Shown here in pieces: positions 1 to 64,000 of a stretch of 64,000 bases of DNA; position 1 is the stretch's first letter, and the number at the start of each line of letters is the position of its first letter. Below the pieces are notes generated by a model. That model saw only the letters and a program-made list of their open reading frames with translations. It did not search any database and was not told the DNA's origin. Location of the stretch: NCBI GenBank assembly GCA_963717525.1, contig OY970343.1:2016001-2080000 (forward strand), written 5' to 3'. Source of the DNA: an uncultured Methanoregulaceae archaeon (GTDB lineage Archaea > Halobacteriota > Methanomicrobia > Methanomicrobiales > Methanospirillaceae). The translations under genes and the position numbers were made by a program.

Positions 1-2
1 CC

Positions 3-2174
3 TCACCCGAAGTGTTGCAGGGTGGACTGGCCCCGTGCGGGTGCATCCCCGGTTGGGGGCGTCTCCTCCACCGCAGATCTTCTCTTTGGCTGTAGTTGTT
101 CAAGAACCTGATCCGCAATGCCTGCGCCAAGTATCTTTACCAGTTCCTCTTTTTTGTGCCGGGAAATCTCTTCCGGCGACGTAACGCCATTGTTGAAGAG
201 CCGGCGGGCACGGACCCGCCCGATGCCCCGGAGCCGGATCAGCGGGAGCAACTCGCGCCGGATCCCATTTTTCATACAGATCTCGTAGTCAGCGATCTGC
301 GGGTAAAATGCCGGGGCAAACATCCGGGCCAGCTGGGAGGTTGCGTGGAGCAGCCAGTTGATATTTTCGACCATCCCGAACACATCGCCCGGCCCAACCG
401 CATACCGTTCGCAGATCTTCTCTTCAGCAAGCTCGTCAGTCCAGTCAGCGAGGAGCATCGCGGTTTTTATTGCCCGGTAAAATCTTTCGGCCTCCTCTTC
501 ATCTGCTGGCAACGGAAGCCAGAGCTCACCGGCTTTTGCGTCCATCATGCGCGAGAGCGCGGGAAGGTCTGCATTTTTTGCATAGAGCGTTGGCATGTCG
601 GGCGTACTGCAGATGAGCTGGAGGAGGCCGATATCCGCATACGCTCTCTGCTCCCGCAGGGTTGCCACGATCAGGGACGCACTCCGTGGATCGATGTACA
701 TCCGCGAGACAAGGGTCCCCAGTTCGGTCGCTCCCAAGTGCTCCCCTATCTCGAGGATCATCTCTGCCGCAATCAGGAATTCGAGGGCAGCGTCCACCGC
801 ACGGTGCATGAGCCGGCCCTGCCTGTGCTCGTGGACGTAATACGAGCGGTTCATGAATTCAGACAGCTCGCTTCTGGTTCGCGCAAAACCCGATGCTACG
901 AGGGAAAGGACGTGTGTGTAGAGTGCGGTCGGCGCGGCCAGTCGCGAGTGGACGTCATCGGCTGCGGCTAGGATATAGCACTCGAACAGTTCCGTTACCT
1001 GTTCGGCCTCCTTTGCGATCAGCACGGCCTCACCGTACGGGTCGAGGCGGGGCCTTCCTGCCCTCCCTGCCATCTGCCGGTATTCGCTGACCGGGATCGG
1101 CTGCATCCCCTCGCCGGCGGAAAACCTGAGGTAATCGCGGATCACGACCCGGCGGGCGGGAAGGTTGAGCCCTGCAGCAAGGGTCGGGGTTGAAGAGATA
1201 CACGAGATCCAGCCTTTGCGGAACGCCTCCTCGACAATGGATCGCTCGTTCCAGGCGAGACCGGCATGGTGGAACGCAGCCCCTTTTGCCACGCACGCAG
1301 CAAGGGTCTTTACCATCTCGGTCGGGGTCCCGGCCAACAGGCGGTCTGCACATGCAGCAAGCGCCGGGTTCTCGCTTTTTATGGCCGTTGCAGCCCGCTT
1401 CGCAAATGCCTCGGCGTTCCTGCGGGAGGAGACGAAGACCAGGCATTGTCCCCCCTCGGCAAGGGTGTCTAGGCAGAGGTTGAGATCATCATAGTTCTTT
1501 GAAACCTGTTTGACGGGCCGTGTCCCCTCTTCGAACTGGATCCGGTTGTTGTAAAAGACACCCTGGCGCAGTTCCACCGGCCGCCACGAGCTGGTGACCA
1601 GCTCCGCATCCAGCCACCCGGCAAGTACCTTGGGGTTGCCGATGGTCGCCGAAAGGCCGATGACCTGCATGGCCGGGTTCCGGTACCGCATCTTCGCGAT
1701 CACCATCTCGAGCGTCGGGCCCCGGTCCGGTGAATCGATCAGGTGCACTTCATCTACGACGAGGAGGGTGATCTCCGGTATCCAGCGTGCGCCGTTCCTG
1801 AGCAGGGAGTCCACTTTCTCGCTTGTGGCAACAATAATGTCGTTCCTGCCAAGGCTGTCGTCCCGCCGGTCGAGGTCACCGGTGGAGATACCGACCTTTA
1901 CGCCCTTCCCGTTGAACTCCCCGAACTTTTCCGATGCAAGGGCCTTGAGCGGGACAATATACAGGCATTTCCCTCCTGCGGCAATATGGCGGTGCATGGC
2001 CATCTCCGCGATCAGCGTCTTCCCGCTCGCCGTCGGGATCGCAACAAGGAGGTTTTTGCCGTCTAAAAGCCCTTTCCCGATGCAGGCGGCCTGCGGCGGG
2101 TAGAGCTCGCGGAAGCCCAGCAAAAGGTACTGCTGCTTGAGGGTATCGGGAATGGCAAGATCCTGTATCTGCAT
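3..2174 (-). CDS. hel308: Ski2-like SF2 DNA helicase Hel308
   Basis: Walker A PTASGKT, DEVH box, motif [15 protein letters not shown]-terminal HhH ([10 protein letters not shown]) and PIP-like tail QSTLQHF. Confidence 0.93.
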
Positions 2175-2381
2175 GGCACATCCATACGGGATTCGCGTTT
2201 TTTAAATCGCGTGTGATCGTTTATTTTCTGTTGAATTGTTTTTTGCGAATTGTACATGGCAAACGGCATTCCCCGCCCTGATCCGGATGAGTGAGGGATG
2301 CCCGACCGGTTGCCCGGCTCTCTCCCGGAACTGTTTTTGCGGACTGCATAAAAAGAGGTGGTGCGAAAAGGCGGATGTGCC

Positions 2382-2927
2382 TCAGTAGTAGTAACTGATC
2401 ATATCCTGCTTGGCCTCTTTCTTCTTCTTGTCAAGGAATGCAAAGACGTTTTCGTGGGGAACGCCCTCGATGAGCATGTCGATCGCCGCCCGGGCGACCT
2501 TCATCTGCTCGGGGTACCCGATCAGGGCCACGGTATGGCCGAAGACCGAGAGATCCACATCGGTCATGTTCTCAATCTGCTCGCGGGCCCTGCCGTCTTT
2601 TCCGATGATCCGCCCGCGGAGCCGGTCGAGCTGCTTGATATTATCTGCCGTACGGGAGAGATCGATAATATCGAGAAGGAGATCTTCGTCTTCGATCATC
2701 TCGAAGGCGCGCTCAGGAGAAAACCCGGCGTTGATGGCGTTGATGATCTCGACCGCCCGGAGGAGCGGGATTGCGTTTTCCTCTGCCCCCTCCACTTTCA
2801 CCAGCCCCTCCTTGCTGTCGATGGAGATGGTTGTACTGGTCTTTGATTCGAGCTCCTTTTTCGTCGCCCCGCCTTTTCCGATCAGCACGCCCACCCTGCT
2901 TGTTGCAATTTTGAGTTCCTGTATCAT
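2382..2927 (-). CDS. KH-domain rRNA-processing protein (Dim2/Pno1/Krr1 family)
   Basis: Two GxxG KH motifs (LIGKGG, IIGKDG); lies downstream of rio1 as is typical in archaea. Confidence 0.9.
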   Translation of the reverse strand: MIQELKIATSRVGVLIGKGGATKKELESKTSTTISIDSKEGLVKVEGAEENAIPLLRAVEIINAINAGFSPERAFEMIEDEDLLLDIIDLSRTADNIKQLDRLRGRIIGKDGRAREQIENMTDVDLSVFGHTVALIGYPEQMKVARAAIDMLIEGVPHENVFAFLDKKKKEAKQDMISYYY

Positions 2928-3006
2928 AGCTCATTCACCTTTCTGGAATTTCGCGTGATTAGTGTATTGCTTGTTTTAGGGATTTTCACAGATGTCCTCT
3001 TACATC

Positions 3007-3786
3007 TCATGGTGCGGCAACGTTAAGACCAGTCACCGTGTTGAAAATCTCATATTCTGATTTTACTGCGCAGCCTCTTTTTTTAAAGAACCTGTTGATA
3101 TTACGGATGTCCCGCATCAGGAACTGGAGGGCACGCGGGTGATCGCGGGTGACCGACTGGCCCATATCGATGAGATATGGGTGGTCATGGTATAATATAT
3201 TGAACTCGCTTAAGTCACCATGCACCAGTTCTGCCTTATTGTACAACGTATCGATCATCACCATGATACGTTCATAGACTTTGGCAGGATGGTCGATCTC
3301 TGCATTCTTCAGCTGTGGATACGGGCATTCCCCCTCGCCAAGGAAGGACATGACAAGGATGTTCCGGTCCCACACCAGCGGCTCAGGGACGGGAATTCCT
3401 GCCTCCTGTGCCCGTGCAAGATTGGAGAACTCCTTTCTTGTCCAGGCAAAGACAAGCTCCTTTTTGGACTTTTTTACATGAGAGAACCGGCGGTCGCCGG
3501 TGATGTACGAGCTCATAGTGGTGAAATTTGCCGACTGGATCCGGTAGATCTTGATGGCGACTGACGCATCTCCGCGGTCACCCAAAAAGACGTTGGCCTC
3601 TTTTCCGGTGCTGATGGATCCGCCAATCGCGGTGAGCCATTTCTTGTGGACGAGTTTATACAATGCCAGGAGGGTAACCTCATCGAAGACATTCTCGCTG
3701 ACCTTGAGGTTGTCCGCGTCCTTGATACGTATTCCCATTTCCGCGAGACGCTGGTCGAATGCTGCCTCCTGTTTTTCGATGCTCAC
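3007..3786 (-). CDS. rio1: RIO1 serine/threonine kinase
   Basis: STGKEANV, AIKIY, LVHGDLSEFNIL, IDMGQ motifs; probable GTG start at 3786. The ORF track fuses it to tyrS only through a frameshift. Confidence 0.9.
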   Translation of the reverse strand: MSIEKQEAAFDQRLAEMGIRIKDADNLKVSENVFDEVTLLALYKLVHKKWLTAIGGSISTGKEANVFLGDRGDASVAIKIYRIQSANFTTMSSYITGDRRFSHVKKSKKELVFAWTRKEFSNLARAQEAGIPVPEPLVWDRNILVMSFLGEGECPYPQLKNAEIDHPAKVYERIMVMIDTLYNKAELVHGDLSEFNILYHDHPYLIDMGQSVTRDHPRALQFLMRDIRNINRFFKKRGCAVKSEYEIFNTVTGLNVAAP

Positions 3787-3826
3787 GATCCTGCCCCCGT
3801 CTCTTCCTGACAGGTATCTTTTGTGT

Positions 3827-4767
3827 TCAGCGTATATATTCGCGCACCGGGGCAAGGATCCCGACAAGCCCCTCGCCACAGGCTTTCTTGAGGTCGAGCG
3901 GGTGAATTTCTCCTTTGCCATAGGCTGTTTCAAGATCGGTGTACCCGGCAAAGGTGCGGTCCCCCCGAATTTTTCCGGTCGCTTTATGGTGATTTCAGGG
4001 AGGCGCGGGAAGATGTGATACTGGAAGATCTGGAGGACCGGGTTTTCGGCAATTTCCGGCGGGCAGAACGCTTTCTGGCATTTTTTCCGGATATCATCCT
4101 CGCTGTCAGCAACTGAGATATAGTTCCCCTGCGAGGAGGACATCTTCTTGCCGTCAAGGCCGTTTAAGATCGGCGTGTGAATGCAGACCGGAGAGGGATA
4201 TTTAAAATTGGGCAAGTGCTCCCTTGCGAGCATGTGGATCTTCCTCTGGTCGATCCCGCCCACGGCAGCGTCAACGCCGAGCATCGCGATATCGGCCATC
4301 TGCATGATGGGGTAGACCATCTGCGAAACGGTCGGGTGGTCCATCTGCCTCCCCACCTCGTCCATGCTCCGGGTCGCCCGGGCAAGGGTGATCTGCTGGG
4401 AGAGCTGGTGCACGAGCAGCACGTACTCGCGGTTGAGCTGGAGATCCGAACCAAGCACATACTTCACGTTCTTAAGGCCGAGCCCCTCAAAACAGCGGCG
4501 GTTGTACTCGGCGAGTTCCTTTACCTTTTCCATGATCCCTTTCCGGTTGAGGAACGCATGCAGGTCAGCAAGGAGGATGGTGACCTCGAAGCCCGCTTCT
4601 TGGAGATCGACGAGCTTGTTTATCGTAACCAGGTGGCCAAGGTGGATCTCCCCGCTCGGCTCGTACCCTGCATAGACCTTCTTTGTGGGTTTTGCCAGAA
4701 GAGCGCGGAGTTCGTCTTCGGTGACGACTTCGACGGTGTTCCGGGTGACCCGTTCGAATGAATCCAT
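3827..4767 (-). CDS. tyrS: Tyrosine--tRNA ligase (one frameshift at the C6 run 3961-3966)
   Basis: YAGYEPSGEIHLGH (HIGH-like), GGIDQRKIH, KMSSS. Adding one G on the coding strand restores KFGGDRTF...EIHPLDLKK...LAPVREYIR* ending at 3827. Confidence 0.92.
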
Positions 4768-4792
4768 TAAAAAGAATGGGTGATTAAGGGAG

Positions 4793-5824
4793 TTAATGGT
4801 TATTCTGGATGGGAGTAAACCCGAGTGCACTGTTGGTGAGTTTTATGGATGCCGTGGCCTCTTTGGCTAGGCCGGTCATCGCACGGATCGCGTCCACATT
4901 CTCAACAACGACATCAGCTTCCTGGTGAATAGCCTGGAAGAAGCAGAGCTCGTTTTTATTCGCATAGACCGACTCCTCGAAGATGCAGTTCTCGTAGAGA
5001 TCGGCCCGCTGCCGGCCGAGGTCCTGGGCAAATTCCTTGAGTTCAGCGGTACTCTTGATCGCCGCGGTCTTCTTTACGAGGCCCATGCGGGGATGGTTCC
5101 TGATAAGCTCGATCACTCTTTCGCGGTTCACGTCTTTTTTTGTCGTGATCCGGATCGCGTGCATGTGCATCATCGTAGTCGGGACGATCATGGCCATGGT
5201 CGTGATGGAAATATGCGGGAGCACGGTCTGGACATCAGGGCCATGGTGGCTGGGGACGGTCACCGGGTCAAGGACCACCGCATCGATCGGCCCTTTCTTG
5301 ATCTCGCCAGGATCGGATCCCCTGCGGACCATGATCGCATGGACGTGGGCGACACCGAACTCCTTGTCAATCTCGTGGATGATCCGGCAAAGGCCGGTGG
5401 TGTTGCAGGACACGACCCGGACAAACTGCCGGCCGATCGCATCGGCAAAATTGCAGGACGAGTTGAACGAGAACCCAGCCACCTCGTGATCTTCCCCACC
5501 CTGCCAGATCGCCTTTTTTCCGAGTTTTTCATAGAGCGGTTTGTTGGTCGCTCCCACATCCCCGGGGGTTGCATCCACAATCACGTCTGCTGCCTTACAC
5601 ATGTCTTCGACAGAACCGGAGACCGTGAGGCCGGCTTTTTCAAATGCGGCCTTTTTTGAGAGATCAGCAATATAGAGGGGATATCCCCGCTGTTTTGCGA
5701 TAAAGGCCTCGGCGTTCGGGCGGGTCTTGGAGACACCGATCACTTTCATATCCTTCTGGGCTGCAACCGCATCGGCAACGCGTTTCCCGATGGTACCGTA
5801 CCCGTTGATGGCAACCTTGATCAT
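4793..5824 (-). CDS. gap: Glyceraldehyde-3-phosphate dehydrogenase, archaeal type II
   Basis: INGYGTIGKRVA Rossmann motif, catalytic VVSCNTTGL, PSHHGPDV. Confidence 0.95.
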   Translation of the reverse strand: MIKVAINGYGTIGKRVADAVAAQKDMKVIGVSKTRPNAEAFIAKQRGYPLYIADLSKKAAFEKAGLTVSGSVEDMCKAADVIVDATPGDVGATNKPLYEKLGKKAIWQGGEDHEVAGFSFNSSCNFADAIGRQFVRVVSCNTTGLCRIIHEIDKEFGVAHVHAIMVRRGSDPGEIKKGPIDAVVLDPVTVPSHHGPDVQTVLPHISITTMAMIVPTTMMHMHAIRITTKKDVNRERVIELIRNHPRMGLVKKTAAIKSTAELKEFAQDLGRQRADLYENCIFEESVYANKNELCFFQAIHQEADVVVENVDAIRAMTGLAKEATASIKLTNSALGFTPIQNNH

Positions 5825-5917
5825 ATGATGGAACTGTATGAACGAGATGAGATAAAGGTTGCTTGGCAGGGTCGTGAATACAGGCATCTGTCCTTTCACA
5901 GAAAGTGGAGGAAAGTT

Positions 5918-6409
5918 TTACAAAAACAGTGCCTGGTACTTCACGACCTCGGTGCTGTCTTTGGCTGTGGCGTACAGCTCCAGCGGTTCTTTATTGACCT
6001 CCAGGAACCGGATGCCCCAGCTGACACAGCCCAGGATCTGTGTTGCCCGCTCCTGTTCCCCGAGGATAAAGAGCGAGGCTGCTATTGCCTCGACGGAGGT
6101 TAGCTTGCAGGGTTTCCCGAAATTGACCGGGTTTGCGGCCATAAGAAAGGGCAGTGCCCGCCGGATCCTCCACGAGATGACGGCACCGGTATCCAGCACT
6201 TCCCAGGAACAGTCAAGGGCGGTAATGGATTTCACGAATCTGTCTGCCGGCGAGAGTGCCTGCTCGGCAGTCGGGTCCAGCAGAAGGGTGTTCCTTGGGA
6301 TCTGGGAAATTTTTTTAACGATCCGGAGAAAGCCGGCACGCTCAAGCTTTTTTACCGTGCACTTGCGGGGGTCGCAGCTGTTGTCCCGGTAGGCAATGAG
6401 CGGAATCAT
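5918..6409 (-). CDS. tsr3: 16S rRNA aminocarboxypropyltransferase Tsr3 (DUF367)
   Basis: CDPRKCT, LDCSW, RALPFLMAANPVNFG, EAIAA motifs. Confidence 0.92.
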   Translation of the reverse strand: MIPLIAYRDNSCDPRKCTVKKLERAGFLRIVKKISQIPRNTLLLDPTAEQALSPADRFVKSITALDCSWEVLDTGAVISWRIRRALPFLMAANPVNFGKPCKLTSVEAIAASLFILGEQERATQILGCVSWGIRFLEVNKEPLELYATAKDSTEVVKYQALFL

Positions 6410-6440
6410 TGATTATTCTGTGCGTCCACAACTGTATCAA

Positions 6441-7313
6441 ATGTATGTTCTCTGTTCCCCCTGTATTTTGTCCCCGTCGCTCCGGGCCAAAGGTATCACA
6501 CATCCTTCAGATATTGCCGTCTTTGCACGTTCGATCGGACGCTGCCGGAAGTTCGGTATAGACGTTGTGCCGCTCCCCTGCCCGGAGACCCTGTACCTTG
6601 GCCCGGATCGGGAGCCCGGCACGTTTCTTGAGCGGCTGAACAACCCGGAATTTGCCACGCTGCTTGAAGAACTGTGCGGGAAGGTGAACAAAATTATCGA
6701 AGAGCGGGGACCGCCCCTCTGTATCCTTGGCGTAAACTCGTCCCCGACCTGCGGGGTGACAAGCACGTATTACGGGGCGGAAGGCGACACACCGGCCAAA
6801 CGATCCGGCCGGGGGGTTTTCTATGCACAATTCCCGGATATCCCGGCGCAGGACGTCTTCGAGTTTGCGAAATACCGGATCTACCTTGCAGCCCCGCTCT
6901 TCTCGGAATCTGAGCGCACCTACAATACCACTATCGCAGCGCTGCTCAGGTCCCATTTTTACGAGGTGTACCTCCCGCAGGAAGCCGGTGACGATCACGC
7001 AGTGAGAGACAAAAAGGAATATGCGCAGATTTACCGCCGCAACAAAAGGGCGATCAGAGATGCGGACATTATGATTGCCATCATAGATGGGGCAGATGCA
7101 GATTCGGGGACTGCATGGGAAATGGGCTATGCTACCGGGCTCAAAAAGACGGTAATTGCTCTCAGGACAGATTTCAGGACGACCGGAAGCCATGAACGGG
7201 TGAACCTCATGCTCGAGCAGGCTTCAAAGGTGGTGTCAACTAAAGAAGAACTTCTTGTTGCACTGGGTGCCCTTCCCGCCAGTACACCGCGGCTGGGACA
7301 GACATCTGCATAA
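6441..7313 (+). CDS. Fusion of DUF523/TudS-like [4Fe-4S] domain and nucleoside 2-deoxyribosyltransferase/N-glycosidase domain
   Basis: N-terminal SPC...PCPE...GVNSSPTCG Cys pattern; C-terminal IYLAAPLF...DGADADSGTAWEMGYA...NLML. Confidence 0.8.
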   Translation: MYVLCSPCILSPSLRAKGITHPSDIAVFARSIGRCRKFGIDVVPLPCPETLYLGPDREPGTFLERLNNPEFATLLEELCGKVNKIIEERGPPLCILGVNSSPTCGVTSTYYGAEGDTPAKRSGRGVFYAQFPDIPAQDVFEFAKYRIYLAAPLFSESERTYNTTIAALLRSHFYEVYLPQEAGDDHAVRDKKEYAQIYRRNKRAIRDADIMIAIIDGADADSGTAWEMGYATGLKKTVIALRTDFRTTGSHERVNLMLEQASKVVSTKEELLVALGALPASTPRLGQTSA

Positions 7314-7412
7314 ACCCCCGGTTTTCTCGTATTTTTCGCAGAGATCGTGGCCTTTTCTGAAGGAGAGACGGGCAAGTTATATCTGAATCCTGACAAATAG
7401 GTAGTGAGTGAG

Positions 7413-8945
7413 ATGGCAAAGAAAAAAGAGGGGCGGGAAGCAGGAAAAAAACAGGGTTTTACCGGGGAGTGCGATCTTGACGGAGGATATGAGTCTTCCA
7501 TTAAAACCTTCCATGATATTACCCTCAAAAATATACAATCCCTTGTTACTGCAAGCCGGTACATCCAGACCCTCATTGTTCTCACCGTCATCGGTATCTT
7601 CTTGAGGTTCTACAATCTCGGGTTCAACTCCTTGTGGCTGGACGAAGCCAGCACCTACACAATTTCCGTAAAATCCTTCGCGGATATCTGGCAGGTCACT
7701 GCCAGTGGGGAGTTTAACCCGCCGCTCTTTTACTGGATCGAACATGTCATGCTCATGCTCGGGAATAACGAGGTTATCCTGCGCTTCATTCCTGCCCTGC
7801 TGGGTGTCCTCACGATCCCGCTCTTTTACCTGATCGGAAAGGAGTTCCTCGACCGGAACGCGGGCATCATCGCTGCTGCTGCATGTACCGTCTCCCCGTT
7901 CCTGATCTACTACTCTCAGGAAGCCCGGGCATACATGATGATGCTCTTTTTTGTCGCGCTTGCGACGATCTTCTTCCTTAAGGCTATGAAATCCGGGAGC
8001 CTGATTCACTGGATTCTCTTTGGCATCTTCTCGGCGCTGGCCTTCTGGTCGCACTTCTACGCGTTCGTAATGATCGCGGCGCTGGTGCTCTATGCACTCA
8101 TCGAATGGGCTCCACGGATCCGGACCGAACTTGCTAACCTCAAGATGCTGGTGGCAGGTGTTGGTGTCTTTGTGCTCCTGTCGCTCCCCCTGATTATTGT
8201 CACCCTCCAGCTCTTCGTCCTCCGGACATCATCGGCACCCACCTACGGGATACAGGGGCTGGGAATCATCACGGAAACCTTCAGTCAGATATCCGGGATG
8301 AACGATATCGCAATGTACCTGCTGGTTGCACTATTCGTTGTCGGGATCATCCAGGCATTCCGTATCGGGAAAAACAAGGGGATCTTCCTTGTGCTGATCA
8401 CCGTTCTTACCTTTGTTATCAGCTACATTCTCTCGTTCAAGATGCCGATGCTCCCCCGGTACCTTATCTTTTTGAGCATCGTCTTTTTCCTCGGTATCGC
8501 GGTATCTTACCGGGTCTTTTATTCTCTATGGAATACCAAGGCGGTGGTTTACGGGTTTGTTATTGTTCTCTTTGTGATCAGCGCTCCGGTCCTTGCCGGG
8601 TATTACTCGGGGTATTCAAAGGAAGACTGGAGAGGATTTTCCGCCGCCCTCCAGCAGAAGACCGTGCCGGGTGATATAGTTGTCTCTGTCCCCGGGTACA
8701 TATCCCAGCCGCTTGACTATTACTACTCCTCAACACAGGCTCAGACAAAAGAGTTAGGGGCAACAACAGCAGCCGATCTGGAAAATATCTCATCAGAGAG
8801 TGGCAACAGCACCATCTATTATGTCGTCACCGGGGATATCAGTGCGGCCGATCCGAACGGTGATGCTGTTATGTGGCTTAAGAATAATACCCAATTAGTT
8901 GGAACAGATGCCACGCAGTCAATTTATCTTTTTACCAAATCCTGA
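7413..8945 (+). CDS. GT-C fold membrane glycosyltransferase (PMT_2/GT39-like)
   Basis: SLWLDEA, NPPLFY, YSQEARAY, PRY motifs with many TM segments. Confidence 0.85.
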   Translation: MAKKKEGREAGKKQGFTGECDLDGGYESSIKTFHDITLKNIQSLVTASRYIQTLIVLTVIGIFLRFYNLGFNSLWLDEASTYTISVKSFADIWQVTASGEFNPPLFYWIEHVMLMLGNNEVILRFIPALLGVLTIPLFYLIGKEFLDRNAGIIAAAACTVSPFLIYYSQEARAYMMMLFFVALATIFFLKAMKSGSLIHWILFGIFSALAFWSHFYAFVMIAALVLYALIEWAPRIRTELANLKMLVAGVGVFVLLSLPLIIVTLQLFVLRTSSAPTYGIQGLGIITETFSQISGMNDIAMYLLVALFVVGIIQAFRIGKNKGIFLVLITVLTFVISYILSFKMPMLPRYLIFLSIVFFLGIAVSYRVFYSLWNTKAVVYGFVIVLFVISAPVLAGYYSGYSKEDWRGFSAALQQKTVPGDIVVSVPGYISQPLDYYYSSTQAQTKELGATTAADLENISSESGNSTIYYVVTGDISAADPNGDAVMWLKNNTQLVGTDATQSIYLFTKS

Positions 8946-8966
8946 TTTTGACCGGTGTGTGCCCCG

Positions 8967-10085
8967 ATGTATGATCTGACTGTCATCATTCCCACATTTA
9001 AGGAAGAGTCCAACATCGGCACTATTATAGAAAACGTGGATGCGGTTTTTTCCCGTAACGCGATCAACGGTGAAATTCTCATCGTTGACGATAATTCCCC
9101 GGACCGGACCATTGAACTGGTCAGGGAATTACAGAAAACAAAATCGAATCTCAGTCTCGTTGTCAGAAAAGAGGATTACGGGCTCTCCCAGTCCGTCGTC
9201 GAAGGATTCCGCACGGCCCGGTCGGATATCCTCCTCGTCATGGATGCTGATCTCTCCCATCCCCCGGCGCTCATCCCGGTTATACTTGCCGGGATCCGTG
9301 ACGGTAACGACCTTGTCATCGGAAGCAGGTACATTGAGGGTGGCGGGATAAAAAAATGGCCGTTCAAGCGGCGTATCATTTCTATGGGTGCAACGTTACT
9401 TGGCCGGTTGCTTTTTCCTGATATTTCCGATCCAGTGAGTGGGTTTTTTGCTGTCCGAAAAAGTGTTGTAACCGGGGCACAACTCACACCCCGAGGGTAC
9501 AAAATACTTCTGGAAGTGCTGGGTAAGGGCATTTGGGAGAATGAAAAGGAAATACCATTTGAATTCAGTGATCGGGAGATTGGTACAAGTAAACTGAAGA
9601 TCAAGACAATCATTGAGTACGCTCAGCAGGTCGTGGCTATTGCGGGTTATTCATTGTTTCATCACAAGAGTGCCGTATGGAAAGAATGGAAAAATGCTAT
9701 TAAGTTCAGCCTTGTAGGTGTTTCAGGCATCGTGGTAAATGAAGGAATCCTCATCTCTCTCAAGGAATTCGCAGGATTCTCCATTCCATTGGCAAGCGTT
9801 TGTGCCATCGAATTATCTATTGTGAATAATTTTATCTGGAATGATTGGTGGACATTTAAAACAAGCCAAGGACACTCATTATCTAACTGGTGGCACCGAT
9901 TTGTTGTGTTTCAAATTATATCAATTGGCGGTGCATTCGTCAATTTTGCGATTCTTATCACTCTTACCTTAATAGCAGGTATTGATTATCGGATCTCTAA
10001 CATCATTGGAATCATGATAGCATTTGCCTGGAATTTCCTTATAAATAGGAATATAACCTGGAAAAAAGCAAAATCGTTGAAATGA
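8967..10085 (+). CDS. GT2 polyprenol-phosphate glycosyltransferase (DPM1-like) with C-terminal GtrA domain
   Basis: IIPTFKE, VDDNSPD, MDADLSH, GSRY, SDPVSGF; C-terminal KFSLVGVSG...NNFIWNDWWTF GtrA signature. Confidence 0.9.
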   Translation: MYDLTVIIPTFKEESNIGTIIENVDAVFSRNAINGEILIVDDNSPDRTIELVRELQKTKSNLSLVVRKEDYGLSQSVVEGFRTARSDILLVMDADLSHPPALIPVILAGIRDGNDLVIGSRYIEGGGIKKWPFKRRIISMGATLLGRLLFPDISDPVSGFFAVRKSVVTGAQLTPRGYKILLEVLGKGIWENEKEIPFEFSDREIGTSKLKIKTIIEYAQQVVAIAGYSLFHHKSAVWKEWKNAIKFSLVGVSGIVVNEGILISLKEFAGFSIPLASVCAIELSIVNNFIWNDWWTFKTSQGHSLSNWWHRFVVFQIISIGGAFVNFAILITLTLIAGIDYRISNIIGIMIAFAWNFLINRNITWKKAKSLK

Positions 10086-10358
10086 TCATCGGTTAAGTGA
10101 AGATAGAAAGTCATTTATCCACTCATTTTTCACATGACAAAACAGGAAAATGGTTTATTGTATACACCAACGAACTTTCAAAAAATGAGTTCTTAATGTA
10201 ATGTTAGATGAATTTAGGATCTATTCGCGGCAACCGTTTTCTCTCCCAAACCGGGTTATATAAATTCAACAGGAAATAAATCAAGGACGAATTGCACCGA
10301 ATGTTTAATAAACAAATTTCTTTCAATAAATACTGATTTATTTATTGCTGGAACGAGA

Positions 10359-12008
10359 TTACGCTCCTTTTTTGGCGCTAAAAACGATAATAACGCCACC
10401 ATTCAGCCGTTCGAGCAAAGAATCAAAACGAATGCTCCAACGGAGTAGTGTTTTTTCTCCCAATAATGCAATCAAAGGAGATATAAAAAACAGGGTTGTA
10501 TGAGTTCTTTCCGAGTAAGATGCAAAAAAATCCTCAAGTTCCAACACTGAAAAAAATTTCAGGTGTGTTTCCCCGTAGTTCCGACCCCGCCCGAGAACAT
10601 CCCAAAAAAATTCGTATACCCCCCATACAGACTGCTCATTGGGTGTCGATATAACGATTGCTCCACCTTTTTTAAGCACCCTCTCAGATTCGGCAATCAT
10701 TTTTTCTGGTTGATGAAGGTGTTCAATAATCTCAGCACAAATAATCTTAGAAAAGGTATCTTTCTTAAAGGGGAGATTTTCAGCATCTGCGATCAGGAAC
10801 TCAGCATTCGGAAAATTTTTACTTTTTGCATACTGGAGGACACTTCGATTTACATCCATTCCGATTATCAGATTGGGAGAGTTCAAATTCAAAGCATGAA
10901 GCTGGACGCCACTTCCGCAGCCTATATCTAGGATCACATCACTGTTTTTTGCATCAAGCATTGTTTTAATGGTATTTGTTCTTCGACGTTGGAAATACCG
11001 CTGGACACAAAGATCCGAATTATAGGCTCTCTCATCGATATCTCCATCAATGGAATTATAGTGACTGAGCAGATTCTCCTTTTTTGTATCTAGGGAAAAG
11101 AAACTTTGTAGACCAATCAGATCAATTACGATTTCAAGAAATCTCGTGAGGAACGCAAAAGCGGTTGCAGCTGCGAGGCTTACACCGAGAAGAACAAGGA
11201 TTCCGACAATTCCTGCCTCCTGGATACCAAGCCCGGCAGGAGTGACGGGAATTAAAGAAAGAATTGTAAGCAGCGGATTTAACAGGAGAGCCTCGATAAG
11301 GGTGATTGCCATTCCCCCAATCGCTTTTGCAACAAAAAACCATTCGAGTCCGCGGAAAATCCAGCCGATACATGAAACGGAGATGATATAGGGGGATATT
11401 TTCTGGATTAACCGACTCTGTTCACCGAGGTCGAGGATATATTTCAGATACGTATTCTTCTGGCAAAAATTCTGCATTACCTGTCCGGGGTACATGATGA
11501 GAAAATACCCCGTGATGATGAGCAACAGAAGAATTACAATTAAATAAATAATATACTCAAACGGAAGACCGGTGATCGTGGCGTAGAGATAATAGATTGC
11601 AACAATGGCAATAAAAGTTTTGAAGAGAAGATCATAAATATATGTGCTTGTAATAGCTGCTATTCCCTTGGGAAGGGCGACGCCCTTCTTGTTCAGGGCA
11701 AAGGCAACATAAAAATACCCGCTTCTTCCTGGAGTAAAATCTGAAAGGAGCATTCCAGCCATCTGAGAAAGAAAGACTATCCGGAACCGGATTTTATTTC
11801 CCAGATAATTGAGCACTCGTTTCAATCTGATTGACATGATAATATTATTTAAAAAGTAACAAAGCCCCGCCAGTATGAGAAAGAACCAGTCCAGGTGCAG
11901 AAGAATCTGGCTTACCTGAATATAATTGATTGATCCCAAGAGGAGAATAATTATAATTAATGCGATGATCACCTGGATAATCCTAAAAGAATCTCGTTTT
12001 AAATCCAT
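10359..12008 (-). CDS. Fusion of AglD2/LPG-synthase-TM flippase-like domain and class I SAM methyltransferase
   Basis: N-terminal TM domain with DFTPGRSG and PVTPAGLGIQE; C-terminal ILDIGCGSG, DAENLPF, EIIEHL, ISTPN; AT-rich. Confidence 0.82.
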   Translation of the reverse strand: MDLKRDSFRIIQVIIALIIIILLLGSINYIQVSQILLHLDWFFLILAGLCYFLNNIIMSIRLKRVLNYLGNKIRFRIVFLSQMAGMLLSDFTPGRSGYFYVAFALNKKGVALPKGIAAITSTYIYDLLFKTFIAIVAIYYLYATITGLPFEYIIYLIVILLLLIITGYFLIMYPGQVMQNFCQKNTYLKYILDLGEQSRLIQKISPYIISVSCIGWIFRGLEWFFVAKAIGGMAITLIEALLLNPLLTILSLIPVTPAGLGIQEAGIVGILVLLGVSLAAATAFAFLTRFLEIVIDLIGLQSFFSLDTKKENLLSHYNSIDGDIDERAYNSDLCVQRYFQRRRTNTIKTMLDAKNSDVILDIGCGSGVQLHALNLNSPNLIIGMDVNRSVLQYAKSKNFPNAEFLIADAENLPFKKDTFSKIICAEIIEHLHQPEKMIAESERVLKKGGAIVISTPNEQSVWGVYEFFWDVLGRGRNYGETHLKFFSVLELEDFFASYSERTHTTLFFISPLIALLGEKTLLRWSIRFDSLLERLNGGVIIVFSAKKGA

Positions 12009-12188
12009 AAAGCTCCAGGAAATCAATTCTTTGCTATAATATGACGAAAAAAGATATAAATAATTGGGGAAGCCGGAATCCTTGACACAGAATCCTTTTC
12101 TTGATTACCTGTTAAAACATACAGAAATCACATTGATACAAAAAACGATTAGGAAAATTTTTTGAGTTTCCGTTTCAAGTAGTATCTG

Positions 12189-14492
12189 ATGATACCTTTT
12201 GACCATATCAGGGAAAAATTCAAGGACTTTTCATCAAAGAATATCCTCTATTATATTTTCCCGGTCCTCATTATCCTGATCCTGTACTTCTCCTTTCTCC
12301 CTTTCAACCAGACCTATATTGGTGAATGGCATGATATATTTGCCAATTCATTGTATTATACCATCACTGATCACAATTACTTCACGACGTGGAACAACCT
12401 TTGGGCTGGTGGCTTTCCACTCACGGCAAACCCGAATTCCGATAAGTATTACCTCTTCTCCTTTCCGTTCTATCTTATCTTCCAGAACCTGACCATTGTG
12501 AATTTCATTATCCTGTTTCACCTTCTGATAGCCTATTTCACTTTTTATAAACTGGGCACTCTCATAACCAAAAATAAGAATGCATTGCTAATCTTCTCGG
12601 TTTTCTATGCCTTTTCCGGTATTATGCTCGGGCGCATTTATGCCGGGCACCACCTTCTCGTCTACGCACTTGCCTGGCTCCCCCTCGTATACTACTTCTT
12701 CCTCAAAATGGTGGTATATAAAGAGATCACTATATGGAATCTGGTGGGTCTGTCTGTTGTTTCAGCTCTTGTGTACTTTACCGGCGATCTTTACCACTTT
12801 ATCCTTGTATATCTCGTTCTTCTCGTTCTTTTCCTGTATTACGCAGCAGTTGGAAAAATCAGCAGAAAGATTTTGTATTATCTAATTCTCTCAATCCTCC
12901 TGACAACCCTGATCATTTCCGTAAAAGTCATACCGGACATTGGTGTTTCTGGTGCGGTAGTCAGGCAGGATGTTATAGATCCGCTTACTGGAGGCGGCTC
13001 TGTTGAAACAGATCTCTCTTCGTTTGTCAACGGTTCAGGAATTGATAGTGTCTGGGCGCAATATGAAAGCGGCGTGATGATAGGAATAATTCCTGTTCTG
13101 CTGATGATTGTTGCACTGATATATGGAAGAAAAGAGATCACGATTCCCGCGTATTTTGGGATAATTTTCTCTTTTATCTGGGCAGGTGCCGGGAAAACCA
13201 TATTCTTTTTCCTCCATCTCCTGCCCATTGTTAACAACCTTCGTAACCCCGGAAGGATATTTGGGGCGCTGTTGCCATTGCTCCTCCTTCTCTCCCTTTA
13301 TGGGGCAGTCATTCTCTATGACAGGATCAAAAATGGCGAGGGATTCACGCTTTCGGGAGAGCAGAAGAGGCTGGTGGCGCTCGGTATCGGGCTGTTGATT
13401 CTGGTGAAACTGTGTGAAATACCGTACCAGGAAATGATCACCCCGGAAACCTTAGTAACCGCCATCCTGATTTTTGCTTTTGTCGCTCTGCTCTATTTCC
13501 AGAAAGGAACCGAGAGGAATATCCTGCTGTTCTTCGGGACGGCCCTTATAGTCAACGCGGGGATAATCCTTCTGATTTACCAGGTTATTCAGCCATTTGT
13601 TCTTATAGAACTGCTCATTATTGCCCTTTTACTTGCCGGACTCTTCATCTTTATGCAGAAATGTTCCACGGGTAAGAATCAATCTCGTGTACTTTGTGGT
13701 ATTCTGTTGGCGGGTATTTTTATAATGATGATGGGAAATCTTGGCAGCGGTTATATCAAAGTATACTCGCCACAGCTCAACGAAAGTCCGGCCCAAGAGA
13801 TCATTCAGCAGGTCAGAAATATTTCACCAAGTAGTGGTCCTCTCGTGGCGTACGAAACAGGAGTACCGATCTGGCATATGGACTTTACGTATTGGGACGT
13901 GGTTAATGGAATACAACCACTGAGCGTTTATTCTGCCTATTATCTCGAGACCATGCCGCAGTTGAGTTATACCATCGACAACGTCACCTATTACACCCCT
14001 AACTACATTGTTGACACTCAGTACCGTGAGAACGGGCAGCAGAACATCCCTAATACCACATTCAAGGTTCAGAATATATCTGTGTATATCCCGGATCATG
14101 TCCTGCCTACAGTGTTCGCCATAAGGGGGGATCAGTTGATCCCGCTCACACTTGATACATTCACTCCGGATGATATCGTGGCATCGGGAGACCTGCAAAA
14201 AGGAGATATTGTCGTCCTGAAAGAGAACTACTATACTGGTTGGAAAGTAAATGGTGCGGATGCCGATCCGGTCGGAACCATGATCGGTACCCAGATGCAG
14301 GCTGATACCAGCACGGTCAGGTTTACCTTCGATCCTTTGGATTACAAAGTGGGAGCCCTTCTCTCGTTACTGGGAGTTATTCTCTTTATCCTTCTCCTTT
14401 TCCGTAGAAAGGATATAGATGAGTATTTCTCCCGGGTTTTGCCACAGGAATCAAAACGACCCACTGGAAATAAAAAAGACCGGAAAAAATAG
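12189..14492 (+). CDS. Large multi-TM protein, YfhO-like putative GT-C glycosyltransferase
   Basis: WNNLWAGGFP, R-x-P-x-R loop, many TM helices, C-terminal ENYYTGWKVNG typical of YfhO-like proteins. Confidence 0.65.
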   Translation: MIPFDHIREKFKDFSSKNILYYIFPVLIILILYFSFLPFNQTYIGEWHDIFANSLYYTITDHNYFTTWNNLWAGGFPLTANPNSDKYYLFSFPFYLIFQNLTIVNFIILFHLLIAYFTFYKLGTLITKNKNALLIFSVFYAFSGIMLGRIYAGHHLLVYALAWLPLVYYFFLKMVVYKEITIWNLVGLSVVSALVYFTGDLYHFILVYLVLLVLFLYYAAVGKISRKILYYLILSILLTTLIISVKVIPDIGVSGAVVRQDVIDPLTGGGSVETDLSSFVNGSGIDSVWAQYESGVMIGIIPVLLMIVALIYGRKEITIPAYFGIIFSFIWAGAGKTIFFFLHLLPIVNNLRNPGRIFGALLPLLLLLSLYGAVILYDRIKNGEGFTLSGEQKRLVALGIGLLILVKLCEIPYQEMITPETLVTAILIFAFVALLYFQKGTERNILLFFGTALIVNAGIILLIYQVIQPFVLIELLIIALLLAGLFIFMQKCSTGKNQSRVLCGILLAGIFIMMMGNLGSGYIKVYSPQLNESPAQEIIQQVRNISPSSGPLVAYETGVPIWHMDFTYWDVVNGIQPLSVYSAYYLETMPQLSYTIDNVTYYTPNYIVDTQYRENGQQNIPNTTFKVQNISVYIPDHVLPTVFAIRGDQLIPLTLDTFTPDDIVASGDLQKGDIVVLKENYYTGWKVNGADADPVGTMIGTQMQADTSTVRFTFDPLDYKVGALLSLLGVILFILLLFRRKDIDEYFSRVLPQESKRPTGNKKDRKK

Positions 14493-14748
14493 TTTAATAG
14501 TTCTAAAGAACCCTGATTAGACTCGAAAAATGTAGGATTTAAGGGTTCTATAAGAAGAAAGAAACTTCTTTCAGATACGGGAGAACAAAATTCAAATAAT
14601 TCACTCAAGCCTCATCAAAAATGAGCTTGGCATTCACGCTCCAGATTAAGATAAGGCAGGTCATAGATCCAAATCTATGGTTATTTTAAATCCACTTCTC
14701 TGCCTACAATCATAAACTCTCTTATTTCCAGACATCCTATACATCATC

Positions 14749-15720
14749 ATGTCCAACATCACCGTCGCTGTCCTTGCCCCGAACGGCTTTGCGGACGAGC
14801 TGGGAAAGAAGGGGACAACGAGCGATATCACCTTTTACAACCTCAAAAGAGGAGAATCCACGGTCACCTTCATCGAACCCACGCGGTACCCTGAAAAACT
14901 CTCCTCGCTGTTCTATGCGATCTCCCTTGCGGATCGCGTTGTTCTGGTGGTGGATGAGATCACCGCGACATTCGGGGAGACCGTCCTGATGCTCCAGTGT
15001 GCAGGAAAAGCGAACGGGTATATCATCTTCCGTAATTACCTGACCCCGGACCAGATCGCCCCGCTCATCAAAGGCACCGTGCTCGAACACTACGAGGCCA
15101 TCGAAAACGATCCGCTTGGGTTACGAGAGAAACTGCTTGATGCCGCAGTAAAGCTGACAGCCCACCATAAAGTAAAGGAAGGGACAAGCAATGGAGCAGT
15201 TCCCATCGATCACCACTTCAACGTCAAAGGAGTGGGTGTCGTCATTCTGGGATGCGTTGCCCACGGGGTCATCAAAAAACACGATTCCTTAAAGGTGCTC
15301 CCGACCGCAAAAACCGCCCAGGTCCGTTCCATCCAGAAACACGAAGACGATGCCGATAGTGCGGTTACCGGGGATCGGGTGGGCCTCGCCCTCAAAGGTG
15401 TCGAAGTCGAAGACCTTGACCGGGGCTACGTCCTCACCAACGATCCGGCGATCAAGAGTTCATCTGTGGTCACGGGCAAGGCGCAGCTGGTAAAATACTG
15501 GCCGGCGCCGTTAAAGGAAGAGATGGTGATCTACCTTGGCCACTGGATGCAGTTTTTACCCTCGCGTCTCACCCGGGTATCGGGAGAAGGGGACTGGAGG
15601 ATGCCCGAACTCACCTTCACCCTTGAAAAGGATCTGGTGTATCTTCCCGGGGCCCGGGTAGTGCTGCATTACCTTGAAGGTGGCAAACTCAGGGTCGTGG
15701 GAACCCTGACCCTTCAATAG
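14749..15720 (+). CDS. SelB-like translation factor with degenerate G domain and EF-Tu domain 2
   Basis: IDHHFNVKGVGVVILG, VRSIQ, GDRVGLALKG beta-barrel; no intact GxxxxGKS/T P-loop. Confidence 0.8.
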   Translation: MSNITVAVLAPNGFADELGKKGTTSDITFYNLKRGESTVTFIEPTRYPEKLSSLFYAISLADRVVLVVDEITATFGETVLMLQCAGKANGYIIFRNYLTPDQIAPLIKGTVLEHYEAIENDPLGLREKLLDAAVKLTAHHKVKEGTSNGAVPIDHHFNVKGVGVVILGCVAHGVIKKHDSLKVLPTAKTAQVRSIQKHEDDADSAVTGDRVGLALKGVEVEDLDRGYVLTNDPAIKSSSVVTGKAQLVKYWPAPLKEEMVIYLGHWMQFLPSRLTRVSGEGDWRMPELTFTLEKDLVYLPGARVVLHYLEGGKLRVVGTLTLQ

Positions 15721-15839
15721 GCCTCTGATATTTTGGATAATTTTTTTATCTTTCTTGTGGTATCCTGTCAAAAGAAGGCATGCCGTCGGCTTACCTCACC
15801 TATTATCTGGTACCGCATACATTTCTGTACTGATACCAC

Positions 15840-16409
15840 ATGTTTGGCGATATTCTGAGCTGGATCATCCTTATCGTTATTATTCTTATTATCATCGGCC
15901 TGATCCTCTGGGCCGTGGGCATCTACAACCGGTTCCAGTCCCTCAAAAACTCGTCCGAGGCAACGCTGGGGCAGATCCGGGTCGCAATGAAGAAGCGTCT
16001 GGACATGATCGACCAGCTGCTCGGGGCAGTGAAGAGCTATGCCAAATTCGAGCAGGAGACGTTTACCAAGGTCACCGCGATGCGGGCCAGCGTTGCGACT
16101 GCAGGCCCGGGAGACCTCAACAAGGTCGAGGCAGAGTCACGCTCCATCTTCGGCCGCCTGCTTGCCGTGGCCGAGAACTACCCGGAGCTCAAGACATCCC
16201 AGACCGTCACCTCGCTCATGGATTCGGTCAAAAGCCTCGAGGAAGAGATCGCCCGCCAGAGATATACCTACAATAACATCTCGCAGGAATTCAATACGAT
16301 GATGGATACCATCCCTTCAAAATTCATCGGCCACATGACCGGCCTGCCCAAGCTGGAATACCTCCAGTTCGAGGAAGAGATCAAGACCCCGCCGAAGATC
16401 GAGTTCTGA
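15840..16409 (+). CDS. lemA: LemA family protein
   Basis: N-terminal TM, YN..., [22 protein letters not shown]. Confidence 0.92.
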
Positions 16410-16574
16410 CGGGTTTTGTCGTGGGTGAAACCAGGCAGGTTGCCGGTCCGGTCACGGATCCCTCGTTCCGGGTGTTCCCGGGCCGGAGACCGGATTTTCT
16501 CCCTCTAAAGGGGAAAAGAGATATAAATCCACGTCAATCCAATGAATACCCAGATACAATAAAAGAGCGCCTGT

Positions 16575-17165
16575 ATGCACTATTCAGAAGGCCGGCTCGG
16601 CCGGGTATTTGTCCTGACGATCGATGACGGCGAAGATTTTCTGGCTGTCACGCATGAGTTCATACGGAATAAAGCGGTACAGACCGGCACCATCCTCTTT
16701 CTTGGCGCGCTCAGGCAGGGACGGATGGTGACTGGTCCTGAGGAACTTGTCATTCCACCGGAGCCGCATAATGTCATGTTTGAAGGCGGCTGGGAGATGG
16801 TGGGCCTCGGTACTATTTATCCGGGTGATGCCGGTCCTGCAATCCACTACCACGCCTCGGTCGGCCGGGCAGGCCACGCGCTGACCGGGTGCCTGCGGGA
16901 AAAGGCAGTCACGTACATCGTTGCTGAGGCTGTCGTCCTTGAATTTACCGGTCTTGATATCCGCCGCCAGCCTGATGAAAAGACCGGGGTATCCCTGCCG
17001 GTTCATACAAAAGCTGATGACTCATCCCGGCAGTCCACCACCCCCGGGATTGACGCACCCCCCCAAGGATCCGCGCCCGGGGAGAAAGAGCCAAAGAAAG
17101 AAGAGGATATGCCGGGGGGCCTCGCCGAGATTATCCGCGACCTTACCCGGCGCCCGCGGACCTGA
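16575..17165 (+). CDS. PPC/DUF296 domain protein
   Basis: GEDFL, LGAL, WEMVGLGTI, IHYHASVG, GCL pattern; low-complexity tail. Confidence 0.85.
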   Translation: MHYSEGRLGRVFVLTIDDGEDFLAVTHEFIRNKAVQTGTILFLGALRQGRMVTGPEELVIPPEPHNVMFEGGWEMVGLGTIYPGDAGPAIHYHASVGRAGHALTGCLREKAVTYIVAEAVVLEFTGLDIRRQPDEKTGVSLPVHTKADDSSRQSTTPGIDAPPQGSAPGEKEPKKEEDMPGGLAEIIRDLTRRPRT

Positions 17166-17184
17166 CCCGTATAATACCTGATTT

Positions 17185-19093
17185 ATGCGATCCCAACCTC
17201 CGTTCCTTCCCGTTTCTCTCACCGAGGCGAAGGCTCTTGGCATCGAACAGTTCGATAGTATCCTTGTCACGGGAGATGCCTATGTCGATCATCCCGCGTT
17301 TGGCACGGCGCTCATCGGCCGGGTTCTCTGGGATGCGGGATTTTCAGTGGGCGTCATCGCCCAGCCAGACGTGAAGACCGAACGGGACTTTACAGCCCTC
17401 GGGAAACCCCGGCTCTTCTTTGGTATATCTTCCGGCAATGTCGACTCGATGGTCAATAATTTCACCCCCAACCTGAAACGCCGGAGCTCTGACGTATACT
17501 CGCCCGGCGGGATTCCCCGGCGCCCGGACCGTGCGATAATCGTGTACGCAAACCGGGTCCACGCGGCATATTCCGGCACGCCCATTGTCCTCGGGGGTAT
17601 CGAAGCGAGCCTGCGCAGGTTCGCACACTACGACTACTGGCAGGACCGGGTGCGCCAGTCAGTCCTTGCCGATGCCCCGGCCACCCTTCTTGCCTATGGG
17701 ATGGCCGAACGGCAGATGGTTGAGATCGCCCGGCGTCTGGATGCGGGGGAACCGGCCCGGGCTCTTCGGGATATACCGGGGACGTCGTATACCATAGAAG
17801 TGGCCGAATGGCGTGCCGCCCGGCCGGAAGGCATTGTCGAAATCCCGGGGTTTTCCGAGGTATCTTCGGATAAAACTGCGTATGCCCGGGCGTTTGCTGT
17901 CCACTACCGGGAACAGGACCCGGTGCGGGGGAGAGCGGTCGCACAGCCGCATCCAAAGACGGTGGTCATCCAGAACCCCCCGGCCCTGCCTCTTTCTGCC
18001 GCGGAGCTCGACCAGATCTACGAACTACCGTTCTCGCGCCGCGCACACCCCTCGTACCGCGAGCCCGTCCTGGCCCTCGAACCGGTACAGTTCTCGGTGG
18101 TGAGCCACCGGGGCTGCTTCGGGAGCTGTTCGTTCTGCGCCCTCACCCACCACCAGGGGCGTATTATCCAGAGCCGGAGCATTGAATCCATCGTCCGGGA
18201 GGTGACCCGGATGGCCGCGATGCCAGAGTTCAAAGGGACCGTCCAGGACGTAGGCGGTCCGACGGCAAACATGTACGGCATGGGGTGCGATCGCTGGGCT
18301 GCAGCCGGGGCATGCCCGGACAAGTCCTGCTCGCCGGCCTGCCAAACCCTCCGGACAAGCCACCAGCAGCTCACAGACCTTCTCAAAAAAGTCAGTGATG
18401 TGCCGGGCGTGAAAAAGGTGTTCGTCGGCTCCGGCATCCGGTACGACCTTGTGCTTGCAGATGATCCCGACACCCGGTACCTGGAAGATCTCTGCAAATG
18501 GCATGTCTCGGGCCACCTCAAGGTCGCCCCGGAGCACATCTCGCCCCGCGTCACGAGAGCCATGAACAAGCCGGATGGTTCGGTATTTGACCGGTTCATC
18601 GACCGGTTCGAAACCCTCCAGGAAAGCAAACCCAAGCGCCAGTATCTTGTCCCCTATTTTATGTCCGGCCATCCCGGCTGCACGGTCAATGACATGGTCG
18701 AACTCGCTGAGTACATCCGCGATAGCGGGCTCTATACCGAGCAGGTGCAGGACTTTACGCCGACCCCTATGAGCATCTCCACGTGCATGTACTACACCGG
18801 CATAAATCCGTTCACGCTTGAACCGGTGCATGTGCCCAAAGGAAGGGAGAAGAAGATCCAGCGGGCACTCATGCAGTACCCGGGAACCGCAGAACCGGGG
18901 CCTCGTCATCGAAGGGCTCCGCATGGCAGGCAGGAGCGATCTTATCGGGAGCAGGAAGAAATGCCTTGTGGCCGGGGAGAAGTGCGGTGACCGGTACCCG
19001 CCGGGGCCTGCAGCACGATGGAAGCGAACCGGGCGACTGGATCCCGGCCACGATCCGGGATCAACATCAAAAAAGGTCCCGAAAGGAGAATGA
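17185..19093 (+). CDS. YgiQ family radical SAM protein (frameshift at 18879-18881)
   Basis: GDAYVDHP, RGCFGSCSFC CX3CX2C motif, QVQDFTPTP. Removing one C restores LMQYREPQN...AGRSDLIG. Confidence 0.88.
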
Positions 19094-19236
19094 ACTTTTT
19101 CCCGATAGTCCGGGATATTTGTGCCGTGTTTAAATGGGGCAGTACAACGTGATTTCATTGTTACGAAATCAGGATGCGTTGACGGACTTTCACGGTTTTC
19201 CCGGCGGGGTGGTTTCTACAAGAATAAAAAAAGGAT

Positions 19237-19923
19237 TTATCCCCATCCCACAAGCTCAGACGTGGTCGAGCCAGTTGAGGAACTCGAGCTCGATCTGCAC
19301 CGGGACGGGAACGCCGGGTGCCGACCAGAAAGTGACCGTGGCCCCGTTCTCTGATTTGGTGTACTTACTTGCAGCGGGGTATGTTCCTGCAGGGACAGTG
19401 ACCGACTCAATGCCTGCGAACGTGAGTGTTGACTCCTTGTTGAAATTGGTTGCGGACATCTGATTGAGCTGGGATGCGGGGATAGCTGATGGTCATGGTC
19501 TTCCCGTTGACCGTCATGGTCATCGTACCACCCAGGATGCTGTTCATTGCAGAATCATAGTAGTAGTCATACACCCCGTTCATGGCCGAGGAGGTCATGG
19601 TGACTTTCATTTCAACGGCCGGTCTGCCCGTTGTACGTGCTGGTGGATCGCTCCATTTTCATGTCTATCGACATCTCCTTTCCCTGATTTGTCGTTGTGG
19701 TCTGGTATTCCATCCAGTTGTAACTTGACCCGAAGACGGATGAGGAACTCACCGTCGAACCCACCTGCGGCGTCGACGATGCAGCAGCCGGTGATGAGCT
19801 TCCTGACGACGACGTGCCGGATCCCCCGGACGGGGCTGTTGTTGTCTGGGATGCACAACCCGCACATGCGATTGCAATCACGACAAGCATGACTGCAATA
19901 ATACCGATATATGCTGACTTCAT
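19237..19923 (-). CDS. Ser/Thr-rich lipoprotein, hypothetical (three apparent frameshifts near 19623, 19485, 19290)
   Basis: Signal peptide with lipobox IACAGC; pieces in three ORFs join into ...ESVTVPAGTY...TFWSAPGVPVPV...ELVGWG*. Confidence 0.65.
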
Positions 19924-20120
19924 ATTAGTCCTCCAAAGATCTGCACAAGAATCGCAAACATCCGTTTTCAGGCACCGGAAAACAGGAATGTCAGGATCTG
20001 GTTGATATCTCACACTCTATATAATAAAAGAATTTCGAAATTCATCCAATACTCATTCCCGCATCAAATTCGGGTGCAGCAGAACCAGATTCTCCACCAA
20101 AAACAGGAATAATCCGGTCT

Positions 20121-21470
20121 CTACTTCCTGCCATAATCGTCCTCAAAACGGACGATATCGTCCTCTTCGAGGTATTCGCCGAGCTGCACCTCGATCACTT
20201 CGAGAGGGATCACGCCGGGATTTTTGAGCCGGTGCCGGATCCCGCTCCGAACAAACGTGCTCTCCCCCTTCCTGAGCAGTTTTGTCTCGCCGTTAAGTTC
20301 CACCTCGGCCGTCCCGCTCACGACCACCCAGTGCTCGCTCCGGTGGTGGTGGAGCTGGAGGGAGAGTTTCTGCCCGGGCTTGACCGTCACACGCTTGATT
20401 TTGTGCCCCTCAGAATCCTCCAGTACCGTATAGGACCCCCAGGGCCGGTGGACCTGCCGGTGGAACCGGGTGACCGGGTCGTTTTGCTCCTTAAACCGGT
20501 GGACGAGGTCCTTGACCTGCTCCGTGTGCCGGTTGTCGCAGACCAGGAGCGCATCGGCCGTGTCCACCACGACAAGGTTGTCCACGCCTATCAGGCCCAC
20601 GCGTTTGCCCGGCGCATGCACATAGTTGTCCCGTGCAGACAGGTACTCGGCTGCCCCGGCATTTCCCTCCCCATCGTGCGCCTCGACCTCGTAGAGCGCC
20701 GCAAAGGTCCCGAGGTCATTCCACTCTGTATCGAGCGGCACCACGGCCACCTTCTTTGACGGCTCCAGCAGGCCGTAATCGATCGAGACAGAGTCCAGTT
20801 TTCCGTAATCCGGTGTGGTGCTCCCGCCAAACGCGGCAGAGAGGCGGGGCTGGTATTTTTTGAGTTCCCTGAAGAATACGGGGACGGAAAGGAGGAAGAT
20901 TCCGCTGTTCCAGAGGTACCCTTTCTTCACGTAGTCCGTTGCGGTCTTCTCATCGGGCTTTTCCCTGAACTGGTCGACAACAAAGCCTGCGGGGAGCGCC
21001 TTTCCGGGTCTGATATACCCGTATCCGGTGTGTGGCGCTGTTGGTTTGACACCGAACGTGACAAGATAACCCTTTGAGAGCGGTTCCGCGGCCCTGATCT
21101 GGCTGATGGCAACGTCCCCGAGAAGGTGATCGCTTGGGAATACCACCACAGCGGCGTTTTTGTCCTCTTTTTTGATCTGCTGCATCGCCCATGCGATGGC
21201 GGGCAGGGTGTTCTTTTGTTCCGGTTCAGCAAGGATATGGTTATCGGGGATGGCATATCCCAGATCATCCATCTGGTTGCGGACGAGGTACTGGTGGATC
21301 TCATTTGTCACCACCCAGATCCCGTCCTCATCCGAGAATTTTTTTGCCCGTTCACAGGTCTTCTGGAATAGGGATCTCCCGTCCATCGGGATAAACTGCT
21401 TGGGGAAGTATTCGCGTGAAAGGGGCCACAGCCGCGTCCCCACGCCGCCGGCGAGGATAATGGTTTTCAT
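20121..21470 (-). CDS. manC: Mannose-1-phosphate guanylyltransferase/mannose-6-phosphate isomerase
   Basis: ILAGGVGTRLWPLSR..PKQF, FREKP, WNSGIF, WNDLG, C-terminal cupin RPWG...HHHRSEHW. Confidence 0.95.
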   Translation of the reverse strand: MKTIILAGGVGTRLWPLSREYFPKQFIPMDGRSLFQKTCERAKKFSDEDGIWVVTNEIHQYLVRNQMDDLGYAIPDNHILAEPEQKNTLPAIAWAMQQIKKEDKNAAVVVFPSDHLLGDVAISQIRAAEPLSKGYLVTFGVKPTAPHTGYGYIRPGKALPAGFVVDQFREKPDEKTATDYVKKGYLWNSGIFLLSVPVFFRELKKYQPRLSAAFGGSTTPDYGKLDSVSIDYGLLEPSKKVAVVPLDTEWNDLGTFAALYEVEAHDGEGNAGAAEYLSARDNYVHAPGKRVGLIGVDNLVVVDTADALLVCDNRHTEQVKDLVHRFKEQNDPVTRFHRQVHRPWGSYTVLEDSEGHKIKRVTVKPGQKLSLQLHHHRSEHWVVVSGTAEVELNGETKLLRKGESTFVRSGIRHRLKNPGVIPLEVIEVQLGEYLEEDDIVRFEDDYGRK

Positions 21471-21576
21471 GAATCCGCCTGGTACCTGTCCCGGGTTTTT
21501 TCCTGTCCCGGTCGATATTCTTATAGTACTCTGTCCGGGGTTATCCTTTATAAAAGTCGATCCCGCACGGCGCTGG

Positions 21577-23400
21577 TTACGATACCGGGGCATCGATAAA
21601 TTTTCGCAGCCAGAGCTCGGCGCAGGCAATTCGCCAGAGCTCGGGCGAATAGGCGGATGTACCATTAAGGAATGCCTGGTAATCCCGTGCAACTGCACCC
21701 GCATCCCAGTAAGGCCGGGATCTGGAAACTGCCGGATGAGAAGATCTCGAGCATAAATGGCCGGAGCTCGTCTTTCATCCAGCATTCTTCCGGGGTGACA
21801 AATCCCATCTTGTCCCCCCGGCACCGTACGGACTCGGGAATCCGACCCCGGATGGCCGAGCGCAAGGCGATCTTGGTCACGCCTCCGCGGATCTTCTGCG
21901 AGAGCGGGAGCGATGCGATGTACTCCACCAGCCGCACGTCAAGGTACGGCACCCGGGATTCCAGGGAAAACGCCATCGAGTTCCGGTCCTCGTAATGGAG
22001 GAGCGCCGGGAGGTTGGTAGAGAGGAGCTCGCGGTGCAGGACGGAATCGAGCGTGCCGTTGTACCGGTCGATCCTTTCAAAATTGCATTTCAACAGGTTT
22101 CGCCTCGCCTTACGGATCCGCAATTGCTGCCGGGCGGTAAAGAAGAAGTCCCGGTGTCTCCGGATGCTGCCGGCGATCTCACCAAGCGCCGTCCACCAGT
22201 GAAACGTCCGGATAAGCCCCCGGATGTAACTCCCTTGGTAGCCCAGGTACCCGGCAAGGAGCTCGTCTGCCCCCTGCCCGTCCAGCACCACCTTGGCCTT
22301 TTTCTGTGCAAGCCTCATCACGCAGGTACTGGGCATAGATGGAGAGCGAACCGAACGGCTCGTCCTGCATGTATACTAACCGGTCGATATCCTCACGGAG
22401 CTGGCCCGGTACCGGCTCTGTCCGGTCCGCATCGACGCCGGTTGCGGCAACGACATCGTCGATGTACCGGCTCTCATCGAAATTTCTGTCCGAGAAGACC
22501 ACCGAGAACGTTTTCTGCCGCGCACCCACACTTTCCGGGGCCTCGCTCCTGATGAGGCTGTTTATCATGGCAGTCAGCGCAGAGGAGTCGATCCCCCCCG
22601 AGAGGCAGGTGCCGACGGCCACATCGCTCCTCAGGTGGATCCTGGTCGCCTCAAGGAGCTGTGCCCCAAGGCGTTCTGCGACTGCCTTGTCATTATCGTC
22701 TCCCCGTATCCCCGGGTTCACCTTTACGTCCCAGGTACCGGAACGGGGCCTGTATTTTGCCTTGGGAAACCACAAGGGCATGAGCCGGTTCGATCTGGTA
22801 AATACCCTTAAACATGGTCCGGCTGCAATGGTCCTGCACGCCCCACGCAAGATAGGTACAGAGCATCTTCTCATCCGGGGTGTTCCCGGCATCCGGGTGG
22901 GTGAGCAGGGCCTTGATCTCGGACGCGAACAGGAACGATCCGCCGGCGTCGGTGTAATAGAACGGCTTGATGCCGAACCGATCCCGGGCGCAGAAGAGTT
23001 CCTGTTTTTTCTCGTCCCAGAGTGCGAATGCCCACATGCCGTTGAACCGGGCGAGGCAGTCGTGCCCCCATTCTTCGTAAGCGTGGAGGATCACTTCCGT
23101 GTCGGATTTCGAGTAGAATATATGCCCTTTGTGCACCAGTTCCTCGCGGAGCTCGACGAAATTGTAGATCTCGCCGTTGAAAACCAGCCAGAGGGAGCGG
23201 TCCTCGTTTGTCATCGGCTGGAGGCCGTCGGGGGAGAGATCAATGATGGCGAGCCGCCGGTGGACGAGGCCGGTGCTGCCGCTGACATGCGTGCCCTCGC
23301 CGTCAGGACCGCGATGGACCAGCCTCTCTGACATGGCAGAAAGGAGCCCGCGATCCGGCCTTCCTCCGGCATAGCAATACTGCCCTGCGATCCCGCACAT
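21577..23400 (-). CDS. asnB: Asparagine synthase (glutamine-hydrolysing) family amidotransferase, three frameshifts (~22734, ~22325, ~21722)
   Basis: MCGIAG Ntn start, HRGPD, FNGEIYN, RDRFGIKP, LSGGIDSS, GQGADEL, SLESRVPYLD, KMGF distributed over consecutive frames. Confidence 0.88.
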
Positions 23401-23477
23401 TCGTTTGATCTATAGTCTCTGGGAGGATTAAAAATATGATAGGAGGTCGCGTGCTGTGATTTCATGCGTGTGTGCCG

Positions 23478-23733
23478 GGGTATGGAGGGTGTCGGACGGT
23501 GTACTTCTGCAAAGCATTAAACGGCGCTCCTCAGAAATGTCCATCATAAATTCTCATTACACCTCCATTTTCATAACCCGCACACTCAGGAAAAAAGTGA
23601 CCCGACCCCCTCCGGCCCCTTAGGGATCCGGCCTAGTTCCGGGTTCAGGATTGTACTTTTTTCAGACGATACCAGACCTCCAGGAACAGGAATAGTTCTT
23701 ATCAGGGTATGGAGGGGGTCGGACGGTGTACTT
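23478..23733. repeat. 29-bp direct repeat (23478-23506, 23705-23733) with a partial inverted copy at 23602-23613
   Basis: GGGTATGGAGGG(T/G)GTCGGACGGTGTACTT twice with one mismatch; CCGACCCCCTCC is the reverse complement of its core. Confidence 0.85.
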
Positions 23734-23871
23734 ATGTGATACCCTGCCGGCCCGGCCCTTCTCACGCGGAAAAAACAGTCTGAACAACAATGAGCGATTT
23801 CGGAAAAATTTCCTGGAAGAAAGAGAGAAAGCCCCCTCTCGTTCAGATGTCTCTTAAAAGAAAAGACGGAT

Positions 23872-24363
23872 TTACTTCTTCTTCCGGACTGCCCCGGCCC
23901 GCTTCTTTGTGCCAGGCTTTTCCTGCACCGATTTTACATCGCAGGGAAAACACTTCTCCAACCGTTCATCGATGACCCGGTAGGCATTGGCGAGCACTGA
24001 GGAGTTTGCGATCATCCCCGAGAGCAGGATCACTTCAAGGATCTCCTCGCGGCTCGCGCCCATCTTGATCGCTGCCTGCATGTGATAGCTCGTGCAGTAC
24101 TGGCATTTCAGGGCCGCACCGACCGCCATGCTGATCAGTTCCACGTACTTGGGGTCGAGCCGGCTGGTCTCGGCCACGGTACCCTTATAGAGGAGGTGGG
24201 AGATGAGAACCTCGGGCCTCTCCCCCATACGTTTGAAGATAAGCGGTACCTTCCCGTACTCCTGTTCGATTACCTTAAGCCATTCCTCGGCCGTAGCATC
24301 GGCACCCTGTTCGACAATCTTCTTGAGCCGGTCTTCAAAATCGTCTTCCTGCCTGCGTCCCAT
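23872..24363 (-). CDS. Carboxymuconolactone decarboxylase/AhpD family protein
   Basis: LDPKYVELISMAVGAALKCQYCTSYH...GASREEI. Confidence 0.88.
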   Translation of the reverse strand: MGRRQEDDFEDRLKKIVEQGADATAEEWLKVIEQEYGKVPLIFKRMGERPEVLISHLLYKGTVAETSRLDPKYVELISMAVGAALKCQYCTSYHMQAAIKMGASREEILEVILLSGMIANSSVLANAYRVIDERLEKCFPCDVKSVQEKPGTKKRAGAVRKKK

Positions 24364-24372
24364 GGTATCCTC

Positions 24373-25311
24373 CTATATCACCGTGTTTGTCTCCGAGAAC
24401 GGCCTGACTTTCAGGATGATGTAATCCCGCATGCGCGAAGGTTCGATGTCCGCGATGTCGCCAATCGTAATCCCATCCTCGATCTCGGTCTTCCGGAGCA
24501 CCTCTGCGAAGGGATCGTACGGCAGTTTCACCCGGAGCCCCGACATCTGCACCGTGAGCGGGGTCGGCGAGGTTACGTCAAGAATGGCCGGCACCCGCTC
24601 CCGGATCACGTCCATGAGCCGGGCCGGTGAAACGGAGAGGGGATCTTTTGCGAGTTCCTCCCGCCGCTTTTCGAGGACGTGGGTGATCTCCGTGACGATC
24701 TCGTCAAGCTTGGTGAGTTCCTCGGACTCCTTGGTGCGGTGCATGAACCGGCCGACGTTTCCCACGTACCCGTCCACCTTCGGTTCCACGATACGCTGGA
24801 GCACCTCCTTGTCCGGGCCGCCGCAGAGCACGACCGGGACTTCGATCCCCCGGAGGAGCACCGGCATCTTGTGCTCAATGCAGTGCTCAAAGTTCCCGAG
24901 CAGGTACACGGCAATATCATGCTCATTGATGACGTCGCGTTCCTCATCGTTGATCCCGGCGATCCGTTTTCCCACGCCCCGGGCCATCCCGACCATGTTG
25001 CTCTTGGCACCCAGCCGGCGCACGTACTCCGCGATATCGCAGGAGGGATGCGGCAGGTGGTGGATCTCAAGGCTCATGCTCACAACGGCTATCTCGGTCC
25101 CGACCAGGGGCGAATCGATCACTTCCCCGGCAAGCGGTTTCCCGATCGCCCGGATCAGATCCACGTCGTCCTTTGGCACGAAGCACTGGAGCACGACTTC
25201 CTGCGCGATCATATGCTTCTGGACGATGTACCCCCCCAGATCCTCGATAAGATCGATGATCTCGTTGTGCCGGTACACCCCCCCCCTGTACGTGATCGGG
25301 ACAAGGATCAT
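24373..25311 (-). CDS. Methanogenesis marker protein 7
   Basis: YRGGVY, HHLPHPSCDIAEY, GLARG-like motif, GNFEHCI; position in atwA cluster. Confidence 0.88.
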   Translation of the reverse strand: MILVPITYRGGVYRHNEIIDLIEDLGGYIVQKHMIAQEVVLQCFVPKDDVDLIRAIGKPLAGEVIDSPLVGTEIAVVSMSLEIHHLPHPSCDIAEYVRRLGAKSNMVGMARGVGKRIAGINDEERDVINEHDIAVYLLGNFEHCIEHKMPVLLRGIEVPVVLCGGPDKEVLQRIVEPKVDGYVGNVGRFMHRTKESEELTKLDEIVTEITHVLEKRREELAKDPLSVSPARLMDVIRERVPAILDVTSPTPLTVQMSGLRVKLPYDPFAEVLRKTEIEDGITIGDIADIEPSRMRDYIILKVRPFSETNTVI

Positions 25312-25889
25312 GGCGTCTCTCCCATGAGCGCAAACTTCTCTTTCACAAGTGCAAGGCGGTCCTCGGTCAGCATATCCTCGCTTGCCACAAACGAGAACTT
25401 CTCAGCCCCGTAGTTCTCGCTCCTGACCCGGAACCCCTCGGGACAGATGCACCGGAGGGCGTAGACAAGGTCTTTATACAGTGCCTGGCTGGGGTCAGCG
25501 ACAGCCATCTCCTCGATCTCTTTTGCTCCGGTCGCCACGCCGGTCAGGATGACCGTGAACCGGTCCGGCTGGTCGACATGGTCTTTGCCGAACCGGTCCC
25601 AGAACAGCTTGAGCATCGGCGCGAGGTAGGTCTCGTCCGAGATCGCAAGCGTCATCTTCCCTTCCTGTGGGTTGACGTTTGCGATGTCACCCACCCGTAC
25701 CAGGGTGGTGACTTTTTTGAGGACACCCACAGCGACAAAGATGGGGATTTTCGGGTCGATGTAGATATGGATCTTGTGGATCACCCGCAGGAGGTTATGA
25801 TCGAGGAGCACGTCGTTTGCGATCTGCCGGTAGTACTCACCGCCCAGTTTCTCCGTGCACTCCACTTCAAAGTACTCAATGGCCTGCAT
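25308..25889 (-). CDS. Methanogenesis marker protein 17
   Basis: [22 protein letters not shown] motifs; overlaps neighbours in the operon. Confidence 0.82.
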
Positions 25890-27129
25890 CTGTCCCGTCC
25901 CTGATAAACCCTGATGCCAGCAAAGCCGAACCGACCGCACCGATGTACTGTGAATGCGGCGGGACGACAATTTTGATCTTGAGGAGTTCTCCCATCGCGT
26001 GCACCAGCCCCTCGATGAGGGAGGTGCCGCCGACCATGATCACGGGCTCCTTGATATCCACTTCCTGGAGCTGCTGCTCGAAGACCTGCTCGGCAACGCT
26101 GTGGCAGGCCGCTGCCGCCACATCCTCCCGGGTGCTGCCGGCAGCGAGGGCGTTCACGAGGCTCTGGGTACCGAACACGATACAGTAACTGTTCATGGGC
26201 ACCCGGCCACCCATGCCTTTCATCGCAAGCGGCCCGAGTTCCGTGATATCGACACCGAGACGCTTTGCGGTCATCTCCAGGAACCGGCCGCTCGCACCGG
26301 CGCAGATACCGCCCATCGTGAAGGTGCCCGGGATACCGTCCATGACCGTGATCGCCTTGTTGTCCATCCCGCCGATATCGATCACGGTGGCCGGCCCGTG
26401 CTGCTTGCCGGCAAGGTACACCGCCCCTTTGGAGTTCACGGTCAGCTCCTCCTGGATCAGATCGGCGTTGAAATCTTTTCCGACCAGAAAACGCCCGTAG
26501 CCGGTGGTGCCGATCGCCTGGACATCTTCAAGTTTCATTCCCGCCTCGGCAAGAGCGTGGTCGACTACCTCCCGTGCGCACTTAAGCACCTCGGTCGTCG
26601 GCTGCCATCCGGTGCCGATGATCTTGTTGTCCTTCATCAGGATGGCCTTGGTGGTCGAAGAGCCGGAGTCGATTCCGAGCGTGATCCCTTCCTGAACCTC
26701 CCGGGCCAGAAGCGCCCTTCTCCGGGCAATGGTCGTGAGCGCTTCCATGCGGGTGAGGAGCGTACCTGCGGTTGTGCGCTCGGTAAACGAGTAACTGACG
26801 ACCGGGAGTTTCGAATGTTCGAGGATATAGCGCCTGAGTTCGTTCCGTACGATCGCGGCCTCGGCACATCGGAAACAGGTCGCAATAAAAACTGCGTCAG
26901 CCTCCACCCTGCCGTCGACCAGCGCCATCGCTCGCGATATGGCGAGTTTCAGGTCGGGACTCCTGACCTCAAGGCCGAACCCGTTAAAATCCCGCATGAT
27001 ATCCTTGAGCGCGACATCAGGGTAGAAGATCTCGCCGTTCACGGATTTTGCGGCTGCGTTAATTTCCTCCTGAACGCCCGAGTAGTCCGGGCCGCAGGAG
27101 AGTTGGGCGATGCGTACCGGAGCGGTCAT
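25876..27129 (-). CDS. Methanogenesis marker protein 15 (BadF/BadG/BcrA-type activase ATPase)
   Basis: [41 protein letters not shown]. Confidence 0.9.
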
Positions 27130-27572
27130 GGTTTTCCTCCAAGATCGGTCAGGAACCGTTTGATCGCGGCGACAAACTGCGTCCCCTCTTCTTCGTTTTT
27201 CGGGTACTCCAGCTCAAGTTTCGGCATGTCCTTTTGCCGGATCAAAAACTTCAGGAGCTCGTTTGTCCGTGCGCAGCCCATGCAGCCGAACGCGAGGTCG
27301 GCATTGTTGATGATGATCGCAGCGTCGCACTTCTCCACCATCGGGCCGTACAGGGACATGCGCCCCCGGACGCCGCTCGGGACTTCGACCGCCGCCCAGC
27401 GGAGCCCCTTCTTGGGTTCTTCCGGGGTTATCTGGAGCGGTATGGATTCAAGCCCGGCAGTCTGGACGCGTTCCCGGATGGCGATTGCCGCACCAAGAGG
27501 GGTGTGCCCGAACCGGGTCACCATATCGGAAAGGATCAGGCTCGTTGCAGGGTAGATGAATATTTTTGCCAT
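27126..27572 (-). CDS. Methanogenesis marker protein 5
   Basis: [22 protein letters not shown]. Confidence 0.9.
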
Positions 27573-27574
27573 GG

Positions 27575-28033
27575 TCAGGGCTCCTGTGCATCGATCATTT
27601 TCTTTAAGCGGTAGACGTCAAGCCGGGGCAGTGCCAGATCGGACTGCGGCACCGGCACGGTCGCGGCATCCCGGGAATCAAGTTCTTCGAGGGCATGGGA
27701 GATATACGGGAGGATGGTCATCTCGAACTCGATCCCGTGGAACCCGGGCCGTGCTCCCCCGAGCGTTGCCCGGCACCTCCGGGCATCGCCGGGCGGAAAG
27801 CCGCGGTCTTTTACAAAGATATGGGCCGGGTCCATCTTCCTGACCTCGGCAATCACACGGTTGACATCTTCTTCCTTTCCCATGATGACCAGGCCGAAAC
27901 AGTTCTCCTTGATCATAACGCCTTTTGCCACTTCGTACGCCCGGATCGCAACATCCGCCGGGGTCACCGTATACGATTCTACCACCACGTACCGGGTCAC
28001 GGTCCCGACGTTTGCCGGGGTGTAGTCAGTCAT
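27575..28033 (-). CDS. Methanogenesis marker protein 6
   Basis: KENCFG, RGFPPGDARRCRA, RPGFH. Confidence 0.88.
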   Translation of the reverse strand: MTDYTPANVGTVTRYVVVESYTVTPADVAIRAYEVAKGVMIKENCFGLVIMGKEEDVNRVIAEVRKMDPAHIFVKDRGFPPGDARRCRATLGGARPGFHGIEFEMTILPYISHALEELDSRDAATVPVPQSDLALPRLDVYRLKKMIDAQEP

Positions 28034-29556
28034 TGTTTCACCTCGCGGATATACACCGTCTGCCGCTCCTTCACTTTTTTGAGTTTGTCCGTTTCGATCA
28101 CCCGCCCGATGATATTGGTGCCTTCAAACGGTTCCGAGGTTGGGCCGAACTCCCGGTTTGCTGATAACCGTACCCCCACAAGGCCCGCCCCCTTGCGCGC
28201 ATCGTTCGTGATCGCAAGGGCTGCGGCCGGGACCTCCCCGACCGGACAGTTCTCGGGATAGATCTTGACGGTCGTCGGGATTTTGGGCTTGAAGAGATAC
28301 ACATCGTCGAAGATAAAGAATGCCGGCATCATGCCGGCATCGTGCTCGGCAAGCCCGGTGATATGGCGGAACACCTCGCAGCTCAGGGGCGCCCGTGCAT
28401 CATCGAGCACGATATCGATTACCTGTTCGAAGGGTGCCGTCGTTACCTTTGCCGACTTTTCGGCGAGCACATCCAGCGTCGTCCCCGGTTCCTGCGATAC
28501 GACGATCCGGTCTTTTTTGTCGGTGTCGATCGCAAGGGAAATCCCCCGGTCTGCCGCCACCTTCTTTGCCTCTTCGAGAGGCAGGCCAAGGAGATCGATA
28601 CGCGAGGGGACGACCCGGAGGGAGAGAACGTCGCCTTCTTTTGCAAGTTTTACGAGTTCGATCCCGTGCACGACCTGCCCGACCACACTGTGGGCCGGGC
28701 TGCTGGGAACATCCGCCCGGTAGATATACACGCCGCCGACTGAAGGTCCGCCAGTACGAACGGTGACCGTTCCCTCGCGCCGGGGGCGCTTAAACTGCGC
28801 CGGCACATCGGTGCCGACAAGTTTCCGGTCAAGGATATGGGTGCTCGTGGCCCGCCCTACGGTAAATGTTCCGGACTCGAGGGCAATAAGCAGGTGCTCG
28901 ACGCTGCCGGCCGCCTCGGTCGTGATCTTGTTCGGACTGTACCCCTGCGCTGTCACCTCAACGCGAGTCACGATAAGCATCCCGTCTTCCACGACAAGGC
29001 CGGGGTCGGTAGTGGTAAATGACCGGCTGGTATCGGCCCAGCTGATCACCGGTTCAACTTTTGTTACCCGGTCACCGCCCTCCCATCGGTCGAGAACGGC
29101 TTTCCCGCTCACGACACGGCCGACAACGCCGCCGGTCTCATCAGCACCATGGTCCGCAACATGCCGGCTTTTGGAAAAGATGAGGTACGAGATCTTGGGG
29201 TCGTACCCGCCGCACCCGAGAATGACGTCCCCCCTCTCGTAAAGCCGGGGTTTGCGCAACGGGCGGATGCCGGAAGGAAACGGCCCGAACGCAGCCGCGT
29301 ACCGGTCCGTCCAGTGCAGGGTGAGACTGATTGCCGCATCCGGGTGGTCGAGCACATCCACTGCAATACCGGCGAGCTCGATAGTGATCTCACCGGAGGT
29401 CGTAGTGACCGTGATGCTCTCGGTCTTCTCCTGTTCCTTCGTTGCAGGCCGGATAATGGCGACGGCGCATCCTTTGGGGTGTTCCGGGATGAGGGAGAGA
29501 AGCGTGCTCCCCTCGCTTACTGTGCGGAGTTCCCCGTCAAGGTGGATAGGGATCAT
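28030..29556 (-). CDS. Methanogenesis marker protein 3 (cyclophilin-like)
   Basis: AFGPF, GVRLS..EFGPTSEPFEGTNIIG C-terminal signature; directly downstream of atwA. Confidence 0.88.
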   Translation of the reverse strand: MIPIHLDGELRTVSEGSTLLSLIPEHPKGCAVAIIRPATKEQEKTESITVTTTSGEITIELAGIAVDVLDHPDAAISLTLHWTDRYAAAFGPFPSGIRPLRKPRLYERGDVILGCGGYDPKISYLIFSKSRHVADHGADETGGVVGRVVSGKAVLDRWEGGDRVTKVEPVISWADTSRSFTTTDPGLVVEDGMLIVTRVEVTAQGYSPNKITTEAAGSVEHLLIALESGTFTVGRATSTHILDRKLVGTDVPAQFKRPRREGTVTVRTGGPSVGGVYIYRADVPSSPAHSVVGQVVHGIELVKLAKEGDVLSLRVVPSRIDLLGLPLEEAKKVAADRGISLAIDTDKKDRIVVSQEPGTTLDVLAEKSAKVTTAPFEQVIDIVLDDARAPLSCEVFRHITGLAEHDAGMMPAFFIFDDVYLFKPKIPTTVKIYPENCPVGEVPAAALAITNDARKGAGLVGVRLSANREFGPTSEPFEGTNIIGRVIETDKLKKVKERQTVYIREVKQ

Positions 29557-29566
29557 GGGCGCCTCT

Positions 29567-31186
29567 TCAGGCGGGAGGCTGGCTCTGGCTCATGATCTTG
29601 CGTTCATCCTCGGTCAGGTGCGCGAGTACGTCTGCGGTCTTTCCTGTCTCGACAATCTTGCCTCCCCGCATCAGGGCAAGCCGGTCGCAGATGTCCCGTA
29701 CGAACTCCATATCGTGAGAGACCACGATGAAGGTCTCGTCAATATCGTCCCGGGAATGCATGATGGAATGCTTGACGTCGATTTTGGTAATCGGATCCAT
29801 GGTGCCCGTGGGCTCGTCAAGGATCACGATCTTGGGCTCCCGGATCAGCACCTGCGCGAGAGCGACCCGGTGGCGCTCGCCCTCAGAGAGCTGGCTTGGC
29901 ATCCGGTCGAGGATCTCCTTGCTCTTCTCCTCGGAAAACCCGGCCATCTTCAAGGTGACAATGGCCTTTCGCATGGCGAGCTCCTTGGGGAACTCGAGGC
30001 CTATCGCATCGGTCAGGTTATCGAGCACCGTGCGGTGCGGGTAGAGGTCGTACTCCTGGTGCAGCAGGCCGATATATTCCTTGGCCCGGCCCCGCTCCTC
30101 GACGCCGGGTTTGGTCATGTCTACCCATTCCTCGCCGATCTTAATGTTGATCTCCCCGCTCGTGGGTTCGATGAGGCCGGCGATGATCCTCGACAGTGTG
30201 GTTTTCCCTGCCCCGCTCTTTCCGATGATGCCGAAGATCTCCTTTGTGTACACATCGAAAGTGACGCCGTTGACGGCCTTGACCACGCCCCGGTCGACCG
30301 AGATATAGCGCTTGACCAGATCCCGCGCCCCGACAATCTTCTCGCCCGCCTCCGCGTGTTCGAAGGTTTCGGTGTCGTCGCAGCCTTTCATGAACTCACC
30401 TATCACGTCCCTGGGCGCTCCGATCTTTGCGATTACGCCATCGGCCAGAAGGATGGCACGGCTTGCCACATCTTCGATCACCTGCGAGAAGTGGGACGTC
30501 ACCACCATGCCCATGTTATTGGTCTTTGCCGCTTCGGTAAGCATTGAGTGGACGATCTTTGCGGTCCCGGGATCCAGCGTGCCGGTCGGTTCATCGGCAA
30601 AAAGCAGGAACGGCTCTTTTGCCAGCTGCCGGGCAAGCACCACGCGCTGTTTCTCGCCTCCCGAGAGGTCGCGGGCGATATGCATCATACGGTGGGAGAG
30701 CCGGACCTGGTCGATAAGATCGGCAGCACGGTTGATGGCCTTCTCCGGCGGATAATCGATGTCATCGAGTGCATGAAGGACATTCTCGATCACGCGGTCG
30801 TCTCCGTAGAGGGCAAAGGTCCGCTGGAACATAATCGCGGTCCTCCGCATTACCCGCCGCTTCAACATCTCGTTTGTCTCGTTCCAGAGATCCACATCGA
30901 GTGCCGCAAGTATGGCGCCGCAATGAGGGCAGGGCTTCCCGGCCGAGCTTGCAACGTCCATGTAGTCGCAGGAGGGACAGGCTGAAACGTGGTAGATGAT
31001 CCTGCCACTCGTGGGCGGCTGTTCCACCCCACGCATAAGGTGCATCAGGACGGTCTTGCCGGCGCCGCTCCTTCCTATGATCCCCAGGATCTCCCCTTCG
31101 GCAATCTCAAAAGAAATATTTCTGAGCGTATGCGTGCCGTCAAAATCCATGCAGATGTTGTCGACCGTGATCAATGGAGCCTTCAT
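29567..31186 (-). CDS. atwA: Methyl-coenzyme M reductase system component A2 (dual ABC ATPase)
   Basis: Two Walker A (GRSGAGKT, GKSGAGKT), LSGGE/LSEGE, DEPTG, Zn insert CPSC...CPHC. Confidence 0.95.
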   Translation of the reverse strand: MKAPLITVDNICMDFDGTHTLRNISFEIAEGEILGIIGRSGAGKTVLMHLMRGVEQPPTSGRIIYHVSACPSCDYMDVASSAGKPCPHCGAILAALDVDLWNETNEMLKRRVMRRTAIMFQRTFALYGDDRVIENVLHALDDIDYPPEKAINRAADLIDQVRLSHRMMHIARDLSGGEKQRVVLARQLAKEPFLLFADEPTGTLDPGTAKIVHSMLTEAAKTNNMGMVVTSHFSQVIEDVASRAILLADGVIAKIGAPRDVIGEFMKGCDDTETFEHAEAGEKIVGARDLVKRYISVDRGVVKAVNGVTFDVYTKEIFGIIGKSGAGKTTLSRIIAGLIEPTSGEINIKIGEEWVDMTKPGVEERGRAKEYIGLLHQEYDLYPHRTVLDNLTDAIGLEFPKELAMRKAIVTLKMAGFSEEKSKEILDRMPSQLSEGERHRVALAQVLIREPKIVILDEPTGTMDPITKIDVKHSIMHSRDDIDETFIVVSHDMEFVRDICDRLALMRGGKIVETGKTADVLAHLTEDERKIMSQSQPPA

Positions 31187-31248
31187 AATTCCCTTGTAAC
31201 TAATGTGGTACTGGGGTTTTATTACCTTTTATATCATGCACGCTGCCG

Positions 31249-32079
31249 TCACGATCGGGAAGTGGCGGGGTGCTCAAGGAGGGATCCTACGATAGGCAGC
31301 ACGTCACGAACGTGGCTGATCACGTAGTCGGCAGCGCTGAAGAGCTCCTCAGGGCGGCTGCCTGCCTGCTGCACGGTGAGAATGGCGGTGTCGGCTTTCC
31401 TGAACGCACCCCGGTCGTTGATGCCGTCTCCGACCATAACCACATGGTCGTACTCGTTTTTGAGGTCCGAGACGATCTGCGCCTTGACCGACGGGGTCGC
31501 CACCCCGAAGACCCGGTCGCGGGGAATGCCGAGGTGATCGGCCATGATCTCCAGTTTTGTCGAACGGTCGCCGGACGCGATAAACGTGGGTACGCCCATC
31601 CGGTGCAGGGCGGTTATCGTCTCCTTTGCCCCCTCAAACGGCCAGCCTCCCGCCGTGATGGTGAACTCGATGGATTTCTGTGCCATGTTGAGGATGGCCC
31701 CGCTGTTGAGCGTGAGCATGTTCTCCTCCCTGCAGATGCCCCAGACGTTGCGGATGCATTCCTGGAGATCGCCAACCCGCGCCCGGGTGTCGGCGTACAG
31801 CATATCCCCGATATCCTCGGCAGTAATGATCTTCCGGGTACAGCTGATCCCAAAGCCGACCTGGTTTTCGGTAAGGTAGGCGGAGAGCAGCATCTCCGGG
31901 GGAGCGTTGATGATATGCTTGGAATGGACCGGAATGACGATCAGGACACGTTCCATCGACGCGAAGGTGAGGGTCGTCGTCTCGATTGCGGGCATCAGGA
32001 CCTGGTGTGTGATATCTTTTGCCACGCGGTAGGTGTTCAGGAGCGTCCCGGCACTGTCAAAAACCACGGCCACTTTCAT
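31249..32079 (-). CDS. HAD family hydrolase (soluble P-type ATPase-like)
   Basis: VFDSAGTL, IASGD, K, MVGDGIND motifs I-IV. Confidence 0.85.
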   Translation of the reverse strand: MKVAVVFDSAGTLLNTYRVAKDITHQVLMPAIETTTLTFASMERVLIVIPVHSKHIINAPPEMLLSAYLTENQVGFGISCTRKIITAEDIGDMLYADTRARVGDLQECIRNVWGICREENMLTLNSGAILNMAQKSIEFTITAGGWPFEGAKETITALHRMGVPTFIASGDRSTKLEIMADHLGIPRDRVFGVATPSVKAQIVSDLKNEYDHVVMVGDGINDRGAFRKADTAILTVQQAGSRPEELFSAADYVISHVRDVLPIVGSLLEHPATSRS

Positions 32080-32140
32080 CGTCTCACCCGTGTAAGTAAA
32101 CTCTATGTAGGTTCCCCTCTCCATTGAAACAGTGATACTG

Positions 32141-33106
32141 ATGATCGTACCTGAAACTGCAGACAAGATAAAGAGCATGGAAATCCGGGGGGCGGGAAGG
32201 ATTGCACGGGCGGTGGCCGAAGCCCTCCGGGATCATGCGCTTGCCCTGCCGGCCAGGGATCCCGGTGCGTTCCGGCAGGAGATGGAGCGTGCCGCCGCGA
32301 TGCTCCTTGCCACACGCCCCACGGCCGTTTCGCTGCCCAACGCCGTCCACATCGTCATGGCCGGCCTTGACCGTGCAACGACCGCAGAAGAGGCACGGGC
32401 CGGCGTTGCCCGGCGCGCCGACGAGTTCATCAGGTCATCGCAGCACGCGGTGGAGCAGATTGCGCAGTTCGGGGCAAGCCACATCCGCGACGGCGATACG
32501 ATCCTCACGCACTGCAACTCGGAGGCCGCGCTCGGGTGCATCATCGAGGCCCACCGGCAGGGAAAGGAGATCGAGGTCTTCGCAACCGAAGTGCGGCCGA
32601 GGAACCAGGGGCTCATTACGATAAGGACCTTAAACGAAGCGGGGATTAAAACACATTTTATCGTGGATTCTGCCGTCAGGTCCTTCATCCACGATATCGA
32701 TCTCGTGATCGTCGGCGCCGATGCAGTGACCGTGAACGGCGCAGTGGTCAACAAGATCGGGACAGCGCAGGTAGCCCATTCGGCCCGGGAGGCCCGGGTC
32801 AACATGATCGTGGCCGCGGAGACGTACAAGTTTGCGCCCCGCACGATCCTCGGGGAACTCGTCCGGATTGAAGAGCGGGCGGCGAGCGAGGTCCTTCCTG
32901 ACGAGATCGCCCGGACCCTTCCCTATGTCACCGTGAGAAACCCGGCCTTTGATGTTACACCCGCCGGGTATATCGACCTGATCGTGACCGAGAAAGGCGC
33001 AATCCCGCCGCAGATGGCCTATGTCATCATCCGTGATTACCTCGGGTGGGGGATTGATGAATTTCATCTGGCGTTCGGGCCGGCCACCCTCAACGGGGAG
33101 GAGTGA
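32141..33106 (+). CDS. Ribose-1,5-bisphosphate isomerase (eIF-2B alpha-like)
   Basis: MEIRGA, TRPTAVSL, LTHCNS, TEVRP, GADA...NKIGT, NPAFDVTP. Confidence 0.9.
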   Translation: MIVPETADKIKSMEIRGAGRIARAVAEALRDHALALPARDPGAFRQEMERAAAMLLATRPTAVSLPNAVHIVMAGLDRATTAEEARAGVARRADEFIRSSQHAVEQIAQFGASHIRDGDTILTHCNSEAALGCIIEAHRQGKEIEVFATEVRPRNQGLITIRTLNEAGIKTHFIVDSAVRSFIHDIDLVIVGADAVTVNGAVVNKIGTAQVAHSAREARVNMIVAAETYKFAPRTILGELVRIEERAASEVLPDEIARTLPYVTVRNPAFDVTPAGYIDLIVTEKGAIPPQMAYVIIRDYLGWGIDEFHLAFGPATLNGEE

Positions 33107-33247
33107 ACCCGGCCAGCCCCCGCCGCCGTGGTGGTGCGGGGCGATGCGTTTATTGACGAAAGAATCTCAGGAATGATCAACCGGCATACCGGGCGCATGT
33201 AGCACCCCCGCAAACGAGGATTGCGCCAGGATGCCAGAGGCAACACG

Positions 33248-34066
33248 ATGGAGATACCCTTTACCAAATTACACGGGAACGGCAACGATTTCGTCCTCAT
33301 TGATGAGTATGAAAAGCCTGTCATTCCCGACGACATGAAGGCGCAGTTCGCTGCCCTGTACTGCGACCGGAGGTTCGGCATCGGGGCGGATGGTATCCTG
33401 TACCTCTCAAAGTCTGCAACCAGCGCTATCAGGATGCGGATCTTCCAGCCGGACGAGAGCGAGGCCGGAATGTGCGGGAATGGCGTCCGGTGCCTCGCCA
33501 AGTACGCGTTCGATGTCGGGTACATAAAAGAGCATTTCACCGTGGAAACCATGGCCGGGCCGGTGGGGGTTTCGATCCGGTCCACGGACGAGGAGTTCAC
33601 CGCGACCATCAGCATGCCCACGCCGAAATTTGACCGGAAGGAGATCCCGGCCACCGGTGAGGGCGAATACCATGAGCGGATCGGGGAGTTCGAAGTTTAT
33701 GCGGCAAATACCGGTGTTCCCCATGCGGTTATCCTCGTTGATGCGGTCGACAGCGTGGATATCGGTGCATCCGCCCCGCCCATCCGGCACCATGCCTCAT
33801 TTCCTGACGGCGCAAATGTGAACTTCGTGGAAAAGACCGGCGCTGATTCCCTGAGGATAAGGACGTTCGAGCGTGGCGTAGAGGAAGAGACCCCCTCCTG
33901 CGGGACCGGTGCAACAGCGGCAGCGGCAGTCGTACGCCGGCTCGGCCAGATGGGCGATACGATCCGCGTCGAGACCCGGGGTGGCCCGCTCACAGTTTAC
34001 TTCGCGGAAGGCGTGAAGATGGAAGGCCCTGCGGTTACGGTCTATACCGGTTTTATCAGCTACTGA
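33248..34066 (+). CDS. dapF: Diaminopimelate epimerase
   Basis: KLHGNGNDF, MCGNG, NTGVPH, ERGV..ETPSCGTG. Confidence 0.95.
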   Translation: MEIPFTKLHGNGNDFVLIDEYEKPVIPDDMKAQFAALYCDRRFGIGADGILYLSKSATSAIRMRIFQPDESEAGMCGNGVRCLAKYAFDVGYIKEHFTVETMAGPVGVSIRSTDEEFTATISMPTPKFDRKEIPATGEGEYHERIGEFEVYAANTGVPHAVILVDAVDSVDIGASAPPIRHHASFPDGANVNFVEKTGADSLRIRTFERGVEEETPSCGTGATAAAAVVRRLGQMGDTIRVETRGGPLTVYFAEGVKMEGPAVTVYTGFISY

Positions 34067-34325
34067 ACTTTTTTTCAATTGCCGTTACCCGAAGCCTGCA
34101 CGGGTTGCCTGCCGAGCCACACAGGGAGATGCAGGATATTATAGCGCACGTTTCCGGCAGGACGCCGGAAGACCGGGGTCCCGGAATGTGCGGATCATCC
34201 GTTATTCCCGGACGCTTATGGTGGCAGGGACAGGAGCGATCGTGACCGGAGGGAATGGTCACCAGTACATTTCAGGGAACCGGTCCTGCATTCTGCCGGC
34301 GTCCTGGCTGTCCTGATGGTCTCGC

Positions 34326-36785
34326 TTATTTGCCGGCTTCCTTCAATTTTGTTATATCTTCGATAAGAGCGAGCGTTGAGACGATGCGGCCTTGCCGGTC
34401 CCTGAGCGGACTGACGGTCAACGCCCCCCAGATAACAGAACCATCCTTCCTGACATACCGCTTTTCCGTGCGGTACCGGGGTATTTCTCCGGCATAGAGT
34501 TTTCTGACCTCGGTCATATCGTGATCCAGGTGCTCAGGGTGGGTTATATCCGCAAACGATCTGGTCAGCAGTTCCTGATCCGTGTATCCCGTTATCTCAC
34601 AGAGCATCCGGTTCACCGAGATAAACCGGAAGTCACTGCCCACGATCGCCATACCCAGCGGCCCGTCCTCGAATATTCTCCGGAACCGCTCCTCGCTCTC
34701 CCGGAGTGCCTCTTCGGCATGTTTGCGTGCGGTAATATCACGGCCCTCAGCAATGAGGAGCAGGACTTTACCGTCGGCACCGAATACCGGTTTGATGGAG
34801 AAGTCGACCAGCATCGTGATGTTGCCGGCTCCCTGCAGTTCAGCCTCGTACCTGACAAAAGCCCCTGAAGCCGCTTCAGCGATGGCTTCCCGCAGCTTGC
34901 GCACCCGCGCGATGTCCCCCCTCCACCAAGAGGCTTCCCCGAAGGGGCGGTTGAGGATATCCTCCCTTTTTATGCCCGCAAATTCCAGTGCGGTACGGTT
35001 GGCGTCGATAATAGTGCCATCGGGGGTCATCATGCCGGTGAACTGGAAGGTGCTGTCAAAGACAGCGCGAAGTTTTTCCCCGCTCTCCCGGAGTGCTTCT
35101 TCGGCACGTTTTTGATCCGTAATATCCCGGATACTTCCCATGCTGGCCGGACCTCCCTGGTACTGGATAAGGCCTACATCGAGGGAGACAAAAACCCGGG
35201 TTGTCCCGTCGCGTTTCAGCAGTCTGCACTCATAGTTTTCCGGTACGGCCTCACCACGATGCCGGCGGTTGCCCCGTTCGAGGACCATATCACGGTCTTC
35301 CGGCGCGATGAAAGCTGCGAAATCGTGCATGATAAAATCCGCCGGTACGCCCCCAAGGATCCGGGCAAAGGCCGAGTTGACATACCGGATCAGCCGGCCC
35401 TGGATGATGAACACCCCGCTCTGGCTGTGCTCGACAAGGATCCGGTACTTCTCTTCCGAGAGGCGCAGCGCTTCCATCAGCTCCCTGCGCCGGGTGATAT
35501 CCCGGAACACCACCTGGACCGCAGGCTCGCCGTTATCGGAAAAACCGGTGGCGACGACCTCCACATTGATGGCTGTCCCGTCGAACCTTACAAATTTTTC
35601 TTCGGCCACCTCGACCGCCATCGGCTCGTTCCGGCTGGCCATCAGGGTCATCCGTTCCCGGACCATGTCCTGGTAATCCGGGTGGACGAAGTCGAAAAGG
35701 TTTCTCCCTATTAGTTCTGCAGGCGACGATGCACCGATAAGACCGGTCGCGGCCCGGTTCGCGAGGGTGACGATGCCATTTTTATGGACGACGACCGCAT
35801 CGAACGAACGCTGCAGGAGCCTCCGGTACCGCTCCTCACTGCTCCGCAATGTCTCTTCTGATTTTTTCCGCTCCGTGATATCACGGGAGACACCAAGGAC
35901 TGCCCGGACCGATCCGTCAGGGTTTTTCAGCGGTACAAGCATGTGGTCGAACCACCGCAGCTCCCCTTTCACCGGCATCGGGCCCTCGCTGTGGGATGAA
36001 ATGCCGGTAACAAAAACATTCTGCAGCATTCTTTCCTGCCGTTCTGCCATTTCGGGAGGGAAAAGGAGCGACCTGACACTTCCTTTCACGTTTCCGGGAG
36101 TTTTTCCGAGGATCTCCGCGGCAAAGCTGTTCACGTACTCGACCCGGTCGTCCTTGCCGATCATAAAGATCAGGTCGCTGGAAATCTCGGCGAGCATGCG
36201 GTACCGCTCTTCGCTCTCTCGCAGCAGCTCGCCAGCCTTCTTTGCGGCGGTGATATCCTCAAGGATGACCGAGACGCCTTTCTGCCCATGGTCAAGTGCC
36301 GTCGGGGCGATCCGGCAGGAGAAGGTAATCCCGCCTTTCACCGGGCCAAGCTCTCCCCGCCACTCGGCGCCGTCCAGTCCCTCTCTCATTCGGGCTAAAA
36401 ATCCGGCAAAAAGATCGTCAAATGCAGTAACCAGCGGCGAATACTCGATATTTTTCCCGACAAGGTCGCCTGCTAGGGTGGCAAGGAAACGCGCAAATGC
36501 ATCGTTGATAAAAACGATCCGGGTGCTGTTGTCCAGCTGCAGGATGAGCTCGGAGGAGATGGAGAGGACCGCGGAGACCGGGACGCGGTTTGCGAGTGCA
36601 TAGATCTTTGCCATGCCGAAGTGGCGCATCTCCACCTGCCCCGAAATGAGCAGTTTTTCGAGATATCTCCCGACAGTATTACGGTTTACATGGACCTCCC
36701 TGACGATATCGGTGATACTCAGGCCCTGCGGGTTCTTTTTGAGGACCTCCTTGATCTGTGCGGAGGTCTGCAGTCTCAATACCAT
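34326..36785 (-). CDS. wHTH plus six PAS/PAC domains, no kinase domain
   Basis: N-terminal HTH (GLSITDIVREVHVNRNTVGRYL) and six repeats each ending E/RDIT, linked by SEE(R/K)(Y/F)R-type helices. Confidence 0.85.
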   Translation of the reverse strand: MVLRLQTSAQIKEVLKKNPQGLSITDIVREVHVNRNTVGRYLEKLLISGQVEMRHFGMAKIYALANRVPVSAVLSISSELILQLDNSTRIVFINDAFARFLATLAGDLVGKNIEYSPLVTAFDDLFAGFLARMREGLDGAEWRGELGPVKGGITFSCRIAPTALDHGQKGVSVILEDITAAKKAGELLRESEERYRMLAEISSDLIFMIGKDDRVEYVNSFAAEILGKTPGNVKGSVRSLLFPPEMAERQERMLQNVFVTGISSHSEGPMPVKGELRWFDHMLVPLKNPDGSVRAVLGVSRDITERKKSEETLRSSEERYRRLLQRSFDAVVVHKNGIVTLANRAATGLIGASSPAELIGRNLFDFVHPDYQDMVRERMTLMASRNEPMAVEVAEEKFVRFDGTAINVEVVATGFSDNGEPAVQVVFRDITRRRELMEALRLSEEKYRILVEHSQSGVFIIQGRLIRYVNSAFARILGGVPADFIMHDFAAFIAPEDRDMVLERGNRRHRGEAVPENYECRLLKRDGTTRVFVSLDVGLIQYQGGPASMGSIRDITDQKRAEEALRESGEKLRAVFDSTFQFTGMMTPDGTIIDANRTALEFAGIKREDILNRPFGEASWWRGDIARVRKLREAIAEAASGAFVRYEAELQGAGNITMLVDFSIKPVFGADGKVLLLIAEGRDITARKHAEEALRESEERFRRIFEDGPLGMAIVGSDFRFISVNRMLCEITGYTDQELLTRSFADITHPEHLDHDMTEVRKLYAGEIPRYRTEKRYVRKDGSVIWGALTVSPLRDRQGRIVSTLALIEDITKLKEAGK

Positions 36786-36872
36786 TAATGGAATAATATC
36801 TGTATGGGGAGATATTAATAATCCAGCAGTTTTTGTTTTTGAAAAATGCCGTTACCGGAAGCAATCTGTTGA

Positions 36873-37550
36873 TTATTCCTTTGCTCGAACTCCGTCCTGC
36901 ACGATCTCGAAATCAAATGATGCGCCCTCGGGACGCGACCGGTGCTTGACAAGGGTTGCGCGCCGCCACCCGGGCGCTTCGAGCCGGTCCAGGCGGATGA
37001 TCGCCTTCGAGATATGTTCAAGGGAGGTTCCGCCCAGGCCGGCAAACGTGTTTCGCGTGGTGTCCATGTAGACCTGGTTGGTGACAAGGACTGCCGGCTC
37101 GTACCGTTTGGCGTACCCGAGGATCTGGAGCATCTGCCGGGTGAGCATCTGCATGGCGTCCCGGCCCTTCTCCAGGTCTGTCCGGTAGAGTGCGGTTGCA
37201 GAGTCCAGGACGACGAGACCGGGCTTGTGCTGCCGGAGGACCTTGTCCGCTTCCGTGATCATGCTGCCCTGCTGTTCGAAGTCCACGGGTTCAAAGAGGA
37301 AGAGCCGGTCCGCAATCGCCCCGGTGTCGCTGCCTGCGACCTGCCGGAACCGTTCGATCGAGAACCCTTCGGTGTCTATGAAGACGACCGATCCCCCGGC
37401 CCGAAGGCAGGAGACGGCCGCAACCATGCACAGCGTGCTCTTGCCGCTCGCCGGCCCGCCGTAGATCTGGGTGATGGTGCGCAGTTCGAGCCCCCCTCCC
37501 AGCAGCCGGTCAAGGGCCGCGTTCCCGCTGGTCAGCCGGTCAGCCTTCAT
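36873..37550 (-). CDS. radB: DNA repair and recombination protein RadB
   Basis: GGPASGKS, IDTEG, LDS, TNQV, KHR motif. Confidence 0.93.
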   Translation of the reverse strand: MKADRLTSGNAALDRLLGGGLELRTITQIYGGPASGKSTLCMVAAVSCLRAGGSVVFIDTEGFSIERFRQVAGSDTGAIADRLFLFEPVDFEQQGSMITEADKVLRQHKPGLVVLDSATALYRTDLEKGRDAMQMLTRQMLQILGYAKRYEPAVLVTNQVYMDTTRNTFAGLGGTSLEHISKAIIRLDRLEAPGWRRATLVKHRSRPEGASFDFEIVQDGVRAKE

Positions 37551-38767
37551 CGGCCACCCGGATTGTCCCGTTGCCGGCGCTTTCCGGCCTCCTTCTCCGC
37601 TGCGTTCTGTGCGGCGCGGAGCACCTCACGCACCGGCACACCAAGCTCTTCTGCGAGATCGCGTGCGGTATCGAACTCCGCCTTGCACGAGTATATGCTC
37701 CCGTCCATCCACCCGCATTTGACCGGCAGGCGTTTTTTATGCCCGCCGATTATCACATCGACCTCTGAGACGGTTCGCTCTGCGGTAAACCGGTGGATGG
37801 CGGGGATGCACCGGACCCCGAGCGTGCCCAGCTCGCGTGCCATGAGCCGGGCAAGGGAAGCGGCCGATGCCGGCGGCGCAATAACGGTGACAAGGTATCC
37901 CGGCCTGCCTTTCTTCATGAGGATCGGCGTCGCGCTTGCGTCCCGGGCCCCGGCAGCCATAAACTGTGCCAGCGCCTCGCCGATCACTTCCCCGCTCACA
38001 TCGTCCACGTTTGTCTCAAGGAGGTCGACGGTGTCCACCGGCATCGCAGCCGGGGCACCGGCTGTCTCCACCATCATCGCCCGGAGCACGTTCGGGGTAT
38101 GTGGCGGGTCTCGTGTCCCGGCCCCGTACCCCGCTGCGAGAATCGTGTACGCCCCGAGGCTCGCAGGCAACGTGGAGGTAAATTCGGCGAGCAGTGCAGC
38201 ACCGGTGGGCGTGCAGAGCTCGCCTTCGCCCTCCCCGGGGATGGTGACAAGCCCCGATCCTTCAAGGAGGGCTACCGTTGCGGGTGCCGGGATCGGGAAG
38301 CGCCCGTGCGAGCCGGTGGCGGTGCCTGACCCGAGTGCCAGGGGCAGTACCGCTACACCTTCCACCCCAAGCGAGAAGAGTGCGGTGCAGGCGCCGATCA
38401 CGTCCGCAATCGCGTCATCTGCCCCGACTTCGTGGAAATGGACGTGCGCCCCGTGGACTTTCTCCTCTGCCGTGTTGAGCCGCACGAAGACCCGGTGAGC
38501 CATAGCAAGGGCGTCGGCCGGCACCTGCGGGGCTGCGGCATCCAGCCGTTTTTCCACGTCCGCAAGCGTCCGGTGTTCCGGGGTGGCATGGGTGTGTACT
38601 TTGATCGCCTGGATCCCGGCCCGGTCAACCGTTTCTACCGTCGGCTCGGCAACCACAGCCCCCATCGCGGCAACGACCCGCTCCCTGTCCGCCCCGCAGG
38701 CGAGCAGGGCAGCGGTGATCATATCCCCTGCTGCGCCGTGGAACGGGTCAAAAACAAGGACTCGCAT
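37547..38767 (-). CDS. larC: LarC family nickel-insertion protein (TIGR00299-like)
   Basis: GAAGDM, VHFHEVG, PAPAT, TPTGAA, ETNVDD, MKKGRPG. Confidence 0.9.
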   Translation of the reverse strand: MRVLVFDPFHGAAGDMITAALLACGADRERVVAAMGAVVAEPTVETVDRAGIQAIKVHTHATPEHRTLADVEKRLDAAAPQVPADALAMAHRVFVRLNTAEEKVHGAHVHFHEVGADDAIADVIGACTALFSLGVEGVAVLPLALGSGTATGSHGRFPIPAPATVALLEGSGLVTIPGEGEGELCTPTGAALLAEFTSTLPASLGAYTILAAGYGAGTRDPPHTPNVLRAMMVETAGAPAAMPVDTVDLLETNVDDVSGEVIGEALAQFMAAGARDASATPILMKKGRPGYLVTVIAPPASAASLARLMARELGTLGVRCIPAIHRFTAERTVSEVDVIIGGHKKRLPVKCGWMDGSIYSCKAEFDTARDLAEELGVPVREVLRAAQNAAEKEAGKRRQRDNPGGR

Positions 38768-38809
38768 TTACAGTACCTATAAATCCCTGCGTATATGACC
38801 TTTAAGGTA

Positions 38810-41433
38810 ATGCCTGAAGTGCAACTGAAGGTCGATTCCGCGTATCCCGGTGACCAGGGCGGGGGAAAAGCGAGACTCGACCCTGAAACCATGCTCCTTC
38901 TGAAGATTTCACCAGGGGATCTCGTGGTAATCGAAGGGAAGCGCCGTACCGTGGCAAAGGTCTGGAGGTCGCTTGTCGAAGACTGGAACCAGCGCAAGAT
39001 GCGGATCGACAATTTTACCCGGCTCAATGCCGGCGTGAGCATCGGGGATACCGTCAAGGTGTCGACGCTCTCCGAGGAGATCGAGGCAAAGCGTGTGGTG
39101 CTCGCCCCACCCGAGGACCTGCCAAAGAAGATCCCGATTGCCAACAACCCGCATGTCATCAACGGCCTTCTGGATTTCCCGGTCGTAAAGAACGACTCGA
39201 TCCCGATCATGCTGGGTCTGCCCTTTGTCCAACCGCAGATTGTCTCGTTCAAGGTTATCGAGATCGAGCCCGAGGAGGCCGTAATCATCACCAAGAACAC
39301 CTCGGTCGAGTTTTCGGACAAGCCGGCCGCGGGATTCGAAGGTGTGAAAAGGTTTTCGTACGAGGATATCGGGGGGCTGAAAGACGAGCTTCAGCGGCTC
39401 CGCGAGACAATCGAGCTCCCCCTCCGGCACCCGGAGCTCTTCCAGAAGCTTGGGATCGAGCCGCCCAAAGGTGTGCTGCTCTACGGCCCACCGGGGACGG
39501 GCAAGACGCTTATCGCAAAAGCGGTAGCAAACGAAAGCGGTGCGCACTTCATCCCGATCGCCGGCCCCGAGGTCATCTCGAAATATTACGGCGAGAGCGA
39601 GCAACGTCTCCGCGAAGTCTTCGAGGAGGCACGGGAGAACGCGCCCTCGATCATCTTCATCGATGAACTGGACTCGATTGCGCCCCGGCGCGAGGAAGTG
39701 ACCGGGGAGGTCGAGCGTCGGGTCGTCGCCCAGCTCCTGACCATGATGGACGGCCTTGAGGAACGTGGGCAGGTCGTCGTGATCGGTGCCACGAACCGTG
39801 TCGATGCGATCGATGCTGCCCTGCGCCGGCCCGGCAGTTCGACCGGGAGATCGAGATTGGTGTACCCGGAGAGCCAGATCGGATCGATATCCTGAAGATC
39901 CACACACGCAATGTTCCTCTGGATATCGAGGGAATCCGTCTCAACCACGATACCTTGACTACGGATGAAAGAAGCTCCATCAACTCGTTCAAAAAGCAGA
40001 TCGAAGACCTAAAAAAACAGAACGCTCAGGTTCCCGCAGGAGACTATAATTCCCGAGAAAAAACAGAGGATATCGCGAAGAAGATCAATGACACGGAAGC
40101 ACAGCTGCAGGCAACCGAGGACGGGATCAGGAGACGTATTTTCATTGAGCCCTTTGCCCAGCAGACCCACGGGTTTGTCGGTGCTGACCTTGCGGCCCTT
40201 GCACGGGAGGCTGCAATCCGGGCCCTGCGCCGGTACCTTCCTGATCTCGATCTCGACAAAGAGGAGGTTGACCCGGAAACTCTCGACAAGCTCCGCGTGC
40301 TCGCAAGTGACTTCCGGAGCGCCCAGCGGGACGTGGGCCCGAGCGCGATGCGCGAGGTGATGCTCGAGGTTTCGCACGTGAAATGGGATGCGGTTGGCGG
40401 GCTTGACACGGCAAAAACCGAAGTCCGTGAAGCAGTTGAGTACCCCTTAACCCACCATGACCGGTTCGACGAACTCGGCATCGTGCCGCCCCGGGGAGTG
40501 TTACTGTACGGGCCTCCCGGTACGGGCAAGACGCTGATCGCAAAGGCCGTTGCAAGCGAGAGTGGTGCCAATTTCATCCCGGTACGGGGACCGCAGCTCC
40601 TTTCCAAGTGGGTGGGCGAGAGCGAACGGGCAGTGCGCGAGATCTTCAGGAAGGCCCGACAGGTATCGCCATCGATCATCTTCTTTGACGAGATCGATGC
40701 GCTTGCCCCGGCACGGGGGACATCGGGTGACTCCCATGTGATCGACAACGTGCTCAACCAGATCTTAACCGAGATGGATGGCCTTGAGGATCTCAAGGAT
40801 GTCGTGATCATGGGTGCGACCAACCGCCCGGATATCGTGGACCCGGCACTGCTCCGTGCCGGCCGGTTCGACCGGCTCGTCTACATTGGTGAACCTACTT
40901 TAGAAGATCGCAGGAAGATCATCGGCATCCACACGCAGTTCATGCCGCTTGAAGGCTCGGCGCTCGAAGAGATTGTCGGGTTGACCGAAGGGTATACCGA
41001 GGACACGCTTGGAGAGCTGGTCGAGAAACTGGGGAAAGACGCAAAAATTACTGTGGACATTGTAAAAGCGGCCATCGTGCCGGTGAAGGATACAGGTGCA
41101 GGGATCTCCAAAGGAGCACGGCGGCGAAGGCTGGTCGACTTAATGTGCGAGAAGAATCTAACGTTCGAAGACCCGGCCCGGAACAAGGACCTCGCAACCC
41201 TTGCCCAGATGACCGAGGGTTTCGTGGGGGCTGACCTCGAAGCGCTCTGCCGCGAGGCAGGGATGTTTGCCCTGCGGGAAGGTGCAGCGGTGGTGACCCC
41301 GCAGCACTTTGCAGACGCACAAAAGAAGGTCCACCCGACCATGAACGACAACCTGCGGGACTATTACGGCAAGATCCAGCAGCACTTCAAAGGTGGTCTT
41401 CCCACCAAGGTCCAGCCACCGGAGTATCAGTAA
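38810..41433 (+). CDS. cdc48: CDC48/VCP AAA+ ATPase (frameshift at ~39837)
   Basis: N domain and two AAA modules (GPPGTGKT twice, DELD/DEID). One missing G restores [13 protein letters not shown]. Confidence 0.93.
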
Positions 41434-41476
41434 TATTTTTGGGATTTTTCTTTTTTCAATCGACGTTTAATAATAC

Positions 41477-42367
41477 TTAACTACATTTTTGGCATTCAAC
41501 ATGAACATTAATCTGAGTGAGTCTCTTATTTTTTTGAAATTTTTCATCGAAACTTTTCTGTTTTTTATCAACATATTTATTGAAATCAGTTGTATCGGCG
41601 AGAGAAGTCATTTGATAATATAATTTAATATCCAATTTGGGCGATTGATCGTTGAAATTATTTTGGAATTTCAATTTATTTATTTCATAAATCCTCTCAT
41701 GTTTAGGGATGTATCTCCCCCATTCCTGAATCTCATCACAGATAATTAATAATGCTGAATAGGGATCTTTTACCAAATCAACTTGGTAATTATTTTTGTC
41801 ATGTAGGCAAATGGCAACAAAAGCGTGTATAGCATCAGGAGTCCATTTTCCACTAAAAATTTTGTTCAATCGACTCAATAGTATTTGAGCACTATCTCCT
41901 CCGTGAAGATCATGACGGTTTATATACCCGACATCGTGGTAAAATGCCGTTAGATACCATACAAAATAGAATTTATTCTCACTGTTTGTTACAGCATTAA
42001 TATAACGAGAAAATCCATTGCGATATAGCCAAAGACCTAAGCACCAAACATGAAATGAATGGCAAACATGATCGCGACGTTTTCTATTAGCATTCGCATT
42101 TGATTCAAACTCCCATAAATCTTCTAATAAATCTGGAAAATCTTTTTTATATAATTTCCCGAATTTTTTCATGAAGGTGATAATCGTCTCTTTAGTCTCT
42201 TTCGAACATTTTCCTGAAGATATTTTTTTCAGTTTTTCGCAATCTTCAATGGAAGGACCACCGGTAGAAAGAAATTTTAGCGATTTAATCACTGAAATTG
42301 CTTCATCAATGAACGGGTTCTCTTTGATTAGGAATACCCGATTTACATTTTGAGGATTTTCAATCAT
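41477..42367 (-). CDS. HD-domain metal-dependent phosphohydrolase, hypothetical
   Basis: RDH..HS, AFYHDVGY, HG, ICLHD, LLIICDEIQEW; ATG overlaps the hsdS stop; AT-rich. Confidence 0.7.
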   Translation of the reverse strand: MIENPQNVNRVFLIKENPFIDEAISVIKSLKFLSTGGPSIEDCEKLKKISSGKCSKETKETIITFMKKFGKLYKKDFPDLLEDLWEFESNANANRKRRDHVCHSFHVWCLGLWLYRNGFSRYINAVTNSENKFYFVWYLTAFYHDVGYINRHDLHGGDSAQILLSRLNKIFSGKWTPDAIHAFVAICLHDKNNYQVDLVKDPYSALLIICDEIQEWGRYIPKHERIYEINKLKFQNNFNDQSPKLDIKLYYQMTSLADTTDFNKYVDKKQKSFDEKFQKNKRLTQINVHVECQKCS

Positions 42368-43704
42368 TTCAATTCCCCTCTGAACGCCTTCCCCAGCACC
42401 GCCTGCGTCAACCGCTCGCACCGCCGGCCCGCCACCTCAACTTCGCGATCAATCGCATCCGCGCGCTCAAACAGCAAACCGACACGCCGGACAATCTCGC
42501 GCTGCTCGGCAAGGGTCGGGAGGGGGATTTTAATTTTTTTCACGTCTTTACAATTCAGATGTTTTAAGGTAATTCCTGTCTGAATTTGCCGGGTCGCATT
42601 TTGACCGGTTATTGAGGAAAAATATATTGAAAGATAATGCCCATCTAAACTTTCTCCCTTCGGAGTAATTACGATTAATGCGTGACAATTATGCCCTACG
42701 TGGTCATCATCAACAACAGCGGTTTGTCCAATGTCTCCAGATTGAACAACTAATACATCACCTTTTTTCAGAATTGATTTTCGATTTTTTTGATTAAATT
42801 CTTCAGAAATGAACGTTCTTTGATCAAAAATTATTTTATGTTTTTTTATGTGACGAGCCAGAAGATATGGTATTCCGCTTTCGATGTAAATATCTCGGGT
42901 TGGACCAACATAACCATTAGTCAATCTTGAAACATGATTTTCAATTGCCTCAAGTCTCCAACTCTGTGGCAATGAAACCTCTGTATCTTCGTCATTGATT
43001 GATTTCTTTTCACATGAATCGAGCTGCACCAACCGTCCCTCAATCGCAGATTGCAAAACAGCTTCTCGGAACCGTTTCATGATCAACGGCACCCGGTTCA
43101 GCCGCTCGCGGGTGGCATTGACGTGCGACAGGAGGGCTTCGACACGAGCGACGATGCGCTGCTGTTCGGCGAGCGGGGGGAGTAATATCTGTGTATCCAA
43201 TAACACTTGCCGTCCGACACTGGATTGAGATACGTGGTTATTGCAGACCGATTTGAAATAACCCTCCCGCCATTTTTGATGCAATACCATCGCACAAAAA
43301 ACCGGATCGATCAATTCCTTATTGCATCGCAATCTGGTCATATGGTTGGAAAATGCTCGCGGTTCTGGAAGATTGTAGTACGCCGTTTTTCCAACAAGAG
43401 CGGGGCTATTAGTGTTGTTAAAAATCACATCGCCTTCATTTACAAATCGTTCCGGCTTTGAACATTCGGATTCAGGAACAAATTTTAAATCTGTCAGATC
43501 TATTTGCCCTTTTTCGGTAACATTCATTGGCCGAATATGAGGAATTCCTTGACCGTCACGTGTATTTTTACCACATGCAAACCCCGGTTGGATATCAAGA
43601 ATAAGATCCTCACAAAGTTTTTTGAGTTCCCATCCGTCCGGAACTTCAGACTCATCAAAAAATTGCGGGGAATCTGATGATTCGATCTTTGCCGGCTTCA
43701 TCAT
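42364..43704 (-). CDS. hsdS: Type I R-M specificity subunit
   Basis: Two TRDs, each followed by conserved P(P/T)LAEQ.(R/E)IV; VPDGW / LPQSW; ends AFRGEL. Confidence 0.93.
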   Translation of the reverse strand: MMKPAKIESSDSPQFFDESEVPDGWELKKLCEDLILDIQPGFACGKNTRDGQGIPHIRPMNVTEKGQIDLTDLKFVPESECSKPERFVNEGDVIFNNTNSPALVGKTAYYNLPEPRAFSNHMTRLRCNKELIDPVFCAMVLHQKWREGYFKSVCNNHVSQSSVGRQVLLDTQILLPPLAEQQRIVARVEALLSHVNATRERLNRVPLIMKRFREAVLQSAIEGRLVQLDSCEKKSINDEDTEVSLPQSWRLEAIENHVSRLTNGYVGPTRDIYIESGIPYLLARHIKKHKIIFDQRTFISEEFNQKNRKSILKKGDVLVVQSGDIGQTAVVDDDHVGHNCHALIVITPKGESLDGHYLSIYFSSITGQNATRQIQTGITLKHLNCKDVKKIKIPLPTLAEQREIVRRVGLLFERADAIDREVEVAGRRCERLTQAVLGKAFRGELK

Positions 43705-45134
43705 ACCCCATGTGTAGTGTCTGATCCGTTCCCGTTCTCCAGCAGCACCACAACCTTCTGGAGCTCGTCCACCGCCCCCCGCAGTTCCTCTATCGCATCG
43801 GTGGCAAGTTCCTCCGGCTCCGGGAGATCGTCCGCATCATCGAGCGAATCGTCCTTGAGCCACTTGAGCGAATCGATCTTGTAGTTCCGCTCCTTGACCT
43901 CGCTGATGTGGAACGAGTGCCAGCGATCTTCTTTCGAGTCCGCCACATTGCGTTTCGAGCCGCCGTTCGGATCGGCGCCGTATACTTTTTCGAACTCTGC
44001 GAAATATTCCGGTGTTAATGGCCGGTCCTTTTTTGTGATCCCCGGCACGTTCGTCCGGTCGTCGTACACCCAGATCGTTTCTGTCGAGAATCCCTTCGTG
44101 AAGAAGAGGACGTTTGTTTTCGTGCCCGGGGAATAGGGCGTGAAGGTGCCGTTGGGGAGTCTCAGGATCGTGTGCAGGTTGCAGTCCTCGGTCAGCACCT
44201 TGAATACTTCGCCAGCCTGGTCTGCAAAGAGCACGTTGTCCGGCACCACGACCGCCGCCCGTCCGCCGGGTTTGAGGATCGTCATCACATGTTGCACGAA
44301 ATTGAGCTGCTTGTTGGACGTGGAAACCACGAAGTCATCCCGGTCCGGTGCCTGGTTTGCACCTTTTGTCCCAAACGGCGGGTTTGTCAGCACCACATCA
44401 AAGCGCCGGCTGTCCGGGTTCTCGTAGATCGAGTCCCCGAATTTGATCTCCGGCTCAAGGTTGCGCAGGAACAGGTTCATCAGCGCTAAGCGGCGCGGGC
44501 GGGCGACAAGGTCCTGCCCAAAGTAGGTACCTTTCCTCACCCGTTTTGCGAGGTCGCGTTCCAGCGCCCCGCCGGTCTTATCGATCAGCCATTCGTACGA
44601 ACAGATCAAGAACCCGCCGGTCCCACACGCCGGATCGCAGATCGTAAAATCCGCTTTCTTCCGGGGATCGGGTTTCACGCACCGGACAATCGACTGGATC
44701 AGGGTACGCGGCGTGAAGTACTGCCCGGCACCCTTCTTTCCCTCGCTTGCCGCTTTTTCCAGAAGCCCCTCGAACGCCTCGGCCTTCACATCAACGTTGA
44801 GTTCGGTCCATGCCGTCTCATCGATCAGGCCGATCAGTTTCTTTAAATTCACCGGGTTCGTGAACCGCGAGAGCGCCCCGGCAAAAATATCGCCAAGAAG
44901 GCCGGGCTGCTGCCCGAGTGTCCGGAGCACGTCCACGTAATGATCGGAGAGGTTGGTGCCGGACTTCTCCATGAGGGTTTTCCAGTCGCAGCCTTCGGGA
45001 AGTTTCACGCTCCGCTCATCGGCCATCTTGATGAACAGGAGATACGTGATCTGCTCGATGTAATCCCCGTAATCGATCCCGTCATGCCGGAGCGTGTGGC
45101 AGAATCCCCAGAGCTTCTGGACAACGTCGCTCAT
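43701..45134 (-). CDS. hsdM: Type I R-M m6A methyltransferase subunit
   Basis: GQYFTPR, DPACGTGGF, NPPF. Confidence 0.95.
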   Translation of the reverse strand: MSDVVQKLWGFCHTLRHDGIDYGDYIEQITYLLFIKMADERSVKLPEGCDWKTLMEKSGTNLSDHYVDVLRTLGQQPGLLGDIFAGALSRFTNPVNLKKLIGLIDETAWTELNVDVKAEAFEGLLEKAASEGKKGAGQYFTPRTLIQSIVRCVKPDPRKKADFTICDPACGTGGFLICSYEWLIDKTGGALERDLAKRVRKGTYFGQDLVARPRRLALMNLFLRNLEPEIKFGDSIYENPDSRRFDVVLTNPPFGTKGANQAPDRDDFVVSTSNKQLNFVQHVMTILKPGGRAAVVVPDNVLFADQAGEVFKVLTEDCNLHTILRLPNGTFTPYSPGTKTNVLFFTKGFSTETIWVYDDRTNVPGITKKDRPLTPEYFAEFEKVYGADPNGGSKRNVADSKEDRWHSFHISEVKERNYKIDSLKWLKDDSLDDADDLPEPEELATDAIEELRGAVDELQKVVVLLENGNGSDTTHGV

Positions 45135-45245
45135 ATGTTGTACACTGGTGCAACCGGCTCCCGCATTAACATGATCTTTTCTTCTTTTTGTCGCATCCAT
45201 GCATACACCAGTAGCCTGATATCCTACACCGCACTACACTTGAGC

Positions 45246-45476
45246 ATGGAGAGCATTCCCATCCGGATCCGGAAAGAGACCAAGGAGTCGCTCACGAAAT
45301 TCCGGACGCACCCCCGGGAAACCTATGACGAAGTGATCACCCGGCTCATGGAATCCCAGGTTGACGATCTGATGGTCAGCGAAGACACCCTGCATGCAAT
45401 CGAAGAGGGACTGTCGGATATCCGGAACAAAAAGACCCGCGAGCTCAACGAGTTCTGCGACTCCCATGGGATCTGA
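45246..45476 (+). CDS. Putative antitoxin (RHH-like), RelB position
   Basis: IRIRKETKESL...ETYDEVITRL, acidic C-terminus; overlaps the downstream toxin. Confidence 0.75.
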   Translation: MESIPIRIRKETKESLTKFRTHPRETYDEVITRLMESQVDDLMVSEDTLHAIEEGLSDIRNKKTRELNEFCDSHGI

Positions 45477-45747
45477 AGTGTACTCCGTTCACCTTTCCCG
45501 CGGAGCGCAGAAAGAACTGCTGGCGCTCCAAAAAAAAGATGCCCGCCGGATCCGGGCTGCTTTAAACGATCTTGCCGCTCTAGAAAATCCGCAAAGTTGC
45601 GTCAAGAAACTCAAAGGCCACGAACACGTGCCACTTTATTCCTATCGCATTGGCACGTACCGGGCGATCCTCACCATCGACAATGGCATCCTCGTGATCT
45701 TTGTCATCACCATCGATCACCGGGGAACCGTGTACCGGAACATCTAG
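45466..45747 (+). CDS. relE: RelE/ParE family toxin
   Basis: YSVHLSRGAQKEL, KKLKG, YRIGTYRAI, IDHRGTVY. Confidence 0.88.
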   Translation: MGSEVYSVHLSRGAQKELLALQKKDARRIRAALNDLAALENPQSCVKKLKGHEHVPLYSYRIGTYRAILTIDNGILVIFVITIDHRGTVYRNI

Positions 45748-45750
45748 GCC

Positions 45751-48432
45751 TTACGCTGCGATAGCCTCGTTCCACTGCCGGATCAGGTCGGGCAGCTGCC
45801 CGTCAAAGACCCGGTTCGCTTTGCTCCACCCGCCGACATTCGTGAAGATTGGGATACTATCAAAGTCGTCCATCCTGATTGAGAGGTTCGCAATTAAATG
45901 TTCACGGATTTTGTCAAGCCACTGCTGCTGTTCGGGGGTCAATGTGGTTGAGACGGTCATCTTGTCGAAGACCCGGTGGATCCGCTGCTCTGCGGTACAG
46001 AGCGGCTCCTCCTCGCGGGCTGCATGCTTCACCATCGAGATGATATCCACGAGCGCCTTGTTGTACCGCACCTTGTGAGCCATCTGGAGGTTCTCAACCG
46101 TGAACCGGTACCGGGTTGCCGCCAGTTTCTGCTTTAACTCGGAGAGGGCATCCGTTCCCCAGTCTTTCGGCCGGTCCAGCAGGATCCGGATCGCCTCGAT
46201 ATGCTCCGGATTCTCTTTTACAAACTGTGAGAACGCGAGAAGATAATCCTCCGGCTTGTACTCGTGTCCCGCCGAATCCCGGATTAAATACCGGGAACTG
46301 ACTGTATCCACATTCTCATACGCAACCAGCAGCGAGCGCTCGGGCCGGGGATAGTGGAGTAGCAGGTCCTGGAACGCCGGGTTCCGGAGGAGCGTCATCG
46401 TCCCCGTGAAATCTTGCCCGAAGGCGTGCGGCAGATCGCTTGCATAGCGTTTCAGGTTGCCTTGCGGGACATATGCAGCGAACAGATCACGGGCATGCCC
46501 GCTCATCTCCTTGTCGATCCGCTGGAGTCTCCGGACCAGGATCCGGACATTATAGTCCCGGTCCCGGTTGTCCCAGATATCCTTGATTACCTGCACAATC
46601 GATCGTGTTTCCTTCTCGGGCGGCTCTGCGGTGATCCCGGTTGCCTGCCGGAAATATTCGAGCAGCGTCCCGCCAAAACAGTCGAAGACGACAAAGTGGG
46701 ATTTATCAGTGAACCGTTCGCCTTTGCGGGTCCCCCTCCCGAGCATCTGCTCGAAGAGGATACGGGATTTTACCGGTCGCAGGAACACAATAAACTCAAG
46801 ATCCGGAATATCAACACCGGTTGAAAGCATGTCTACGGTCACCACAACCGCCGGCATCGGCCGGTTCCTGAACTCGCGGATATGCTGGAGTGGCCGGTCA
46901 ACCTTGCCCGTGATCTTCTGGACAAACGAATCTCCCTTCCCGAACACGTCCCGCGCAATATCCACCAATTGATCCGCATGGGAGGTATGCGACAGGTCAT
47001 TCACGGCAAAGATCAGGATTTTCGGGAATCGCCCAAACCGCTGCTCGTGCTCTTCCGCATATTTCCGGATCTCGGAAAGGATCTTCCGGTTGGAATCCGG
47101 GGAGGTGATCGACCGCTCAACTTCAGTCGTATCGAACTGCCGCTCGTCCTCCATATTATCGAATGACTGAGCACCCGATGATGCATTGATCATCCCGACC
47201 TGCTCGCCGGCCTGAAGGAAGATCCCATTCATCCGCACATTTGAATCGAGGGCAACCGCATCGTAGTCCACGAGGAATCCTTCCCCCACGGCCCGGGCAT
47301 AATCGTACCGATACACGATCTCCCGGAAATACGCCATCGTGTGAGCCGCCGGGGTCGCCGTCAGACCGATCTTGATCGCATCGAAATGATCGAGTGTTTT
47401 GCGCCACACCGATTGCTCCGCAGCGGTATATCCCCGGTGACATTCGTCCGCGATGATGAGATCGAAGGCATGGATCGGGATATCCATCTGCTCCGCATCC
47501 TCATCGATCGGTTCATCGCCGGTGCCAAAAACCGCGTTGCGACCGAAGAGGTTGATCGTCATCCGCTGGATCGTGCAGATATAGACAAAAGCATGACCGG
47601 GTTTTGGCTCAAGGAGGTAATTCGAGGGAATCACTTTGGGATCGAACTTCTCATCATCCTCAAAATCCTCCCGGAAAAATCGCTGGCTGTAGACCTCGTA
47701 AGACTTGTCAAACTTCAGCCCCGGCCGCGCTTCAAAGGACGCAAACGCCTTGACTGCCTGCGCAGCAAGAGCCCGGCGATCTACAAGGAACAGGATCCGT
47801 TTTGCAACACCGGATTCCATCAGCCGGAACGTCTCGTTTACCATCGTGTAGGTCTTGCCGGTCCCGGTCGCCATCGCAACGAGCATCTGGCGCTTCCGGT
47901 CCCGGATCGCCTGCTCGATCGCCGCGTTCGCTTCGGCCTGGTAGGGGCGGAGCATCGGGTGAACATTTTCCCATTCAAGAAGGCGCTGACAGGAAATCTC
48001 AAATTTTTCTTTGAGTCGTTCTGCCAGTGCATCGGGTGTATGGAATTTTGCGATCGTGCGTGAACGGCTCAGTGGATTACGGATATCGTGAAACCAGATG
48101 ATTTCGCCATTTGTGGAATAGAGAAAAGGTGCACGAAATCCGGAAAAGTTAAACGGACTTTTCGAAATTCCCTGAGCGTATCGTTCGGCCTGAGTAAGGA
48201 CATTCTGAGGGCCGAGCGTGAGCTTCTTTGCTTCTATCACCGCGACAATTTTTCCCTCAAGACAAAGTGCATAATCTGCCGGTCCGTTATCTGTTGGAAA
48301 TTCTTCAAGAGCGTACTTGGAGTATTGCGAAAGATCCATCCCTGATTGATAAAGTGTAATGGACCAGCCCGCAGATCTCAGCTGCGGATCAATCCTTTTT
48401 TTCCGTGTCACCACTTCAGGTTCTTCGCTCAT
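45751..48432 (-). CDS. hsdR: Type I R-M restriction subunit (EcoEI/EcoAI-like)
   Basis: PADY...IEAK nuclease motif, MATGTGKT, DECHR, TATP, QMLGRGTR. Confidence 0.93.
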   Translation of the reverse strand: MSEEPEVVTRKKRIDPQLRSAGWSITLYQSGMDLSQYSKYALEEFPTDNGPADYALCLEGKIVAVIEAKKLTLGPQNVLTQAERYAQGISKSPFNFSGFRAPFLYSTNGEIIWFHDIRNPLSRSRTIAKFHTPDALAERLKEKFEISCQRLLEWENVHPMLRPYQAEANAAIEQAIRDRKRQMLVAMATGTGKTYTMVNETFRLMESGVAKRILFLVDRRALAAQAVKAFASFEARPGLKFDKSYEVYSQRFFREDFEDDEKFDPKVIPSNYLLEPKPGHAFVYICTIQRMTINLFGRNAVFGTGDEPIDEDAEQMDIPIHAFDLIIADECHRGYTAAEQSVWRKTLDHFDAIKIGLTATPAAHTMAYFREIVYRYDYARAVGEGFLVDYDAVALDSNVRMNGIFLQAGEQVGMINASSGAQSFDNMEDERQFDTTEVERSITSPDSNRKILSEIRKYAEEHEQRFGRFPKILIFAVNDLSHTSHADQLVDIARDVFGKGDSFVQKITGKVDRPLQHIREFRNRPMPAVVVTVDMLSTGVDIPDLEFIVFLRPVKSRILFEQMLGRGTRKGERFTDKSHFVVFDCFGGTLLEYFRQATGITAEPPEKETRSIVQVIKDIWDNRDRDYNVRILVRRLQRIDKEMSGHARDLFAAYVPQGNLKRYASDLPHAFGQDFTGTMTLLRNPAFQDLLLHYPRPERSLLVAYENVDTVSSRYLIRDSAGHEYKPEDYLLAFSQFVKENPEHIEAIRILLDRPKDWGTDALSELKQKLAATRYRFTVENLQMAHKVRYNKALVDIISMVKHAAREEEPLCTAEQRIHRVFDKMTVSTTLTPEQQQWLDKIREHLIANLSIRMDDFDSIPIFTNVGGWSKANRVFDGQLPDLIRQWNEAIAA

Positions 48433-49094
48433 GGAGATTCAAGACCGGTCAATAATATAGAATTTTTATAAATCCTCAAACGTTATGTGTTACGATTCAA
48501 ATTATGAAAATATTCGCTCACACATAATCTTCACGAAAATTTTCTGGAACGCCCCTCATTCAAATCCCTCTCTCTCATCCCCTCCCCCTCCCACCGCCTG
48601 TCTTAAAAACCCCGCCCATATACCGCCCCATTCGCCAAAATACGCCAAAATTGAGCCCCATATAATGCCCGTAATCGGCCCATAGCGGCCTTTCTGCAGC
48701 CTCTTTTTCCGGGATCATACAAAACACAAACGGCCCTGAGATCGGCCAAAGAAACGCGAATACGTGAACCGTTTATTTCGTCCGATTGCAAAAATAAGGC
48801 TGAACTGGGCTTATTTTGAAAAGAATCCCGATACGGGCTCCGTTTGGGTACCGGAAGAGTGAATCCGGGCTCAAATCGGGCCCGGATGAGCTCAGCTCAG
48901 GACCAGTCCTGCGGGGGGTTGGCGTGACAGGATATGATACATTTTGTACTCAACCGAATACATTCTCAAGTCGTACGGGAGGCGCCCGCCCGTTCGCGAG
49001 CCCCGAATGCGATCACGGGGCCGCGGTCCCGGCAAAAAAGATCACAGCTGTGCTGGCCGGTCCTGAACGCGAAAAAAAAAATTCTGCAGGATTC

Positions 49095-49427
49095 TTATTC
49101 GTTATACCGCCGCTCGTTGATCTTTGCGGCCATGATAAAATCGTTGAGGGTCAGCCCTCCGGCCGGGTACGTGTAATACCCCACGTCCACGAACCTCCCC
49201 TCCCGCATGGCCAGGTCCGGGATGTGCCCCTCGTCAGTGGACATGGTCAGCACATCGTTTAAGAATTCGATGGACTTGTCGCTGTCATCGAACGTGAACG
49301 TGCGTGTAAGGTGGCCGTTTTCAAGGGACCAGCCGGGCACCTCTTTTAAGATCTCTACCGTATCCTTTCGCGTGAGGGGCGGCGAGCCGGGCTTATAGGT
49401 TGAGCATTTTTTCTGCGCGAGTTCCAT
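49095..49427 (-). CDS. Pterin-4-alpha-carbinolamine dehydratase family protein
   Basis: GW...LTRTFTF, GHIPD, GGLTLNDFIMAAKIN. Confidence 0.85.
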   Translation of the reverse strand: MELAQKKCSTYKPGSPPLTRKDTVEILKEVPGWSLENGHLTRTFTFDDSDKSIEFLNDVLTMSTDEGHIPDLAMREGRFVDVGYYTYPAGGLTLNDFIMAAKINERRYNE

Positions 49428-49616
49428 GGATATGTGTCCACCCTGTAACCAAAAAAGGCTTTTCTAAAAAGAAGCAGGCAGGAACTGGATTGCATCCGGC
49501 AGCCGCCACGGGGAAAACCCTGGCCCCCGGGAACCCGTATCAACTCCTCAGCAATTTCCGGTAACCCTGCACCTGGCAGGCCGGCTGCCCGCAAAGACCA
49601 TAACACGCCCGGCACA

Positions 49617-51787
49617 ATGGAGTACTACGAACAGGCCATCGGTATACGCGAGCCTGCATGAGTCCCTCCGGGCGGTCCTTTCCGAGCGGCTGGGCTGGAG
49701 CGAACTCCGCGAGGTGCAGGAACAGGCGTATGAGGCGATCCGGGGCGGAAGCGACACGCTAATTATCGCACCGACAGCCGGAGGCAAGTCCGAGGCCGCC
49801 CTCATCCCGGTCCTCGACGATATCCTGAAGACCGGTGCAAAAGGTGTGGCCTGCCTCTACCTCTCTCCCTTAAAGGCGCTCATCAACGACCAGGAGGAAC
49901 GGATCGCCACGTTCTGCCGGCCTACCGGGCTCTCCCTTGCCAAATGGCATGGCGACGTTCCCAAGGGTGAACGTGGGTGGAACCCGGATGATGCCCCGCA
50001 GTTTTTGCTGATCACCCCGGAATCGCTCGAAGTCCTGCTGCACGAACACGGGCCTGTCGCAGCTCTGACGCACCTGCGGTACGTTATCGTTGACGAATTG
50101 CACGCGTTTGTGGAATCTGAGCGGGGCGTGCACCTCAGGATACTGCTCGACCGCCTCGACCGGATCGCTGCTGCCCCGGTGCAGCGTATCGGGCTTTCCG
50201 CAACGGTCGGCAACCCCGAGGAGGTGCTCGCGTGGCTCTCGGGTGGGCGGGGCAGCCGCCGGCTCGTCGCCGTGCCGGCGCCGGCCACGGAAAAAAAGTT
50301 CCGGTTTGTGATCGAGCCCGATCCGGGCCGGAGGATCGATGCGCTTGCCGGCCTTGTCTCCGGTAAAAAAGCGCTCGTCTTTGTCAACAGCCGCAGCACG
50401 GCAGAGTCGATCCTGCAGGAGGCGGCCGGTCGGATAAAAAACCTGCATATCCACCATTCATCGGTCGCTCCCGCCAAAAAGAGGGAGGCCGAGGAGGCCT
50501 CCCACGGCGCCGGGGGGGCATGTATTATCTGCACGAGCACGCTCGAACTCGGCATCGATATCGGGGACCTGGACATCGTGGTGCAGGTCGGCCCGCCCGA
50601 CTCGGTCTCCTCGTTTTTGCAGCGGATGGGCCGGAGCGGGCGGCGGGATCAGTCAGCGTTTGTCGCGTGGCTCCTTGCCGACCCGAAGGAACTTCTCACC
50701 AGCTGTGCGGTGATCGAATGCGCACGGGAAAAGAGGATTGAACCCCTCCGGCCTCCGGAAAAACCCTGGAACGTGCTTGTCCAGCAGATCTTCCTCCACG
50801 TCCTTTCTGCGTCCCGGGCCGGCCGGGGAACGATCGTGCGCGATCTTCTCTCGCTCTTTGTCTTTTCGCACTTTTCCGTTGAGGACGTGGACCGGCTCCT
50901 TTCTTCCCTTGTCTCTGCCGGCTACCTTTCTGCCGATGGGGAGATGCTGGTGCTGGGGCCTGAAGCCGAGCGGGTGTTCGGGCGGTCTAATTACCGGGAG
51001 CTGTACTCGGTGATCCCCGGGGGTGGCGAGTACCCGGGTGGTGACACCGGACGGAGAGGTGGTGGGCAGCCTTGACGCCCGGTTTGCACACCGTACGGAA
51101 CCGGGGAATTTCACCCTCGGAGGGGCGACATGGTCAGTGGTAAAGTGCGATGAAAGCCACAACCTCGTGGTGGTGGTGCCGGGCGGTCACAACAAAGGCA
51201 TTTCCCGGGTCTTCTGGTCGGCCGGCGGAGAGGCTGCGCTTTCTCCGGTGATTTGCGGTGCGGTCCAGCGGATTATCGCCCGGGGGGAACTGACCTTCCC
51301 CTTAGCGAGACCGATGCGGAGGCACTCCGCGAAGCGATCGGTGCGTTTCCTGCCAGCATCGGCGAACAGGGCCTCTTTGTCCGGAAGGAACGAGGGCATG
51401 CCGGCCCGGAGGTCGTGGTGTACTCCTTTGCCGGCAGCCGGATAAACCAGGTGCTCGCCCTCCTGCTCCGGGGGGCGCTCGGCCGGGGCAGGGTCAGGTA
51501 TGACGATTACCGTGTCCGTGTCTTTGGGGCCGGAAAAGGCCGGGGTTGCAGAACACGTAGCCGATGCCCTTCACAAGATCCCTGCCCTCCCGCCCGGGGA
51601 AGCATCTGCGTTTCTTCCCCTGCCCGCCCCGGACCCGTGGAAGTTTGCACGGACGCTCACAGAAGAACAGTTCCGGGCCATGGTCAGCACGGATTATTAC
51701 TGCACCGCCGATGTCCTCCAGGCCCTGGCGCGTACCCCGGTCGTCGTTCTGCACGGGGAGGAGCCGGGCCCCGGGGCAGGCGCGTGA
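49617..51787 (+). CDS. Lhr-like DEAD/DEAH helicase (four apparent frameshifts: ~49620, ~51033, ~51285, ~51537)
   Basis: APTAGGKSEA, TPESL, DELH, SAT, TLELGIDIG, QRMGRSGR; the C-terminal part continues in shifted frames. Confidence 0.8.
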
Positions 51788-51879
51788 ATGGCAGCGCCGG
51801 GGATACACAAGCGCTTTTTGCCGTTCCGGATCAGCTTTATCGGTACAGACCTGCGAATGATCTACAGGAGAACTCCGTC

Positions 51880-52326
51880 ATGAAGTACATGGTCATTCTC
51901 TGCACGGCCGCGGCCGCCCTCCTGATCGTCGCCGGGTGCAGCCAGATCTTTCCCCCGCTGCCGGCCCCGGCCACCCCGGCTCCGACCCCCGGCCCGGCAG
52001 CAACCACGCCGGTCGTGATCAATGTCAACCCATCTCCGACGGTCACGTACCCGCCTACGTCGCCCCTGCTCTCGTATACTCAGGTCGTCATCCAGAACAT
52101 GGCATTCAATCCCCCGGTGATCACGGTGAGCGCCGGTTCCATGGTCCGGTGGGTCAACAAGGATACGGTCACCCACTCGGTCCTCTTCCCCGCATCCACG
52201 CACATCAGTATGTTCGGGCTCTCCCCCGGCCAGGCATTTTCCCAGACGTTCTCAACCCCGGGCGTGTACAATTATTCCTGCAGCATCTACCCACAGATGC
52301 AGGGCACGGTCATCGTCACCCAGTGA
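51880..52326 (+). CDS. Cupredoxin/plastocyanin-like lipoprotein
   Basis: Lipobox VAGC, Pro/Thr linker, AFNP..ITV..G..V.W.N.D...HSV, PGVYNYSCSIYPQMQGTVIV. Confidence 0.82.
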   Translation: MKYMVILCTAAAALLIVAGCSQIFPPLPAPATPAPTPGPAATTPVVINVNPSPTVTYPPTSPLLSYTQVVIQNMAFNPPVITVSAGSMVRWVNKDTVTHSVLFPASTHISMFGLSPGQAFSQTFSTPGVYNYSCSIYPQMQGTVIVTQ

Positions 52327-52395
52327 TACCGGCCTCCGCGGCCGGGGTTTTTGGAGAGGAGCGGGAATAACAGAGCGGAAAAAATGCGGTCCCGG

Positions 52396-52599
52396 TCAGA
52401 AGCCGGCCAGCCGGACCATGGCACCGACAATGATGCCAAACATGGAGGAGGACGCCGATAGCATCCCGAGCAGGATGTACCCGGCCACGACCCCTATTTT
52501 AAGCGGTGTATAGGTACGGTTGATGTTGAGGCGCCGTACCGTACGAAAAGGCCTCACATCGGCAGAGATCTTCGGCTTGTTCTTCTTGATCCGGAACAT
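52396..52599 (-). CDS. Small basic membrane protein, hypothetical
   Basis: 67-aa ORF with basic N-terminus and hydrophobic C-terminus; GGAGG upstream of ATG. Confidence 0.5.
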   Translation of the reverse strand: MFRIKKNKPKISADVRPFRTVRRLNINRTYTPLKIGVVAGYILLGMLSASSSMFGIIVGAMVRLAGF

Positions 52600-52839
52600 G
52601 GTCGTTTTCCTCCGGTGTTTCAATGGGCCGTCCTCTACAGCCCCCGGCCGGGATATCCTGAGATATGCTATACTATGGACAGGACATATTTAATATTTTT
52701 TTATTGGGGTAAATAAAAAAAACGTGAAAATTTTTGATTTTATTCTTATTAAGGGCAGAATTTTCAGTTATTTGTAATGTTTAAGGCGATATACCTGAAT
52801 TAAGGGAGAGTACCCTGAAAAAAAGGGTGTGAATCCATA

Positions 52840-52924
52840 CGCCGAGGGGGAGATTTGAACTCCCGAGGCGCGAAGCGCCAGTAGCTTTCGAGGCTACCGC
52901 CTTCCCGGGCTAGACTACCTCGGC
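52840..52924 (-). tRNA. tRNA-Ser(CGA)
   Basis: Reverse strand GCCGAGGTAGTCTAGCCCGGGAAGGCGGTAGCCTCGAAAGCTACTGGCGCTTCGCGCCTCGGGAGTTCAAATCTCCCCCTCGGCG: acceptor stem, GTAGC/GCTAC anticodon stem with CGA, long variable arm, GTTCAAATC T-loop. Confidence 0.96.
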
Positions 52925-53082
52925 ACCCGGTTCAGATCATTTTCTTTGCGATTCCACTAATAGTTATCCCTGTATTTTCTCCCGCCCGGCAGAGGCCGGC
53001 ACTTCGTACAGGAACGGGGGTGCCGCTCGATGGTTTGCAAAAACAGACCATTAAAAAGATGGCTGGATATTTTTGCCCGGGC

Positions 53083-54681
53083 CTACGCCATGGGCGGCAT
53101 GGACGGGGCATTCTTGGACTGCGTAATCATCATGTCGTCGACACGGATCAGCATGATGGCAGTCTCGGAGGCACTCTCAATAGACTGGCGCTTTGACCGG
53201 AGCGGTTCAAGCACTCCCTCGCCGAGCATATCGATGATCTCGCCGTTATAGACGTTGAGACCGGCAGTCTTCTTGCCCTTTGCATGGGCGTTCTTGAGCG
53301 CTACCAGCTTGTCGATCGAATTGTACCCGGAGTTCTCTGCAAGAGTACGGGGGATCGTCTCAAAAGCCTTCGCATACCCCTCGATTGCAAGCTGCACACG
53401 GCCTCCGACCGTCTCTGCGTAGTCCCGGATCTTCATCAAAAGCTCGGTCTCGACTGCACCTCCGCCGACAACATAGGTCCCGTCCTCGATTGCGTCCATG
53501 ACCACGCGGGTACCGTCAACGACCGCACGCTCGAGTTCGTCGAGCAGGTAGTCGCTTGTGCCCCGGATGAGGATGGTAATGGCCTTGGGGTTCTTGCAGC
53601 CGGAGATCCGGGTGATGTCGGTGTCGTTGTCCTCTTCGACAACCTCTGCATGACCGAGATCTTTTGCGGTCAGGTCTTCGGGCTTGTTGACAATATTTGC
53701 ATTCAGCGCCCGGGCGGCATACTTGAGATCCTTTTCCGGGACATCCTCAACCGCATAGATGCCGTTCTTGGCAAGGAAGAACTGGACCGGGTCTGCGATG
53801 CCTTTCTGGCAGAACACCACGTTCGCCCCGGCATTAACGATAGCATCGGCGAGCTTCCTCAGGGTTGCCCGCTCCTGTTCGGAGAAGGCAGCAATCTGGT
53901 CGGCAGTCGTGATCTTGATCTTCGCCTTTACCTGCGTTTTTGTGATCTCCATGGGAGTCGCGATGAGCGCGATCCTGGCCGCAGTAACTTTCTTTGGCAT
54001 ATCTTCGCTGACCCGTTTCTTGTCAAGGATGATGCCCCGGACGAGTTCGGCGTCGTTCATCGACCGGCCCTTCTGCTTCTTGATCATCACGTCGTCTTCA
54101 TCGGCGAGGTACTTGCCGTTCGTCTTCTCCGCGATGGCCATCACTGCGTCAACGATGATGCCGTCGAGTTTTTCCTTGACCGATTCGATTGATTTGCCGG
54201 TGATCGCGGTGTCGGCAATCTTCAAGAGCGTCTTTCTGTCCCTGGGATCTACCTTGAAGGAGAGCGCGTCGGTAATTTCGAGCGCCTTTTGCATACCCTG
54301 CCGGTATCCCTGTGCGATTACGGTCGGGTGGATGCCCTGCTCCAGCAGGTCCTCTGCCTGCTCCATCAGCGACCCGGCAATGACAACGGCCGTGGTGGTT
54401 CCGTCCCCGACCTCGTCATCCTGGGTCTTTGCCACTTCGATGACCATCTTCGCACCGGGGTGCTGGACCGAGATTTCCTGTAATATTGTCGCGCCGTCAT
54501 TGGTGATGACAATGTCACCGGTTGAATCGACGAGCATCTTGTCCATGCCCCGGGGGCCCAGCGTTGTCCGGACCGCACCGGCAATCGCTTTTGCGGCCAT
54601 GATATTCGAGCGCTGTGCCTCCTTGCCGGTGTTACGCTCCACATTGTCTCGTAAAATGATGATTGGTTGACCAGATAACAT
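53083..54681 (-). CDS. ths: Thermosome subunit (group II chaperonin)
   Basis: TLGPRGMDKM, ITNDGATIL, GDGTTT, GGGAVE. Confidence 0.96.
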   Translation of the reverse strand: MLSGQPIIILRDNVERNTGKEAQRSNIMAAKAIAGAVRTTLGPRGMDKMLVDSTGDIVITNDGATILQEISVQHPGAKMVIEVAKTQDDEVGDGTTTAVVIAGSLMEQAEDLLEQGIHPTVIAQGYRQGMQKALEITDALSFKVDPRDRKTLLKIADTAITGKSIESVKEKLDGIIVDAVMAIAEKTNGKYLADEDDVMIKKQKGRSMNDAELVRGIILDKKRVSEDMPKKVTAARIALIATPMEITKTQVKAKIKITTADQIAAFSEQERATLRKLADAIVNAGANVVFCQKGIADPVQFFLAKNGIYAVEDVPEKDLKYAARALNANIVNKPEDLTAKDLGHAEVVEEDNDTDITRISGCKNPKAITILIRGTSDYLLDELERAVVDGTRVVMDAIEDGTYVVGGGAVETELLMKIRDYAETVGGRVQLAIEGYAKAFETIPRTLAENSGYNSIDKLVALKNAHAKGKKTAGLNVYNGEIIDMLGEGVLEPLRSKRQSIESASETAIMLIRVDDMMITQSKNAPSMPPMA

Positions 54682-54734
54682 AGGTGATCCTCTAATGCTG
54701 TAAAAGGTGGAATTGAACTTCTATATATATCATT

Positions 54735-54757
54735 CCCTTAGTGGTTCTGTTGCGTCT
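54735..54757. repeat. Left target-site duplication CCCTTAGT (54735-54742) and left terminal inverted repeat GGTTCTGTTGCGTCT (54743-54757)
   Basis: Exact reverse complement of 61053-61067; the same 8-mer follows the right end. Confidence 0.93.
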
Positions 54758-54876
54758 TAGGTTGATCGTTGCATTTGCCCCATGCTGTTGCATCGCGGTT
54801 GATATGCGCGCGGGTGTCTTGATGCATTATTCCTATTTTAATAAAAATTATTAAAATAGAAATGGCTATTAGGATT

Positions 54877-55158
54877 ATGAGCTCAATCGAATCATCTTTT
54901 GCTAATGTGTGGGATTCGGTTTGTAAACACGAGGGAGAACTTTTCCATACCAAAACAGGATTGCCATTTACTTACTGGACAAAAGGAACCTCGTTATACG
55001 TCGATAGAACAACATGGGCAATAAATCGCAAAAACCTATTATATGCCTACGGGTTGTGGCCGGTATCTGGACCCGGTGTTTTTAATAATGCTGTTAGAGG
55101 GCCTGCATATGTTTGGGCGATTTTTGCTGATGGTAGGATCATAAAAACCGGAGATTGA
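54877..55158 (+). CDS. Small hypothetical protein coupled to HNH gene
   Basis: 93-aa ORF (FHTKTGLPFTY...RGPAYVWAIF.D.RI); stop 1 nt before the HNH start. Confidence 0.6.
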   Translation: MSSIESSFANVWDSVCKHEGELFHTKTGLPFTYWTKGTSLYVDRTTWAINRKNLLYAYGLWPVSGPGVFNNAVRGPAYVWAIFADGRIIKTGD

Positions 55159-55159
55159 T

Positions 55160-55933
55160 ATGATTAACGTTATTCTATCGAATTTAGAATCTATCAAGAA
55201 ACGGCATTATGCCCAAAAAGCAAAATCTACCGGTTATTGGGTTGCATTTTATGAAAGTGTATTAAACAGATATAAAGCACAATTCGGAGAGGATTTTAAT
55301 TTAATTATATATGGTGACGAGAATCTCCGAGATGATTTTTTCTCCATTCCTTATATACAACTAAAAGATTTCTTGACAGAACCCCATATAGACGAACAAA
55401 AACGAAGATGGGTTTTCAGCATTGAAAACAACATACTCCGAGCACATCGAAATCCCAAGAGAGTTGATATAATGGAATTTCGTGGGAATATAATTGACAT
55501 TCAACCATTATACCAATATCAAACAGTCAAAGATTTGAATAAACTACAGCAGAGGAAAGAAGATACTTTTCAAAAGGACGCCGAATGGTTAAGCCAAGAA
55601 GAATTGATGAGGCGGATTCAATCGCTAGATAGGGGGGCAACACACAGGGAAGGGACCACAAAATATTATCAAAGAAGAGCGATTGTATCCGAATATGCTA
55701 AGAGAAGGGCAAATGGAATATGTCAATTATGCCAACACCCGGCGCCTTTTGTCGATATAAGGAATAAGCCATATCTTGAAGCCCACCATGTGATTTGGTT
55801 GTCCAGAAATGGGGACGATACACCTGAAAATACTGCGGCATTATGTCCGAATTGCCATAGAAAAATGCACATATTGAATATAACATCTGATCAAGAAATT
55901 ATTTTATCAAGAATTTCTGGTGGGGGAGAATAA
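55160..55933 (+). CDS. HNH endonuclease (McrA-like C-terminus)
   Basis: RANGICQLC...PYLEAHHVIWLS..G.D..EN..ALCPNCHRKMH. Confidence 0.88.
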   Translation: MINVILSNLESIKKRHYAQKAKSTGYWVAFYESVLNRYKAQFGEDFNLIIYGDENLRDDFFSIPYIQLKDFLTEPHIDEQKRRWVFSIENNILRAHRNPKRVDIMEFRGNIIDIQPLYQYQTVKDLNKLQQRKEDTFQKDAEWLSQEELMRRIQSLDRGATHREGTTKYYQRRAIVSEYAKRRANGICQLCQHPAPFVDIRNKPYLEAHHVIWLSRNGDDTPENTAALCPNCHRKMHILNITSDQEIILSRISGGGE

Positions 55934-55944
55934 ACAAAACAGTC

Positions 55945-56343
55945 CTATTCTCCCCAGTGACCGAATTCAATTAAGTCGCTTAATAAATCAAGACGGCGCT
56001 TATTCTCAACGGTATTTCGAGAATATCTGCGATATTCTTGGTAAAATTTCTCGGCCTCTTCTCGCGTCTCGATAATATACATGCCTTTATTCTTATTCGA
56101 AGCAATGAATATCCCCTCTCCGCGAAGTTTTCCCAAGACATAAATTTCCCACGAGTGGCGACTTATTTTGTGCCCTCTTTCTTTTAAAACTTTCACGATG
56201 GTGTCTGTGGGAACAGCATTTTTTATTCCAATGGAATTCTCCAACAAATAACCAACAGTATCTGTCATAACATCGACATATTTGTCGTCAGATAATTCAC
56301 CAGCAAATTCGAGAAATTCCTTAGCGGCGGTAACAAATGGCAT
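55945..56343 (-). CDS. Hypothetical protein, probable winged HTH
   Basis: Helical core then IASNKNKGMYII wing-like motif; last gene of the R-M operon. Confidence 0.55.
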   Translation of the reverse strand: MPFVTAAKEFLEFAGELSDDKYVDVMTDTVGYLLENSIGIKNAVPTDTIVKVLKERGHKISRHSWEIYVLGKLRGEGIFIASNKNKGMYIIETREEAEKFYQEYRRYSRNTVENKRRLDLLSDLIEFGHWGE

Positions 56344-56358
56344 ATGACCATCCCAATA

Positions 56359-56964
56359 TTAAGATGATGCAATTAGTAAATCCCCGGCATATAAAGCCTT
56401 ATTATTTGAGTTAAATTCTAGCTTTATGTCCATTTGATTAAGAGAATAAAGATCACAAAGTTTCCATCCCACGACTCTCCAATATTTTTCTTTCTCCTCG
56501 ACAATATTCCATGCGATTAACAGATGCCTTGCGGAAGATTTAATTTTGTTTCCATTTGTGTAGTAAAAAGATCTGAATTGGCTATCCCAATCTTTACTAA
56601 TGGCCTTTGATTCGAGATATGTAACCCTACCTGATTGATCTTTTATCATAATATCGGGATATCCAGATTTACTCAACAAAGTTGGTGTAAGTACCGATTT
56701 TTTCAATTCTTCAACAAAGGCCTCTTCTATCCTTTTCCCAACATCATTTATTCTGCCTCCCTCATACCGTTGATGAGTCCTTGTAGTGTATGCGATAAAA
56801 TTCCTCGCCGATTTTACAATCTCTTCGTTAAGGGATTTATCTAATTCCGTATTTAGATCAAGTCTAACAACATCAAGTCCCGTCGTCGATTTTACTAGCT
56901 CGGGGAATGATATTTGCCCGGTTAATTCGGAAACATCACTCATAAGTCCTTGAACGGTCGGCAT
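56359..56964 (-). CDS. Type II restriction endonuclease, PD-(D/E)XK, MjaV-like
   Basis: RINDVG, GYPDI...YLESK, FRSFY, KLEFNSNN; recalled resemblance to R.MjaV; adjacent to the MTase. Confidence 0.75.
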   Translation of the reverse strand: MPTVQGLMSDVSELTGQISFPELVKSTTGLDVVRLDLNTELDKSLNEEIVKSARNFIAYTTRTHQRYEGGRINDVGKRIEEAFVEELKKSVLTPTLLSKSGYPDIMIKDQSGRVTYLESKAISKDWDSQFRSFYYTNGNKIKSSARHLLIAWNIVEEKEKYWRVVGWKLCDLYSLNQMDIKLEFNSNNKALYAGDLLIASS

Positions 56965-56985
56965 AAAACAATAATAGTATTGTAA

Positions 56986-57843
56986 TTATTTTAAATATTT
57001 TAAAAGACCTTTGCTCTTTTTTAATCGCTCATTTGAAATTCTCTCATTGGCGAGATCGATGTACTCTTTGTCAATTTCAAATCCGATATAGTTGATACCC
57101 AGTCTAACGGCAGCTACGGCTGTTGTTCCAATTCCCATAAATGGATCGAGAACGAGCGTATCTTTGCAGATTCCGTCGTGATCTTTTATACACATCTCGG
57201 GTAATCCAACTGGGAACGCACTGGGGTGGGGCCTTGATTCTTGGATCGTTTCATATGGAATGAACCAGGTATTGCCTCGGTCTCTCAAATCGCCGCCATT
57301 TGTCGATTTCCATCTTTTTATATTGCTTTTATCTTGATAGGGAACACCGATAGCTAATTTGTCTAGAGGGACGCGGCCGGTTTTTGTAAAGTGGAAAATA
57401 AATTCGTGGCAATCGTGGTGAAATCTCTTACTGTTAATTGGCTTATAATGCCCAACGGCAACATCGGCTTTAATGTGTGGGTATTTGCCCATACATTCTT
57501 TTGGTATTGCTATCGATTTCACCCAATGAATCATATTCTGAAGGGCGAAATGTTTCCGAAAGACATTTGCAACATCTATTGGTGTCCAAGGATCCGTGAC
57601 GGTTCCACCAACATTTAGGAAAAACGATCCGTCATTTTTCATTACTTTTTTAGAGGCTATCGCTACATCTTCCATCCATTCAAGATATTCATCCCCCGAT
57701 TTTGTATCCTGATATGTTTTGTAGGCTATTCCAATATTGTAAGGTGGCGACGTTACAATTAAATCAACAGAATCCGCACCCAGTTTTTCAAATCCTTTTA
57801 AACAATCCATTTTGTATATTTTATTGGGGACCAACTTTTCCAT
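56986..57843 (-). CDS. Beta-class N4-cytosine DNA methyltransferase, M.MjaV-like (predicted GTAC)
   Basis: TSPPY before DPFMGIGT (beta order); the region VGHYKPINS...[18 protein letters not shown]...[15 protein letters not shown] closely matches M.MjaV as recalled. Confidence 0.88.
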
Positions 57844-57852
57844 GATTGAACG

Positions 57853-58035
57853 TCACCCCTCCTTTCTGATTGGTTTCACAACTAAATGATCCCCCTCTAT
57901 AATCCATTCAAGAGAATCGCCTTTCTGCAAGTTGAATTGGTTTTTGATAAACGAAGGTACTGTAGTTCTCAGCGAGTCTCCAGAAGATGTTGCTGGATTT
58001 AAGATTGTCTCGTTAGCTCGCGGATTTTTTGGCAT
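57853..58035 (-). CDS. AbrB/MazE/SpoVT-type DNA-binding protein
   Basis: SLRTTVP..I...FNLQKGDSLEW swapped-hairpin signature; first gene of the R-M operon. Confidence 0.8.
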   Translation of the reverse strand: MPKNPRANETILNPATSSGDSLRTTVPSFIKNQFNLQKGDSLEWIIEGDHLVVKPIRKEG

Positions 58036-58074
58036 AATGTAATGGTATATCTATCTTATACATTATAAATTTTG

Positions 58075-58181
58075 TTACCTTATATACTATAACTCAATTT
58101 ACCTTATGGATTGTTTATTTACCTAATGGGTTACCAATAAGTTTATTACCTTGTATGACTTATAGGTAAATAGAGAGGTAA
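58075..58181. promoter_or_regulatory. Array of TTACC(T) motifs in the divergent abrB/transposase promoter region
   Basis: TTACC at 58075, 58099, 58119, 58131, 58146 and inverted AGGTAA at 58164, 58176. Confidence 0.6.
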
Positions 58182-58186
58182 ATTAA

Positions 58187-59371
58187 ATGAAGCAACTAAC
58201 CGACCCAAGAGAATTAAGAGGACTGGCAATCATCAGCCAGCCCAACACCGTTATCCAGACCGGTGAAAATGAATGGGACGTTCGATCACAATCAAAGGAT
58301 GCCTATTACGTCGTATCCAGAACTTTCCCGTCAGACCGGAAGGCTCGCATCCTCTCACAGGCAACATGGACATGCTCGTGCCCCGACTTCCAGACCCGCC
58401 ATATGCCGTGCAAACACATCCACGCCGTCATGCTCTCGTTAAAACTCGCCGGGGATGTAGAGGGACACAGCACACCTGCGCAGGTTAAAAATGCCGAGCC
58501 AACGATCCTGTGCCCGGCCTGCAAGTCTGCAAGCGTCAGGAAATGGGGGAGCCGCAAGACCCAGTACGGAACCATCCAGCGGTACGCCTGCCATGAATGC
58601 GGCCATACCTTTGTGATCGATAAAGGATTCTCCAAGATGAAAAACAGCCCCAAAACGATCACCCTCACCCTTGACCTTTACTTCAAGGGGGTATCCCTGA
58701 GGAAGATCGCCGACCATCTTACACAGGTTGAAAGCGTCTCCGTCAATCAGGCAACCATTCTCCGGTGGATTCGCAAGTACCTGAAACTGCTATCGGGATA
58801 TGCTGAGAAGTACAAGGCTGATGTCGGAAACATCTGGCACTGTGATGAGACAACGGTATTCATCAAAAAAGAAGGCGAGAAAAAGTATTACGAGTGGATC
58901 TGGAACCTGATGGATGCAAAGACACGATACCTTCTTGCTTGCCAAGTCACTGAAACCCGGTACATCAAGGATGCGCGCAGACCGCTGAGCAAAGCCAAGG
59001 AAGTTACGGAAGTTCGACCGGATGCGATTGTGACCGATGGACTCATGGCATACAAGGACGCGATAAAGGCAGAATATTTTGGACTCGGCAGAATCCAGAA
59101 CCCCCATATCCGCCTTAAGGACTTTGAAACTAAGCCGAATAACAATATCCTTGAACGCCTGAATGGAACATTCCGAGAGCGCACGAAAGTTATGCGAAGC
59201 TTCGACAGTGGGATTGGCGCGGCGGAATTTGCCGCTGGAATGCAGACATATTACAACTATATCCGCCCCCATCAGGGAATCGGTGGAATGGTACCTGCGC
59301 AGATGGCAAACATTCCACTGGATTTAACCGGTAACCGCTGGATGACAATGATTGGGTTGGCGGTAAAGTGA
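58187..59371 (+). CDS. IS6/IS240-like DDE transposase with N-terminal SWIM and Zn-ribbon domains
   Basis: SWIM CSC..F....CKH, CPAC...CHEC ribbon, HTH, WHCDET / VTDG / NNILERLN catalytic triad, YYNYIRPH. Confidence 0.9.
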   Translation: MKQLTDPRELRGLAIISQPNTVIQTGENEWDVRSQSKDAYYVVSRTFPSDRKARILSQATWTCSCPDFQTRHMPCKHIHAVMLSLKLAGDVEGHSTPAQVKNAEPTILCPACKSASVRKWGSRKTQYGTIQRYACHECGHTFVIDKGFSKMKNSPKTITLTLDLYFKGVSLRKIADHLTQVESVSVNQATILRWIRKYLKLLSGYAEKYKADVGNIWHCDETTVFIKKEGEKKYYEWIWNLMDAKTRYLLACQVTETRYIKDARRPLSKAKEVTEVRPDAIVTDGLMAYKDAIKAEYFGLGRIQNPHIRLKDFETKPNNNILERLNGTFRERTKVMRSFDSGIGAAEFAAGMQTYYNYIRPHQGIGGMVPAQMANIPLDLTGNRWMTMIGLAVK

Positions 59372-59444
59372 GCTTTAAAGGAAACGTTTAATATTTTGAT
59401 TTTATAATGTTAATTACAAATATACTGTCTGTTAAGGTGCAAAA

Positions 59445-59972
59445 TTGGATTTTTTTATCGATTCTGGAGTTGTTATAGGGTATTCTGACACAGGGGATGA
59501 AAAATTTCATGACCCATGCAAAGAATTTATAAGAAAATTCCCTCCAAAAGAAAACGGGTATCATTCGATAAAATATATTGTAAATGAAGAAATACGGAGT
59601 ACTGAAAAGAAGAGACTCGAACAAAGAAAGAAAAATGCACTCAAACTATTCCCACAACGTGCGAAAATATTTTGTGATTTAATAAACGATGTTGCAAATA
59701 AATCGCATTTGTCATTTGATACTCTTTTTAAACAAATACATGATTATTTAATAGCGGTTCGTACTGACCTTAAAAGAAAAGAACACGATGCGAAATTGTT
59801 AACGAGTGCTTTTATTTGGGCATATGAAGATGGAACCTTACAAAATCCTCATTTCATTACTACGGATTGGACGGATATTTGTAAAAACAAACCTAAACTT
59901 TATAGTTTTGTAACGTCTTGTCTCCCTAAAAACTGTTTAAAGATAAGTTTTGTTATCGACTGCGTCTCTTAA
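59445..59972 (+). CDS. PIN-domain-like protein
   Basis: FFIDSGVVIG N-terminal Asp, EE, HDAKLL, FITTD..D acidic pattern; TTG start. Confidence 0.65.
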   Translation: MDFFIDSGVVIGYSDTGDEKFHDPCKEFIRKFPPKENGYHSIKYIVNEEIRSTEKKRLEQRKKNALKLFPQRAKIFCDLINDVANKSHLSFDTLFKQIHDYLIAVRTDLKRKEHDAKLLTSAFIWAYEDGTLQNPHFITTDWTDICKNKPKLYSFVTSCLPKNCLKISFVIDCVS

Positions 59973-60889
59973 CAGGGTTTTAACAAATTAAGTAACTCTA
60001 TTTTCTCATCTTTATTCATTTGGTTTAAGGATTTTTCAATCTCATAATCCATATCTTCGAGGGTGGGAATTAAATTATATCTTTTCACCTTATCTTTCAG
60101 TGCCGTAAAATTATTGGATAGGCCCTCTATCTTTCTTTGAGAATTGGATTCGTATGCCCCCATCTCATATTCAATATTGTCCCCTTTTAACGTGAGAACA
60201 AATGGGAAAATAAATGTGGATATTTCGTTTTCATACATGTTATTGAAGTCAGAGAGGATTTCTTTTACATGGTTAAAATTGGTGTCTCTGTTTCTACAAA
60301 CCATCAAAACACCTTCAAGTAGATCCATGTAATCAAAATAGAGAGGCAAATATTTTTCGTCAACGTGGTTTAATGTGGAATCGAGATTTGAAATTATATC
60401 CGAAAACGTATCATAGAATTTTCCTATATCAACCTTTTTACATTCTGACGCTTCCCCAATTATATCATGAAAAGCGTCATGCCATTTGTATAATGCTTGA
60501 TATTCTGGGGATATCCTATCCTCGTGTGCATATTTTAAAAATTTTTTCCAAGTTCCTGTCATTATTGGTTTCAAGGTGACGATGATGGGCTTTACCATTT
60601 CAACAATTTCAAAATTCACAATACTTTTGTTGATATTTGCTCCATGAAGAGAGCGCGTTACAAAAATTGGTTTTGTTATGCTATGCGCCTGAAAAGAAAA
60701 TTCTCCATGTTTAAAACACCCGTATGAAATTTGACGATACCCAAGATCTTCAATTGATCTTACAACTAGCTTCACAGCTTTGGTTAGAACAACCTTTTTC
60801 CTTTTAGTGGAATACTCTTCATGAGCGGCAAAAAGGATTGAGTTTATTATAACACTTGGTGGGAGTTTGTTGATATCTTCGATATCCAT
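59969..60889 (-). CDS. Hypothetical protein with weak SocA/Panacea-like N-terminus
   Basis: LTKAVKLV...YGCFKHGEFS resembles the Panacea KL..Y...W..GP motif; start uncertain (60889 or 61018). Confidence 0.5.
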   Translation of the reverse strand: MDIEDINKLPPSVIINSILFAAHEEYSTKRKKVVLTKAVKLVVRSIEDLGYRQISYGCFKHGEFSFQAHSITKPIFVTRSLHGANINKSIVNFEIVEMVKPIIVTLKPIMTGTWKKFLKYAHEDRISPEYQALYKWHDAFHDIIGEASECKKVDIGKFYDTFSDIISNLDSTLNHVDEKYLPLYFDYMDLLEGVLMVCRNRDTNFNHVKEILSDFNNMYENEISTFIFPFVLTLKGDNIEYEMGAYESNSQRKIEGLSNNFTALKDKVKRYNLIPTLEDMDYEIEKSLNQMNKDEKIELLNLLKPC

Positions 60890-61052
60890 TTTCCACCCGA
60901 AACTATTGTAGACACATTTCTTGAGAGGATAGATAATCCTTTTGATATAATATTTGATATTAAATAGACGCACTGCTGCCCAATATCTCTTGCTTGCGCG
61001 CGAAGGATCAACCTTCATGCAACACCAACCGACAACCCGGTTGATCCACCGC

Positions 61053-61075
61053 AGACGCAACAGAACCCCCTTAGT
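61053..61075. repeat. Right terminal inverted repeat AGACGCAACAGAACC (61053-61067) and target-site duplication CCCTTAGT (61068-61075)
   Basis: Mirror of 54735-54757. Confidence 0.93.
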
Positions 61076-61098
61076 GGCTCTCAGGAAAAAGGAATGGA

Positions 61099-61704
61099 TT
61101 AATCGATACGGGAGATCTTGAAGAGCGAATAGACCGGCACGCCATCAATATCCTTTATGCCGCGCTTGTCGAAAATGACCCATATTGCTACCGGGACTGC
61201 CCCGTGTTTCTTGAGATACTTGACGACCTCCCTCATCGTGTTCCCCGAGGTGATCACGTCATCGACAATAATGCAGCGTTCCTTTGCGACAGGAGCAAAG
61301 TTTCCGCTGATCGACCCGACCGGGTGATCGCTCGTGTTCTGCTTCGAAGGATGGTAGATGGCAAGCTGTGCCGCCTCCTGGACAGAGATGATTGTTGCAA
61401 GGGGAATGCCGGAAAGAGCAATTCCCACGATAACGTCTGCTGAGGCTGATGCCGGGTCTTCCTGTGCACCGTAATACCGGTTTAAGAGCATCAGGGCAAT
61501 CCCGTCAAGCAGCGGCGCCTGGCTGCTCACGGCAGTCCAGTCGATATGGACATCCTTTGGCGCTGCCGCCCCGCCGTTTGCCTGGGTTAAAAGCCAGGTC
61601 ACCGTTTCCATGGAAAGGGAGAGCTCGTCTGCAATCTGGCCGGGGCTGTGGCCTTCGGATAAAAGGAGTTTTGCCCGGGCTATCAGATCATCAAGGGAAG
61701 ACAT
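61099..61704 (-). CDS. gfcR: PyrE-like phosphoribosyltransferase with N-terminal HTH (GfcR family)
   Basis: [36 protein letters not shown] motif. Confidence 0.82.
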
Positions 61705-61724
61705 GAAAAAAGATTTGTGGTAAT

Positions 61725-62180
61725 CTATTTAAGTTTTCGTTTAATTATTGAGCCGCAGACCGGGCATTCCCCGTCGGTTTTGAAATAACGGCCGCAGCCG
61801 CTGCACCGGTATTTCCAGCGGATTTTTTTTGCCGGCCGCTGCTGGAGCGGCTGTACGGGAATTCCGAGGCCGGCCGCTACGTTCTGGATCGCAAAATCGT
61901 CCGTGAATATGGTCGCCCCGAGCTCCCCGGCAAGGGCGAGGATATCGCAGTCGGTACCCGATATCACGGCAAGATCTCCTGACCTCCCTGCAGCAGCATG
62001 GACCCGGTCAAGTCCTCCGGAGTCCGGCTGGCAGACCCGGAGCCCGGCCTCCACGAGAAGGTCGTACCGGCATTTGCTCGTAAGGTCTTTGAGCTCAGCG
62101 ACTACGGACGGCGTGGTGTAGCACTCCCCGGTCACCGGGTAATCCGAAAAAAAGACCGTGGCATCAAGGACGCATTTCAT
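61725..62180 (-). CDS. nob1: Endoribonuclease Nob1 (PIN plus Zn ribbon)
   Basis: [21 protein letters not shown]...CPVCG. Confidence 0.9.
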
Positions 62181-62221
62181 GGTCGCTTCTCACCTGTACC
62201 TGGGGATAACCGGGTACCCGG

Positions 62222-63067
62222 TCAGCTCCTCAGGGCAGCCGCAATGCTTACTGCCGCCGAGAGCCGGCTGCATCCCCGCTCGATGGTATCGCTGCAGAAT
62301 ACGTCCCGGATCCCGCTCGCCTTCAGGTGGACGTATGCGCCTCCGATAAGCACGCCATGGACGCAGCCAGCGTAAACGTCGGTCGCACCCTGTTGGTACA
62401 GCATTTTTGCCGCCGTCGCTATGGTCCCTCCGGTCGAGATGATATCGTCAACGATAACCACCGGGCGCGAGGCAGCACAGAGCTTCTTTGGCGCCATCTT
62501 CACCTCGATACCCGAGAGCCGGGTCTTTTCGAGGTGATCGCAGTCCCATCCTCCCGCGGCTGCGACACCCTGTGCAAAGGCAAGGGCCCCGTCATCGGGA
62601 GCGAGAATCAGGGGATTGGACAGGCCCATGGTCCCGATGCAGGCGCCCATATCCCCCGCGAGCGAAATATTGGTGGCAGGCACCGGGAAATACTTCAGTA
62701 CTGACGGCTCGTGGATGTTGACCGTGATGCAATCCTCCACTCCATTTTTGAAGAGCCGGGCGATGGCGCGGGCGCTGATCGGCTCCCCGTCCCTGAACCG
62801 TTTGTCCTGTCGGGCGTACCCCATGTACGGGAGTACGAGGTGATTTTGTGATCCCTCGCAGGCATCGATCAGCAGGAGCAGCTGGACGAGCGCATCGCTT
62901 TCGGTGACGCTGCCGACAATAACGGTCTCATCGTCGAGCTCTCCGGCCTCAAGGTAGAGCTCGCCATCAGGAAACCGTGAGAATTTCACATCGACCATGG
63001 TCGTGTTCAACGCCGTGGCGATACGGGCCGCAAGAATCTGGGATTTTTCCGTGCTGATCACTTTCAT
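62222..63067 (-). CDS. prs: Ribose-phosphate pyrophosphokinase
   Basis: FPDGE, PYMGYARQD, APDDGA, VDDIISTGGT. Confidence 0.95.
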   Translation of the reverse strand: MKVISTEKSQILAARIATALNTTMVDVKFSRFPDGELYLEAGELDDETVIVGSVTESDALVQLLLLIDACEGSQNHLVLPYMGYARQDKRFRDGEPISARAIARLFKNGVEDCITVNIHEPSVLKYFPVPATNISLAGDMGACIGTMGLSNPLILAPDDGALAFAQGVAAAGGWDCDHLEKTRLSGIEVKMAPKKLCAASRPVVIVDDIISTGGTIATAAKMLYQQGATDVYAGCVHGVLIGGAYVHLKASGIRDVFCSDTIERGCSRLSAAVSIAAALRS

Positions 63068-63258
63068 GATAACGTACCTGTCCCCCGGGATGCTGGGGAG
63101 TACCTTTCCCTGCCATACTATTACACCCTGCCGGTAGTATTATTTTTGCATGGCTTTTCGGAGGCAAAACAGGGATTTTTGCACACTGCTGAAAGTACTT
63201 AAACTATCATGCGTCAAATTATATGCACACTGAAGGGTGGAAAGAGGTAAAATTTCCA

Positions 63259-64000
63259 ATGGAAAATTCAAAACCAGAAGAACCGGTGCATGAAAATGAA
63301 GTTCCTCCGGCCCCGCAGCCGGATCTTGCAGCAGCTGCCGTGCCGGCCGAGCCCGCGCCGGGAGCCACGGTTCAGGCTGCACCTGCTCTAGAAGGGGCAA
63401 CCTCCCAGATTGAGGTCCCGGCAAAGCTGATCGACCAGGTGATCGGCCAGGAGCGTGCGGTCGAAGTGATCCGGAAGGCAGCTATCCAGCGACGGCATGT
63501 CATGATGATCGGAAGCCCGGGAACCGGCAAGTCGATGCTTGCAAAAGCGATGGCCGAGCTCCTGCCAAAAGAGGAGCTCCAGGACATCATGGTCTACCCG
63601 AACTCCGATGATTCCAACAACCCCATCATACGGACGGTCGCCGCGGGACGGGGCAAGCAGATTGTGGCTGCCCACAAGATCGAGGCCAAGAAAAAGATCC
63701 AGTTCAGGAACACCCTTCTCCTGATCCTCATCATCGGCATCATCGGTTATGCGTTCATTACCTACCAATGGCTCATGGGGATCATCGCGGCTGCGTTCGT
63801 CTTCATGGCGCTCCGGTACATGATGCCCCGCGAAGAGACGATGGTGCCCAAGCTGCTTGTCTCAAACGATGTGAAGAGCAATGCGCCGTTCATTGACGGT
63901 ACCGGTACCCATGCCGGCGCCCTTCTGGGAGATGTCAGGCACGACCCGTTCCAGAGTGGCGGCCTTGAGACGCCGGCGCATGACCGGGTAGAGGCCGGGG
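63259..64000 (+). CDS. lonB: Archaeal membrane-bound Lon protease (partial, runs off the window)
   Basis: Read directly: LIDQVIGQE, GSPGTGKSM, TM insert, PKLLV, LLGDVRHDPFQSGGL. Confidence 0.93.
   Translation, partial: MENSKPEEPVHENEVPPAPQPDLAAAAVPAEPAPGATVQAAPALEGATSQIEVPAKLIDQVIGQERAVEVIRKAAIQRRHVMMIGSPGTGKSMLAKAMAELLPKEELQDIMVYPNSDDSNNPIIRTVAAGRGKQIVAAHKIEAKKKIQFRNTLLLILIIGIIGYAFITYQWLMGIIAAAFVFMALRYMMPREETMVPKLLVSNDVKSNAPFIDGTGTHAGALLGDVRHDPFQSGGLETPAHDRVEAG

Follow-up and report, generated by a model that had tools for sequence, protein, structure and literature searches.

Tn7 and Tn7-like transposons are cargo-rich units with multi-site ends; they insert in safe sites, at a constant spacing from the sequence that is recognised, and are able to stack. 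Tn7 itself makes a 5-bp duplication and uses one att site in a fixed orientation. In the IS1202 family, ISAjo2 is described as carrying a single DDE transposase and inserting 5 bp from a host-protein site; each of its ends contains an additional transposase site, and the transposase is proposed to touch the host protein directly (PMC10132070). Ty3 is described as integrating harmlessly upstream of genes, within a narrow window that TBP-containing TFIIIB sets (bioRxiv 2021.07.27.453949). In the IS6 review a single member, ISDsp3, is listed with a passenger, one hypothetical gene (PMC7986276), and a 2019 survey lists cargo-carrying composite DNA transposons as undetected in archaea (PMC6563490). 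In the literature searched, no description was found of the family reported here or of comparable base-exact promoter targeting in archaea.

The window analysed is a 64,000-nucleotide stretch of contig OY970343.1 from an uncultured Methanoregulaceae archaeon. It contains a unit of 6,325 bp that has inverted ends and a perfect 8-bp duplication and carries one intact DDE transposase and eight passenger ORFs, as the initial annotation had it. The left end, GGTTCTGTTGCGTCT, begins at 54743, and an exact reverse complement of it finishes at 61067 (15/15); over 25-nt arms the ends are complementary at 22 of 25 positions (88%). The outer terminal inverted repeats (TIRs) occupy 54743–54766 (+ strand, about 24 bp, delimited from the sequence and from homologous ends) and 61044–61067 (− strand). 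The 8-mer CCCTTAGT is present on the + strand at both flanks, 54735–54742 and 61068–61075 (8/8). By an equal-base estimate, chance would yield about 1.9 perfect 15-mer inverted pairs per 64 kb, and about 3e-5 that also have an 8/8 flanking duplication. A second copy of the end motif lies 38 bp inward inside each end (54786–54803, +; 61007–61024, −), an offset found in 87 of 116 homologous ends, and is probably a second transposase-binding site. The GC content is 0.39 in the element and 0.545 in the genome. Both element-host junctions are spanned by contigs of sequencing run X10, which comes from a study not flagged as a possible source. No empty-site or circle joint was seen in the assembled contigs of four runs, a result that concerns contigs only and is no evidence of absence. 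Run X13 matched interior pieces of the element and does not represent an empty allele. IS6 members move only through cointegrates, made by a copy-in or a targeted conservative reaction; a lone unit flanked by matching duplications, as here, fits a resolved cointegrate and a simple insertion equally. That two MITEs make up the element as a composite was rejected: in the 79/92-bp units the second end is inverted, which is not so in the element ends, and duplications of at least 5 bp accompany 0 of 24 of them. Identity of these units with integron attC sites was rejected as well, the GTT/AAC order of the attC consensus being reversed in them.

The transposase (58187–59371, +, 394 aa) was assigned from profile matches, conserved residues and a structure model. 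It consists of SWIM (residues 58–85) and Zn-ribbon (109–143) domains, both anticipated in the initial annotation, followed by a helical/HTH region and an RNase H-like DDE core; the ORF is open and D220, D284 and E323 are retained. An alignment-based model (pLDDT 92) was used in place of a single-sequence fold (pLDDT 33). Structure searches with it, which were dominated by the DDE core, returned integrases, IstA and TnsB with Z about 15, and for residues 5–91 ZSWIM8 with a Z of only 6.2. The proposed IS6 membership held in part. Speaking for it are PF13610 (55.4 bits, cut-off 27), the 8-bp duplication and the ends, which start with GG, carry G7 and agree at 11 of 14 positions with GGTTCTGTTGCAAA, the consensus of the 14-bp IS6 TIR (PMC6807381). 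Speaking against it are the NCBIfam equivalog NF033587 (113.6 bits, below its cut-off of 125) and the element's size. The best matches in a plasmid collection, long Clostridium-type members, were 25–30% identical, against a yardstick of at least 40% to core bacterial members of IS6. The element acts like IS6 at its ends, and 'IS6-family' is only a resemblance.

The cargo begins with a 98-aa ORF without family (54862–55158, +; cluster of 3) and a 257-aa HNH endonuclease (55160–55933, +; PF01844 8e-10; PADLOC mREase_IV 2e-18) that, by these matches, resembles type IV methyl-directed restriction enzymes. On the − strand follow a 132-aa ORF without family (55945–56343; cluster of 4) and, upstream of it, a restriction-modification (R-M) pair of a 201-aa type II restriction endonuclease-like protein (56359–56964; PADLOC REase_II 3e-17) and a 285-aa type II N6/N4 DNA methyltransferase (56986–57843; PF01555 9e-48; PADLOC MTase_II 2e-121). 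A small AbrB/MazE-type DNA-binding protein (57853–58035, −; PF04014 3e-6), divergent from the transposase, is a possible regulator. By tblastn, a test of low sensitivity here, 8 of 53 units have a similar gene in the same place, and on this count AbrB is not supported as a core gene of the family. Beyond the transposase, a 175-aa ORF (59445–59972, +) had no Pfam match at cut-off; its Atlas feature score of 0.90 against a cluster in which 28% of the members are PIN proteins is a lead only towards a PIN-like protein. The last ORF (59969–61060, −) belongs to an archaeal family of unassigned function. Its longest call overlaps the right element end, and the true start is probably near residue 15, giving about 349 aa; a structural match (TM about 0.5 by row, below the tool's bar) provides a weak SocA/Panacea-like lead. 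The R-M and HNH genes announced initially are present among these calls, and the TA-like label comes down to the AbrB-type gene and the weak PIN lead.

The element lies between two host genes. On the left is the thermosome subunit gene ths1 (53083–54681, −, 532 aa; Pfam Cpn60_TCP1 4e-172; NCBIfam thermosome_alpha), the promoter of which is the target; on the right is an intact gfcR/PRK02277-like gene (61099–61704, −; NF002620 3e-75, above cut-off; NF045507 GfcR_Halo, below cut-off), with its stop codon 23 nt from the right duplication. The putative ths1 TATA box, TATATATA (54722–54729, −), is 5 nt from the target duplication, and its promoter function is suggested by sequence, position and conservation in relatives. 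This location had been recognised before; what had been missed is that the site is a programmed target and not an incidental one. The empty site predicted for relatives was found: in 19 of 19 genus relatives examined, ths and gfcR are separated by at most about 105 bp without an insertion. The exact CCCTTAGT predicted at such sites was present in none of them, the three nearest being single-copy variants (6/8, 6/8 and 5/8); a single-copy allele was nevertheless obtained in locus L217, which corresponds to the filled sites L084 and L227.

Among 130 homologous transposase loci, 63 have a distant TIR pair with an 8-bp duplication, in line with the initial proposal; the other 67, many of them short contigs, were without a TSD-matched pair and were left unscored. 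The homologues form 58 distinct single units of 1,116–10,983 bp (median 4,868 bp); their cargo varies widely and often includes R-M or other defence genes. Matching protein clusters at E<=1e-30 numbered 317. Across 53 units, no end comes closer to the transposase gene than 345 bp on its upstream or 262 bp on its downstream side, and TIRs closely flanking the transposase alone were seen in none. G1 and G2 are present in 100% and G7 in 99% of 116 family ends. A search with the transposase alone revealed no relative in viral contigs, and the plasmid collection contained no archaeal plasmid match.

In 41 of 52 arrays, exactly 5 nt separate the duplication from a TATA box downstream of it. The arrays are not independent: 19 of the 52 share the ths2 promoter, some loci are near-duplicates, and target labels cluster on the tree more than in shuffles. 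Counted from the first TATA base, the duplication spans −13 to −6 and leaves the core promoter sequence unchanged. Of 76 outer flanks, 40 have a TATA-like 8-mer at offset 5; the next best offset has 4 of 76, and the background is 0.0022 per upstream position. The same spacing recurs in clades 36–50% identical, at hsr, ths, cdc48, tRNA-like and valS-like genes. A transposase-independent pattern search gave 57 matches in 43 of 228 genomes and 2 for the reversed control; within the genus, 37 matches had this spacing, against 27 summed over six shorter spacings. Both orientations are used (24 vs 19 overall; 4 vs 5 at ths1). Two exceptions, L046 and L124, match neither the TATA nor the CTAAC rule (see below) on the scored flank; L032 is offset and L099 truncated. 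We are highly confident that insertion is anchored to promoters and, judging from the motifs, it takes place at a fixed distance from the presumed TBP site, as with Ty3.

An untargeted IS6-like transporter, found at promoters through purifying selection or vertical inheritance, is strongly disfavoured and scarcely credible. Intergenic survival bias is common, and target labels cluster somewhat on the tree (27 changes on a quick tree with L039 omitted; shuffle mean 39.7), although 27 changes, where 6 is the minimum, also count in favour of promoter targeting. However, selection does not produce single-base registration, the ths-gfcR site is empty in the relatives, and L084 and L227, as well as L072 and L074, share site and duplication while differing in orientation and cargo. 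Units also occur in tandem arrays with single duplications between them, and in 32 of 63 loci a further end lies immediately beyond the duplication. Together with the 10-bp relic of an end that L217 and L219 carry at their otherwise empty ths1 site, this would suit IS26-like targeting of older ends or relics, the promoter location reflecting old founder insertions. We regard this as very improbable, since many units (e.g. L021, L029, L056, L066 and L067) border on plain host sequence at either end, every unit carries a matching duplication of its own (perfect in 52 of 58, with 46 different sequences), and founder insertions would still have had to adopt one spacing at over ten unrelated promoters.

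Heat-shock-type promoters (thermosome, Hsp20, Cdc48-type and heat-shock repressor) are the target in 43 of 52 arrays: a script assigned 19 to ths2, 6 to ths1, 6 to cdc48-type, 5 to hsp20 and 4 to hsr genes, and L101, L108 and L111 were added by inspection, with gene identities determined by Pfam on 7 examples. This predominance is what would be expected if an HSR1/Phr-type repressor bound to its operator held the transposase. HSR1 is described as binding CTAAC-N5-GTTAG, and Phr as keeping RNA polymerase off the TBP/TFB complex (PMC9133787). The hsr promoters of distant families carry this sequence, or one that differs from it by a single base, at the same spacing. A half-site, CTAAC, occurs at offsets 22 and 23 only (16 flanks), and at L025, L036, L060 and L090 it stands at offset 22 beside a poor TATA. 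These four sites favour operator or direct DNA readout, and the weak TATA at L036, L060 and L090 is in keeping with a repressor tether. Yet the operator offset moves by 1 with TATA constant at 5, and the ths1 and ths2 promoters (25 scripted arrays) have no CTAAC motif; TATA is therefore the more constant ruler. Non-regulon promoters are also targeted at the same spacing, and we consider the repressor tether improbable. Somewhat better placed, although still unlikely, is direct readout, in which the transposase itself would recognise TATA-type bendable DNA and the downstream half-site without a host protein, like TnsD on attTn7. The extra Zn domains could contact DNA, the half-site offsets hold at poor-TATA sites too, and the SWIM-less relatives L171–L173 likewise insert next to TATA boxes. 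The last observation shows that SWIM is not required for insertion by TATA, and weakens SWIM as the sole targeting module. Against direct readout, the ths1, ths2, hsr, tRNA-like and valS-like targets have little in common beyond TATA, and this genome contains 110 strict and 4,768 loose TATA-type 8-mers, while the four promoters bearing an element end at this spacing are all heat-shock-type.

The mechanism we favour is one in which the transpososome would find its target by docking next to promoter-bound TBP/TFB, as Ty3 does on TFIIIB; we put the chances that such tethering causes the promoter targeting at about even. A Phr/HSR1-type repressor would keep TBP/TFB on heat-shock promoters and shut out RNA polymerase, and these promoters would be preferred because TBP/TFB is held there without the polymerase; in these methanogens the promoters and the repressor are putative, assigned from motifs. 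New units would come in on the promoter side of an array, and cargo arms may be exchanged by recombination inside arrays. Predictions of complexes of the transposase with TBP and the TFB core scored 0.01 and 0.00 (mark 0.32) and were counted neither way. More tentatively, and with a little less than an even chance, the whole may represent archaeal Ty3-like co-option: DDE transposases of two unrelated families, having gained the same SWIM module, would dock on TBP/TFB, and CRISPR-like polarised arrays of defence cassettes would grow into defence islands at repressor-stalled heat-shock promoters serving as programmed safe harbours. Such a widespread family, moving R-M and other defence genes with base-exact placement relative to TATA boxes, would offer an explanation for defence islands that nucleate and grow at fixed methanogen loci. 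It makes testable the question of whether a prokaryotic transposase uses TBP/TFB as Ty3 uses TFIIIB, and suggests a single protein as a tool for inserting several kilobases site-specifically in methanogens.

We conclude that this is probably a family of archaeal single-transposase, cargo-carrying unit transposons aimed at promoters, mostly of the heat-shock regulon. With the long Zn-finger members of IS6/IS26 (ISCpe7 group; Varani clade h, Harmer and Hall clade VII) it shares the DDE core, the N-terminal Zn ribbon and the length of the duplication, at 29–30% identity to ISCpe7-type transposases over residues 109–386. Those elements measure about 0.8–1.8 kb, against a median of about 4.9 kb here. 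IS6 elements, in contrast, are about 700–890 bp (up to 1,760 bp) and nearly filled by a transposase ORF of 213–254 aa (340–450 in long clades), whereas here the transposase gene is central with cargo on both sides, and a SWIM domain, bipartite ends and strict promoter targeting are added. As in a transporter IS (tIS), passengers and one transposase lie within one TIR pair. IS26 pseudo-compound transposons also move passengers with IS6-type ends, but need two directly repeated IS copies; inside the unit there is one transposase match, no inner inverted ends were found near it, and there is one end pair. ISAjo2, 1.5 kb and without described cargo, has TGT...ACA ends, a 5-bp duplication and dif/pdif targets in fixed orientation, unlike the GG...CC ends, 8-bp duplication and promoter targets in either orientation found here. 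Tn7 has one att site and this family a set of promoters, and no profile match to TnsC, AAA+ or TniQ/TnsD was detected among the element's eight ORFs. As an LTR retroelement, Ty3 integrates at Pol III genes, and its tethering is structurally shown, whereas here a DNA transposon would be tethered in a comparable way.

The 15/15 inverted pair at positions 54743 and 61067 and the flanking copies of CCCTTAGT, from which the initial annotation had deduced a 6,325-bp transposon between the thermosome gene ths1 and gfcR, were confirmed. A perfect 15-mer inverted pair alone is unremarkable (~1.9 expected per 64 kb); combined with the 8-bp duplication, its expectation is ~3e-5. Both ends are bipartite, with a second motif copy 38 bp inward (an inner copy is present in 87 of 116 homologous ends), and both junctions are spanned by contigs of sequencing run X10, whose study is not among the flagged possible sources. 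The GC content of the element is 0.39 vs 0.545 for the genome; outside it, dips to 0.44–0.47 occur at 48000–48500 and 52500–53000. The 394-aa transposase contains the predicted SWIM finger and Zn ribbon and a DDE core, whose D220 and E323 are invariant in a 93-sequence alignment and whose D284 is conserved in at least 90%. Fold comparison of the core of its structure model (pLDDT 92) revealed matches to retroviral integrases, IstA, TnsB and the ISCth4 transposase. Restriction-modification and HNH cargo was found as proposed: a type II methyltransferase, an adjoining endonuclease-like gene and an HNH nuclease similar to restriction enzymes of type IV. The other cargo is one AbrB-type gene and four ORFs without family, two of which show PIN and Panacea resemblances that serve as leads only.

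Homologues of the transposase were collected from 130 loci (31 on genome contigs, 77 taken from 193 metagenome matches, 20 in fetched regions and 2 in the source genome). The distant end pairs anticipated for them, with an 8-bp duplication, were found at 63 loci, the other 67, many of them short contigs, being unscored; ends closely flanking the transposase alone were seen in none of the homologous units. De-duplication left 58 single units of 1,116–10,983 bp (median 4,868), 52 with a perfect duplication, in 46 different sequences. Cargo is highly variable: 393 ORFs form 229 clusters, the largest being methyltransferases (20 proteins, 17 loci). PADLOC matched 32 of 143 cluster representatives at 1e-6, and a Pfam rescan gave no match for 40 of 64. 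Since most of the remaining cargo has no family, the term defence cargo holds for part only. Loci L072, L074 and L084 match the element at 97–99% over the first 59–69 bp of the ends and at 82–87% in the transposase DNA, and lack its other cargo, except an AbrB-side stretch also present in L084. Full-length or partial homologues occur in 31/401 genomes of the order and 28/401 of the phylum, the named records being mostly Methanoregula and other Methanomicrobiales, which points to such a methanogen as the host. The element is a genuine and recent insertion, and it belongs to an archaeal family of cargo transposons aimed at promoters that has apparently not been described before.

The expected empty site was recovered in part: the ths–gfcR gap lies within ~105 bp in 19/19 relatives, which are other species of the genus, but the exact 8-mer is found in none. 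Two of these relatives bear traces of earlier insertion at the ths1 site: L003 retains a ~100-bp relic starting with the same end as the element, and L004/L219 a 10-bp end relic at an otherwise empty site. The filled sites L084 and L227 have their single-copy allele in L217, and all three share one 8-mer. The relics at L003, L004/L219 and L217 indicate that the site was formerly occupied and then vacated. Different ends face the promoter in L084 and L227. Contigs of run X16, from a related strain, compared over 53500–62500, enter the left end by ~30 bp and the right end by ~25 bp and leave the interior almost uncovered; this strain may carry another unit with different cargo in the same site.

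In 41 of 52 arrays, exactly 5 nt separate the duplication from the start of a TATA-like 8-mer, against a background upstream of genes of 0.0022 per position. When all 76 outer flanks were scored without choosing a side, 40 were TATA-like at offset 5, and the next best offset had 4 hits. Scripted assignment gave target promoters for 40 arrays: thermosome genes ths2 (19) and ths1 (6), cdc48-type (6), hsp20 (5) and heat-shock repressor hsr (4). Three more were assigned by inspection, and Pfam confirmed target gene identity in 7 examples; behind some cdc48-type promoters there is just a short cdc48-like fragment, with another chaperone-like gene after it. Of the nine unassigned arrays, two carry the TATA at offset 5 and three combine a weak TATA with CTAAC at offset 22; a further one is offset, another is truncated, and the last two obey neither rule on the flank that was scored.

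A transposase-independent pattern search yielded 57 matches in 43/228 genomes, vs 2 with the reversed pattern. Within the genus there were 37 matches at the element spacing vs 31 summed over six shorter spacings, 4 of the 31 being echoes of the same sites. Thirty pattern loci were read by eye: 23 were heat-shock-type promoters, 2 of these being end relics, another 4 were genuine ends at other promoters, and 3 looked like chance matches. In clades of 36–50% identity, which belong to other families of the phylum, the spacing recurs at the promoters of hsr, ths and cdc48 and at two more targets that we take to be tRNA-like and valS-like genes. Orientation is free (24 vs 19). Targets interleave on the tree (27 changes, minimum 6) and also cluster beyond shuffles (mean 39.7), which makes the arrays only partly independent of one another.

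The source genome (contig G000:C1) holds a second unit at 1834962–1838924 (3,963 bp, transposase 76% identical), inserted with duplication TCTTAAAA at the ths2 promoter with the same spacing. An older decayed unit, with its end at 1838933, adjoins it across TCTTAAAA. Further ends lie with the same spacing at the hsr promoter (414303) and a cdc48-type promoter (520460); a matching far duplication was looked for at both and none was found, and they are possibly products of adjacent deletion. Unoccupied promoters at 867115 and 530946 (minus strand), with ths2-type and cdc48-type motifs before what we take to be grpE/dnaK-like genes, are predicted further targets. Another end lies directly across the duplication at 32 of 63 loci, and at L114 three or more complete units stand in tandem. 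Since the promoter sets the target position, each new unit would be expected to enter next to the promoter, with which the decayed distal unit at ths2 is consistent. The outer ends of arrays share one duplication, so arrays could move whole; cargo arms would be exchanged if tandem transposase genes recombined.

The duplication spans −13 to −6 from the TATA box, where the TFB recognition element has its upstream limit, and restores this stretch. The transposition complex would dock beside promoter-bound TBP/TFB, a reading to which we give about even odds. It is favoured because the operator half-site shifts between offsets 22 and 23 while the TATA position is constant, ths promoters are without the half-site, and non-regulon promoters are targeted. 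Against the same observations, direct reading of promoter DNA by the transposase seems rather unlikely, and tethering of the transposase by the heat-shock repressor, which the arrays with CTAAC at offset 22 might recall, less likely still. A review gives CTAAC-N5-GTTAG as the HSR1 binding site and states that Phr keeps RNA polymerase from joining the TBP/TFB complex (PMC9133787); repressor-held TBP/TFB would therefore turn heat-shock promoters into long-lived platforms for docking. Heat-induced Pyrococcus genes, as named in one account, include thermosome, Hsp20 and VAT (PMC3038420). Four TBP and two TFB genes lie on G000:C1 at 440 kb, 502–503 kb, 974 kb, 1293 kb and 2121 kb, one TFB–TBP pair being adjacent. 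Paralogue specificity could shape target choice.

A second family is represented by L149 (G000:C1:287167–290207), a unit transposon of 3,041 bp whose transposase combines SWIM and DDE_Tnp_1. It has a 9-bp duplication and ends differing from those of the element, and it carries an AbrB-like gene and tRNA-like sequences. Its SWIM region is homologous to that of the element (34% over 90 aa); the DDE_Tnp_1 core is unrelated. The family makes 9-bp duplications and occupies positions immediately upstream of genes, where its TATA matches are weaker; relatives of L149 (L177–L185), present in 8/228 genomes of the host family, are likewise placed directly before genes. Both transposon families share arrays at L034, L120 and L126. 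SWIM-less homologues of ~290–300 aa (L171–L173, other families of the phylum) belong to units that carry cargo, have GATTCTG ends and lie with their duplication 5–6 nt from a TATA box; the unit in L163 is adjoined by such an end. These three relatives, with cargo and a position beside TATA boxes, speak against a SWIM-only targeting model. G000:C1 also contains 36 palindromic units of 79 or 92 bp whose ends resemble those of the element, clustered near 141–152, 793–795, 1105–1141, 1302–1307 and 1693–1734 kb at intergenic positions in variable islands. Duplications were found at 0/24 tested, and there was no TATA registration; they may represent MITEs mobilised in some other way, or else the boundaries of cassettes.

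The ends and duplication length are IS6-like, in agreement with the family originally assigned, but the NCBIfam cut-off is not reached and size and layout differ; the nearest named relatives of the transposase are ISCpe7-type (29–30% identity). Harmer and Hall have argued that the IS6 family should not include the archaeal and long members (PMC6807381). An IS6 review lists one passenger-bearing member (PMC7986276), and a 2019 survey reports no composite cargo transposons detected in archaea (PMC6563490). In our literature search the family and its targeting were not found described; an entry in an IS table is possible. Tn7 provides a functional precedent. The closest such precedents are Ty3 (bioRxiv 2021.07.27.453949) and IS1202 (PMC10132070).
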